Shown one piece after another: positions 1 through 64,000 of a DNA stretch of 64,000 bases. The notes below the pieces were generated by a model. It saw only the letters and a program-made list of their open reading frames with translations, ran no database searches and was not told the origin of the DNA. This DNA is from Anaeramoeba ignava BMAN. Taxonomy: Eukaryota > Protista > Anaeramoebae. A program made the translations under genes and the position numbers. Every line of letters starts with the position of its first letter. Positions within the stretch are counted from its first letter, which is position 1. Location: NCBI GenBank assembly GCA_028826165.1, contig JAPDFW010000114.1, positions 496,001 through 560,000 of the forward strand, written 5' to 3'.

Positions 1-303
1 ATATTAATAATGAGAAGTGAATTATATCGAGGAATGTTTTTATCTGTAACAAATGATACTTCTAATAAAGTTACAGATTATAGTGAATTAAGTAATAAAT
101 CATTTCAAATATTTGAATATTGGATTTATTCAAATCAAATTAAAAATGGAATTCAAATTACAAAAGAAATTATTCAAGAAATTAAAAGAGGAATTGATTA
201 TTTTCAATTAAATCAAACAAATCCAAATTTATTTGATTTATTAATTAATAAATTTAAAAATCAAAATCAAAAAAAAAGAAAATTAAAATTTGAATGTTTT
301 TAA
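1..303 (+). CDS. 3' end of a tandem BTB-domain gene (probable RCC1-BTB paralogue; 5' part lies outside the window)
   Basis: Nucleotides 1-270 nearly duplicate 1832-2100 (offset 1831 bp). The ORF encodes MRSELYRGMFLSVT..DYSELS..F..F..WIYSNQI, the C-terminal BTB half of the downstream gene. Confidence 0.85.
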   Translation: MLIMRSELYRGMFLSVTNDTSNKVTDYSELSNKSFQIFEYWIYSNQIKNGIQITKEIIQEIKRGIDYFQLNQTNPNLFDLLINKFKNQNQKKRKLKFECF

Positions 304-349
304 AAATATTTTTTTCGATTTTTCATTTTTCATTTTTTTCTTTTTAAAA

Positions 350-2140
350 ATGAATGAAATTATATTTTTTGGTCAAAATCAAAATCCAAAACTTATCAAA
401 AATGAAAGAGATGAAATAACAAAACCAATTCAATTTAAATTTGAAAATGAAAATGAAAAACAAATTAAACAAATTTCATCAAGTGAATTTTCAATAATTT
501 TCCTTTTTGAAAATGGAAAAGCAATAGAATATTTAAAAGATTTAAAACAAAATCCTCAAGAAATCCAAATTGAAGAAAATATTCAAAAAGTAACTGCTGC
601 TTTTGTAAAAGGAGTTATTTTAACAACAGAAGGAAATGTATTTTCATTAGGAAAAAAAATTAATCCAATAAATCCAAATGAATTTATCAATATTTCATCA
701 TTAATTGAAGATACAAATGATAGAATAATTCAAGATGTTGTTTCTGGATATAATTCAGTTTACTTATTAACTTCAAATCAAAATGCTTATGGAATTGGTT
801 CAAATAGATTTGGCCAACTTGGATTTGATTCTGAAACACTTGAAAAAACAGAAAAACCAATTTTAATGATGAAAAACGTTTCTAAAATATTTTCAGGAAA
901 TTCTTCATATTCTGTTTTTCTTTTAAATTCAAATAAAGAATTATTTGGATGTGGTGAGAATTATTTCGGTCAACTTGGATTAGGAGAATCAGAAGAAGAT
1001 AAAATCTATAAATTAACCAAAATTCCAAATATTCCAAAAGGCAAAATAATTGATATTAAATGTGGATTTCATCATTCAATAATGTTGATTGAAAATGAAA
1101 ATCGAAAAAGAAAACTTTATTCATGTGGAAATTATCTATATAATGGGATTGGCAAAAAAAATGAAAATATTTATGAATTTACTGAAGTCAAATCATCTTT
1201 ATTGAAAAATGATGATATTATTGATTTTTCTGTTGGAGATTCTCATACTTTGATTTTAACTTCCAATTCAAAATTAATAGTATTTGGAGATAATTATTAT
1301 GGTCAATTAGGAACTGGAAAGAGAAAAGATAAATTAATTCCAATTCAAATAAAACTTCCTGAATTAAGATTTAATGAAGAAATTTTCAATTATCATGTTC
1401 TTTGTGGATATTTGAATTCATTTCTTTATTATTCTCCTTTTCTTTCTTTTTCCAATCTTGAAGAAGATTTGATAAAACTATTTAGAAGAAAAGAATTTTG
1501 CAATATTTCATTTAAAACCGAAAATGGAGAAATAATTGAAGCTCATAAATTAATATTGAAATATAGATTAAATCAAAATCAAAATGAAATTGAAAAACTT
1601 CAAGAAATTATTTCAACAAAATCAATTAAAGAATCAAATCAAATATTTGAAATGATTTATTCAAACAGAATAATAAATCCAAAATTATATTCTGAAATTA
1701 AAGAAATTATAAATTCTAATGAAAAAATTGAAGAAACAATGAAAAGAATTTATTTAAATGAAAATGAAAATGAAAATGAAAAAGATTTTATAATTGAAAG
1801 AAAAGAAAAGAAATATAAATTTCCAAAATTAATATTAATAATGAGAAGTGAATTATATCGAGGAATGTTTTTATCTGTAACTGAAGATACTTCTAATAAA
1901 GTTACAGATTATAGTGAATTAAGTAATGAATCATTTCAAATATTTGAATATTGGATTTATTCAAATCAAATCAAAGATGATATTCAAATTACAAAAGAAA
2001 TCATTCAAGAACTTAAAAGAGGAATTGATTATTTTCAATTAAATCAAACAAATCCAAATTTATTTGATTTATTAATTAACAAATTTAATAATCAAAATCA
2101 AAATCAAAATTCAAATGAAAATAAATGTTTAATTTTTTAA
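350..2140 (+). CDS. RCC1-repeat protein with tandem C-terminal BTB/POZ-like domains, ending in a CaaX motif (CLIF)
   Basis: RCC1 motifs GSNRFGQLG, GENYFGQLGLG, GDNYYGQLGTG and VGDSHTLIL. BTB-like segments FCNISFK..IEAHKLILKYR and DFIIE..KFPKLILIMRSELYRGMF. The ATG at 350 follows a TTTCATTTT element; the ORF track start at 290 is a TTG. Confidence 0.85.
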   Translation: MNEIIFFGQNQNPKLIKNERDEITKPIQFKFENENEKQIKQISSSEFSIIFLFENGKAIEYLKDLKQNPQEIQIEENIQKVTAAFVKGVILTTEGNVFSLGKKINPINPNEFINISSLIEDTNDRIIQDVVSGYNSVYLLTSNQNAYGIGSNRFGQLGFDSETLEKTEKPILMMKNVSKIFSGNSSYSVFLLNSNKELFGCGENYFGQLGLGESEEDKIYKLTKIPNIPKGKIIDIKCGFHHSIMLIENENRKRKLYSCGNYLYNGIGKKNENIYEFTEVKSSLLKNDDIIDFSVGDSHTLILTSNSKLIVFGDNYYGQLGTGKRKDKLIPIQIKLPELRFNEEIFNYHVLCGYLNSFLYYSPFLSFSNLEEDLIKLFRRKEFCNISFKTENGEIIEAHKLILKYRLNQNQNEIEKLQEIISTKSIKESNQIFEMIYSNRIINPKLYSEIKEIINSNEKIEETMKRIYLNENENENEKDFIIERKEKKYKFPKLILIMRSELYRGMFLSVTEDTSNKVTDYSELSNESFQIFEYWIYSNQIKDDIQITKEIIQELKRGIDYFQLNQTNPNLFDLLINKFNNQNQNQNSNENKCLIF

Positions 2141-2238
2141 ATTTAAAATCAAAATTAAAATCAAATTTAAAATTAAAATTAAAATTAAAATTAAAATTAA
2201 AATTAAAATTAAAATCAAAATCAAAATTCAAAATTAAA
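2141..2238. repeat. (AAAATT/AAAATC)n microsatellite between convergent genes
   Basis: Hexamer tandem repeat visible directly. Confidence 0.85.
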
Positions 2239-2311
2239 TTTTTTCTTTTTTGATTTATTGATTCTATGAAATGAAATTTTTCTTTTTTTAAATTTTGTTT
2301 TGAATTTAATT

Positions 2312-5300
2312 TTAATCTGTTTGTTTTCTTTTTCTTTGTTTACTTCGAATTTTTTTACCAATATTTGATCCTTTTCTTGCTGCTTTCATAAACCGATCAA
2401 ATTTACCTTTTGATTTTTGACCCAATTTAGGTTGTTTCCCATCTAAAGGAATATATTCAAAAGGTTCAATAGTTTCACCTTTTTTTCTTGAATCACCTTT
2501 TCTTTTTTCAACAGATTTCTTTTTTGGAAACTCTTTTTCTGTTTTGTTTCTGTTTTGTTGAGAATTTTTTTGATTTGATAAATTTTGTTGAGATATTTTT
2601 CCCTTTTTGATTTCTCTTGAATTTTCTTGTTCAATTGATGAATAATTTTGTTGTGATTTCTCTTTGTTTTTTGTTTGTAACTTTTTGATCTCTTTAACAA
2701 CAATTTTCCCATCTTTTGAAAATTCGATCATTTGATCATCTTCATTATCATTATCATTTAAATTGTTATTGAATAATGATTTTTGGGAAAGATTTTTTGG
2801 ATTGGAATCAAAAAATTTGGAACTTGATTGATCAAGTAAATCTAGAGGATCTTCATCTTCATTTTCTGTGAAAATCATGTTTCGATTTTGGAACGAAAAA
2901 CCCATTGAATCGAGTTTTCGATAAAAACCTTTAATCTTGTTTTGCTCTTTTTTATCATCCTCAAGTGTTTTTTGTGGGCGACGAAATTGTTGTTTTTTCT
3001 CAATAGCGTTTGGTTGATTTTGTTGCTTTTGGGATTTTTTCTTCATTGATTTGTGGATATTCTTAAAGAATTTTGCATGTTCTGAAGGGAATATTTTTTT
3101 GAGTTCGAAATAATCGAATTTGGAGATGATTTTTTCAAATAGAATCATAAGAAGCCATCTAAAATGATTTTGAGTTTCTTTTGGCCAGTTCATTGTTGTT
3201 TTAAAAATGGAAGATAAATGAGGTTGAATAAAAACAGTTTCCAAATTCATAACAACCATTTTAAGGAATCGAAGAACTGATTTCAAAACCTGGCGAGATT
3301 GGTGATTGAGAAGAAGAAGAACATTTGAAATGGCATTTTGTATTGATTCTGATGGGAGAAAAGGGAAAAACTCTCTGAGAAGCGAAGTGGTAGTTGATAC
3401 ACTTGCGCTAATCATTTCATTTGAAACTCCAGTCATTCCTGCCATTATCATTGTGAAAAAACTGTTGAGTTGAGTGTTTTCTGTTTGTGTGTTTTTTGGA
3501 TCTTGTTTTTCTTCTTCCATTTGATTTTCTTGTTGATTTTGTTGCGCAGATTGCGGTTGTGAGTTGAGAAATTTATTCCCAATTGTGATCAATAATGTGG
3601 ATGCAACTCGACGTGTTTTGCTATTTATTTCCTTTGTGGAAAGGATAATCTCAACCAGTAATTTGCCAATAATACTTGTGATCTCTTTTGGATCGAGATT
3701 CCAAAGTACATAATGTAAGATTTGTATTTTCCGTTTTTTCAACGGACTTGAACATTGAGAAAAGGAATCAGTTAAAAAAGAGATCACGTCATTGAATCTT
3801 GTTTTGTCATTTTTGATCAAATCAAATTTGCACTTGCAAATCCATTGTAAAACTTTGAACGCCTTTTTCTGAAGAAGGGAATTTTGTGTTTGATCCAAAT
3901 GAGGTTTGATTACTCTGAAAAGAATGATCACATGTTCATCGTTTAAATTTGGGAATAAAATCAATGATAAATCAAGTAAATTACCAAAATTTTTCTGTTC
4001 GTTTTCCTTCTGAATTTCATCTTCAATGGATTGCCAATTTTGAACGCTTTCTAAAAGTTTTTTGATTACGGTTTTAAATAAGTTGTTGATATAAGTATGA
4101 TCTGCGATACTTGAATAAGCTTGAATTGCAGATGAAAATGATTCTTTCTCTTCAATTTCTGATGAGCAATACAAATTCAATAACAAAGGAAGAAAATGTT
4201 GCGAGTAATGAGAAAGAAGCTTAACAACCGATTCGGCATTTTTTGCAGTGTAGTTTATTCTGAATGAATTTAGTTGCAAATCATTTGCGATGCTCTTTCC
4301 TGATGAAGATATCACAATGTTGTTCTGTTTGATCACTTTTTGGATCGATTTACAAATGAAAATGCGAATATTTGGTTCTGATGAAAGTGAGTTTGATAAT
4401 CGATCGACAATTTTGGGGAAACTTGATTCAAAATCAATTGCGAAGTTGAAAAAACCAGGAAGGAAAGACCAAATGTGGCGATAGGCTTTCAAAAAATCCT
4501 TGATATTCGCAACTTTTTTCTCCTCAATTTTATTCTGTATTGAATCGAGCATTGGGATGAATGTATCAACGAAATATCCCAGCTCGTCGTTGATGATATT
4601 ATCTCTTATAATTTCCACGATCCATTCGTTGTTGTAATTTTGGAAAATGTTTTGTTTATCGTTTTCGAAATATTCCTTCCAATTTTTATCCGATTCCCAG
4701 TCAAGTTGATTTTGATTGAAAAAATTAAGAGGAATCAAATTGAGAAAGTGTGCAATACCATATGCACGAATTGAAGTTGCCAAGAAACCCTTGATTTTCT
4801 GGTTGATTTTCTTGTCCTGAATAAATATCATCACAGAAATCCTGATGAACAAATCATTCAACACTGGATATGATTTCCTTCCAATAATTGAAAACAAAGA
4901 ACTAGCTATTGATATAAAAAACTCCCATTCCTTTTGGAATTTAATTGTCAATCCGTTTTCAATTATTTTCACAATTGAAAGCAAGGGTTTTGTCGATTGT
5001 TTGGATTCAATCCGCTTGGAAATTTGCATTTGATTCTCGTTTTGTTCGTTGTTCTGCTCAAGCCATGTATTTTGGGATGAAACTTCCATGATCATATCCT
5101 GATCAACGCAGGAAATGATCGTTTTTTGCATCAATTCAGAAATGTAAAATTTGAGGTTGTGATCGTTTTCGTTGATCAAAATACTGGATAATTGGACAAG
5201 TGTTTGAACAACGAATTTATGAGAAAGTAACGGATTTGTTGAATGCAATTTGGATACAAAATGGGTCAATAAAGAGCAGTTTTTTTTGGTGATATTTGGA

Positions 5301-6298
5301 TTCTTTTTTTTCTCAATTTCCAAATTCATAATTGATTTAATAAGCGCATCTTTTGTTTGTATTTGAGATTTTTTATGCTTGAAAAAATGGATGAGAGTTG
5401 ATAGAATTTCCAGAATGAGTGATTTCTGTGTTGTGTTTAGAAGAGTTATTAATTGAACAACAATTTTGGTTGATAAATCAGATGGAAAATGTGGTAAAAC
5501 AAAGGAAAGAAATTGAGTTGAAAAAATCATTAAGTTGAAAGAATTGGGTTTTCTTGTTTTCTTTTCCTCAAAGATATTTGTGCAAAATTTATGAATTTTC
5601 TTAGAAATTCTTGTTCTAAGTTTATCAAGAGATTCAGGATTTTGATTTTTATTAATAGGAATTCCTGTTGAATTTAAATTTTGATTTAAATTTGAATTTT
5701 GATTTTGATTTGAATCTAATTTTGAGAAACTGGATAATTTTTCCAGAAATTTTGCGAATCCATGAGATGTAATTATTCTAATTTGCTGTTTTTTATGAAC
5801 TGAAAATTCAAGAAAAGAATCAAAAATATTTTCAATTAAAGAAGAAGACCAAATTTGAGGAGAAGAAAGAATAAGAACAAGAATAGTTTTGATTGATGAA
5901 TGAATGACGTTTTCATTTTTAGAAGAAGATTTGATGATTTCTGTCATTTTGTCAATAATATCTTTGTGTTTCTGTATTTTAATTGCTTGAGGAATAAAAG
6001 GAAGAATTATTGATAAAAGTTGAATTAAAGAATGAGTAGTTGAATTATTTGAGTTTTTAGAAGACAAAAGAGTTGCGAAAATTGCGCTAAAATAAGCAAT
6101 TGGTTTTTCAGGTACTTTTTCTTCTTTTATTGTTTCTTCTATTGATTGTAGTGTTAAATTTATTTGGGAAAAAGATTCTAGTTTTCGAATTTTGTAAAAA
6201 GGATCAAATTTTTGAAAAGGTTGAATTATTGAAGAATTTTCTTTTAAGTTATCAAGAAAATTAAATGAATTTTTAAGAGAAGATATTTTTAAAGACAT
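2312..6298 (-). CDS. RRP12: RRP12-like (NUC173) HEAT-repeat ribosome biogenesis protein, 1328 aa, intronless
   Basis: Motifs PIAYFSAIFATL, ELGYFVDTFIP, IWSFLPGF, LQKKAFKVL, EIILSTKEINSKTR and EDEDPLDLLD. The C-terminus KGDSRKKG..EPFEYIPLD matches the RRP12 KGDvKkkg..dPyAYipL motif. Confidence 0.9.
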   Translation of the reverse strand: MSLKISSLKNSFNFLDNLKENSSIIQPFQKFDPFYKIRKLESFSQINLTLQSIEETIKEEKVPEKPIAYFSAIFATLLSSKNSNNSTTHSLIQLLSIILPFIPQAIKIQKHKDIIDKMTEIIKSSSKNENVIHSSIKTILVLILSSPQIWSSSLIENIFDSFLEFSVHKKQQIRIITSHGFAKFLEKLSSFSKLDSNQNQNSNLNQNLNSTGIPINKNQNPESLDKLRTRISKKIHKFCTNIFEEKKTRKPNSFNLMIFSTQFLSFVLPHFPSDLSTKIVVQLITLLNTTQKSLILEILSTLIHFFKHKKSQIQTKDALIKSIMNLEIEKKKNPNITKKNCSLLTHFVSKLHSTNPLLSHKFVVQTLVQLSSILINENDHNLKFYISELMQKTIISCVDQDMIMEVSSQNTWLEQNNEQNENQMQISKRIESKQSTKPLLSIVKIIENGLTIKFQKEWEFFISIASSLFSIIGRKSYPVLNDLFIRISVMIFIQDKKINQKIKGFLATSIRAYGIAHFLNLIPLNFFNQNQLDWESDKNWKEYFENDKQNIFQNYNNEWIVEIIRDNIINDELGYFVDTFIPMLDSIQNKIEEKKVANIKDFLKAYRHIWSFLPGFFNFAIDFESSFPKIVDRLSNSLSSEPNIRIFICKSIQKVIKQNNIVISSSGKSIANDLQLNSFRINYTAKNAESVVKLLSHYSQHFLPLLLNLYCSSEIEEKESFSSAIQAYSSIADHTYINNLFKTVIKKLLESVQNWQSIEDEIQKENEQKNFGNLLDLSLILFPNLNDEHVIILFRVIKPHLDQTQNSLLQKKAFKVLQWICKCKFDLIKNDKTRFNDVISFLTDSFSQCSSPLKKRKIQILHYVLWNLDPKEITSIIGKLLVEIILSTKEINSKTRRVASTLLITIGNKFLNSQPQSAQQNQQENQMEEEKQDPKNTQTENTQLNSFFTMIMAGMTGVSNEMISASVSTTTSLLREFFPFLPSESIQNAISNVLLLLNHQSRQVLKSVLRFLKMVVMNLETVFIQPHLSSIFKTTMNWPKETQNHFRWLLMILFEKIISKFDYFELKKIFPSEHAKFFKNIHKSMKKKSQKQQNQPNAIEKKQQFRRPQKTLEDDKKEQNKIKGFYRKLDSMGFSFQNRNMIFTENEDEDPLDLLDQSSSKFFDSNPKNLSQKSLFNNNLNDNDNEDDQMIEFSKDGKIVVKEIKKLQTKNKEKSQQNYSSIEQENSREIKKGKISQQNLSNQKNSQQNRNKTEKEFPKKKSVEKRKGDSRKKGETIEPFEYIPLDGKQPKLGQKSKGKFDRFMKAARKGSNIGKKIRSKQRKRKQTD

Positions 6299-6374
6299 TT
6301 TTTTTATTATTTTAAGAATTTTAGAGTGAAAAAAATGAAATTTAAAAAAATGAAAAAAAATTTTTTGATTTATA

Positions 6375-7012
6375 TTTTAATTTTAATTTTAATTTTTAAT
6401 TTTAATTTTAATTTTTGATTTTAATTTTAATTTTGATTTTAATTTTAATTTTAATTTTAATTTTAATTTTGATTTTAATTTTAATTTTAATTTTAATTTT
6501 AATTTTAATTTTGATTTTAATTTAATTTTGATTTTGGATTTTGATTTTAATTTTAATTTTAATTTTAATTTGAATTTTAATTTTAATTTTAATTTTAATT
6601 TTAATTTTGATTTTGATTTTGATTTTAATTTAGATTTTGATTTTAATTTTTAATTTTAATTTTAATTTTGATTTTGATTTTAATTTTAATTTTGATTTTG
6701 ATTTTGATTTTAATTTTAATTTTAATTTTGGATTTTGATTTTAATTTTAATTTTAATTTTGATTTTGATTTTAATTTTAATTTTAATTTTAATTTTCATT
6801 TTTAATTTTAATTTTAATTTTGATTTTAAATTTAATTTTAATTTTGATTTTAATTTTAATTTTAAATTTAATTTTAATTTTAATTTTGATTTTAATTTTC
6901 ATTTTTTCATTTTTTAATTTTAATTTTAATTTTTTCATTTTGATTTTGATTTTAATTTTCATTTTAATTTTAATTTTTAATTTTAATTTTAATTTTAATT
7001 TTAATTTTAATT
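6375..7012. repeat. (TTTTAA/TTTTGA)n microsatellite between divergent RRP12 and ankyrin-BTB genes
   Basis: Hexamer array visible directly; it accounts for the spurious IL/KI/NF ORFs. Confidence 0.9.
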
Positions 7013-7052
7013 TCATTTTTTCATTTTTCATTTTTCTTTTTTCATAATTTTT

Positions 7053-9782
7053 ATGTCTTCACAAATATGGCAAATTATTAAAGAAAATAACTTTTCTAAA
7101 ATTCGAAAAAAAATCAAAAAATCCGAATTAGAAAAAACTAACACAAGTGGAGAAACATTATTACATTATGCATGCATAACGAATCAGAATCCACAAGTAA
7201 TACAATATCTAATAAAACAAGGAATAGACGTTAATGCGAAGCAAATTTTCAATCAAACACCATTGCATTACGTTTGCATGAAAGACACGAAAGTGAATGC
7301 GATGAAAACATTGATTGAAAATAAAGCGGATTTAAATTTTCAAGATAATTTCGGACGAACTGCTTTGCACTTTCTTTTTGCAAGAAGACAGCCAATAGAG
7401 TGTATAGAGCTCTTGATATCAAGCAATGCAGACTTGAATCTCCTCGATAAGCGCGGGCGGTCTTTAATTCATATGGCCTGCAAATCTGAGTTTTATTCAA
7501 AATTAATTCCGCAATTAGTGACTGAACAAAATATTAACTCAAAAGATATCGACAAATGCACACCATTACATTATGTGTCCAGCTCCACAACAACCTGGAA
7601 TCTCATCCCTGTTCTTATTAACAAGGGCGCCGATATCTCCGCTCTTAATACTGATGAAAAAACTCCTCTTCATCTTGCTGTCACAATTTATTTCACTCAA
7701 GTTGATGTCCCGAATTTAAAATTTCTCATTTCTAAAGACAATTTGGTTCTTCTTGACAAAGATAAAAATACTCCTCTTCATTGCGCCATTCTCAATCAGC
7801 ATATCCTTCAGGATATTTCCGTTATTAAACTTCTGATTTCCAAAAAAAACATCAATATTCAAAACAAAAAACTTGAAACTCCTCTTCATTTACTTTGCCA
7901 AAAAATCAATGACAAACACGAGGAATTTCTCGCGCTTTTTCTTCGTAAAAATGCAGATATTACATTGCAAAATTTAGCGAGAATTTTGCCGTTTCATTTG
8001 ATGTTAAAATCGGGAATTCCTGTCAAAATGCTTGAGCAATTATATACAGATAAAGCACCACTTAATGAGTATTTATTCGGGAATCTAACACCATTTCTTC
8101 GCGCCTTGGAACAACACATGGACATATCCGTGATCAAATTTCTCGTCAGTAAAGGCGCCGATCCAAAAATACTTACCAAAACTGGGGACACATCTTTACA
8201 TTTAGTTTTAAAAAAAGTTCCTGATCCACAAATTGTCAAATTTCTCATTGATTGCGGTGTTGATCCCTCACAAAAAAACTCAGCTTCTGATTTACCTCTT
8301 CACTTAGCATGCAAACATTCAGATATGCCTATTGATATTCTTAAGCTTTTAATCACAAAAGACATCGACATCAACGCGAAATCATCGACTTTTGAAACAC
8401 CGCTTCATTTAATATCGAAATTCAATCACGATCCAAAAATCCTTCACTATTTGATTTCTCAAGGTGCTGACATAAACGCACTTGATTCTTCGTCTAAAAC
8501 ACCACTTTATTATGCCTGCACTGTTTATAATTTAACCGACTCAGCAATAACAAAAATTCAAACACTTCTTTTACTTGGAGCAGATCCAGATCTGAAATAC
8601 AAATCTGAGCAAACTCTTCTTCATATCACCTGCTCATCCAATCTTGACGATGCTGCTCAACTCCTCCTTAAAAATTACGCAGAAATTTCTCCTGTTGATT
8701 CAAATGGTGTTTTTCCTTATCAACTTATTACTCAAATCACAAAACGCCAAGAATTTCTTGGTCTTTTTATTTCTTATGGTTTGAATAATGAACATCTTAA
8801 TCAATTCGCTAGATCTGAACAGGAGAAGAAATTTGTTCGTAATTTCCAATCTCTTTGTATGGATTGGTTTCATTTCTTCGAAAATCAAGAATTTACTGAT
8901 TGTTCTATTTCTTGTGTTGATGGTGTTGTTAATGTGAATTCTTTCATTTTGAAAATGAGATTGAATGATGTTATTGAAAAGAAGATTGATATTTTTTCAG
9001 AAGATGATTTAGATGAAAATTTAAAAGATGATTTAAAAGAAAATTTAAAAGAAAATTTAAAAGAAAATTTAAAAGAAAATTTAAAAGAAAATTTAAATGA
9101 AAATTCAAATGAAAATCAAATTGAAAATTTAAATGAAAATCAAATTGAAAAAGAAAATCAAATTGAAATTGAAAAAGAAAATAAAAATGAAAGAGTTCAA
9201 TTTAATAGGAAAATCCAAAATCAAGAGATATTCTCATTTCCTGGCGAAGACCAAAATACACAAAAAAACATTTACCATCTCAAAGAAGTTTGCAGAAATT
9301 TAACAAAAAAAGAAGTTGAAGCATTTTTTGCATTTCTTTATTCAGGATTAATTTTCAAATACGAAGACGAAAAAACAATAAAAAACATTTCAGATTCACT
9401 TGGATTTCATAAAAAATGGAACAGAGTTAAAAGAGGAAGAAAAGGATTGCTTGGCGATCTTCAACGTATTTATCAAGATCGATCTACAGGTGATTTTACA
9501 ATTTTAGTTAATTCTCAAGAAGTCAAAATTCACAAAGCAGTTTTAATTGCAAGAAGCGATTTATATCGAGGAATGTTTTTAACAGTCAAGGATGATTCTA
9601 ATTTTGTTAATGATTACAGTGGAAAATCTCTTGAAACTTTGAAAACTTTGATTGAATTTTTATATATTGATTTTTTGGATAATTCAATATCAAAAGAAAT
9701 TAAACAAGAATTAGCTGATGCTCAAGATTATTATCAATTAAGTACTGATTCTTTTATAGAATGGAAGTTATGGTTGATTTAA
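7053..9782 (+). CDS. Ankyrin-repeat protein (~15 repeats) with tandem C-terminal BTB/POZ domains, 909 aa
   Basis: Repeated G.TPLH.A motifs (GETLLHYAC, QTPLHYVC, GRTALH, ETPLHL). BTB motifs EFTDCSI and STGDFTILVNSQEVKIHKAVLIARSDLYRGMF..LIEFLYID. Confidence 0.9.
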   Translation: MSSQIWQIIKENNFSKIRKKIKKSELEKTNTSGETLLHYACITNQNPQVIQYLIKQGIDVNAKQIFNQTPLHYVCMKDTKVNAMKTLIENKADLNFQDNFGRTALHFLFARRQPIECIELLISSNADLNLLDKRGRSLIHMACKSEFYSKLIPQLVTEQNINSKDIDKCTPLHYVSSSTTTWNLIPVLINKGADISALNTDEKTPLHLAVTIYFTQVDVPNLKFLISKDNLVLLDKDKNTPLHCAILNQHILQDISVIKLLISKKNINIQNKKLETPLHLLCQKINDKHEEFLALFLRKNADITLQNLARILPFHLMLKSGIPVKMLEQLYTDKAPLNEYLFGNLTPFLRALEQHMDISVIKFLVSKGADPKILTKTGDTSLHLVLKKVPDPQIVKFLIDCGVDPSQKNSASDLPLHLACKHSDMPIDILKLLITKDIDINAKSSTFETPLHLISKFNHDPKILHYLISQGADINALDSSSKTPLYYACTVYNLTDSAITKIQTLLLLGADPDLKYKSEQTLLHITCSSNLDDAAQLLLKNYAEISPVDSNGVFPYQLITQITKRQEFLGLFISYGLNNEHLNQFARSEQEKKFVRNFQSLCMDWFHFFENQEFTDCSISCVDGVVNVNSFILKMRLNDVIEKKIDIFSEDDLDENLKDDLKENLKENLKENLKENLKENLNENSNENQIENLNENQIEKENQIEIEKENKNERVQFNRKIQNQEIFSFPGEDQNTQKNIYHLKEVCRNLTKKEVEAFFAFLYSGLIFKYEDEKTIKNISDSLGFHKKWNRVKRGRKGLLGDLQRIYQDRSTGDFTILVNSQEVKIHKAVLIARSDLYRGMFLTVKDDSNFVNDYSGKSLETLKTLIEFLYIDFLDNSISKEIKQELADAQDYYQLSTDSFIEWKLWLI

Positions 9783-9962
9783 TTTTTTTTACTTCAAAAT
9801 GAAAAAGAAATCAAATGGATATTTATTAAGAAATTCTTTTTTTTTTTCTTTGATCAAAAAACAAAACAATAAATCAAATCAAAATTATTATTTTTCTTAT
9901 TTTTTTTTTGGAATAAATTTTGATGAATACAAAAGAAAAGAAAAGAAAAGAAAATAAAAGAA

Positions 9963-12900
9963 TTAATTTAAAAAGTGGAATAGTTGTTTGTGTCTTGAAA
10001 GTTCCTTTTTGGAAAAAGCTCGATAATGACAAGAATTTACTGGACATTTAAAATGCGGTAAATTTCTCACAGAAGAAAAAGAAGATTTAATTGCTTGATA
10101 AGAAGGAATATTTTGATTTGGATTTTCAAGAGTTTCCAAATAGGTTTTGTATCTTCCTTGAAATGATAAAGAAGGAGTTGGTTGGAAAAAAAGAGAGTCA
10201 TTTTGACTGAAAAAATTATCAATCTCTCCCGTTTTTAATGGGGATTTTCTACAATGAAAACATAATGGATTTTGGCATTTTTTATAAGTTATCATGTTTG
10301 AAGTTCTTGATAAATGCTGGAAAAGAAAGGTAAATTCTTCCCGAATTTTTTGGAAACTTTTGTTGGCTTGATTTTCGGGAATGTTTGAAGAAAATAGAAA
10401 TAAACGCACAAGTTGATCATCGTTATATTCTTGTGCGCTTGGTTCTGATGAGCTCCATTCAAAAGAAAGCGAAAAACCAGGGAAGTTTTTTTTGTTGTTC
10501 AGAAATTGCTCCAAATTTTTACTGTCATCATCATCATCTTGATTTTGGAAATTGTCTTGGAAATTATGAACAAAATTCTCTTGTAGATAATTTTGGTTGT
10601 GTAAGTTATCTTGGAAATTATTTGCGAAGTTATCTTGGAAATTATTTGCAAAATTGTCTTGGAAATTATTTACAAAGTTATTGTGTAAATCATCATTCAA
10701 ATTCTGTTCTTGCAATTTTTGATGTTCTCCTTGCAAATGTCTTTCCAGTTCTTGGTTTGTTTCTAATTCTAAGAGTGATTTGTTCTGGTTCATGATTGGT
10801 GGACTAATTGGAGAAGATGGAAAAGATTTCGGACAAAATTCAACATTTTGCAATTTTTCTCTCAATAAATTTTCAATAAATAAAACTGGAGAAGGAACAA
10901 TTTTCTGAGCAAAAAAATTCCTTTCGTTTTGGCGTGATTTGCTTACAAAATTGCATCCAATTCGTGTTGTTGAAGAATCGGGTCCATAAGAAGCAACATT
11001 CAAAACATCCAAATCAAGATCTCTCCAAAGACGACCATAATAGAGCATTGCGAATAAAGAATTCGGATCAAGATCTGCATTTCCAGAATCAACAATAAAG
11101 GTATAAACTGACTTCTTGTTTTTGCTCTTTAAAATTTTGATTGTGTCGTTGATGTGAGTTTGGGCGGAAATTGAATCTAGATGAGTGTATCTCCCGAAAA
11201 GAAAAACTTCCGAAATATTTTGTGGTTTGAAATGCTTTCTTTTCAATGAATCAAGACAAAGCTCTGTCTGGGTTTGCTGCGAAGACAAGAAAACGGCTCC
11301 AGTGAAACAAATCTGCTCTTGTGGAAATGGGTCTTGTTTGTGTTCGTCATTTGAATTGAAATAATTTTCAAGACCAAATTGTGGATCAAATGGAGAAGTT
11401 TTCCCGCAATAAAGAAGCGGGATTTGTGTCAGAAACACAAGCTCTGCAGAATCATGGAAATGCGATGTAAATTCGAGTAAATATTGCACTTGTGTGTGAT
11501 TGTATGTGAAATTTCTGTGAATATTAATATTCCCATTTGCTTCAATTAAGCTCAAATATTCATTGGCATCCAACTTGTCAAGAAAAGTTTCCAAAACATA
11601 TTTTGGGTCAGTGTGATAATCGTTGATTTTATACATTGAAGACTGTTTGTATGTTTGTGAGTCTTGAGGATTTGTTCTTGGTCGTTGATAATCCTCGACA
11701 CTCTGCTGATCTTGGAATATGCTGGTTTCTTCTCGATTCAAATTTGTGAAAAGATTTCTGAATTGAAAATCATCTTCCATTTCTTCATGTAAAACATCCG
11801 TATTTTCGGAGTTAAAAATATGGCTTTCTTTGGCTCCAAAATCCAAACTCGACACAAAACTATCAGTTTCATCTTCAGGTAAGTCTTCACGATGAGGGAG
11901 CTTTGCATCTTTAAAAATGACATTGTAAATTCCGCGAAGATGAAAAGGTTGCTTTTCGATCCAAGGTTTTCTTTGGATTCGAAGATTCTTTGAAGGGATA
12001 ATATCAATAATTCGTGCGCCAAATAACTCCAGATATCCTGGAGATTTTTGTGAATTTTGTTCTTTATTTTCGGGATTTGAAATCTTATTGATAATATAAT
12101 CCTGTGTGCTAATTGAATCACTTAAATGCAAAATTTCATGCAGTAGTTGTTCGTTGAGTTGATGAATATTGAAAAAGAGTATTCTGTCGTTTTTTTTCAC
12201 TTCAAAAACACAGCATTGTCTCATTATTTGCAATTCGACTGAGCTCATAAGATATTTGGGCACCTTGAATTTTTCCATTATGTACGATAAGCTCAAAGCT
12301 TCCAAATTTTTCATTTCACTTACAAATTGACACATTTTCTGGTTTGAAAGAGGTGTAAGATCCACTCCTGTTGATATTGAGTGAATAATTCTTGATTCCA
12401 CAAAATCCCAATAATTGGAATTTAATCCAGAGATTTTGATATTTGATACTATTTTTGGAATTAATTCTGGAATTAAATTTGTTTGTTTTGGCTCAATAGC
12501 AATTGTATTTTCTCCATGAAACTTGTTTGTGCGTAAATCAAACAGTGAATTTTGTGAGTGTGTTTCTCGATGAATAGTGAATGATTCAGTTTCCGGAATT
12601 TGAGCAGAAAATGGTGACTCAAATGAGTGAAGATTATCGAGATGACTAATTGGTTGTTGTGTTTGTTCTACAACCTCTTTGAAATGGTTGGTTTGTTTAT
12701 TAAATTCATTAATCGGGAAGATTTCTGGGAATTCTAAGTGATTTTCCAAAGAGAATAATTTTTCATTATGATTATTTGGGAAAAACTTTAGAGATGTTGA
12801 AATTTCTAATGGATTGTTTTCTTCTAGAATTTGATTTTGGATTTGATTTTGGATTTGATTTTGGATTTGATTTTTAATTTGATTTTGATTTTCGTTTTGA

Positions 12901-14234
12901 TTTTCTTTTTGAATATTTTGATTTTGAATATTTTGATTTTGAATATTTTGAATACTTTGAATATCGTTTTGAATATTTTGAATATTTTGAATACTTTCAT
13001 TTTGATTTTGAATAAGATTGTTCAAATGATCAAATTTTTCAATTAAATCTTTTGGTTTTTCAGCAAATATAGAACTTTCAAGATTTTCTAAATTTGAGGT
13101 AATTGTGAATTGGTTCATAATGGAAAGATCTTCATTCATTAGTTCATTTATTGTTGTTGATTGATTATTTTCAAATCCAATATCAACAGGAACTGTAACA
13201 GTTTTTGGATCATTACTATTTTGGGATTCTTCATTGTTTTCAGATTCTTGAATTTCTTGAATATCTTCTATAATACGTATTTTGTGATGAAGTCGTTTTG
13301 ATTCATCGATATGTTGTGTTGTTTTTTTACGATGTAAACTTTTCAAGCTTCTTTTTCTTTCATTTTTCTTTTGAATTGTATTTTTCTGGATATTTTTACG
13401 ACTTCTAGTATTTTTTTTGGCAGATTTTTCTTGATGAATAGCCGCTCTTTGTCGGTAAATTCTTTTACGAAGTCTTTTTTTGGCAGCTAAGATAGTATCA
13501 ATAAATTCTTTCATTGCTTTTGTAGCCTCGTGCATAAAGTTATCATAATTTTGATTTTGATTTTTTTCGATTTCATTTTTTTGAAATTGAAATTCGAATT
13601 GATTTTCAATATTTTCAATATTTTCAATATTTTCAATATGATTTTGATTTTGATTTTGATTTTGATTTTGATTTTGATTTTCTTGATTTTCTTGATTTTC
13701 TTGATTTTCTTGTTTTTCTTGATTTTCTTGATTTTCTTGATTTTCTTTTTTTTCTTGATTTTTAAATAAATTCTCAAGATAATTTTCAACAATTTTCTTT
13801 TGATTTTCAACTTGATTTAAACTTTGAGATAAAACAGTTTTACGTAAAGGAGCTCTTTTAAGATTTGATTGGTATTCATTACGCAATTTCAAAAAGCTAT
13901 GCCATTGTTCAGAAGATTGTCTAAGAGTTTCAAAAAAAGTTGAATGAGAAGCAAATTGTTGGATATTTATATTACAAGAAAAAGAAGCAAGAAATTCATT
14001 CAAAAGTGTATTTTGGTCTTTTTTTTGTGTGTTGTTTGGTTTTTCCATTTTTGGACTGTTCTTTTCTATATAATTTTTAACAAATATTGTGTCATGTTTA
14101 ACTTCATTCCATTTTTTTTGCGCTTGTTCAAAAATTTCTCCCCTTGTTCCGTTTTGATGATTTTGATAAAAGAAACAATTCACAAATGTTTCGTATAAGT
14201 TTCTTGGTTGTCGATAAATATAAGTTTTTGACAT
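9963..14234 (-). CDS. 1423-aa protein with a degenerate Zator/TP36-like transposase domain, N-terminal helical domain and C-terminal Cys cluster plus C2H2 zinc finger; probably a domesticated transposase
   Basis: Intact intronless ORF starting at ATG 14234 (MSKTYIY). It carries SISAQTHIND..YTFIVDSGNADLDPNS..YYGRLWRDLDLDVLNVASYGPDSS, KCQNPLCFHC, FFQPTPS..GRYKTYLE and CPVNSC..ELSRHKQLFH, which resemble Zator-type transposase blocks as I recall them. Confidence 0.6.
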   Translation of the reverse strand: MSKTYIYRQPRNLYETFVNCFFYQNHQNGTRGEIFEQAQKKWNEVKHDTIFVKNYIEKNSPKMEKPNNTQKKDQNTLLNEFLASFSCNINIQQFASHSTFFETLRQSSEQWHSFLKLRNEYQSNLKRAPLRKTVLSQSLNQVENQKKIVENYLENLFKNQEKKENQENQENQEKQENQENQENQENQNQNQNQNQNQNHIENIENIENIENQFEFQFQKNEIEKNQNQNYDNFMHEATKAMKEFIDTILAAKKRLRKRIYRQRAAIHQEKSAKKNTRSRKNIQKNTIQKKNERKRSLKSLHRKKTTQHIDESKRLHHKIRIIEDIQEIQESENNEESQNSNDPKTVTVPVDIGFENNQSTTINELMNEDLSIMNQFTITSNLENLESSIFAEKPKDLIEKFDHLNNLIQNQNESIQNIQNIQNDIQSIQNIQNQNIQNQNIQKENQNENQNQIKNQIQNQIQNQIQNQILEENNPLEISTSLKFFPNNHNEKLFSLENHLEFPEIFPINEFNKQTNHFKEVVEQTQQPISHLDNLHSFESPFSAQIPETESFTIHRETHSQNSLFDLRTNKFHGENTIAIEPKQTNLIPELIPKIVSNIKISGLNSNYWDFVESRIIHSISTGVDLTPLSNQKMCQFVSEMKNLEALSLSYIMEKFKVPKYLMSSVELQIMRQCCVFEVKKNDRILFFNIHQLNEQLLHEILHLSDSISTQDYIINKISNPENKEQNSQKSPGYLELFGARIIDIIPSKNLRIQRKPWIEKQPFHLRGIYNVIFKDAKLPHREDLPEDETDSFVSSLDFGAKESHIFNSENTDVLHEEMEDDFQFRNLFTNLNREETSIFQDQQSVEDYQRPRTNPQDSQTYKQSSMYKINDYHTDPKYVLETFLDKLDANEYLSLIEANGNINIHRNFTYNHTQVQYLLEFTSHFHDSAELVFLTQIPLLYCGKTSPFDPQFGLENYFNSNDEHKQDPFPQEQICFTGAVFLSSQQTQTELCLDSLKRKHFKPQNISEVFLFGRYTHLDSISAQTHINDTIKILKSKNKKSVYTFIVDSGNADLDPNSLFAMLYYGRLWRDLDLDVLNVASYGPDSSTTRIGCNFVSKSRQNERNFFAQKIVPSPVLFIENLLREKLQNVEFCPKSFPSSPISPPIMNQNKSLLELETNQELERHLQGEHQKLQEQNLNDDLHNNFVNNFQDNFANNFQDNFANNFQDNLHNQNYLQENFVHNFQDNFQNQDDDDDSKNLEQFLNNKKNFPGFSLSFEWSSSEPSAQEYNDDQLVRLFLFSSNIPENQANKSFQKIREEFTFLFQHLSRTSNMITYKKCQNPLCFHCRKSPLKTGEIDNFFSQNDSLFFQPTPSLSFQGRYKTYLETLENPNQNIPSYQAIKSSFSSVRNLPHFKCPVNSCHYRAFSKKELSRHKQLFHFLN

Positions 14235-14354
14235 TTTAAGTTTTAAAAACAAACTAAAAAAAAAATGAAAAAAAAAAATGAAAAAAAAATGAAAAAAAAT
14301 TTTTTTTAATGTTGTGTTTTTTTTCTTTTTTTTTTTTAACATTTCAAAAAAAAA

Positions 14355-14800
14355 AGAATAAAAATCAAAATCAAAAAACAAAAACAAATTCAAATTCAAA
14401 ATCATTAAAATCATTAAATTCAAAATCAAATTCAAATTCTAGAATTAAAATCAAAATCAAAATCAAATTCAAAATCAAAATCAAAATCAAATTCAAAATC
14501 AAAATCAAATTCAAAATCAAAATCAAAATCAAAATAAAAATTAAAATCAAAATTAAAATTAAAATCAAAATCAAAATCAAAATCAAAATCAAAATCAAAA
14601 TCAAAATTAAAATCAAAATCAAAATCAAAATCAAAATCAAATTCAAAATCAAAACCAAAATCAAAATCAAAATCAAAATCAAAATTAAAATCAAAATTAA
14701 AATCAAAATCAAAATCAAAATCAAAATCAAAATCAAAATCAAAATCAAAATTAAAATTCTGTTTATTTACAAATAAGATCAAAATCAAAATTAAAAATTA
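14355..14800. repeat. (AAAATC)n microsatellite between the divergent transposase-like and MOB1 genes
   Basis: Hexamer array visible directly. Confidence 0.9.
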
Positions 14801-14811
14801 AAAAATTAAAA

Positions 14812-14847
14812 TTCATTTTTTTTTTCATTTTTTTTCATTTTTTTTTT
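14812..14847 (+). promoter_or_regulatory. Tandem TTCATTTT initiator-like elements upstream of MOB1
   Basis: Three copies 15-50 nt before ATG 14860. Reverse-strand copies at 14261-14298 serve the divergent gene. Confidence 0.55.
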
Positions 14848-14859
14848 AATATTTAAATT

Positions 14860-16585
14860 ATGAGTTTTTTTAGCAAAACAAAAACTTTTAAACCTCAAAG
14901 AAAAATTAAAGAAGGAACAAAACAATATGAATTAAAGAAATTTGCAGATGCAACTCTTGGAAGTGGAAATTTAAAATTAGCAGTTATGCTTCCAGAAGGA
15001 GAAGATTTACATGAATGGTTAGCAGTTAATAGTAATTTATTATTTCTCAATTTTTTTTTAATATTCTTTTAAATTAAAATTAAAATTATAATTAAAATTT
15101 TTTGTTGGAATTTTGTTGGAATTTAATTTTGATTTAAAATTAAAATTGAAATTCATTTATAAAATTATAATTAAAATTAAAATTAAAATTAAAATTAAAA
15201 TTACAATTAAAATTAAAATTAAAATTATAATTAAAATTAAAATTATATTTAAAATTAAAATTAAAATTAAAATTAAAATTATAATTAAAATTAAAATTTA
15301 AATTAAAATTAAAATTAAAATTAAAATTAAAATTATAATTAAAATTAAAATTATAATTATAATTAAAATTAAAATTAAAATTGAAATTCATTTATAAAAT
15401 TAAAATTATAATTATATTTATTATTAAAATTATAATTAAAATTATAATTAAAATTAAAATTAAAATTAAAATTAAAATTATAATTAAAATTATAATTAAA
15501 ATTCATTTATAAAATTATAATTAAAATTAAAAATTCAAATTATTATTAAAAATTATAATTAAAATTAAAATTGAAATTCATTTATAAAATTAAAATTATA
15601 ATTATATTTATTATTAAAATTAAAATTAAAATTAAAATTAAAATTAAAATTAAAATTAAAATTAAAATTAAAATTAAAATTAAAATTAAAATTCAAATTA
15701 AAATTAAAATTAAAATTAAAATTAAAATTAAAATTAAAATTAAAATTAAAATTAAAATTAAAATTAAAATTTAAATTATATTTAAAATTAAAATTAAAAT
15801 TAAAATTAAAATTAAAAAATTAAAATTAAAATTAAAATTAAAATTAAAATTAAAATTAAAATTAAAATTTAAATTATATTTAAAATTAAAATTACAAATA
15901 ATTAGCTGTCGATTTTTTTAATCAAATTAATATGCTCTATGGAACTATTACTGAATATTGTACAGAACAATCATGTCCAGTAATGTCTGCAGGTCCTAAA
16001 TATGAATATCATTGGGCAGATGAACAACAAAAAAAACCACAAAAATTATCAGCACCTGATTATATTAATAGATTAATGAATTGGGTTCAAGATCTTCTTG
16101 ATAATGAAAACATTTTTCCATCTAGAATGGGTATTTCCAATTCATTCCAAATTTCATAATTAATTTTATAAATGAATTTTATAAATAAATTTTATAAATT
16201 AATTTTATAAATAAATTTTATAAATTAATTTCATAAATGAATTTTATAAATTAATTTCAATTTGTTTAGGTTATTCTTTTCCAAAAAATTTTACAACAGT
16301 TGTTAAAACAATTTTCAAAAGATTATTTCGTGTTTATGCACATATGTATCATCATCATTTCCAAGATATTACAAAACTTGGAGAAGAAGCTCATTTAAAC
16401 ACTTCTTTCAAACATTTTATGTATTTCGTTCGAGAATTCAAGTAAATAAATAAAAAGAAAAAAGAGAAAAATTATTTTTTTGGATTAAAATTTATTTCTT
16501 TTGTTTAAATAGATTAATCAAAAAAAATGAATTAGTTCCACTCAGAGAATTAATTCATAAATTACTCGATGATAAAAAGAAATAA
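14860..16585 (+). CDS. MOB1: MOB1 kinase activator, 213 aa; exons 14860-15031, 15906-16130, 16270-16441, 16513-16585
   Basis: The spliced product reads [94 protein letters not shown]. All junctions are GT-AG and frame-consistent (642 nt). Confidence 0.96.
15070..15895. repeat. (AAAATT)n satellite filling MOB1 intron 1 (intron 15032-15905)
   Basis: Hexamer array bounded by GTAATT...ATTAG. Confidence 0.9.
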
Positions 16586-16834
16586 TCAACAAACAATTCC
16601 AAAAAATAAGAACATCAATTGAAATTGAAATTGAAATTTTTTTTTTTGAAATTTTTGGATTTTTTTCTCTTCTTTATTTTTTTTTAGCCAACAATAATTT
16701 TCCAAAACAAATCCAATCATTTTTTCAATTATTTCTTTTCTTCTTTTCTTTTTTCTTTATTTTTAAAAATTTTTTTTTTTCCAAATTTAAATTTCATTTT
16801 TTTCCCTTTTTTTTTTTTTTAAATTAATTTTAAA

Positions 16835-17671
16835 ATGGATTCAATTCAAGAAGAAATTCAACAACTTCAAAATGAAATTTTAATTAAATCAAAACAAAAT
16901 GAACAAATAAATTATTTAAATCATGATTTAACAAGAGGATTAATTGAATTAGAAATACTTCTTCAAAATTCAATTGAAAAAATTGAACAATTTTCAAAAA
17001 TTGAAGAAAAAAAAGAAATTAAAAATGAAAATACAAAAACTCAAGAAATTATAATTAATGAAAAAGAAGAAAGAAAAAAACCTCAAAAAACATCAAGTTT
17101 TATTCAATCATTATTAAATCCAACACCAAGAACACATAAAACACAAAATGAAAATCAACCAAGATCAAAAACTACTTTAAAAGATAGAATTAAACAAGAA
17201 ATATTAAATCAAAAAATGGGGAAAAAAAAGGAAGATTCTGAAGAAGTTATCCAAAAATCCAAATCCAAATCAAAACTGAAAACAAATAAAAATCAAAATC
17301 AAAATCAAAATCAAAATCAAAATCAAAATCAAAATCAAAATCAAAATCAAAATCAAAATCAAAATCAAAATCAAAATCAAAATCAAAATCAAAATTCTGA
17401 AAAAAATGAATTAATTATCCAAAATCTTATTTCTCGTTTACAAAATAAATTTAAACAAAATACTTCTTTTAATTCTTCTCAAATTGAAAATTCTGATTTA
17501 GAAAAAGAAATGAACCAAATTAAACTTGAACTTGATCAACAAATTTTAGAAATTACTCAAGAAATTGAAAATCAACCTCAAACTGATGAAATTATTGATT
17601 TTCAAGAAGATGAATCTGATTTTGATGATGAAATTTTATCATCAACAAGTCAAGAAAGTGATAAAAATTAA
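16835..17671 (+). CDS. Hypothetical coiled-coil protein with poly-NQ tract, 278 aa
   Basis: Open ORF with host-like codon usage, heptad-like N- and C-terminal helices and an upstream TTTCATTTT. No family recognised. Confidence 0.7.
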   Translation: MDSIQEEIQQLQNEILIKSKQNEQINYLNHDLTRGLIELEILLQNSIEKIEQFSKIEEKKEIKNENTKTQEIIINEKEERKKPQKTSSFIQSLLNPTPRTHKTQNENQPRSKTTLKDRIKQEILNQKMGKKKEDSEEVIQKSKSKSKLKTNKNQNQNQNQNQNQNQNQNQNQNQNQNQNQNQNQNQNSEKNELIIQNLISRLQNKFKQNTSFNSSQIENSDLEKEMNQIKLELDQQILEITQEIENQPQTDEIIDFQEDESDFDDEILSSTSQESDKN

Positions 17672-17955
17672 CAAAAATAAGAAAATAAAAAAAACAAAAA
17701 GAAAGAAAAAAATTAAAAAATTTTATTTTTGTTGAATTGTTTTTTCTATTTATTTCTTATCCCAAAATCAAATGAAAAATGGAAAATTTAAAAAAAAAAA
17801 GAAAGAGATTTAATTATTATTATTATTATTATGATTAAAATTTGATTAAATTTTTTTTTAACTGATTTTTGAACTTTTAAAAAAAAAAAACTTTTTATTT
17901 TGAGAAACTGATTTGAAATTGATGATTTCTTGTTTTTAGAAAAATTTGTTTGAAT

Positions 17956-20018
17956 TTATTTTTCTTGATTCTCATCATCTTTTTTTTCGTCTTGTTTTTC
18001 AACTTCGTCTTGTTTTTCTTCTTGCATTTGGTTATCCTTTTCTTGTTCATCAACTTTTTCATCAACTTTTTCATCAACTTTTTCATCAACTTTTTCATCA
18101 ACTTTTTCTTTCTTTGTTTCTTTTTCAACTTCTTCTTTTTCATCTTCATCTTCATCATCTTCAACTTCATCTTCGTCTTCATCTTCATGAATATTATAAT
18201 AACGAAGTTGATAAGTTTTCTTATTTGTTGCAACAGGTCTTAACCAATCTCGAATTTGAAGTTTTTTGAAATATTTTTTGGTGAGATATTTCAAGTAACT
18301 TTTACGGAAAGGAAGTTGAACTTTAACTTCAATGATGTTTTGTTTTTTAACAGTTAAAACGACATGTTTTCCGAGCATTCCTGCTTTTCCTTTAACTTTG
18401 ATTTTGCTTTGTAAATATTTGACCTAATAATTTTATTTTTATTAATTTTAATATTTTTAATATTTTTAATATTTTTAATATTTTTAATATTTTTAATATT
18501 TTTAATATTTTTAATATTTTTAATATTTAATTACAAATTCAGCGGTGTCAATAACTCCATCTTCTGCTGGTTTATTACAATCAATAATAAATGTTGTTGT
18601 TCCAGTTGGTCCTTTTTTGGCAAATCTTCTTTTAAAGATTGCTTGCATTTTGTTTTTTCTTCTGATTTGTCTACGTCTAACTCTTCTTGCAATTCTCTAT
18701 AAATTATTTTAATTTATTTAATCAATATTTAATTTATATTTAATATTTAATTTATATTTAATTTATATTTAATTTATATTTAATTTATATTTAATTTATA
18801 TTTAATTATATTTTATATTTAATTGTATTTAATTAATATTTAAATTGTTTTTAATTATTTTTAATTTATATTTAATTTATATTTAATTAATATTTAATTG
18901 TGTTTAATTTGTATTTAATTTATATTTAATTTATATTTATATATTTAATTAATATTTAATTTATATTTAATTTATATTTAATTTATATTTATTTTATATT
19001 TAATTTATATTTATTTTATATTTAATTAATATTTAATTAATATTTAATTAATATTTATTTTGTATTTAATTGTGTTTAATTTATATTTAATTTATATTTA
19101 ATTTATATTTAATTTATATTTAATTTGTATTTAATTTATATTTAATTATATTTTATATTTAATTAATATTTAATCAATATTTAATTTATATTTAATTTTT
19201 TAATTTAATTTATATTTAATTTATATTTAATTTATATTTAATTTGTATTTAATATTTAATTTATATTTAATTTATATTTATTTTATATTTAATTAATATT
19301 TAATTAATATTTAATTAATATTTATTTTGTATTTAATTGTATTTAATTTATATTTATTTAATTTATATTTAATTTATATTTAATTTATATTTAATTGTAT
19401 TTTAATTTTATATTTATATATATTTATATATTTAATTAATATTTAATTAATATTTAATTTATATTTAATATTTAATTAATATTTAATTTATATTTAATTA
19501 ATATTTAATTAATATTTAATTTATATTTAATTAATATTTAATTTATATTTAATTTATATTTAATTAATATTTAATTTATATTTAATTTGTATTTAATTTA
19601 TATTTAATTTATATTTAATTAATATTTAATATTTAATTTATATTTAATTTTAATTATATTTATATTTAATTTATATTTAATTTATATTTAATTTATATTT
19701 AATTTATATTTAATTTATATTTAATTTATATTTAATTTATATTTATATGTGTTTAATTGTATTTAATTTATATTTTATATTTAATTTATATTTAATTTGT
19801 ATTTAATTTATATTTAATTTGTATTTAATTTATATTTAATTTATATTTAATTTGTATTTAATTTATATTTAATTTATATTTAATTTATATTTAATTTATA
19901 TTTAATTAATATTTAATTTGTATTTAATTGTTAAATTGTGTTTAATTATGTTTTCTGGTATTTATTTATGTTTAGAATCGATTAATAAACATACAATTCC
20001 AATTCTTGTACGATCCAT
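17956..20018 (-). CDS. RPL22: 60S ribosomal protein eL22 with basic N-terminal and acidic C-terminal extensions, 217 aa; exons 20018-19995, 18696-18535, 18423-17956
   Basis: The spliced product contains FIIDCNKPAEDGVIDTAEFVKYLQSKIKVKGKAGMLG..PFRKSYLKYLTKKYFKK..IRDWLRPVATNKKTYQLRYYNI. Junctions are GT-AG and in frame (654 nt). Confidence 0.93.
18720..19930. repeat. 11-bp (ATTTAATTTAT)n satellite filling RPL22 intron 1 (intron 18697-19994)
   Basis: Tandem array with variants, visible directly. Confidence 0.9.
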
Positions 20019-20253
20019 AATAAAATGTAAAAGGAAAATGAAAAAGAAAAAAAATGAAAAAAAAAAAAAATTTTTTTTTTAATTTTTTATTTATTTATTT
20101 ATTTTAAATAAAAAGACGAAAAAAAAAAATAAATTTATTTTTCTCCTTTTAAAATTTAAAATTTAAAATTTAAATATATTATATTTTCAAAAATTAAAAA
20201 TAAGAAAAAAAAAAATAATTTTAAATAAAAAAATTTAAATTTAAAAAATTAAA

Positions 20254-20325
20254 GTCGGCGTAGCTCAGTGGTAGAGCATTCGACTGCAGATCGAGAGGTC
20301 ACCGGTTCAAATCCGGTCGCTGACT
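20254..20325 (+). tRNA. tRNA-Cys (GCA)
   Basis: Acceptor stem GTCGGCG/CGCTGAC, D arm TAGCTCAGTGGTAGAGC, anticodon arm TTCGA-CTGCAGA-TCGAG, T arm ACCGG-TTCAAAT-CCGGT and U73 discriminator. A poly-T Pol III terminator follows immediately. Confidence 0.97.
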
Positions 20326-20594
20326 TTTTTTTTTATTGTTTTTTTTTTTTTTTTTATTTTTTTATTATTTTTTAAAATTTAATTTAAATTAATTTAATCG
20401 TTTTATAGTTTTATTTCTTTTCCCAATTTTGTTGAAAAAAAAATCTTCTTTTGCTTTTTTTTTTTTAATTTTTTTTTTTGATTGGAAAAATATCTGTTTA
20501 AATCATTTTCTTAAAAGAAAAAAAGAAGAAAGAAAGAAGAAAGAAGAAGGGAAATTATTTTTTTTCCTTCTTCTTTTTTCTTAACATCTTTAAG

Positions 20595-27229
<6,635 letters not shown>

Positions 27230-27549
27230 TATTCTTTTATTCTTTTATTCTTTATTCTTTTTTTTTTTTTTTTTTTATTATTTAAAAAGAAGGAAAACAA
27301 GAGAAAAGATTGTGAGAAAAAAAGAAAGAAAAAAATGAAATATTTAAATTTGATAAAAAAATTTTTTTTAATTAAAAAATAAATAAAAAATAAAAAATAA
27401 AAAAAAGAAGAAAAAAAGGGGAAATGATGTGTAAGATTTTTTATTTCTTCTTTTATTTCTTTTTATGTTTATTTCTTTTTATGTTTCTTCTTTTGTTCTT
27501 CTTTTTTTTTTTTTGATTATTTTTGATGAAAAAAAAAAAAAAAAAATTT

Positions 27550-30465
<2,916 letters not shown>

Positions 30466-30621
30466 AAAAAAATTGAAAAAAATGAAAAAAATGAAAAGAA
30501 AAAAAAATTTTTTTTTTGATTTGATCTTTTGTTTTCTGGCAATTTTTTTAATCATTTAAAAAATAATTTTTTTTCTTTTCATTCTTTTCATTCTTCTTTT
30601 CTTTTTTTTTTTTTAAAACAA

Positions 30622-32328
30622 ATGAGTCAAAATAATCAAAAAAATCAAAGTGAAAAAGTAATAAATTTTGTTTTTTTTTTTATTTAAATTTTATTCTTTT
30701 AAAAAATTTTATTCTTTTTTAGAAAAAAACAAATGAACAAATTTTGATAGAAAAAGAAAATATGATTTATCAAAAATCTATTCAAAATTCTCAACTTAGA
30801 GAAAAGATAATGCAATGTAATTAAAAACAATAAAAAAAATTTTTTTTGTTCCACTTTTTTTTTTTTTGATTAAAATTTTCTTTTTTATTTTTCTTTAAAA
30901 AAAAAAAAAACCAAAAGTGAAATCTTCTCATTCTCAAGAATTAAATAAAGTAATGATAACAAATTTAAAATATCAAAAAGCTTATTCTCTTCTTCAATTA
31001 GAAATTGAAAAAGAAAAAAGAGAAAATCAACAAAAAGAAAAAACAATTGAAAATCAAATTCAATCAATTCAAAATTTGAATAAAGAAATTAAGAATTTGA
31101 AAGATGAAATTTCAATTCAAAAAGGAAAAAATATAATTCTTGAGGAAAAAATGCGAGAAATTAAAGAAAATCAAAAAGAAAATCAAAATCAAAAAGAAAA
31201 TCAAAATCAAAATCAAATTCAAAATCAAAATCAAAATCAAAATCAAAATCAAAATCAAAATCAAAATCAAAATCAAAATCAAAATCAAAATCAAAATCAA
31301 AATCAAAATCAAAATCAAATTGAAAATCAAAATCAAAATCAAAATCAAAATCAAAATCAAAATCAAAATCAAAATCAAAATCAAAATCAAAATCAAAATC
31401 AAAATTTAAATCAAAATTTAAATGAAAAAAAGTTGTATTTCTTCTCTTCAATTTCAAATCTTTATAATAATTTGTTTAATTCAAATTTGAAAAATGATAT
31501 TCTTTCTTCAAAAAATTTCCCTAATTCTTCAAATTCACAAAAAAATATTCCAAAAATCAAAAAAGAAAAAAGATCAAAATTAAATTCAAATTCAAATTCA
31601 ATTTCAAATTCAAATTCAATTTTAAATTCTAATTCAAATTTAAATTCTAATTCAATTTTAAATTCTAATTCAAATTCAAATTCAAATTCAAATCCAAATT
31701 TAAATTCAAAATCAAAAAGAAGATTAACAATTGATCCAAATAAAACTCTAAAAGAAATTAGACAAAATTCTCAAAAATCTCAAGAAAATGATTTCAATAT
31801 TTCTTCTAAAAATCAAAATTCTTTTCATTCTTTAATTTTTAATTCTCCTAATCAAAAAGAAAAATTTGATCCAAAAAATTCAAAGTAAGAAAGAAAGAAG
31901 AAAAAAATAATTGGTTTTTTTATTCCAAAATTTATTTCCTTTTTTTTCTTTTTTCTTTTTTTAGATATTCTTTGGATTTAATGGAATATGAAAGCCCTTC
32001 TGATTCAATTTCTTTACATTTTTCTCAATTTTCTTTAGAAGATCAAAATTCTAATCTTTCTTCAGAAAAATCAAATTCTTTACAAAATTTGCAAAATGAA
32101 AAATCCAAAAAGAAAAAAGAAAATTTATTGAAAAGTAATAAAACTCCAAAGAGAAGATATCCAAAAAGAAATTCATCAATAAGACTTAATTATAGAGATA
32201 TATCAGATTTTGGAATTGAATTAGCAAAATCAAAAAGAAAATCAACAAGAAAATCATTAAAAAAATCAAGAAGAAAATCAAAAAGAAATTGTGAATCTGA
32301 AAAAGAAAACAAAGATTCAAATTATTAA
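30622..32328 (+). CDS. Coiled-coil/low-complexity protein with basic C-terminus (possibly shugoshin-like); exons 30622-30657, 30723-30816, 30918-31884, 31965-32328
   Basis: Four exons join in frame through GT-AG introns. The product has an N-terminal coiled coil, NQ and NS tracts, and C-terminal RRYPKRNSSIRLNYRDISD followed by a K/R-rich tail. Confidence 0.7.
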
Positions 32329-32455
32329 ATTGATTTTTTTTTTTTTTGCTTTTTTTTTTTGTTGTTTTATTGATGTTATTCTTCTTTTTTAAAAAAGATT
32401 TAAAAAAACAAATTTTTTTTTTTTCATTTTTTTATTTTTTAAAAAGAAAATTAAA

Positions 32456-35400
32456 ATGTGGCAAATTGATTTATTTATTATTAAAAGTTCTTTTGAATTA
32501 CAACCATGTGAGCCTTATTGTCAATTCAAGTTTTTGAATCAAAAATATAGGACAAAAACAGACCATGAAACAAAAAAACCAAGATGGAATCAAGAATTCA
32601 AATTAAAAGGAGAAACTAATAACTTTAAAGAGATTATTTTTAAACTTTACAATGACAACAAGATTGGAAAATCTCAACTCGGATTAACCCAATTTTCACT
32701 TAGAAAAGAATTACAAAAATTGCAAATCAAACCAGAAAATGGAGCAGAATTTGATAAAACTTTCAAACTTGATCTTTATCAACAAAAAACAGTTAAACAC
32801 ATGAGAACAAAAATAATTGGAAATTTGAAAATTCGTGTTATTGGAAATATTCCAAATGGAGCTGAACCATTTAAAATGAGGAGAAATGAAGAAATTTTTG
32901 GTGAAAAACCTCAACAAATTGAAAAAGATAAAATTTCTTTTGAAGTTGCTGTTCTTAAAGGCAAAAATATCTTTTTAACGGAAAAAGAAAGTGAATTATT
33001 AAGCTTAATGGTATGTGTTAAATTTGACAAAAAAGTACTTTTCACGTCTGTTCAGAAAGAAACCGCATTTCCGAAATGGAACCAAAATTTCCACTTTGAA
33101 ACAACAATGAACGAGATTACACCTGAAATTGTTCTTGAGTTGAGATCAAGTGGAGAAAACATTCACACAATCAGCACTTCACTATTTGATTTAATCTCAC
33201 CAAATTTTACCCAAAAAACAGAGTTTGTGATTTTTCGTTGGTTTCCCTTTAACAAAGGCAAGTTGCGTTTTGGGTTCAGAATAAATTTCTCTGAAACAGT
33301 AGACTTTTCCTTTTTACGTCAACTTTGTGGATTGGAACGTTTGGTTCGACAACCGTTATTTGATCCAAATCGAGACCAAAACATATGGGGATTGAGATTG
33401 AAAATTGATTCAGCAACCCTTTCTTCTGCTGATACAGCTTATCGCCAAATGGATTTGTTCTGCAGATTCAAGTTTGAAAACAAATCTTTTAAAACAACAG
33501 CTGAAAATTCAAGAGGTACTTTTTCTTGGCGAGAAAATTTCATGCTTTTGGCGGATTACAAAAAATTCCAGTCATTCAAGATCGAAATTTGCGAAAGAAA
33601 CAAAACAACAAAAGCAACTCAAATTGGCAATGCTTCCATTAAATTGAACTCGTTTTTACAGGAATATATTGGGGAAACAAGAAACGGACAAAGAATCATT
33701 GTTTTTGAGAAAACTGCAAAAATCATTTCTCACACTGACACTCGCAAAACATTAGGCACAGAAATAGGAAGCTTGAAAATGGAGCTCAGAGTTGAGTTTG
33801 CTCAATCCGTTAGTTTCAATTCACTTGCCCAAATTGTTCTTCCAAATGTTTCAATGGAACCAAAATTCATCTTGGAAAATCCTATGGATTTTGGAATAGC
33901 TGTCACTGTTTGTAAAGCAACAGGTTTGCCTTCTGCTGATATTACAGGCTTTTCCGATCCCTTTTGTACTCTTGAATTCCAAGAGCGAAAACCTTATATT
34001 TTAACTCCTCCTTCCAATATCAAAATTGATGGTGATTCAATTAAATCACGAATAAAAACTGAAATCCAAAAAGAAGTTCAAGAAAAAGAACAAGAAAAGG
34101 AAAAATCCAATAAAAAACAAAAAGGAAATATGGCAAAACTTATGAAACAGCGATTGTCTCAAACAAAAAAACAGCTCAAAAAGGAAATCCAAATGCAGAA
34201 AAAACAGGCCAAGCAAAGTAAAAAGGAACAGAAAACAGAACAAAAAAAATCAAACACATTCAAAACAAAAGTTATCAAAAAAACACTGAATCCGACATGG
34301 AACGAAACATTTGAATACAAGGGATCTTTTGACACAATTAAGAAAATGATTATCACAGTTTTTGATTGGGATCGGTTTTCCTCAAACGATTATCTTGGAA
34401 CAGTGAAAATTAATGTGAAAAAACTTTTTAAGGAAAATTTTGTTTTGGATCAAACCGTTTTTTGGAAAAAGAAGAAATACAACGTTCAAGGAATCCTTGA
34501 CACAAAGACTGGTGTTTACAAAAATGCAGGAGAACTGAAATTGAAGTTTCATCTTGAAATTTCTCCTTCTTGTGATGTTAACAAACTTCGGAAAGTTCTT
34601 GGAATTCAAAGGAAAGAACTTACCCGAAGAATTGAAGAACCGGAAACACCAGAAAAATGGGCACTTGCACTCAAATTCAAGCACGCAAACAATCTTGTTG
34701 CTTCTGATATGACAGGATATTCAGATCCTTTCTGCTCTTTTCGTTTATCACCAGAGAAAGAATTCCGCACAAGCATCCAGAAAAAAACACTTTTCCCAAT
34801 TTGGAATGAAACAATCACACACCATGTTTTTCCTGAGCATTGCAAATCAATTGAAATCACAGTTTTTGATTGGGACAGAATTTCCTCAAACGATTATCTT
34901 GGAACAGTGAAAATTCCTCTTTTTAAAACACTGAAGGATCTTTTCCAAGATGGACAATATCTATATCATTCAGGCACTCTTGAATTGCCTGTTCTCGGCA
35001 AAAGAGATCCAAAAAGCGGAACAAAACCTCAACAAGGAACTCTATTTCTTTCATGGAGAGTTGAGATCCCACAAAAAGCAGATTTGCAAGTTATCAAAGA
35101 GCAACTTTCTGTGATTTCAGCTCATCCCACTTACAAAATTTCCACAAACACAAGCAAATGGGCAGCAAAAATTGATATCCGAAAGGCTAGAGGATTGCCT
35201 TCTGGTGATATTGGAGGGTTAAGCGATCCTTTCTGCCAATTTTCTGTTGCAGGAATTGAGTTCAAAACAAACATTATCAAAAACACTTTATATCCTGTTT
35301 GGAACGAGTCTTTCCATCTTATAAACCAAGAACCATTCAATTTGAGAAAGATTATCATCGATGTTTACGATTATGATAAAATGAAGAAAAATACCTTATT

Positions 35401-38400
35401 GGGTCATGCAAAACTTAATTTGGGATTATTAGTCAAAGAGCATTTCCGTCAAAACGAAAGAATATTTGTTTTCCGTCATGTTAAAATTCCAGTTTTCCCG
35501 CCAATAGATAAAAAATCTGGTAAATTGGCAGCACATGGAGAAATTTCTGTTGATATTAGGCTTGAAGCAGCTCAAGATGCCTCGCTATTCCAAATGAAAC
35601 AATTTACAGGAATTGAGAAGCCACCTCCAAGACGCAAACTCCCTATTGTCGATGGAAAAGTTGCTGTTCAATTAACTATTAAAAAGGCAGAGAATTTAAA
35701 AGCTGCCGATATTTCAGGAACAAGTGATCCATTTTGTAAATTCAAGATTGAAGAAAAAGAATATAAAACAGAAGTCGTTAAATCAACTCTTTTTCCTTTT
35801 TGGAACCAAGATTTTCTTTTACATCCAGATTTTAATGAAATTAAAAAACTTAAAATTACGGTTTGGGATTGGGATCGTGTTGGTAAGAATGATCTTTTAG
35901 GAACCACAAAGTTAAATATTGCAGATGATGTGAAACAAGCTTTTAATGATCAATCCAAAATTTACGTTTTTAAAAAGGCACTTCTTTTGTTTTCACAAAT
36001 AGATCCAAAATCAGGTCAAGTTACAAATACAGGAACACTCCATATCCAATTAAGAATTGAATTTCCAGAAAATACAACTATTGAAGAATTAAAACTATTT
36101 TGTGGAATTTTACATCCAAGACTTTCTTATCAACTGTTGAACGATCCAAAAAGAAAAGATAGTAAACCGATTGCAATATCATTAAAAATAAGTAAAGGAA
36201 TGAATTTACCAGTTGGAGATGATTCAGGAACAAGTGATGGATATTGTCAATTCAAAATAGGAGAAAAAGAATTTAAAACCAAAACAATTAAAAATTCATT
36301 ATTTCCAATTTGGAAAGAAACATTTATATTTCATTTAACATTTGAAGAATTATTAAAATCAATCAAAGTTAATGTTTGGGATTGGAATAAAATTGGAAAA
36401 AGTGATTTTCTTGGAGAAGCCAAAATAAGAATATCACAATTAATCAAAAATTTAATAAATCAAAATCAATTAATTTATCAAACTAAATATGAATCACAAA
36501 TAAGACAACCAATTGATCCTAAAACAGGACCTAAACCATATCAAGGTAAAATTAATGGAACAATAAGAATTGAATTTCCAGAAACAACAGAATTTAATCA
36601 GTTAAAACAATCATGTGGATTAATTCCATTTCCATTAAGATATCAATTACCAACTCAAGATAATAAAATATCGATATCATTAAAAATCAGTAGAGGAATG
36701 AATTTACCAGTTGGAGATATTTCAGGAACAAGTGATGGATATTGTCAATTCAAAATAGGAGAAAAAGAATTTAAAACCAAAACAATCAAAAATTCATTAT
36801 TTCCAATTTGGAAAGAAACATTTATATTCCATTTAACATTTGAAGAATTATTAAAATCAATCAAAGTTAATGTTTGGGATTGGAATAAAATTGGGAAAAG
36901 TGATTTTCTTGGAGAAGCCAAAATAAGAATATCAAAATTAATCAAAAATTCAATAAATCAAAATCAATTAATTTACCAAACTAAATATGAATCACAAATT
37001 AGACAAACAATTGATCCTAAAACAGGAAATCAATCATATAAAGGTAAAATTAATGGAACAATAAGAATTGAATTTCCAGAAACAACAGAATTTAATCAAT
37101 TACAAAAATCATGTGGATTGATTCCATTTCCATTAAGATATCAATTACCAACTCAAGATAATAAAATATCAATATCATTAAAAATCAGCAGAGGAATGAA
37201 TTTACCAGTTGGAGATATTTCAGGAACAAGTGATGGATATTGCCAATTTAAAATAGGAGAAAAAGAATTTAAAACCAAAACAATCAAAAATTCATTATTT
37301 CCAATTTGGAAAGAAACATTTATATTTCATTTAACATTTGAAGAATTATTAAAATCAATCAAAGTTAATGTTTGGGATTGGAATAAAATTGGAAAAAGTG
37401 ATTTTCTTGGAGAAGCCAAAATAAGAATATCAAAATTAATTAAAAATTCAATAAATCAAAATCAATTAATTTATCAAATTAAGTATGAATCACAAATTAG
37501 ACAAACAATTGATCCTAAAACAGGAAATCAATCATATAAAGGTAAAATTAATGGAACAATAAGAATTGAATTCCCAGAAACAACAGAATTTAATCAGTTA
37601 AAACAATCATGTGGATTAATTCCATTTCCATTAAGATATCAATTACCAACTCAAGATAATAAAATATCAATATCATTAAAAGTCAGTAGAGGAATGAATT
37701 TACCAGTTGGAGATATTTCAGGAACAAGTGATGGATATTGCCAATTTAAAATAGGAGAAAAAGAATTTAAAACCAAAACAATCAAAAATTCATTATTTCC
37801 AATTTGGAAAGAAACATTTATATTTCATTTAACATTTGAAGAATTATTAAAATCAATAAAAGTTAATGTTTGGGATTGGAATAAAATTGGAAAAAGTGAT
37901 TTTCTTGGAGAAGCCAAAATAAGAATATCAAAATTAATTAAAAATTCAATAAATCAAAATCAATTAATTTATCAAATTAAGTATGAATCACAAATTAGAC
38001 AAACAATTGATCCTAAAACAGGAAATCAATCATATAAAGGTAAAATTAATGGAACAATAAGAATTGAATTTCCAGAAACAACAGAATTTAATCAGTTAAA
38101 ACAATCATGTGGATTAATTCCATTTCCATTAAGATATCAATTACCAACTCAAGATAATAAAATATCAATATCATTAAAAATCAGCAGAGGAATGAATTTA
38201 CCAGTTGGAGATATTTCAGGAACAAGTGATGGATATTGCCAATTCAAAATAAAAGAAAAAGAATTTAAAACCAAAAAAATCAAAAATTCATTATTTCCAA
38301 TTTGGAAAGAAACATTTATATTCCATTTAACATTTGAAGAATTATTAAAATCAATTAGAGTTAATGTTTGGGATTGGAATAAAGTAGGGAAGAATGATTT

Positions 38401-41400
38401 TCTTGGAGAAGCCAAAATAAGAATATCAAAATTAATTAAAAATTTAATAAATCAAAATCAATTAATTTATCAAACTAAATATGAATCACAAATAAGACAA
38501 CCAATTGATCCTAAAACAGGACCTAAACCATATCAAGGTAAAATTAATGGAACAATAAGAATTGAATTTCCAGAAACAACAGAATTTAATCAATTAAAAC
38601 AATCCTGTGGATTAATTGTTGAACCATTAAGATATCAATTACCAACTCAAGATAATAAAATATCAATATCATTAAAAATAAGCAGAGGAATGAATTTACC
38701 AGTTGGAGATATTTCAGGAACAAGTGATGGATATTGCCAATTTAAAATAAGAGAAGAAGAATTTAAAACTAACACAATCAAAAATTCATTATTTCCAATT
38801 TGGAAAGAAATATTTATATTCCATTTAACATTTGAAGAATTATTAAAATCAATAAAAATTAATGTTTGGGATTGGAATAAAATTGGAAAAAGTGATTTTC
38901 TTGGAGAAGCCAAAATAAGAATATCAAAATTAATCAAAAATTTAATAAATCAAAATCAATTAATTTATCAAACTAAATATGAATCACAAATTAGACAACC
39001 AATTGATCCTAAAACAGGAAATCAATCATATAAAGGTAAAATTAATGGAACAATAAGAATTGAATTTCCAGAAACAACAGAATTTAATCAATTACAAAAA
39101 TCGTGTGGATTGATTCCATTTCCATTAAGATATCAATTACCAACTCAAGATAATAAAATATCAATATCATTAAAAATAAGTAGAGGAATGAATTTACCAG
39201 TTGGAGATATTTCAGGAACAAGTGATGGATATTGCCAATTTAAAATAGGAGAAAAAGAATTTAAAACCAAAACAATCAAAAATTCATTATTTCCAATTTG
39301 GAAAGAAACATTTATATTTCATTTAACATTTGAAGAATTATTAAAATCAATAAGAGTTAATGTTTGGGATTGGAATAAAGTAGGGGAAAATGATTTTCTT
39401 GGAGAAGCCAAAATAAGAATATCACAATTAATCAAAAATTTAATAAATCAAAATCAATTAATTTATCAAATTAAATATGAATCACAAATTAGACAACCAA
39501 TTGATCCTAAAACAGGACCTAAACCATATCAAGGTAAAATTAATGGAACAATAAGAATTGAATTTCCAGAAATAACAGAATTTAATCAATTACAAAAATC
39601 CTGTGGATTAATTGTTGAACCATTAAGATATCAATTACCAACTCAAGATAATAAAATATCAATATCATTAAAACTCAGTAGAGGAATGAATTTACCAGTT
39701 GGAGATATTTCAGGAACAAGTGATGGATATTGCCAATTCAAAATAAGAGAAAAAGAATTTAAAACCAAAACAATCAAAAATTCATTATTTCCAATTTGGA
39801 AAGAAACATTTATATTCCATTTAACATTTGAAGAATTATTAAAATCAATAAGAGTTAATGTTTGGGATTGGAATAAAATTGGGAAAAGTGATTTACTTGG
39901 AGAAGCCAAAATAAGAATATCACAATTAATCAAAAATTTAATAAATCAAAATCAATTAATTTATCAAATTAAATATGAATCACAAATTAGACAACCAATT
40001 GATCCTAAAACAGGACCTAAACCATATCAAGGTAAAATTAATGGAACAATAAGAATTGAATTCCCAGAAACAACAGAATTTAATCAGTTAAAAAAATCCT
40101 GTGGATTAATTGTTGAACCATTAAGATATCAATTACCAACTCAAGATAATAAAATATCAATATCATTAAAAATAAGCAGAGGAATGAATTTACCAGTTGG
40201 AGATATTTCAGGAACAAGTGATGGATATTGCCAATTTAAAATAAGAGAAGAAGAATTTAAAACCAAAACAATCAAAAATTCATTATTTCCAATTTGGAAA
40301 GAAACATTTATATTTCATTTAACATTTGAAGAATTATTAAAATCAATCAGAATTAATGTTTGGGATTGGGATAAAGTAGGAAAGAATGATTTACTTGGAG
40401 AAGCCAAAATAAGAATATCACAATTAATCAAAAATTTAATAAATCAAAATCAATTAATTTATCAAATTAAATATGAATCACAAATTAGACAAACAATCGA
40501 TCCTAAAACAGGACCTAAACCATATCAAGGTAAAATTAATGGAACAATAAGAATTGAATTTCCAGAAATAACAGAATTTAATCAGTTACAAAAATCTTGT
40601 GGATTAATTGTTGAACCATTAAGATATCAATTACCAACTCAAGATAATAAAATATCAATATCATTAAAAATAAGTAGAGGAATGAATTTACCAGTTGGAG
40701 ATGATACAGGAACAAGTGATGGATATTGCCAATTCAAAATAAGAGAAAAAGAATTTAAAACCAAAACAATCAAAAATTCATTATTTCCAATTTGGAAAGA
40801 AACATTTATATTTCATTTAACATTTGAAGAATTATTAAAATCAATCAGAATTAATGTTTGGGATTGGAATAAAGTAGGGGAGAATGATTTACTTGGAGAA
40901 GCCAAAATAAGAATATCACAATTAATCAAAAATTTAATAAATCAAAATCAATTAATTTACCAAATTAAATATGAATCACAAATAAGACAAACAATTGATC
41001 CTAAAACAGGACCTAAACCATATCAAGGTAAAATTAATGGAACAATAAGAATTGAATTTCCAGAAATAACAGAATTTAATCAGTTACAAAAATCTTGTGG
41101 ATTAATTGTTGAACCATTAAGATATCAATTACCAACTCAAGATAATAAAATATCAATATCATTAAAAATAAGCAGAGGAATGAATTTACCAGTTGGAGAT
41201 GATACAGGAACAAGTGATGGATATTGCCAATTTAAAATAAGAGAAAAAGAATTTAAAACTAAAACAATCAAAAATTCATTATTTCCAATTTGGAAAGAAA
41301 CATTTATATTTCATTTAACATTTGAAGAATTATTAAAATCAATCAGAATTAATGTTTGGGATTGGGATAAAGTAGGAAAGAATGATTTACTTGGAGAAGC

Positions 41401-44161
41401 CAAAATAAGAATATCACAATTAATCAAAAATTTAATAAATCAAAATCAATTAATTTATCAAATTAAATATGAATCACAAATTAGACAAACAATCGATCCT
41501 AAAACAGGACCTAAACCATATCAAGGTAAAATTAATGGAACAATAAGAATTGAATTTCCAGAAATAACAGAATTTAATCAGTTAAAAAAATCATGTGGAT
41601 TAATTGTTGAACCATTAAGATATCAATTACCAACTCAAGATAATAAAATATCAATATCATTAAAAATAAGCAGAGGAATGAATTTACCAGTTGGAGATAT
41701 TTCAGGAACAAGTGATGGATATTGCCAATTTAAAATAGGAGAAAAAGAATTTAAAACCAAAACAATCAAAAATTCATTATTTCCAATTTGGAAAGAAACA
41801 TTTATATTTCATTTAACATTTGAAGAATTATTGAAATCAATCATAATTAATGTTTGGGATTGGGATAAAGTAGGAAAGAATGATTTACTTGGAAAAGCAA
41901 AAATAAGAATATCAGATGTGATTCGGGAAAAGATTATTGATCAATTTCCAAATTTGAAAAATATGAAAATGAGTTATAATATGATTTCGTCTATTGAAAA
42001 ACAAATTGAATACCGAATTTGGAGATTTGAAAAGAAAAATTTCCCAATATCTGTTGAAGATGACCCAATAAATGGGCCAAGTCCGAATCGTGGGGAAATA
42101 CAAACAAGAATACGTATTGAATTTCCGGAACAAATTGAAATGAAAGATATATTGATGCTATCAGGATTTATTGATATACCCAAAAAGTTTGAGATATTAC
42201 CACAAACAAATTTACAGAATTGGGGGATTGGAATTAAAATCAACAAAATATTGGGTGCTCCACAAAAATATCCAAACATTTTAACCGAAATATATTTTGA
42301 AATGCTATTTGCGGGAGGTAAATATAAATCGAAGAAATCAAAGAAGACATTATATCCTAAATGGAAGGAGTATTATCAAGGAATTGTGGAGCCTTTTTCA
42401 GAAGAAAAAATACGGTTGAAGTTTTATGTAAAAAGGAGTTTTGCATCGGATATTTTATTAGGATATTCAAACATTTCGATAAACGATATAATCAAGGAAG
42501 AATACGAGAAGAAAAACTTCATTACAAGTATAATAGAAGTGAAAAAACTATTCCCATTTGCATATTCTCCGCGAATAGGGGTTGATTTACCAACAAAGCA
42601 AGATATTCTTTCCTTAACATTCCGCATTGAATTAGGAAATCATGATCTCAATTCTGTTGTTCGTAAAATCATGTATCCTCTTGATATGGACGAGCCACAT
42701 TTCGATCTTGATAAGGATAATTATAATATTTTTGGGATGGAAATCAAAATCAATAAGTGCCGTGATTTATTCAGGATAAACGAGAAAAAAAAACTGAATT
42801 CATTCGTAGAAGTTTATCTGCAAGAAAAATTATTTGCAATAACTCCGGTTATAAAGAAGACTCGACATCCAAAATGGAAACAACAAATTCCAAACAAGAT
42901 TGGGAATTACGAAGAGTTACGGAAGTTGCGTTTTATTATTTATCACCGAAAAATGAAAGCTATTCTTGATGAAAAAGAAAGCACTGTGCGAGTTTCAAGC
43001 GGGAAATTGGATATTTTTAAATTTTTAAGAAATAAAATCAAAATGAATCAAAGAATATATTTATTGAATGAATGGATTGAATTATTTTCAGGACCGAATC
43101 CGAAGACAGGAGAGTATAAAAAAGCTGGGAAAATTAACATCAAAATACGGTTTGAAATGAACAACCAAATTAATTTTAGGATCATTAAGGAAATGTGTGG
43201 AGTAAATAAAGCGGTTTGGATTCCGAAAACAATAATGAGCGATCCAATGTCTCATCAAGAAGAATGTTTTGTGCGACTTTATATAAACAAGGGCAAGAGT
43301 CTTCCTTCTGGAGACAGAAGCACAGGACTTTCAGACCCATATTGCTCTGTTCCTTTACCAGGAAATACTGTTTTAAACACTGAAATTTGCAAAAACACTT
43401 TGTTTCCTTTGTGGCGATCCACTTTTGATTTTTATTTAAATCCTAACGACTCAAAGAAACTCCAAATCATTGTTAAGGATTATAATAATATTCGTAAAGA
43501 CCAAATTTTGGGTTCAATTTTGATTAAAATTTGGAAACTTTTGAATGACACTTTCAATAGAGAGCAAAAGGTTTATTTTATTAAGAAAGAATTTGATGTT
43601 GTTAAAAAAACAAACGAGAAAAAAATTGTTGGGCAAATTCAAGGCAAAGTTTCGATGAAAATATGGATTGAAATTGGATCGAAAGTTGATTATCATTCAA
43701 TTGCTCAATTTTGTGGATTGGAACCAAGATTTTATGCGTCTGAAATGGAATTAAAACAAGGTCAATGGGGAGTTAAAATTTATGTTAAAAAAGCAACAAA
43801 TATTCCAGTTTCTGATTTGAATGGATATTCTGATGCCTATTGTGTTGTTCGTGTTGGAAAAGAGAATTTCAAAACAAAAGTTTGTAAGAAAAGTTTAAAT
43901 CCTGTTTGGAATGAAGTTTTTCAAATTATTGATTTGCAAAAGGAGTTGAGTAAAGTTTATGTTGATGTTTATGATAAAGACCGTTTTTCTAAAGATGATC
44001 GTATTGGTGATTTGAAGATTAATTTGGTTCAGTTATTTCAACAATATCCTGTTGTTCAAGGTTGTGATGTTAAGGTTTTTAGGAAATGGTTTGATATTAT
44101 TGATAAAAGTGGAAATCCTCATGGTTCTATTTTGATTAAATTTTATATTCAATTCAAATGA
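32456..44161 (+). CDS. Giant multi-C2-domain protein (3901 aa, ~23 C2 domains, intronless, no evident transmembrane helix)
   Basis: Repeated C2 signatures A..L...D..G.SDP(F/Y)C..KT.vikkTL.P.WNE.F..V.DWD....DyLG throughout a single ORF. Confidence 0.92.
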   Translation: MWQIDLFIIKSSFELQPCEPYCQFKFLNQKYRTKTDHETKKPRWNQEFKLKGETNNFKEIIFKLYNDNKIGKSQLGLTQFSLRKELQKLQIKPENGAEFDKTFKLDLYQQKTVKHMRTKIIGNLKIRVIGNIPNGAEPFKMRRNEEIFGEKPQQIEKDKISFEVAVLKGKNIFLTEKESELLSLMVCVKFDKKVLFTSVQKETAFPKWNQNFHFETTMNEITPEIVLELRSSGENIHTISTSLFDLISPNFTQKTEFVIFRWFPFNKGKLRFGFRINFSETVDFSFLRQLCGLERLVRQPLFDPNRDQNIWGLRLKIDSATLSSADTAYRQMDLFCRFKFENKSFKTTAENSRGTFSWRENFMLLADYKKFQSFKIEICERNKTTKATQIGNASIKLNSFLQEYIGETRNGQRIIVFEKTAKIISHTDTRKTLGTEIGSLKMELRVEFAQSVSFNSLAQIVLPNVSMEPKFILENPMDFGIAVTVCKATGLPSADITGFSDPFCTLEFQERKPYILTPPSNIKIDGDSIKSRIKTEIQKEVQEKEQEKEKSNKKQKGNMAKLMKQRLSQTKKQLKKEIQMQKKQAKQSKKEQKTEQKKSNTFKTKVIKKTLNPTWNETFEYKGSFDTIKKMIITVFDWDRFSSNDYLGTVKINVKKLFKENFVLDQTVFWKKKKYNVQGILDTKTGVYKNAGELKLKFHLEISPSCDVNKLRKVLGIQRKELTRRIEEPETPEKWALALKFKHANNLVASDMTGYSDPFCSFRLSPEKEFRTSIQKKTLFPIWNETITHHVFPEHCKSIEITVFDWDRISSNDYLGTVKIPLFKTLKDLFQDGQYLYHSGTLELPVLGKRDPKSGTKPQQGTLFLSWRVEIPQKADLQVIKEQLSVISAHPTYKISTNTSKWAAKIDIRKARGLPSGDIGGLSDPFCQFSVAGIEFKTNIIKNTLYPVWNESFHLINQEPFNLRKIIIDVYDYDKMKKNTLLGHAKLNLGLLVKEHFRQNERIFVFRHVKIPVFPPIDKKSGKLAAHGEISVDIRLEAAQDASLFQMKQFTGIEKPPPRRKLPIVDGKVAVQLTIKKAENLKAADISGTSDPFCKFKIEEKEYKTEVVKSTLFPFWNQDFLLHPDFNEIKKLKITVWDWDRVGKNDLLGTTKLNIADDVKQAFNDQSKIYVFKKALLLFSQIDPKSGQVTNTGTLHIQLRIEFPENTTIEELKLFCGILHPRLSYQLLNDPKRKDSKPIAISLKISKGMNLPVGDDSGTSDGYCQFKIGEKEFKTKTIKNSLFPIWKETFIFHLTFEELLKSIKVNVWDWNKIGKSDFLGEAKIRISQLIKNLINQNQLIYQTKYESQIRQPIDPKTGPKPYQGKINGTIRIEFPETTEFNQLKQSCGLIPFPLRYQLPTQDNKISISLKISRGMNLPVGDISGTSDGYCQFKIGEKEFKTKTIKNSLFPIWKETFIFHLTFEELLKSIKVNVWDWNKIGKSDFLGEAKIRISKLIKNSINQNQLIYQTKYESQIRQTIDPKTGNQSYKGKINGTIRIEFPETTEFNQLQKSCGLIPFPLRYQLPTQDNKISISLKISRGMNLPVGDISGTSDGYCQFKIGEKEFKTKTIKNSLFPIWKETFIFHLTFEELLKSIKVNVWDWNKIGKSDFLGEAKIRISKLIKNSINQNQLIYQIKYESQIRQTIDPKTGNQSYKGKINGTIRIEFPETTEFNQLKQSCGLIPFPLRYQLPTQDNKISISLKVSRGMNLPVGDISGTSDGYCQFKIGEKEFKTKTIKNSLFPIWKETFIFHLTFEELLKSIKVNVWDWNKIGKSDFLGEAKIRISKLIKNSINQNQLIYQIKYESQIRQTIDPKTGNQSYKGKINGTIRIEFPETTEFNQLKQSCGLIPFPLRYQLPTQDNKISISLKISRGMNLPVGDISGTSDGYCQFKIKEKEFKTKKIKNSLFPIWKETFIFHLTFEELLKSIRVNVWDWNKVGKNDFLGEAKIRISKLIKNLINQNQLIYQTKYESQIRQPIDPKTGPKPYQGKINGTIRIEFPETTEFNQLKQSCGLIVEPLRYQLPTQDNKISISLKISRGMNLPVGDISGTSDGYCQFKIREEEFKTNTIKNSLFPIWKEIFIFHLTFEELLKSIKINVWDWNKIGKSDFLGEAKIRISKLIKNLINQNQLIYQTKYESQIRQPIDPKTGNQSYKGKINGTIRIEFPETTEFNQLQKSCGLIPFPLRYQLPTQDNKISISLKISRGMNLPVGDISGTSDGYCQFKIGEKEFKTKTIKNSLFPIWKETFIFHLTFEELLKSIRVNVWDWNKVGENDFLGEAKIRISQLIKNLINQNQLIYQIKYESQIRQPIDPKTGPKPYQGKINGTIRIEFPEITEFNQLQKSCGLIVEPLRYQLPTQDNKISISLKLSRGMNLPVGDISGTSDGYCQFKIREKEFKTKTIKNSLFPIWKETFIFHLTFEELLKSIRVNVWDWNKIGKSDLLGEAKIRISQLIKNLINQNQLIYQIKYESQIRQPIDPKTGPKPYQGKINGTIRIEFPETTEFNQLKKSCGLIVEPLRYQLPTQDNKISISLKISRGMNLPVGDISGTSDGYCQFKIREEEFKTKTIKNSLFPIWKETFIFHLTFEELLKSIRINVWDWDKVGKNDLLGEAKIRISQLIKNLINQNQLIYQIKYESQIRQTIDPKTGPKPYQGKINGTIRIEFPEITEFNQLQKSCGLIVEPLRYQLPTQDNKISISLKISRGMNLPVGDDTGTSDGYCQFKIREKEFKTKTIKNSLFPIWKETFIFHLTFEELLKSIRINVWDWNKVGENDLLGEAKIRISQLIKNLINQNQLIYQIKYESQIRQTIDPKTGPKPYQGKINGTIRIEFPEITEFNQLQKSCGLIVEPLRYQLPTQDNKISISLKISRGMNLPVGDDTGTSDGYCQFKIREKEFKTKTIKNSLFPIWKETFIFHLTFEELLKSIRINVWDWDKVGKNDLLGEAKIRISQLIKNLINQNQLIYQIKYESQIRQTIDPKTGPKPYQGKINGTIRIEFPEITEFNQLKKSCGLIVEPLRYQLPTQDNKISISLKISRGMNLPVGDISGTSDGYCQFKIGEKEFKTKTIKNSLFPIWKETFIFHLTFEELLKSIIINVWDWDKVGKNDLLGKAKIRISDVIREKIIDQFPNLKNMKMSYNMISSIEKQIEYRIWRFEKKNFPISVEDDPINGPSPNRGEIQTRIRIEFPEQIEMKDILMLSGFIDIPKKFEILPQTNLQNWGIGIKINKILGAPQKYPNILTEIYFEMLFAGGKYKSKKSKKTLYPKWKEYYQGIVEPFSEEKIRLKFYVKRSFASDILLGYSNISINDIIKEEYEKKNFITSIIEVKKLFPFAYSPRIGVDLPTKQDILSLTFRIELGNHDLNSVVRKIMYPLDMDEPHFDLDKDNYNIFGMEIKINKCRDLFRINEKKKLNSFVEVYLQEKLFAITPVIKKTRHPKWKQQIPNKIGNYEELRKLRFIIYHRKMKAILDEKESTVRVSSGKLDIFKFLRNKIKMNQRIYLLNEWIELFSGPNPKTGEYKKAGKINIKIRFEMNNQINFRIIKEMCGVNKAVWIPKTIMSDPMSHQEECFVRLYINKGKSLPSGDRSTGLSDPYCSVPLPGNTVLNTEICKNTLFPLWRSTFDFYLNPNDSKKLQIIVKDYNNIRKDQILGSILIKIWKLLNDTFNREQKVYFIKKEFDVVKKTNEKKIVGQIQGKVSMKIWIEIGSKVDYHSIAQFCGLEPRFYASEMELKQGQWGVKIYVKKATNIPVSDLNGYSDAYCVVRVGKENFKTKVCKKSLNPVWNEVFQIIDLQKELSKVYVDVYDKDRFSKDDRIGDLKINLVQLFQQYPVVQGCDVKVFRKWFDIIDKSGNPHGSILIKFYIQFK
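36170..41915 (+). repeat. Intragenic tandem array of 498-bp (166-aa) C2 units, 12 copies (last one partial)
   Basis: The SLK(I/V/L)S(K/R)GMNLPVGD motif recurs at about 36181, 36679, 37177, 37675, 38173, 38671, 39169, 39667, 40165, 40663, 41161 and 41659, an exact 498-bp period. Confidence 0.97.
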
Positions 44162-44162
44162 G

Positions 44163-44833
44163 AAAATCAATTAAAATGAAAACCAATTAAAATCAAAATC
44201 AATTAAAATCAATATCAAAATCAATTAAAATCTAAATCAAAATCAAAATCAAAATCAATTAAAATCAAAATCTAAATCTAAATCAAAATCAATTAAAATC
44301 AAAATCAAAATTAAAATCAAAATCAAAATTAAAATTAAAATCAAAATCAAAATCAAATTCAATTTCAAAATCAAAATCAAATTTAAATTCAAAATTAAAA
44401 TCAAAATCAATTAAAACCAAAATCAATTAAAATCAATTAAAATCAAAATCAATTAAAATCAAAATCAAAATTAAAATCAATTCAAAATTAAAATCAATGA
44501 AAATCAAAATCAAAATCTAAATCAAAATTAAAATTAAAATAAAAATCAATTAAAAACAAAATCAAAATCAAAATTCAAAATCAAAATCAAAATCAAAATC
44601 AAAATCAAAATCAAAATCAAAATGAAAATCAAAATCAAAATCAAAATCAAAATCAATTAAAATCAAAATCAAAATCAATTAAAATTAAAATCAAAATCAA
44701 AATCAAAAACAAAATCGAAATTTAAATCAAAATCAAAATCAATTAAAATTAAAATTAAAATCAATTAAAATCAAAATCTAAATCTAAATCAATTAAAATC
44801 TAAATCAAAATCAAAATCAAAATCAAAATCAAA
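44163..44833. repeat. Degenerate (AAAATC)n/(AAAATCAATT)n array downstream of the C2 gene
   Basis: Visible directly. Confidence 0.88.
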
Positions 44834-44901
44834 AAGAAAAGAATTTTTTTTTATTTCATTAAAAGAGAAAAAAAAGATTTTCAATTTCTTTTTCCAATTT
44901 C

Positions 44902-46208
44902 TTTTGAAATGTTTTGAAATGTTTTGAAAATGTTTTGAAATTGTTTTGAAATATTTTGAAAATGTTTTAAAATATTTTGAAATTGTTTTGAAATTGTTTT
45001 GAAATGTTTTGAAATTGTTTTGAAATTGTTTTGAAATTATTTGGAATAGTTTTGAAATTGTTTTGAAATTGTTTTGAAATAGTTTTGAAATAGTTTTGAA
45101 ATGTTTTGAAATATTTTGAAATATTTTGAAATTCTTTTGAAATTGTTTTGAAATTGTTTTGGAATAGTTTTGAAATTGTTTTGAAATTGTTTTGAAATAG
45201 TTTTGAAATAGTTTTGAAATGTTTTGAAATATTTTGAAATAGTTTTGAAATGTTTTGAAATATTTTGAAATGTTTTGAAATTCTTTTGAAATGTTTTGAA
45301 ATGTTTTGAAATAGTTTTAAAATGTTTTGAAATGTTTTGAAATATTTTAAATTGTTTTAAAATATTTTGAAATGTTTTGAAATTGTTTTGAAATTGTTTT
45401 GAAATTATTTGGAATTGTTTTGAAATTGTTTTGAAATAGTTTTGAAATGTTTTGAAATTGTTTTAAAATGTTTTGAAAATGTTTTGGAATGTTTTGAAAT
45501 TGTTTTGAAATTATTTTGAAATGTTTTGAAATTGTTTTGAAATGTTTTGAAATTGTTTTGAAATGTTTTAAAATATTTTGAAATGTTTTGAAATAGTTTT
45601 GAAAATGTTTTGGAATGTTTTGAAATGTTTTGAAATGTTTTGAAATTGTTTTAAAATATTTTGGAATTGTTTTAAAATATTTTGAAATAGTTTTGAAATG
45701 TTTGGAATTGTTTTAAAATATTTTGAAATGTTTTAAATTGTTTTGGAATTGTTTTGAAATTCTTTTAAAATGTTTTGAAATAGTTTTGAAATGTTTTGAA
45801 ATTGTTTTGAAATTCTTTTGAAATTATTTGAAATATTTTGAAATGTTTTGAAATGTTTTGAAATATTTTGAAATTCTTTTGAAATAGTTTTAAAATGTTT
45901 TGAAATGTTTTGAAATGTTTTTAAATTGTTTTGAAATGTTTTGAAAATGTTTTGAAATTCTTTTGAAATGTTTTAAAATGTTTTGAAATTGTTTTGAAAT
46001 ATTTTGAAATTGTTTTTGAAAATGTTTTGAAATGTTTTGAAATGTTTTGAAATTATTTTAAAATATTTTGAAATTGTTTTGAAATTCTTTTGAAATGTTT
46101 TGAAATGTTTTGAAATGTTTTGAAATTGTTTTGAATTGTTTTGAAATGTTTTAAAATGTTTTGAAATTCTTTTGAAATGTTTGAAATGTTTTGAAATTGT
46201 TTTGAAAT
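44902..46208. repeat. 10/11-bp satellite (TTTTGAAATG / TTTTGAAATTG / TTTTGAAATAG)n between convergent genes
   Basis: About 1.3 kb of mixed 10- and 11-bp units. Confidence 0.93.
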
Positions 46209-46241
46209 TATTCACATTAATTATCATGGAAAAAGAAATAT

Positions 46242-49200
46242 TCAATTTTTATTCTTTTTTTTCCTCAATAAGTATTTAATCTTATTTAAAATATCTTGAG
46301 TATCTTGGTCAGAATATTCATTATCATTTGAATAAAGTAAATCCTTCAATTTAATTGAACCAGATTTTTCATAAATAATAACAATACGAACATTTAAAAT
46401 TTTTGCATTTTCAATTAAATCAACAATCCGATTTTTATTTGACATTTTCATCAAAGCTTTAATCTCAGAAGCTCTCAATAAGGAGAGCAACAGAGAAGCC
46501 TTTTGGAGGAAATCATTAGAAAAAAGAACAATGATTAGATCAGGAGAGGGGGATACAATTGACGAAAAAGAAGAAGAACGATATTGGAACTGTTGAAAAG
46601 CAATTTGGAAAGGAAGAAGAGCAGAAGAGATGAAATTATTAAGAGACAAAGCAAACCCGGAAGCAGTAGGATCCTGGGCAACACCTTGTTGACTATACTG
46701 GACATTCCATGAAAGGAGAGAATCATATCGGCCGCCAGAAGCGATGACAACTGAATCAACTGAATTTGAATCATAATGAAATTTTCTTGATTTTCTTGAT
46801 GGTTTTTTAGGGGTTAATATCCGAGTAATGAAATTCTCTCGAGGAATTGCGCAGATAGCATGATAGAAGAATCCCCGATAAAAAGACATTTGCGGATCAA
46901 AAAGCGAAATTTCGAAACGGATTCTTGAGGAAATTGATGTCGATTGCAGAGCCTTAGAAAGAAACTTGAGATCAGAAATCCCTTTCAATTCAGAGGTCAG
47001 TTGTTTCTGTAGATTCTTTTCATAGAAGAGAATCACGTTTTGGAGAGTTCCGTGAAGACCGCGAAATTGGGAGAGAAAAAATAACTGTTTTTGTGAAAGA
47101 TTCAAAGATTGATTTTCATTTGATCTTCGGGGAGAAAGCACAGAGCAAATATGAGCAAGGGATTGAGGAGTATGATCAAGAACGCCGCAAATATGCATGA
47201 TTGATTTGAGCATTTCAGTGTGGGAAATTTTTATGGTGTAGCCCGGAAGACCGAGTCTATGCTCCTGGATTTTCTGGAGTAATGAAGATATAGAGAGCTG
47301 TTGATAAGGTGAGCGAGGAGAGAACTTGTCGTGGTTTTCTGTGACTACATTATCGAGAGAGTGGACGGTTGTGTCTAGAACAAAAAGTGGATCCAAATCA
47401 AAAAAAACTGGTTCTTTTCCTGAACATTGAATCACGTCAAAACGGAATTCCTCTGCTCTTCGTCCGTTTGCTCGGATCACACTGCCATGTGTGTAACTCC
47501 GGATATTGCGGATGCGGTTCTCAACCACAAACCGCACATAAGGTACAAGCAGATTCTCACGAAGAAGGGAAATATTCCCCACATTGTCCATCATCTCGGT
47601 CGAGTTGTCGTATCTTACTGGGATTTCCTTCATGCTTTCAAACAGAGGAAGATCGATCCTTATTGCGCAGAATAACTCCCCAATCTTAGATAATCTGCTC
47701 TTGAGTCTTGATTGAAGTTGCAGAATATCAAGTGGATCGAGTGAGTGTAAAAATGTCGAATTTTCGAAATCAGGTAAAATATCATCAACTGGTGATTTTT
47801 CAAGCGAATTTCCGTTTGTGAGTTCGTTATCCCCTTTGTTGCTTTTCTGGTCTTGGAAATCAAGTCTGTTTTGCAGATGAAACACTGCCTTGATTAACTT
47901 TTTCAGGTGTTCTTTTTCAATGATGTTTCTGTCAGCAATCAAGTTGATTGCTGGAAGGATCGAATCTTCATGCAAGAATCTTCTCAATAATTCACTCTCC
48001 TCAAGAAGATATTTTGCACTATGTCTCTTTGTCGGATCAGGATCCGTCAAATTCTTTACAATTTGTGCTTGAATGGGGAAGTGGAACTCAAATTCTGGTG
48101 GTAATTTATGTTCATTTCTCAACATTTGGATCATCTTAACTCTTTCCATTTGAGTTGAGAATGGTTGCCACATCTCGAAGAAAATAATTCCCAGTGAGAA
48201 AAGATCAAACGTTTCATCTATCGGTCGTGATGATGTAAAGTGTTCTGGAGGGATGTATAAATAGGTTCCTGAAGGTTGTCCTTTTCCAATAGGTGTATTT
48301 TGAGAATTTATATTTTTTGCCTGTTCATCATATTTTTTTGCCAATCCAAAATCACCAATTTTCACAACATCGTTTGTGTCAAAGAAAATGTTGTCTGGTT
48401 TAAGATCTCTATGTACAATTTTGTTTGTATGTATATGTTTAAGTCCTTCAAGAATTTCACGGAAAATGACCCATAATCTTTCTTCATTCAAACATCTTTC
48501 TTTGAGTAATTTTTTAAGCGTCATTACACAATATTCCATTTGAATAAACAAATAAGTTTTGTTTTTTGTTTCGTCTTCATTTTCGGATATTTCTGAGTTG
48601 CTATTTTCAAAGAAATTTTGGAAATCATCCAAACTTCGAATTTCTCCAATATTTTGTTCTTCTTCTGAATCACTTCTTGATTTGAAATCAAAATCATCGT
48701 TATCCATCCATTGAGGTTGAATATTCTCAAAAACACTATCAGGTGTTATTATTCTTCTTGAGTTTGTTGTTATATCTTCGTTTTGTCTAGTTTTATATAG
48801 TGAATTTAGTGGTGAAAGTTCTTCAAATGATATTGCTGGACTATTTTGTTCTGAATCTGATTGATTTTTTTTAATTTGATTATTTTTATTATTTTGATTT
48901 TGATTATTTTGATTTTCTTTTTGTTTTGATTTTGAATAATCGAATATTATGTAATTTTCTAGATCTTCAGTTGATTTTGGATCTGAAATTGTGAAATTGA
49001 ATGATTCATCGAAATCAATGTTAATTGCATCAAAATCGAATGGAAGATCACTTGAAGTATCAGAGTCAGTATCTGAATTTTGATTTTTTTGATTTTGATT
49101 TTTTTGATTTTTATTTTTTTGATTTTTGATTTTTTGATTTTTATTTTTGTTAATAGGCTTGAAAAATATATCTTCAGGAAATTCGAAATTATTATTGTTT

Positions 49201-52200
49201 TGATTTTTGTTGTTGTTTTTGTTTTGATTTTTGTTTTTATTGTTTTGGTTTTTGTTGTTTTGATTTTTGTTAATAGGCTTGAAAAATATATCTTCAGGAA
49301 ATTCAAAATTATTATTGTTTTGATTTTTCTTTTTGTTTTGATTTTTGGTTTTATTGTTTTGATTTTTGTTGTTTTGATTGTTTTTGTTGTTTTGATTTTT
49401 GTTTTGATTTTTGTTTTTTTGATTCTTGTTTTTATTGTTTTGATTCTTGTTTTTATTGTTTTGATTCTTGTTTTTATTGTTTTGATTCTTGTTTTTGTTG
49501 TTTTGATTCTTATTCATCTCTTCATCAAGAAATCGAACTCTTGAAGGATTTGCTGAATGAGCACTATTTCTTTTATCTAAATTCTCAATACTCTTTTGTG
49601 TTGGAGTTGATGTTGATAATATTTCAATAGATTCACTTGTTTTTTGATATTGATTTTTTTTGGATTTTAAATCTTGATTGGAATCAGATTGTCTAGATTG
49701 AAATTCTTCATCAGATTCTCCAATTGCTGCTTCAAGACCACCAATCCAAGCATTATGATATCTGACAATGTTTTTATGATGTAATTCCGAAATTGAAGCA
49801 ACTTCACTTAATATTTTGTTTTGAACATTTAAATTACTTGGAAAAGGTATAATTTTAATTGCATATATTTTTTCATCAAGAACATTTTTAGCTCGAACAA
49901 CAGTTCCTGATCCACCTTTGCCAAGAATTTGAATATCAGTAAAATCTGTTTGATAACGTGATTTTTTATATAGAGCTGATTCTTTAATATTATGGAAAAA
50001 TTGGGATAATAACGAACTTAATTAATTTTAAAAAAAGAAAGAAAGAAAGAAAAAAATTTTTTTTTTTTCGAATTAACACGTGTTAGTTCACTTTTTTTTT
50101 TTTGATTGATTTTTTTTTTTAAATTACTTTTCTTGAGGAAAATTTTGAACAAGTTGTTGGAAATGAGATTCAAGTTCTTGATCAGAAATTTCTTTAGAAT
50201 CAGCTAATAAATTTAAATCAATAAGACTTTTTTTAACAAAAGGGAATAAATTTGTGGAAGAATGAATTGCAGAACAAGCAAATTTAAGGAGTTGGTTCAA
50301 TAAAGCTTGTTGTTTTTCATGAATTGGGAATTTTCTTGGGGTTTGTTCTTGAGGACTAAGAGAGAGAAGAAGAGGTTTATCTGGAACTGAAAGATTGGAG
50401 TTTGAATAAGAACGAGAAGAAGTGTTTTGGGAAGTGCTTTCATCAGAATCAAATGGAAGACCCAAAATTGAGTTTGGAGTGAGTGAAGGTTTTCTGTTTA
50501 ATTTTTTTGGAGGTGATTTTTTTGGTTTTGTTTGTGAGTTTATTTTCTGATATGCAGTTTCACGGAATTTATCTCTAAATGAACGTAAATTATCTTCAGG
50601 TAAATTTTTGGATAAGTTATTGTTTTGAGTTGGTTCGATTTGGGATTGATTGTTTGGTTTTTTGTTGTATTGTAAAAAGGAATTTTCGAAAATATCGTTT
50701 TGAGTTGTTATTACTAGTTCATCTGTTGAAGATATTGGTGAAGATGTTATGCTTATATCTTGTGAGCAAAGATCACTAAGGTATTCTTTAATGTATTGAA
50801 GGTTCCAGAAGATATCTCCATCTGGGATATTATTTTTCTAATTTTAATTTTGAATTTATAAATAAATTTTGAAATGAATTTTATAAATGAATTTAAATTT
50901 TATAAATGAATTTAAATTTTGAAATGAATTTTAATTTTGAAATGAATTTTAATTTTGAAATGAATTATAATTTTGAAATGAATTTTAATTTTGAAATGAA
51001 TTTTAATTTTAAAATTAATTTAAATTTTGAAATGAATTTAAATTTTAAAATGAATTTTAATTTTGAAATGAATTTAAATTTTAAAATGAATTTAAATTTT
51101 GAAATGAATTTAAATTTTGAAATGAATTTAAATTTTAAAATGAATTTTAATTTTAAAATGAATTTAAATTTTGAAATGAATTTTAATTTTGAAATGAATT
51201 TTAATTTTGAAATGAATTTTAATTTTGAAATGAATTATAATTTTGAAATGAATTTTAATTTTGAAATGAATTTTAATTTTAAAATTAATTTAAATTTTGA
51301 AATGAATTTAAATTTTAAAATAAATTATAATTTTGAAATGAATTATAATTTTGAAATGAATTTTAATTTTAAAATGAATTTAAATTTTGATATGAATTTA
51401 AATTTTGAAATTAATTTAAATTTTGAAATGGATTTAAATTTTGAAATAAATTTTAATTTTGAAATGGATTTAAATTTTGAAATGAATTTTAATTTTAAAA
51501 TGAATTATAATTTTAAAATAAATTTAAATTTTAAAATGGATTATAAATTTAAAATGGATTATAAATTTTGAAATTAATTTTAATTTTATAAATGAATTTT
51601 AATTTTGAAATGAATTTAAATTTTGAAATGAATTTAAATTTTATAAATGAATTTAAATTTTGAAATAAATTATAATTTTGAAATGAATTTAAATTTTAAA
51701 ATAAATTTAAATTTTAAAATTAATTTTAATTTTGAAATGAATTTTAATTTTAAAATAAATTTAAATTTTGAAATGAATTTAAATTTTAAAATAAATTTTA
51801 ATTTTAAAATGAATTTAAATTTTGAAATGAATTTTGATTTTAAAATAAATTTATAAATTTGAAATGAATTTAAATTTTGAAATGAATTTTATAAATGAAT
51901 TTGATTTTATAAATAAATTTAAATTTTATAAATTAAATTCATTTTTGTACAGATTGAATAATTTGTCTTAAATGCTTTATCTCCGATTGACTTAAACCTT
52001 GTGTTTTTCCCAAAGAAAAAATTGAAATTCCAAGTTTCCAACTTTAAAATTAATTATATTTTTTTTTTTACATTTCAGAAATTTAAACTAAATAAATTTA
52101 TTTAATTTTAAATTAATACTCAATATCAATCATAACGGAAACTAATCTATCAGTTTTTGATGGTTTTAAAATAACAGAAAAAACTCGATTTTGTTGATCA

Positions 52201-52271
52201 TTTGTATTATGTCTTTCAATTAAATCTTCATCATAAATTGTTTTTAAAATATCAATAATATGAATTTCCAT
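46242..52271 (-). CDS. GCN2: GCN2-type eIF2-alpha kinase, ~1575 aa; exons 52271-52120, 52041-51951, 50837-50128, 50016-46242
   Basis: RWD-like N-terminus (IDILKTIYDEDL). Kinase motifs SRYQTDF..ILGKGGSGTV..YAIK, HKNIVRYHNAWI, a large insert, YLFIQMEYC, HRDLKPDNIF, DFGLA and GTYLYIPPE. HisRS-like motif VIASGGRYDSLL and an anticodon-binding-like C-terminus. Junctions are in frame (4728 nt). Confidence 0.9.
50850..51935. repeat. 18-bp (TTTTGAAATGAATTTAAA)n satellite filling GCN2 intron 2 (intron 50838-51950)
   Basis: Visible directly; it generates the spurious MNFNFE-repeat ORFs. Confidence 0.92.
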
Positions 52272-52520
52272 AACAAAAAAGAAAATTTCAAAAAGAGAAA
52301 AAAGAAAATTTCAAAAAGGGAAAAAAGAAAATTTGGATTTGAAAAAAAAAAAAAAAACAAACCCAAAAAAAAAATGAAAAATTAAAAAATTAAAAAATAA
52401 ATTTTTTTTAAATAGTTTTTTGCTTTTTATGTTTAATTGACGTTTTGAAAAAAAGAAAAACAAAAAGAAAAAGAAAAAAGAAAAAAGAAAGAAAGTGTGG
52501 ATTTCAAAATAAAGTGAAAA

Positions 52521-55500
52521 TTACACAACAAAAGAAAATAATTCTGAAATCAATTTAGAAATCTGAACACGATTAGAATTTTGAGAAGAAGAATTAATAA
52601 AAAAATGAATATTTGCCAATCCAAGTTTTAAAAGAGGATCAGGATCAGAAGGAGAATTTTGAGAAAGGAAATGATTTGCAATTTTAAGAGCAGATTTTTG
52701 GACATAATCATTTTGAGTGTGAGAAAGAATATGGAAAAGTTTTGGGGAAAGAAAACGATAAACAGAAGAAAGATTTTGAGGATCAAAAGAGATTGAACGG
52801 ATCAAACTGTCAAGAAGAAAGAGTTGTTCCTTGTCGTAGTCAGTTTGCACAAGAATAGAGGCGAGAAGATCGACGAGACAAACGGCGGACTTGTGATTGT
52901 GCTTCATAACTGGGTTAAAAAGAAGCTCCTCAAGTTCGCCTTCCCAGTCAAAATAATTTGCAAGATTTGTTCTGAGTTGGGAAATTTCTTTTGTGGAAAG
53001 ACAACTGGCTAGACCTGTAATATATGCCGCGCGGGAAGATGTGAGACTCGTTTTACAGGAGATGTCAACAAGTGTGCGAAGGATGGAAGTTGCTGTATTT
53101 TTGAAGGTTGAACCTTTGCGACCCGGAATAAGGATTGCTGTCAGTGCAAATGGAAATCTATCGGGAAAGGAAATTTTTGTTATTTGCTCGAGTGAGAGGA
53201 GAAGTTTGTCCATACGAGGTGTGGAGGATCGCGAGGTGAGAAATATTTCCTCGATGGATTGATTGGCGAATTTGGAGAGTTTGTCAAGATTTTGGAAAAT
53301 TGTTGCGAGAAAATCAAGAAGATAAGGAAAAAGTCTAGTGTCACCGAGTTGAAACAGACTGGTTACAAGCCAGAATGCGTTGAGTTTGAAGGGAACTTTT
53401 GGATCGAGAAGAGGATAAAGTCTAGTCAAGCACATGATCATTGAGACGAGTCTTTGGAGATCGAGGGAGTTGTCTTCAAGTGAGTCAAGAGTAATTAGGG
53501 GAGACATAAAAGCCAAAATTTTTGAAATAACGGAAATGGAAACGGTTGGTTCGGAGAGAGTACCGAGAACAACCATGGCTTGGGGTTGGAGGATAGATTG
53601 TGAGAATGCAGATTGTATTGTCAATTCGAGCCATTTGCGGTGCCAAGAATATCCTATTTGGGAATCCTTATAACAATCAATAACGTCACGAAGAATTTGC
53701 GCGACAGAAGCAATACTTCTTATTGGGATTGTTTCGAGAGGTTGAAGAGGTTTTGTGTTTGAATCGTCGAAAGTTGGGATGATAATATGTGTTGTGTTTG
53801 TGTCAGTTGCGCCAATGCTGATTTGATTGAATCCAAGAGCGCCAATATTTGATTTTGTTCTTCCTTCGCCCATAAAAAGAACACGGAAACGTGGCTGAGA
53901 AACTTCTGAAAGAAGATTGCGTAGAGATGCCATTTGTGAGGGATCTTTGGGTGGGATTTTTGTTGTGAGTGAATGGAGGATATTGATGACAAGAGTGAGT
54001 AAAGCGACTCTCATAAAAAGAGAATCAACAGTATGTGACATCATAACAAGATGAAGAAGTTCAGGAAGAGTGTGAGTAAGAGAAACAACGTTCTCAAAAC
54101 TGAGATAAAGAAGAAATCTGACAAGAATCAAAATGTTGGGCCAATGTGGCGATTCTTCAATAGAATGTGTAGTTGTGTTTTGTGCGCTTCGAAGTAATTC
54201 CGCAGTCACAAGACGAGTGATTTTAAGTGAGACATAAACAGGATCCGAAGCAGCAAGAGTCACGACTATCTGTGCAAACACTTCTGAGCTAAGCGAGTCA
54301 ACACCGGACTCTAAAGACTCTAAAATACAGAGATCCAAAACAAGATCCACAAGCGGTTGAACAGCGGATATTTTTCGCCAGATATGAACCAGTATTGGCG
54401 TGTAGAGATTCTTCTCGCGAATTGTCAAAGAAAGAAAATCAAGAAGGATTTTTCGCGCAAGTTCGTGCTCAGATGATTCTTGATTCTCGTTGTTGTTCTT
54501 CGGATAATCCGCGAGATTGCGCAGCCAAGGAGAGATGTATTCAAGTGATAAATGCTTCCCATGCATTGGCGCCTTGGTGAAATTTTTCAGTGTTTCATGA
54601 AGAAATTGAAGTGTTAATTGTTTTTCATTTATTGATAAACTGGTGCTCAAACTGACAACAAATGAAGTGTGAGATTGAGGAATGCACAATCCTTCCGCCT
54701 CAAGTAATTGAGCTTGTGCGGAATAATTGAAACTACGGCACAACGCTGCAAGTAGTGTGTATGCAGATTTCCGCAGCATTTCGTGCTCACTTCCTAAATT
54801 TAATAACGCAATATTCAAAAGCGCACCAGGAACATCTGATGGTCGAACTTCACCGTGTTCCTGTTGCGTCATATGCACTTTTTGATCAAGTGCAAATGCA
54901 CTCTTCGCGTTTTGAACCGCTTGCACGATTTCTTGTGCAAATTGACTTGAAAATAGAAGCATTTTTGCTTGTCCATAAAGATTCATTTTCAGTAAAAATT
55001 GTCCTGCAATTTCCGTTGATAACCGAATATCCTCAATATCAGTAATACTTACAAGATCTGTCAAACTTGCAGATATTCCGAAAATATTCTCCTTGGATTG
55101 AACAATGCCAAGAGTTGCATTTGAGACTGCGAACATGATATCGCGCTGACGGAACTGAGAAACAAGTGCGATTTGTCCAAATCGAGTTTTAACAAGGGTT
55201 TCAGTTTGGATCACGCATTGTTCAAGTGCAAGTTCATCTGGGGAGATGAACTCGTGTAATTGTGTTGGAGAATCGATAATCTTTGTATTTTGTGGGGAAA
55301 TATTAACAGGAATTAATTTTCCGTTTTTGACAGATTTTTTAAAGTAAATTGAGGGAAGAACAAAATATGTTGTAGAAAAATTCGCAACCCAAGAGGGAGG
55401 AAGCATTGAGAAGAATTGTGATAAGCGAGTTTTGGGTATTTCATTTGCAATAGAGAACCATGCGCAATCAACAATAAGAACACTTGGAACAGCTCCTCCT

Positions 55501-58500
55501 CCTCGGGAGAAAACGTTTTCAATTGTGCTGAAGATATGGTACATCAGTACCGATGCGTCCTGTGCTGCTTGCAATTTGCGAAGAATTAAGTAAAACACTG
55601 TCTCGCCCTTCTTGGTCTTTCCTTGTTGGAAGAAGATGTTCTGTGTGTCTCGAAGGGCAGCAGCATCTGTGGCTCCTGAACGACGAACACGATCAAGAAA
55701 TTCCCGCAATTTCCGACTTTTCTGTGTTGTTTCAAGAGCACTTTGTGTAGGTGCGCTTTCTGTTGGTTCTCGTGCGCCTTTGTCTTTCTTTGATTTTCTT
55801 TCGGAAGGTTTTCCGAGTTGTGTAAGTAAAGACATGAACAGTTCTCCTATTTTGATTGAGTCTTGATCTTTGAGTCTTTTGAAGTAGAGAGCGAGTTTTT
55901 CTGCGTTTTTATTAAGATGGAGATGGAGATCAGTGATATCATCATTAATTTGAGTATCACTGATGTGAATGATATTTTGGATATTATTTTTTTCGATATT
56001 TTGATTTTGATTTTGATTTTTTTGAATATTTGAATTTTGATTTGAATTTTGATTTGAATTTTGATTTGATCTATAACCACGTCCACGAGAAATAAGATTC
56101 TTCCCGCTACGACTACGGTTCAATTCATTGCTAGGTCCTTCTCCAGGAGCAAGCAAATTGATAAAATCCTTGAAAGGTTTCTGTTTTTCTTCAATAAAAA
56201 AATTCAATGGCTCCATAAAAGCTTCTTTTTTTGTAAACAATGATCCATTTGCAATATTTTGAAGTGTTTTTGTAATCAAAATCAAAGCACGACGAACTTC
56301 AGGAGGAACACGATCGTCAAGAACACCGTAATTTTCAGGGGAAACAACAGCAGGACAGACAAAACGGAGGAAGAAGAAACCCGAGACAGAAACAGTACCG
56401 TGATCAGGGAATCTGAGCTCGACAGTGCTTCTCATGCATTGGGCAATATGGATGATTTGGGAAGGAACTGCAGAGAGTGATTCTGTGATACGAACGAAAA
56501 ATGTTTCCACAAAATGAAGAAGATTTTTGAGATTTGCTTGAGAAACCTCATCGCTGTTTGTAAATGCAGGATTGATTTCCGCAGATCTTCCGTTGGTAAT
56601 CACATCGTTCCATAACGTTTTGACAGGATCCTCAAGAAGCCATTGTAGATATGCTGATCCAAATAATTGAGCGTAAAATGCAATTATTTTGGATCCTAAT
56701 GAGTTGCGACGGAAAAGCATCTGCGGTTGATTGTCAGAAATACTATCCACCTCGTCGCGAATGGACCACTCAACAAGACTCATCCCAGATCCGTTATGCT
56801 CTGCTAATCGTACAAGTATTCTTCCAATAAAATCAGTGTCGGTGACCTGTGTAACTGAGGATATCCCGCCAATTACCACAAGATCATCCGCAAGAACAAG
56901 TTGCACAAGACTCGCAGTTTTGCTCTGCAGAGTATCTTTTAGACTCTCGAATTCTGTGCCTTGTTTGAGAATATTTGTGAGAACATCGAGAAATGCTGAG
57001 CGGGTTTCAATATCATCGACATATCCCATTGTAAGAGCGTGTTTCAATCCCACACTCACATTCGCTCTAACCATATTGGACAACACAATTATTGTCGAAT
57101 GCGCCAATTTGGACGCATCTTCATTCGCTTCCTTTGTTTTCTGGAGTCGCACAAGTTGATCTGCGAAGAACGCGAAATATTTTCCAAATAATATTGCTCT
57201 TTCCTCAACAAGTTGTTCTCCGGTTGGTTGCTGTTGGGAGTCTACTTTGCGGGGTTTCTGCAAGACAAGTCCGTCGAAGAGCTTCTCCTCGGCACGCATC
57301 ACTGCGAGATCAAGCTCTTTTCTCATGCGCTCAACATTAGTATGCTGTTGTGGATCACTTTGTTCTTTTCCATCCTTCCTTTCCCCGCTAATTGTGGTTG
57401 TGTTCTCGGCTATATTCAGGGAAGTCTCGCCCTGATAAACAGAGAGCCACTCCATCAATCTTTCCACAATTGTGTTTCGAAACTCATTTTCATGTCGGAA
57501 AAGAATGTATTCTCTTTTGCTCATAAGTGCCTCAACCAACTGGCATAATTTGCATTTTATTCGCAATGAATCCGCATCAACAACAACGTGCGTTAGATAT
57601 CGCATAATAGAGACCACAAGCACCTCAAGATCAAGTGCGGCGAGATCCTCAGAGTCAAGCGGTTGCTCAAGAATGTTCCGCAAAACAGACATTAATTGGT
57701 CATAAAATAATGTCATAACTTCACTTGTTGTTACTGTTTGTGAGTCTTTTGAAACATGATCCCCCATTTTCTGTTGAATTTTGTCAAAAAATTGCGGATA
57801 AACTGCTGAAGAAAGTGAAGAAACAACAGGAACAATGCTTTCCCGAATGTAATCCACAGGAGATACAAGAAGTTTTAATAATTTCGCAATGAAAAAATCG
57901 ATTTCAAGCATTTTCTTTTGCGGCACATTTTGACCCACAACAGTAATCCCTTGGGAAATTCCTGTTTCTGTGCTTTGATTTGCGACCGAGGCAAGACTGC
58001 AAAGAAAACCTGTGTAATTCTGCCATTCAAGTTTCATTCGATTAAGATCAGCATCGCTGAGCTCTCGTGAAAGACTAGGGGAGCTTTTGGTTTTTGTTTT
58101 GTTTTTCCCACTTGTTTTCTTCGTGGTTGTTTCAGTTTCCTCGCTTTTTGCGGCTTGAAAACTGAGTGTGATTTCGCGAGTTGTATTTTCCCATCTTTCG
58201 TATATTTTATTCCAGGCTGGTTTATTTCCCGCGGTTGCCAAAGTGATTCTTCTGAAAACTTCACGGAGTCTTTTTTGCTGTGCAATCCGACCCGTTTGGA
58301 ACTGTCCCGTCTGCGCAATTTGTCTGTAATGAACATACGAGACAGCAATTGTGTTGTTCATGTCGCTCAATCTCCCTGCCAGTTTTGTTTCTTCACAAAG
58401 CGCATCCAGACACTGTGCCGCTTCAGCACAAACCTCAGGATCCGAATTGCAGAGCAGAATCAACAATGCAATCTCAACGCGTGTGTTTGTTGAGTCGTGT

Positions 58501-61180
58501 TGCCTCAAAGTTCCTGTTCGTCGTAGTTCATCCATTGAGCTGTCAACTTCCTGTTTGTTTCCTAATAGAAATTCGTTACGTTTTCGAAGAAGATGGTTCA
58601 CCAGTCCAAGTAACATTTGTGTTTTTTCTTGAGGCATATCTTTTGATTCCACTATCAAATTTGCAACGGAAAAAAGAACCGCTGATGAAACTTCGAAAAA
58701 TTGTCGAATAGGACTTGCTCCTCGACTCCATTGCAAAGTATATTCTGTCTGGAACATCGCGCGCAAAGCCTGATTAGCGCAATGTGTTGTTTCCCCGCTG
58801 AGTGTATCATCCAGACAGCTTGTGATCCCCATAAATAACGCACTCATTTCATCTCGTTCTTCTTTTTGCTTCTCTTTATTTACATCTTCTGCTGAGAAAA
58901 CAAACCCTGGATCCTGCGCAAATAATCTCAGAAGTTCATCCACAATTCGGATTTCTATTGATGCGTTATCGAATTTTTCTTTTTCTCTTTTCTTGATGTT
59001 GGTTAGTTCAGAAAATGTTATGATTTTTCCTGTTCTTCCAAAGCTGATCTGTTCAATTTGCAAGTTTCTTAACGACTTTAATCTTGTTTGGAAAATCTCC
59101 TTTACTTTCCATGATAATCCATATGTTGTTTTTATTGTTGGATTCCATGCAAGTGCTTTTTCTTTTGCGATTGTTAAAAGTGATTTCGCTAGAATTAATT
59201 GGAACATAACTGAAACATCTTCTTTTGTAAATGTTGAAAAAAGATCTCTTGGATTTATTCTGAATGATGATACTGAGAGTTGGACTAACATTTCTGTATT
59301 TGAAGATGTTTTATTTTTATCGAACAATTTTTTCTTTGATTTTTAACAAATAATTTTTAACAAAGAATTTTTAACAAAGAATTTTATAATTTTAATTTAA
59401 ATTTTAATTTTAATTTGAATTTTAATTTTAATTTTAAATTTAATTTTTTATCCGATTTTAATTTTAATTTTAATTTTAATTTTAATTTTAATTTTAATTT
59501 TAATTTTAATTTTAATTTTAATTTTAATTTTAATTTTAATTTTAATTTTAATTTTAATTTTAATTTTAATTTTAATAAATGAATTTTAAATTTAATTTTT
59601 TATCCGATTTTAATTTTAATTTTAATTTTAATTTTAATTTTAATTTTAAATTAAATTTTAATTTTGATTTTTATTTTTATACCATTAAATCTTCTAATAT
59701 TGTTGGAACAATATATCTTAAACCAGACATATCTTCTTTAGATACATAAGTTGAAGCTCTACAAAGATCAACTAAACATAATTCTGCTGCTTCAGCTTGC
59801 TTTCCTTTACCTTTAAATGAACTTTTTAATTCTGCAATAAATTTTCCTTTGTTTGATAATGTATATTGTTTGTTTGCTAATGCAATTTGAAGTAATGTAT
59901 TTGGTGATAATATTAATAACATATTTTGGATTTTCCATAATAAATATCCTTTTTTTTTCATAGATAAACTTGTCTTTTCAATTGAATCAAAAAGTAATTC
60001 TGGAGTTTCATTCATAGATATTTTAGCTTTTGATAATTCAGTAAATTGTGTTGGATAATGATCAATCCATAACCAAATACCTTTTAAATATTATTTATAT
60101 TTATATTTTAAATATTTATATTTATATTTATATTTATATTTATATTTTAAATATTTATATTTATATTTATATTTAAATTTATATTTATATTTATATTTTA
60201 TATTTATATTTATATTTATATTTTAAATATTTATATTTATATTTATATTTTAAATATTTATATTTATATTTATATTTATATTTTAAATATTTATATTTAT
60301 ATTTATATTTATATTTGTATTTTAAATATTTAAATTTATATTTATATTTTAAATATTTATAATTTAAATACCTTCACTTAAAATATCAGATAATTGCTCA
60401 ATAATTGGTTTTTTAAAAAATTGGAAATTTTCAATCAATTCTTTAAATAATTCACTTAATGTTGATGAATTATAATCTAAATATCTCATCAAATTTAATT
60501 CTTTTAACTCTGTTGTATCTTTTCCTTCTTTTATAATCTTCAAAACATTTTTAATTCTTTGATAAACAACCTGAAATTGTAAATGAGAAAGACAAGTAAT
60601 TAATTTTCCAACTGATTCTTCAAATTTAATTAATCCTTGACCATGTTCAATTACAAAAAGAATATGACATAATAAATCAAGTAATTTTGTTGCAGTTTGC
60701 TCATTTAAAAGTTTTTTTTTTGTTTTATATTCAAGAGTAAAAAGTTCATCATGACTCTAAAAGAAAAAAAGCAAAAAAAAATTTTTCAAAAATAAAAAAA
60801 GCAAAATTAAATTTAAATTCAAATTCAAAAAAAAAAATAATTTTTTTTTCAATTAAAACCATTTGAAAAGAATAAGAAAAACATTGAAAAAGACATTCAA
60901 GAACAATTAAAACTGAACGTTCAAAAGAATCAAATCCTTCATTTTCGGGAAGAATTGTTTTCTCAGTAATTTTAGTAAGAAGATCAATTAAAGCGTTAAT
61001 AATTGGATCTAAACTTGTTTTAGAAAGAGAAATTAAAATTTCAATTTCTTTTGGGATATTTATTGAAATATATTCTTGTGGAATGAAAACTAATTGAGTT
61101 TGTTTTTCAATTTTTTGATTTGGTAATTGTCTTGATATTCTTGATGTTATTGTTTTTAATGTTTTTTCTCTTGTATTCAT
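52521..61180 (-). CDS. NF1: Neurofibromin (NF1/Ira-type RasGAP), ~2638 aa; exons 61180-60860, 60756-60372, 60080-59683, 59333-52521
   Basis: Motifs IWLWIDHYP.QF, EWQNYTGFLCSL, NVSVGLKH..MGY..RSAFLDVLTNILKQGTEF, arginine finger LFRRNS, GFFFLRFVCPAVVSP, TKTLQNIAN..KEAFMEPLN, a Sec14-PH region, RPSDVPGALLNIALLNLGS and LEYISPWLRNL. Junctions are in frame (7917 nt). Confidence 0.95.
59388..59672. repeat. (TTTTAA)n in NF1 intron 3
   Basis: Visible directly. Confidence 0.85.
60090..60362. repeat. (TTTATA)n in NF1 intron 2
   Basis: Visible directly. Confidence 0.85.
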
Positions 61181-61399
61181 TTATTTTGTTTTGGAAAATT
61201 GTTTTTATTGTTAAAATTAATTGAAAAAAAAATCACAAAAAAAAATGGAAAAAGCAAAAAAAAAAAATGAAAAAAAAAATTAAAAAAATTTAAATTAAAA
61301 AAAAAAAATGGAGAAAATTAAAAAATAAAAAATAAAAGAATAAAAAGGGGAAAAGGAAAAAAAAAAAGAATTTAAAAAAGGAAATGAATGATGTAATTC

Positions 61400-61436
61400 A
61401 TTTTTTCATTTTTCATTTTTCATTTTTCATTTTTTA
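61400..61436 (+). promoter_or_regulatory. Tandem TTTCATTTT initiator-like elements upstream of the OTU ATG (representative example)
   Basis: Four tandem TTTTCATT copies 20-55 nt before the ATG. The same motif lies on the sense strand upstream of all genes in the window. Confidence 0.6.
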
Positions 61437-61457
61437 CAATTTTTTTCTTAAAATAAA

Positions 61458-64000
61458 ATGTCAAAAAAAAAGAATAAAAATAAAAATCAAAACAAAAACA
61501 AAAACAAAAACAAAAACAAAAACAAAAACAAAAACAGAAATCAAAATCAAAATCAAAACCAAAATCAAAATCAAAAACAAAATCAAAAACAAAAGAAAAA
61601 CAAAAAATGGAAAAATAAAGAAATGAAAGAAGATGTTTTTGATAAAGAATTTAGAGAATTAACAAATCAATTACATGAAATTGGTCTTGTTGTTAGAGAT
61701 ATGAAATCTGATGGAAATTGTTTATTTCGAGGTATGAAAAATTATTATTAAAATTATTATTAAAATTATTATTAAAATTATTATTAAAATTACATTTAAA
61801 ATTATTATTAAAATTATTATTAAAATTATTATTAAAATTATTATTAAAATTATTATTAAAATTATTATTAAAATTATTATTAAAATTATTATTAAAATTA
61901 TTATTAAAATTATTATTAAAATTATTATTAAAATTATTATTAAAATTATTATTAAAATTATTATTAAATTTATTATTAAAATTATTATTAAAATTATTAT
62001 TAAAATTATTATTAAAATTAAATATAAATTTATTATTAAAATTATTATTAAAATTATTATTAAAATTATTATTAAAATTATTATTAAAATTATTATTAAA
62101 ATTATTATTAAAATTATTATTAAATTTATTATTAAAATTATTATTAAAATTATTATTAAATTTATTATTAAAATTATTATTAAAATTATTATTAAAATTA
62201 TTATTAAAATTATTATTAAATTTATTATTAAAATTATTTTTAAATTTATTATTAAATTTATTATTAAATTTATTATTAAAATTATTATTAAAATTATTAT
62301 TAAAATTATTATTAAAATTATTATTAAAATTATTATTAAATTTATTATTAAAATTATTATTAAAATTATTATTAAAAATTATTAATAAAATTTATTATTA
62401 AATTTATTATTAAAATTATTATTAAAATTATTATTAAATTTATTATTAAAATTATTATTAAAATTATTATTAAAATTATTATTAAAATTATTATTAAATT
62501 TATTATTTAAATTATTATTAAAATTATTATTAAAATTATTATTAAAATTATTATTAAAATTATTATTAAAATTATTATTAAAATTATTTTTAAATTTATT
62601 ATTAAAATTATTATTAAATTTATTATTAAAATTATTATTAAAATTATTATTAAAATTATTATTAAATTTATTATTAAAATTATTATTAAATTTATTATTA
62701 AAATTATTATTAAAATTATTATTAAATTTATTATTAAATTTATTATTAAATTTATTATTAAAATTATTATTAAAATTATTATTAAAAATTATTATTAAAA
62801 TTATTATTAAAATTATTATTAAAAATTATTATTAAAATTATTATTAAATTTATTATTAAAATTATTATTAAAATTATTATTAAAAATTATTATTAAAATT
62901 ATTATTAAAATTATTATTAAAATTATTATTAAAATTATTATTAAATTTATTATTAAAATTATTATTAAAATTATTATTAAAATTATTATTAAAATTATTA
63001 TTAAAATTATTATTAAATTTATTATTAAATTTATTATTAAATTTATTATTAAAATTATTATTATAATTATTATTAAAATTATTATTAAAATTATTATTAA
63101 AATTATTATTAAATTTATTATTAAAATTATTATTAAATTTATTATTAAAATTATTATATTTATTAAAGCTATTGCTGATCAAATTTATGGAAAACCGCAA
63201 TCACATAGTAAAATTAGAAAAAAAGTAGTTGAATATATTGTAAAGAATAGAAAGAATTTTGAACCATTTATAACATCAACAACATTTGAAGAAGTAAAAA
63301 AAAAATATTTTAAAAAAATTAAAATATTAAAATTAAAATTAAAATTAAAATTAAATAATTAAACAGTTTATTGGAGAATTAAAAAAAGATGGAACTTGGG
63401 GAGGAAATATTGAAATTCAAGCAATTAGTGAAGCATTTCAAGTAAATATTGTAATTCATAGAGCAAATGAACCTTGTTATAATGTTAGAAACTTTGAAAC
63501 CCCAATTTCAACACTTCATCTTGCTTATGAATTTGGTGATCATTATGCTTCTGTTAGAAATAAAGGAGATCCAGCTGGTGAACCACCAACAGAAATTGAT
63601 TTAGAAGAAAGATTTTCAAAAAAAAATGAAGAATTAATTGAACAAAAAATAAATGAATTAAACGCAAATGCAATTAATGAATTACCAAGAACTTTAACAA
63701 AAAGAGAAAGAAAAAGATTAAATAAACAAAGGAATAGAAATATTAAACCAGAAGAAAATGAGAAAAATTTAAATCAAAATCCAAATCAAAATTCAAATGA
63801 AAGTTTAAATCAAAATTCAAATCAAAAATCAAATCAAAATTCAAATCAAAATTTAAATCAAAATTCAAATCAAAATTTAAATCAAAATTCAAATCAAAAT
63901 TTAAATCAAAATCTAAATCAAAAATCAAATCAAAATTTAAATCAAAAATCAAATCAAAATGTTAAAGAATATTCACCTGAAATTTTCCAACTTAGTGAAA
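61458..64000 (+). CDS. OTU-domain deubiquitinase (OTUD3-like), 3' end truncated by the window; exons 61458-61731, 63169-63293, 63366->64000
   Basis: The spliced product has SDGNCLFRAIADQIYG..H..IR..VVEYI..FEPFI..DGTWGGNIEIQA..LHLAYEFGDHYASVR. The catalytic Cys and His are intact. Confidence 0.92.
61737..63166. repeat. 12-bp (AAAATTATTATT)n satellite filling OTU intron 1 (intron 61732-63168)
   Basis: Visible directly; it generates the spurious LLLK and NNNF ORFs. Confidence 0.95.

Follow-up and report, generated by a model that had tools for sequence, protein, structure and literature searches.

A 1423-codon gene of the anaerobic protist Anaeramoeba ignava appears to derive from a Zator/TP36-type DDE transposase by domestication (exaptation); it is one of about nine A. 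ignava paralogs belonging to a single Anaeramoeba-specific clade. We put the probability of this reading at roughly 0.7. The gene lies in the window, the whole 64,000-nucleotide stretch of DNA that was analysed. The domestication claim rests on the gene's single copy, its lack of terminal inverted repeats (TIRs), the open frames of nine paralogs with 25-44% protein identity, and omega values near 0.3 among relatives; together these support exaptation as a host gene, as proposed in a preliminary description of the locus, short of proof for the window gene itself. A broader scenario, on which we would place an even bet, is that this is the first described Zator domestication, with one ancestral capture, the catalytic Glu already gone when the A. 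ignava and A. flamelloides lineages parted, and a later radiation into a lineage-specific family, at least 17 strong, of nuclear DNA-binding regulators resembling FHY3/FAR1 of plants.

The reading frame is intact and intronless, running open for 1423 codons from the ATG at position 14234 to its stop (Table 1). Genome-wide, no second locus matches the gene's DNA over its full length; the other DNA matches are low-complexity, and the NQ and NNFQDNFA stretches have matches at hundreds of loci. No TIRs are found in positions 8800-15800, where the inverted repeats of the flanks are all low-complexity. Three copies of TTTCATTTT lie 28-60 bp upstream of the ATG, and the motif (68 matches versus 35.5 expected) likewise precedes the ATGs at 7053, 14860, and 16835. 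MOB1, the exon 1 of which starts at 14860 (+), is divergent from the gene, and the neighborhood also includes an ankyrin-BTB gene. The locus thus combines a single-copy, transposase-derived coding sequence, situated between host genes, with an absence of transposon hallmarks. The preliminary description had anticipated much of this from the letters, namely the open frame, the TIR-free flanks, the host-type upstream element and insertions, and the arrangement with MOB1.

Table 1. Features of the transposase-derived gene and its protein (window positions; aa, residues of the 1423-aa protein)
Feature	Position	Strand	Remark
Transposase-derived gene	9963..14234	-	1423 codons and a stop codon; no second copy at the DNA level
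TTTCATTTT, three copies	14262..14294	-	Same motif ahead of neighboring genes
N-terminal conserved helical domain, aa 1-150	13785..14234	-	IY..PRN.YE.FVN.YF...AQK.W; conserved in Anaeramoeba paralogs
Strongly basic stretch, aa 245-310	13305..13502	-	24 of 66 residues are K/R; NLS-like
Middle conserved domain, aa 586-730	12045..12479	-	Common to long non-Anaeramoeba transposase homologs
RNase H-like (DDE transposase) core, aa 925-1130	10845..11462	-	AF2 topology and fold matches
T936, position of first catalytic Asp (D1)	11427..11429	-	ScDnknK block reads FLTQIPL
D1049, second catalytic Asp (D2), retained	11088..11090	-	IVDSG
24-aa insertion, aa 1091-1114	10893..10964	-	Low model confidence
L1118, position of catalytic Glu	10881..10883	-	NPIEhaW reads SPVLFIE
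Low-complexity insertion, aa 1150-1240	10515..10787	-	NNFQDNFA repeats; in C-terminal region; pLDDT under 50
H-x12-C-x4-C-x2-C motif (H1307, C1320, C1325, C1328)	10251..10316	-	At least 90% conserved family-wide
C-terminal C2H2 zinc finger (C1397, C1402, H1415, H1420), aa 1395-1420	9975..10052	-	C2H2 Pfam matches in homologs

The modeled structure supports descent from a Zator/TP36-type DDE transposase, as does a transitive sequence link that leads from relatives of the protein to Pfam PF07592, the TP36/ISAzo13 DDE domain. An exhaustive HMMER search recovers 177 relatives, and 21 of 61 aligned relatives match PF07592, with a best E value of 1.6e-7. The Zator label rests on this link and on eukaryotic distribution; a published description derives Zator from bacterial TP36 (PMC7386202). 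Scanned directly, the whole window protein matches no Pfam model at E ≤ 1, and a PDB sequence scan is also empty. Two further searches were uninformative: a feature-based atlas search returned only generic C2H2 clusters at 0.84, the noise level, and a word-index homolog search with aa 590-1423 gave no scored match, probably being swamped by low-complexity words. By exact look-up, neither the window protein nor any of three paralog ORFs occurs in the protein collection.

The consensus of 61 homologs carries, in order, the blocks ScDnknK, DHDFP, H.NDL, vD.GPDw.P, GRLWRDL.LD.L, and sYAPG.S.fNPIEh.W, together with KC....C.HC, P.PS...gHy.TFLE, and C2H2. In the window protein, the YGRLW block is at aa 1066 and KKCQNPLCFHC occupies aa 1318-1328. 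The block order given in the preliminary description is therefore sound, but its N-terminal block is not general to Zator in the relatives sampled, being mostly Anaeramoeba-specific. The middle domain matches P0016, P0098, P0071, P0023, and P0013 at jackhmmer E values of 1e-22 to 1e-28.

The AlphaFold model (pLDDT 75.6, pTM 0.76) shows a core of RNase H-like topology, b1-b2-b3-a1-b4-a2-b5. It superimposes on a bacterial PF07592 cluster with a TM score of 0.77 over 229 aa (rmsd 3.0) and on Rotifera and Mucoromycota clusters with TM scores of 0.56-0.67. The top PDB structural matches of the core are integrase, Mos1, and Metnase cores (Z 8.0-8.6); Foldseek matches against the PDB are weak, with a best E of 0.013, and all of the top ones are RNase H-like. 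The fold search proposed earlier as a check has therefore yielded the expected RNase H-like match, to the bacterial PF07592 cluster and to DDE cores, and the Zator/TP36 assignment is supported. An unrelated host gene merely bearing a C2H2 finger is rejected, as the homology spans ~500 aa that take in the core and the C-terminal blocks.

Two residues of the catalytic triad are replaced. FLTQIPL (aa 934-940; 11415-11435) places Thr at D1, and IVDSG (aa 1047-1051; 11082-11096) keeps D2, both as first read from the sequence. A focused alignment puts the Glu position at L1118, in SPVLFIENLL, following the 24-aa insertion, which separates the sYAPG.S block from the helix bearing the catalytic Glu in active relatives. 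The loss of Glu claimed earlier is upheld, but not its placement at SSTTRIG (aa 1087-1093; 10956-10976): that segment is at the edge of the insertion, and the true position is ~30 residues downstream. Among non-Anaeramoeba relatives, D1 is present in 33 of 34 and Glu in 39 of 39; the corresponding counts for Anaeramoeba members are 1 of 15 and 0 of 16 scored. Given the loss of D1 and Glu, the window protein is most likely without the ability to cut or join DNA.

The about nine A. ignava loci, the window gene included, are diverged and have long open frames, and none of the nine has the full triad. At least eight paralogs are present in A. flamelloides. The Anaeramoeba members form one clade with an SH-aLRT of 98, a value that N/K-rich compositional bias may inflate, and the window gene falls in a subclade confined to A. 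ignava. No 1:1 ortholog was found in A. flamelloides, and a search for synteny was negative at the one locus inspected, that of the best match (P0001), which adjoins a COMM-domain gene rather than MOB1 or the ankyrin-BTB gene. Another paralog, C86, was found in a transcriptome-derived protein set. For the window gene, a search for RNA runs containing the stretch found none; the single run recovered is a 40-Mb, DNA-like contig set, which spans coding and noncoding sequence equally, is broken at repeats, and is thus uninformative on expression. In public records, proteins of the family go by names such as "heat shock protein," "JmjC demethylase," and "cyclophilin."

Purifying selection, which the preliminary description had suggested checking, is detectable in relatives: two A. 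flamelloides strain pairs give omega values of 0.355 (P = 1.4e-4) and 0.342 (P = 2.8e-5), and the paralog pair L010/L011 gives about 0.29. Between the window gene and the paralog closest to it, dN/dS is saturated (pS 0.74). Because A. flamelloides offers no 1:1 or syntenic ortholog, constraint on this gene's own lineage is suggested only by its open frame and conserved motifs.

These data bear on whether the gene might be an old, immobile transposon relic in neutral decay, still open by chance and with no host function. We consider this unlikely. Lost catalytic residues and the missing syntenic ortholog at the single A. flamelloides locus would suit a relic, as would the state of two paralogs, C61 with in-frame stops or introns and C104:763k reduced to a fragment. 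However, random codons at roughly 30% GC would include about 8% stops, as estimated from base composition, and the window gene has diverged from its paralogs by more than one substitution per site; a frame open for 1423 codons is unexpected under such decay. The GRLWRDL, HCCC, and C2H2 motifs, none of them catalytic, are conserved while the linkers have become unalignable, and both the omega values of relatives and the host-type upstream motif likewise argue against a relic.

The preliminary description had left open whether the protein is a host DNA-binding or chromatin regulator or a repressor of transposons. Its inference of descent stands; the repressor variant is weakened, since the genome yielded no Zator with its catalytic residues intact. 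A repressor would be a dead transposase competing for the ends of Zator transposons, and precedent exists in the KP repressors of the P element, dead transposase derivatives that repress their own elements. The presumed DNA-binding parts of the transposase are indeed retained here. However, the PF07592 model has no match in the 42.8-Mb A. ignava genome, neither it nor the family profile detects an intact Zator or PF07592-type transposase there, and the paralogs are too diverged to share one common set of transposon ends. On balance, a repressor role is improbable. An apparently intact relative, P0006, has no convincing TIRs around its locus, so none of the relatives is demonstrated to be a bona fide mobile element.

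A functional nuclease or recombinase with a noncanonical site, formed by D1049 and E1121 or by other acidic residues, is very unlikely. Such an enzyme could serve, for example, in programmed DNA rearrangement, as domesticated piggyBac enzymes do in ciliates. The RNase H scaffold is modeled with high confidence, D2 is kept in the window protein and eight other Anaeramoeba members, and E1121 lies three residues past the Glu position on the same helix; retained D2 and nearby E1121 leave some room for a residual or altered metal site. Against this, D1 is Thr, the Glu position is Leu, and the helix carrying it is directly preceded by the low-confidence 24-aa insertion. Moreover, D2 too is lost in seven family members, so conservation across the family is not directed at catalysis. 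An active element is rejected, the gene being single copy, without TIRs, and devoid of D1 and Glu.

The window protein keeps the transposase scaffold, comprising the middle domain, RNase H-like core, GRLWRDL.LD block, HCCC motif, and C2H2 finger, joined to the N-terminal helical domain and the basic NLS-like stretch. The N-terminal domain is well modeled (AF2 pLDDT 85.5), and its first 60 aa form a three-helix unit that may be HMG-box-like: a structure search returns five HMG boxes at Z 3.9-4.6 and 15-20% identity, amid many unrelated helical matches, and Foldseek gives a weak match to 1hsm (E 9.9), while no Pfam or PDB profile matches these residues. The basic stretch may direct the protein to the nucleus, and the H-x12-C-x4-C-x2-C motif is presumed to be a zinc site. 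Expressed from its host-type promoter, the protein would enter the nucleus, use its zinc modules and helical domains to bind DNA, and act as a DNA-binding or chromatin/transcription factor.

Transposase domestication is a known phenomenon and a recurrent source of new regulators. Known cases derive from few superfamilies (pogo/mariner, hAT, Mutator, piggyBac, P, Harbinger, and Transib) and are mostly from animals, plants, fungi, and ciliates. We found no earlier report in the literature of a Zator-derived host gene. Domestication of pogo is covered in PMC7386202. In its main text, the Anaeramoeba genome paper (PMC11550330) refers to transposases solely in connection with the IS elements of the symbionts. 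The present reading, if true, would extend domestication to a new superfamily and to a deep-branching anaerobic protist lineage, and would supply an organism that has scarcely any functional annotation with a set of candidate DNA-binding proteins specific to its lineage.

The window protein has in common with the Zator superfamily (PF07592, DDE_Tnp_ISAZ013) the ordered blocks, the RNase H-like core, the HCCC motif, and the terminal C2H2 finger. Unlike Zator transposases, it lacks D1 and Glu, is encoded by a single-copy gene without TIRs, falls below every Pfam threshold, and is two to three times longer because of its low-complexity inserts and extra N-terminal domain. FHY3/FAR1 and MUSTANG of plants, which are Mutator-derived multigene families with zinc-binding DNA-binding modules, resemble the Anaeramoeba family as transposase-derived host genes with zinc modules and no TIRs. 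Their transposase superfamily is unrelated, however, and experiments have established that they act as transcription factors, a role that for the present family would be a prediction. CENP-B, POGZ, JRK, TIGD, and SETMAR likewise arose from DDE transposases, in their case of the IS630-Tc1-mariner group, and have kept DNA-binding domains, often with loss of catalytic residues. In contrast to these pogo/Tc1-mariner domesticates, each a single conserved ortholog, the present genes stem from Zator, belong to an anaerobic protist that is free-living, and have expanded into a multigene family in two species.

The 1423-codon frame of the window gene is uninterrupted from its ATG at 14234, and every motif coordinate in the preliminary description of its product is correct. 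Coding GC (0.27 to 0.37) is similar to that of the adjoining ankyrin/BTB gene, with intergenic DNA at 0.05 to 0.2. The claimed absence of terminal inverted repeats was borne out: no such pair brackets the ORF, and the inverted repeats in 8800-15800 are low-complexity arrays throughout. When copies were counted at the DNA level in the 42.8-Mb genome, the sole full-length match was the gene itself, the remaining 200-plus matches mapping to NQ-type low-complexity stretches.

The window protein itself has no match among Pfam models or PDB sequences, and a word-index homolog search was blank. When aa 590-1423 served as query in an exhaustive HMMER search, 177 proteins were recovered at E ≤ 1e-3 (39 at E ≤ 1e-10), among them A. 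flamelloides proteins of 1100-1480 aa, uncharacterised animal proteins (Ptychodera flava, Anneissia japonica) and numerous metagenome or Logan ORFs. The consensus of an alignment of 61 of these relatives contains the Zator blocks in the order given in the preliminary description. Scanned singly against Pfam, 21 of the 61 match PF07592 (DDE_Tnp_ISAZ013, the TP36/ISAzo13 DDE domain; best E value, 1.6e-7), and no other recurrent transposase family is found. Zator is described as the superfamily of eukaryotes that descends from bacterial TP36 (PMC7386202), and the Zator label rests on this link.

The region aa 870-1423 was modelled with AlphaFold2 from the 61-homolog alignment (mean pLDDT 75.6, pTM 0.76); strands and helices follow the RNase H-like order b1-b2-b3-a1-b4-a2-b5. 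Among ESM Atlas clusters, the model matches a bacterial one with 100% PF07592 membership (TM 0.77 by target, 229 residues, rmsd 3.0) and others of eukaryotic origin, from Rotifera and Mucoromycota (TM 0.56-0.67). Against PDB representatives, the best 27 VIA-align rows are without exception DDE integrase or transposase structures; the top ten (Z 8.0-8.6) include ASV, PFV and HIV integrase, Mos1, Metnase and IstA, with Hermes, Sleeping Beauty and Tn5 lower. Foldseek E values for the core are weak (0.013 or worse), and every match is RNase H-like in fold. The predicted fold and the PF07592 matches of the homologs together support the proposed Zator/TP36 descent.

Three catalytic positions (D1, D2 and E) define the DDE triad. 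In a profile alignment, D1 is Asp in 33 of 34 non-Anaeramoeba homologs and E is Glu in 39 of 39; inspection shows Asp at D2 in nearly all of them as well. In the window protein, D1 is replaced by T936 (FLTQIPL versus ScDnknK), which lies within b1 of the model, while D2 is retained as D1049 (IVDSG), directly after b4, both as originally described. The Glu is also lost, although not where it was first placed: SSTTRIG is the edge of a 24-aa insertion (aa 1091-1114), since a focused L-INS-i alignment shows this insertion followed by SPVLFIENLL, aligned to NPIEhaWspL, with L1118 at the E position. The sister paralog has an insertion at the same point. L1118 falls in the first turn of a helix after a low-confidence loop; one caveat is E1121, which follows L1118 by three residues and occupies the Trp position.

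Searching the A. ignava genome with protein and profile queries reveals nine loci, namely the window gene on C104 and the paralogs at C134:88k, C88:288k, C88:252k, C35:32k, C86:262k, C61:25k, C60:982k and C24:190k, plus a fragment at C104:763k; the Pfam PF07592 model finds no match there. The paralog loci have 25-44% identity to the window protein and open frames mostly of 650-1700 aa, with those on C61 and C24 split by stops or introns; the two C88 members lie 36 kb apart. A. ignava database proteins are 97-99.7% identical to ORFs at paralog loci, and in public records family members go by unrelated names (cyclophilin cyp63, A-type inclusion protein, heat shock protein, JmjC demethylase, pyk3 kinase). 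Glu is absent from E in all 16 Anaeramoeba members that were scored; D1 is kept only in the C86 paralog, and D2 too is lost in seven. An LG+G4 tree of 57 sequences groups all 18 Anaeramoeba rows in a single clade (SH-aLRT 98, to be read with caution given compositional bias and long branches) and places the window gene in a subclade exclusive to A. ignava, nearest to the C134 paralog (32% identity). Loss of the Glu in a single ancestral element before the A. ignava/A. flamelloides split, with duplication afterwards, would be the simplest history. Synteny in related species, suggested earlier as a check, is absent at the best A. flamelloides match.

The dN/dS analysis, also suggested earlier, indicates constraint in relatives. 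Between two A. flamelloides assemblies, omega is 0.355 for P0017/P0151 (dS 0.033, dN 0.0117; binomial P = 1.4e-4 versus neutrality) and 0.342 for P0019/P0152 (dS 0.043, dN 0.0147; P = 2.8e-5); for A. ignava paralog loci L010/L011 it is ~0.29 (dS 1.33, dN 0.38). For the window gene versus the C134 paralog, dS is saturated (pS 0.74) and omega not reliable. The 1423-codon open frame and the non-catalytic motifs, kept despite deep divergence, suggest that the window gene itself is constrained. It is presumably expressed. An A. ignava protein set derived from transcriptome data includes the C86 paralog.

Outside the core, a middle domain (aa 586-730) is common to the window protein and long non-Anaeramoeba relatives and therefore belongs to the ancestral transposase. 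The N-terminal domain (aa 1-150; pLDDT 85.5, with a three-helix unit at its start) is conserved across Anaeramoeba paralogs, duplicated in some, and seen elsewhere only in relatives P0128 and P0081. Its structural matches include HMG boxes, but at Z 3.9-4.6 only and without sequence-profile support, so an HMG box is a lead. At H1307, C1320, C1325 and C1328, conservation across the family is 90% or higher, the C2H2 finger of the window protein is intact, and aa 245-310 contain 24 K/R in 66 positions.

We conclude that the evidence supports a single-copy host gene that descends from Zator/TP36, is catalytically disabled and belongs to a lineage-specific family; for its product we infer a nuclear DNA-binding role as the most likely function. 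As searches of the A. ignava genome revealed no intact Zator, a role of the protein as transposon repressor is less likely.

Window gene and neighboring features
Feature	Position	Strand	Description
Ankyrin-repeat protein gene	7053-9782	+	909 aa; convergent with window gene, stop codons 180 bp apart
Window gene	9963-14234	-	1423 aa
Hexamer repeats	14300-14850		~400-bp GATTTT/AATTTT array
MOB1	14860-16160	+	Exon 1 from 14860; split by ~890-bp intron (~15040-15930)

The claimed divergent arrangement with MOB1 holds, with ~625 bp between the two genes; the hexamer array there is a break point of short-read contigs in the only public run, whose contig set resembles genomic DNA. The MOB1 intron is nearly all AT-rich, 6-bp periodic low-complexity DNA (GC 5-7%), and the ankyrin-repeat protein carries a BTB-like region at its C-terminus and, internally, a low-complexity insert (ENLK/ENQI). 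The ATG of the window gene is preceded at 28-60 bp by three copies of TTTCATTTT, the upstream element described as host type, and the ATGs at 7053, 14860 and 16835 have it in the equivalent position. Across the window, 68 matches were observed versus 35.5 expected (~two-fold enrichment), and they cluster on the coding strand in the 60 bp preceding start codons, so that TTTCATTTT is a candidate A. ignava core promoter or initiator element.

The literature search turned up no host gene of Zator origin, and the main text of the Anaeramoeba genome paper does not mention this dead-transposase family. Zator has been reported in fungi from Rhizophagus (PMC5751038). P0128, a 1076-aa non-Anaeramoeba relative (1665-4895 on a Logan contig of SRR23031613), has a neighbouring gene for an AA9 lytic polysaccharide monooxygenase and probably a fungal source; it shares the N-terminal domain of the Anaeramoeba paralogs, keeps the Glu and has Gly at D2, and possibly represents an independent domestication.
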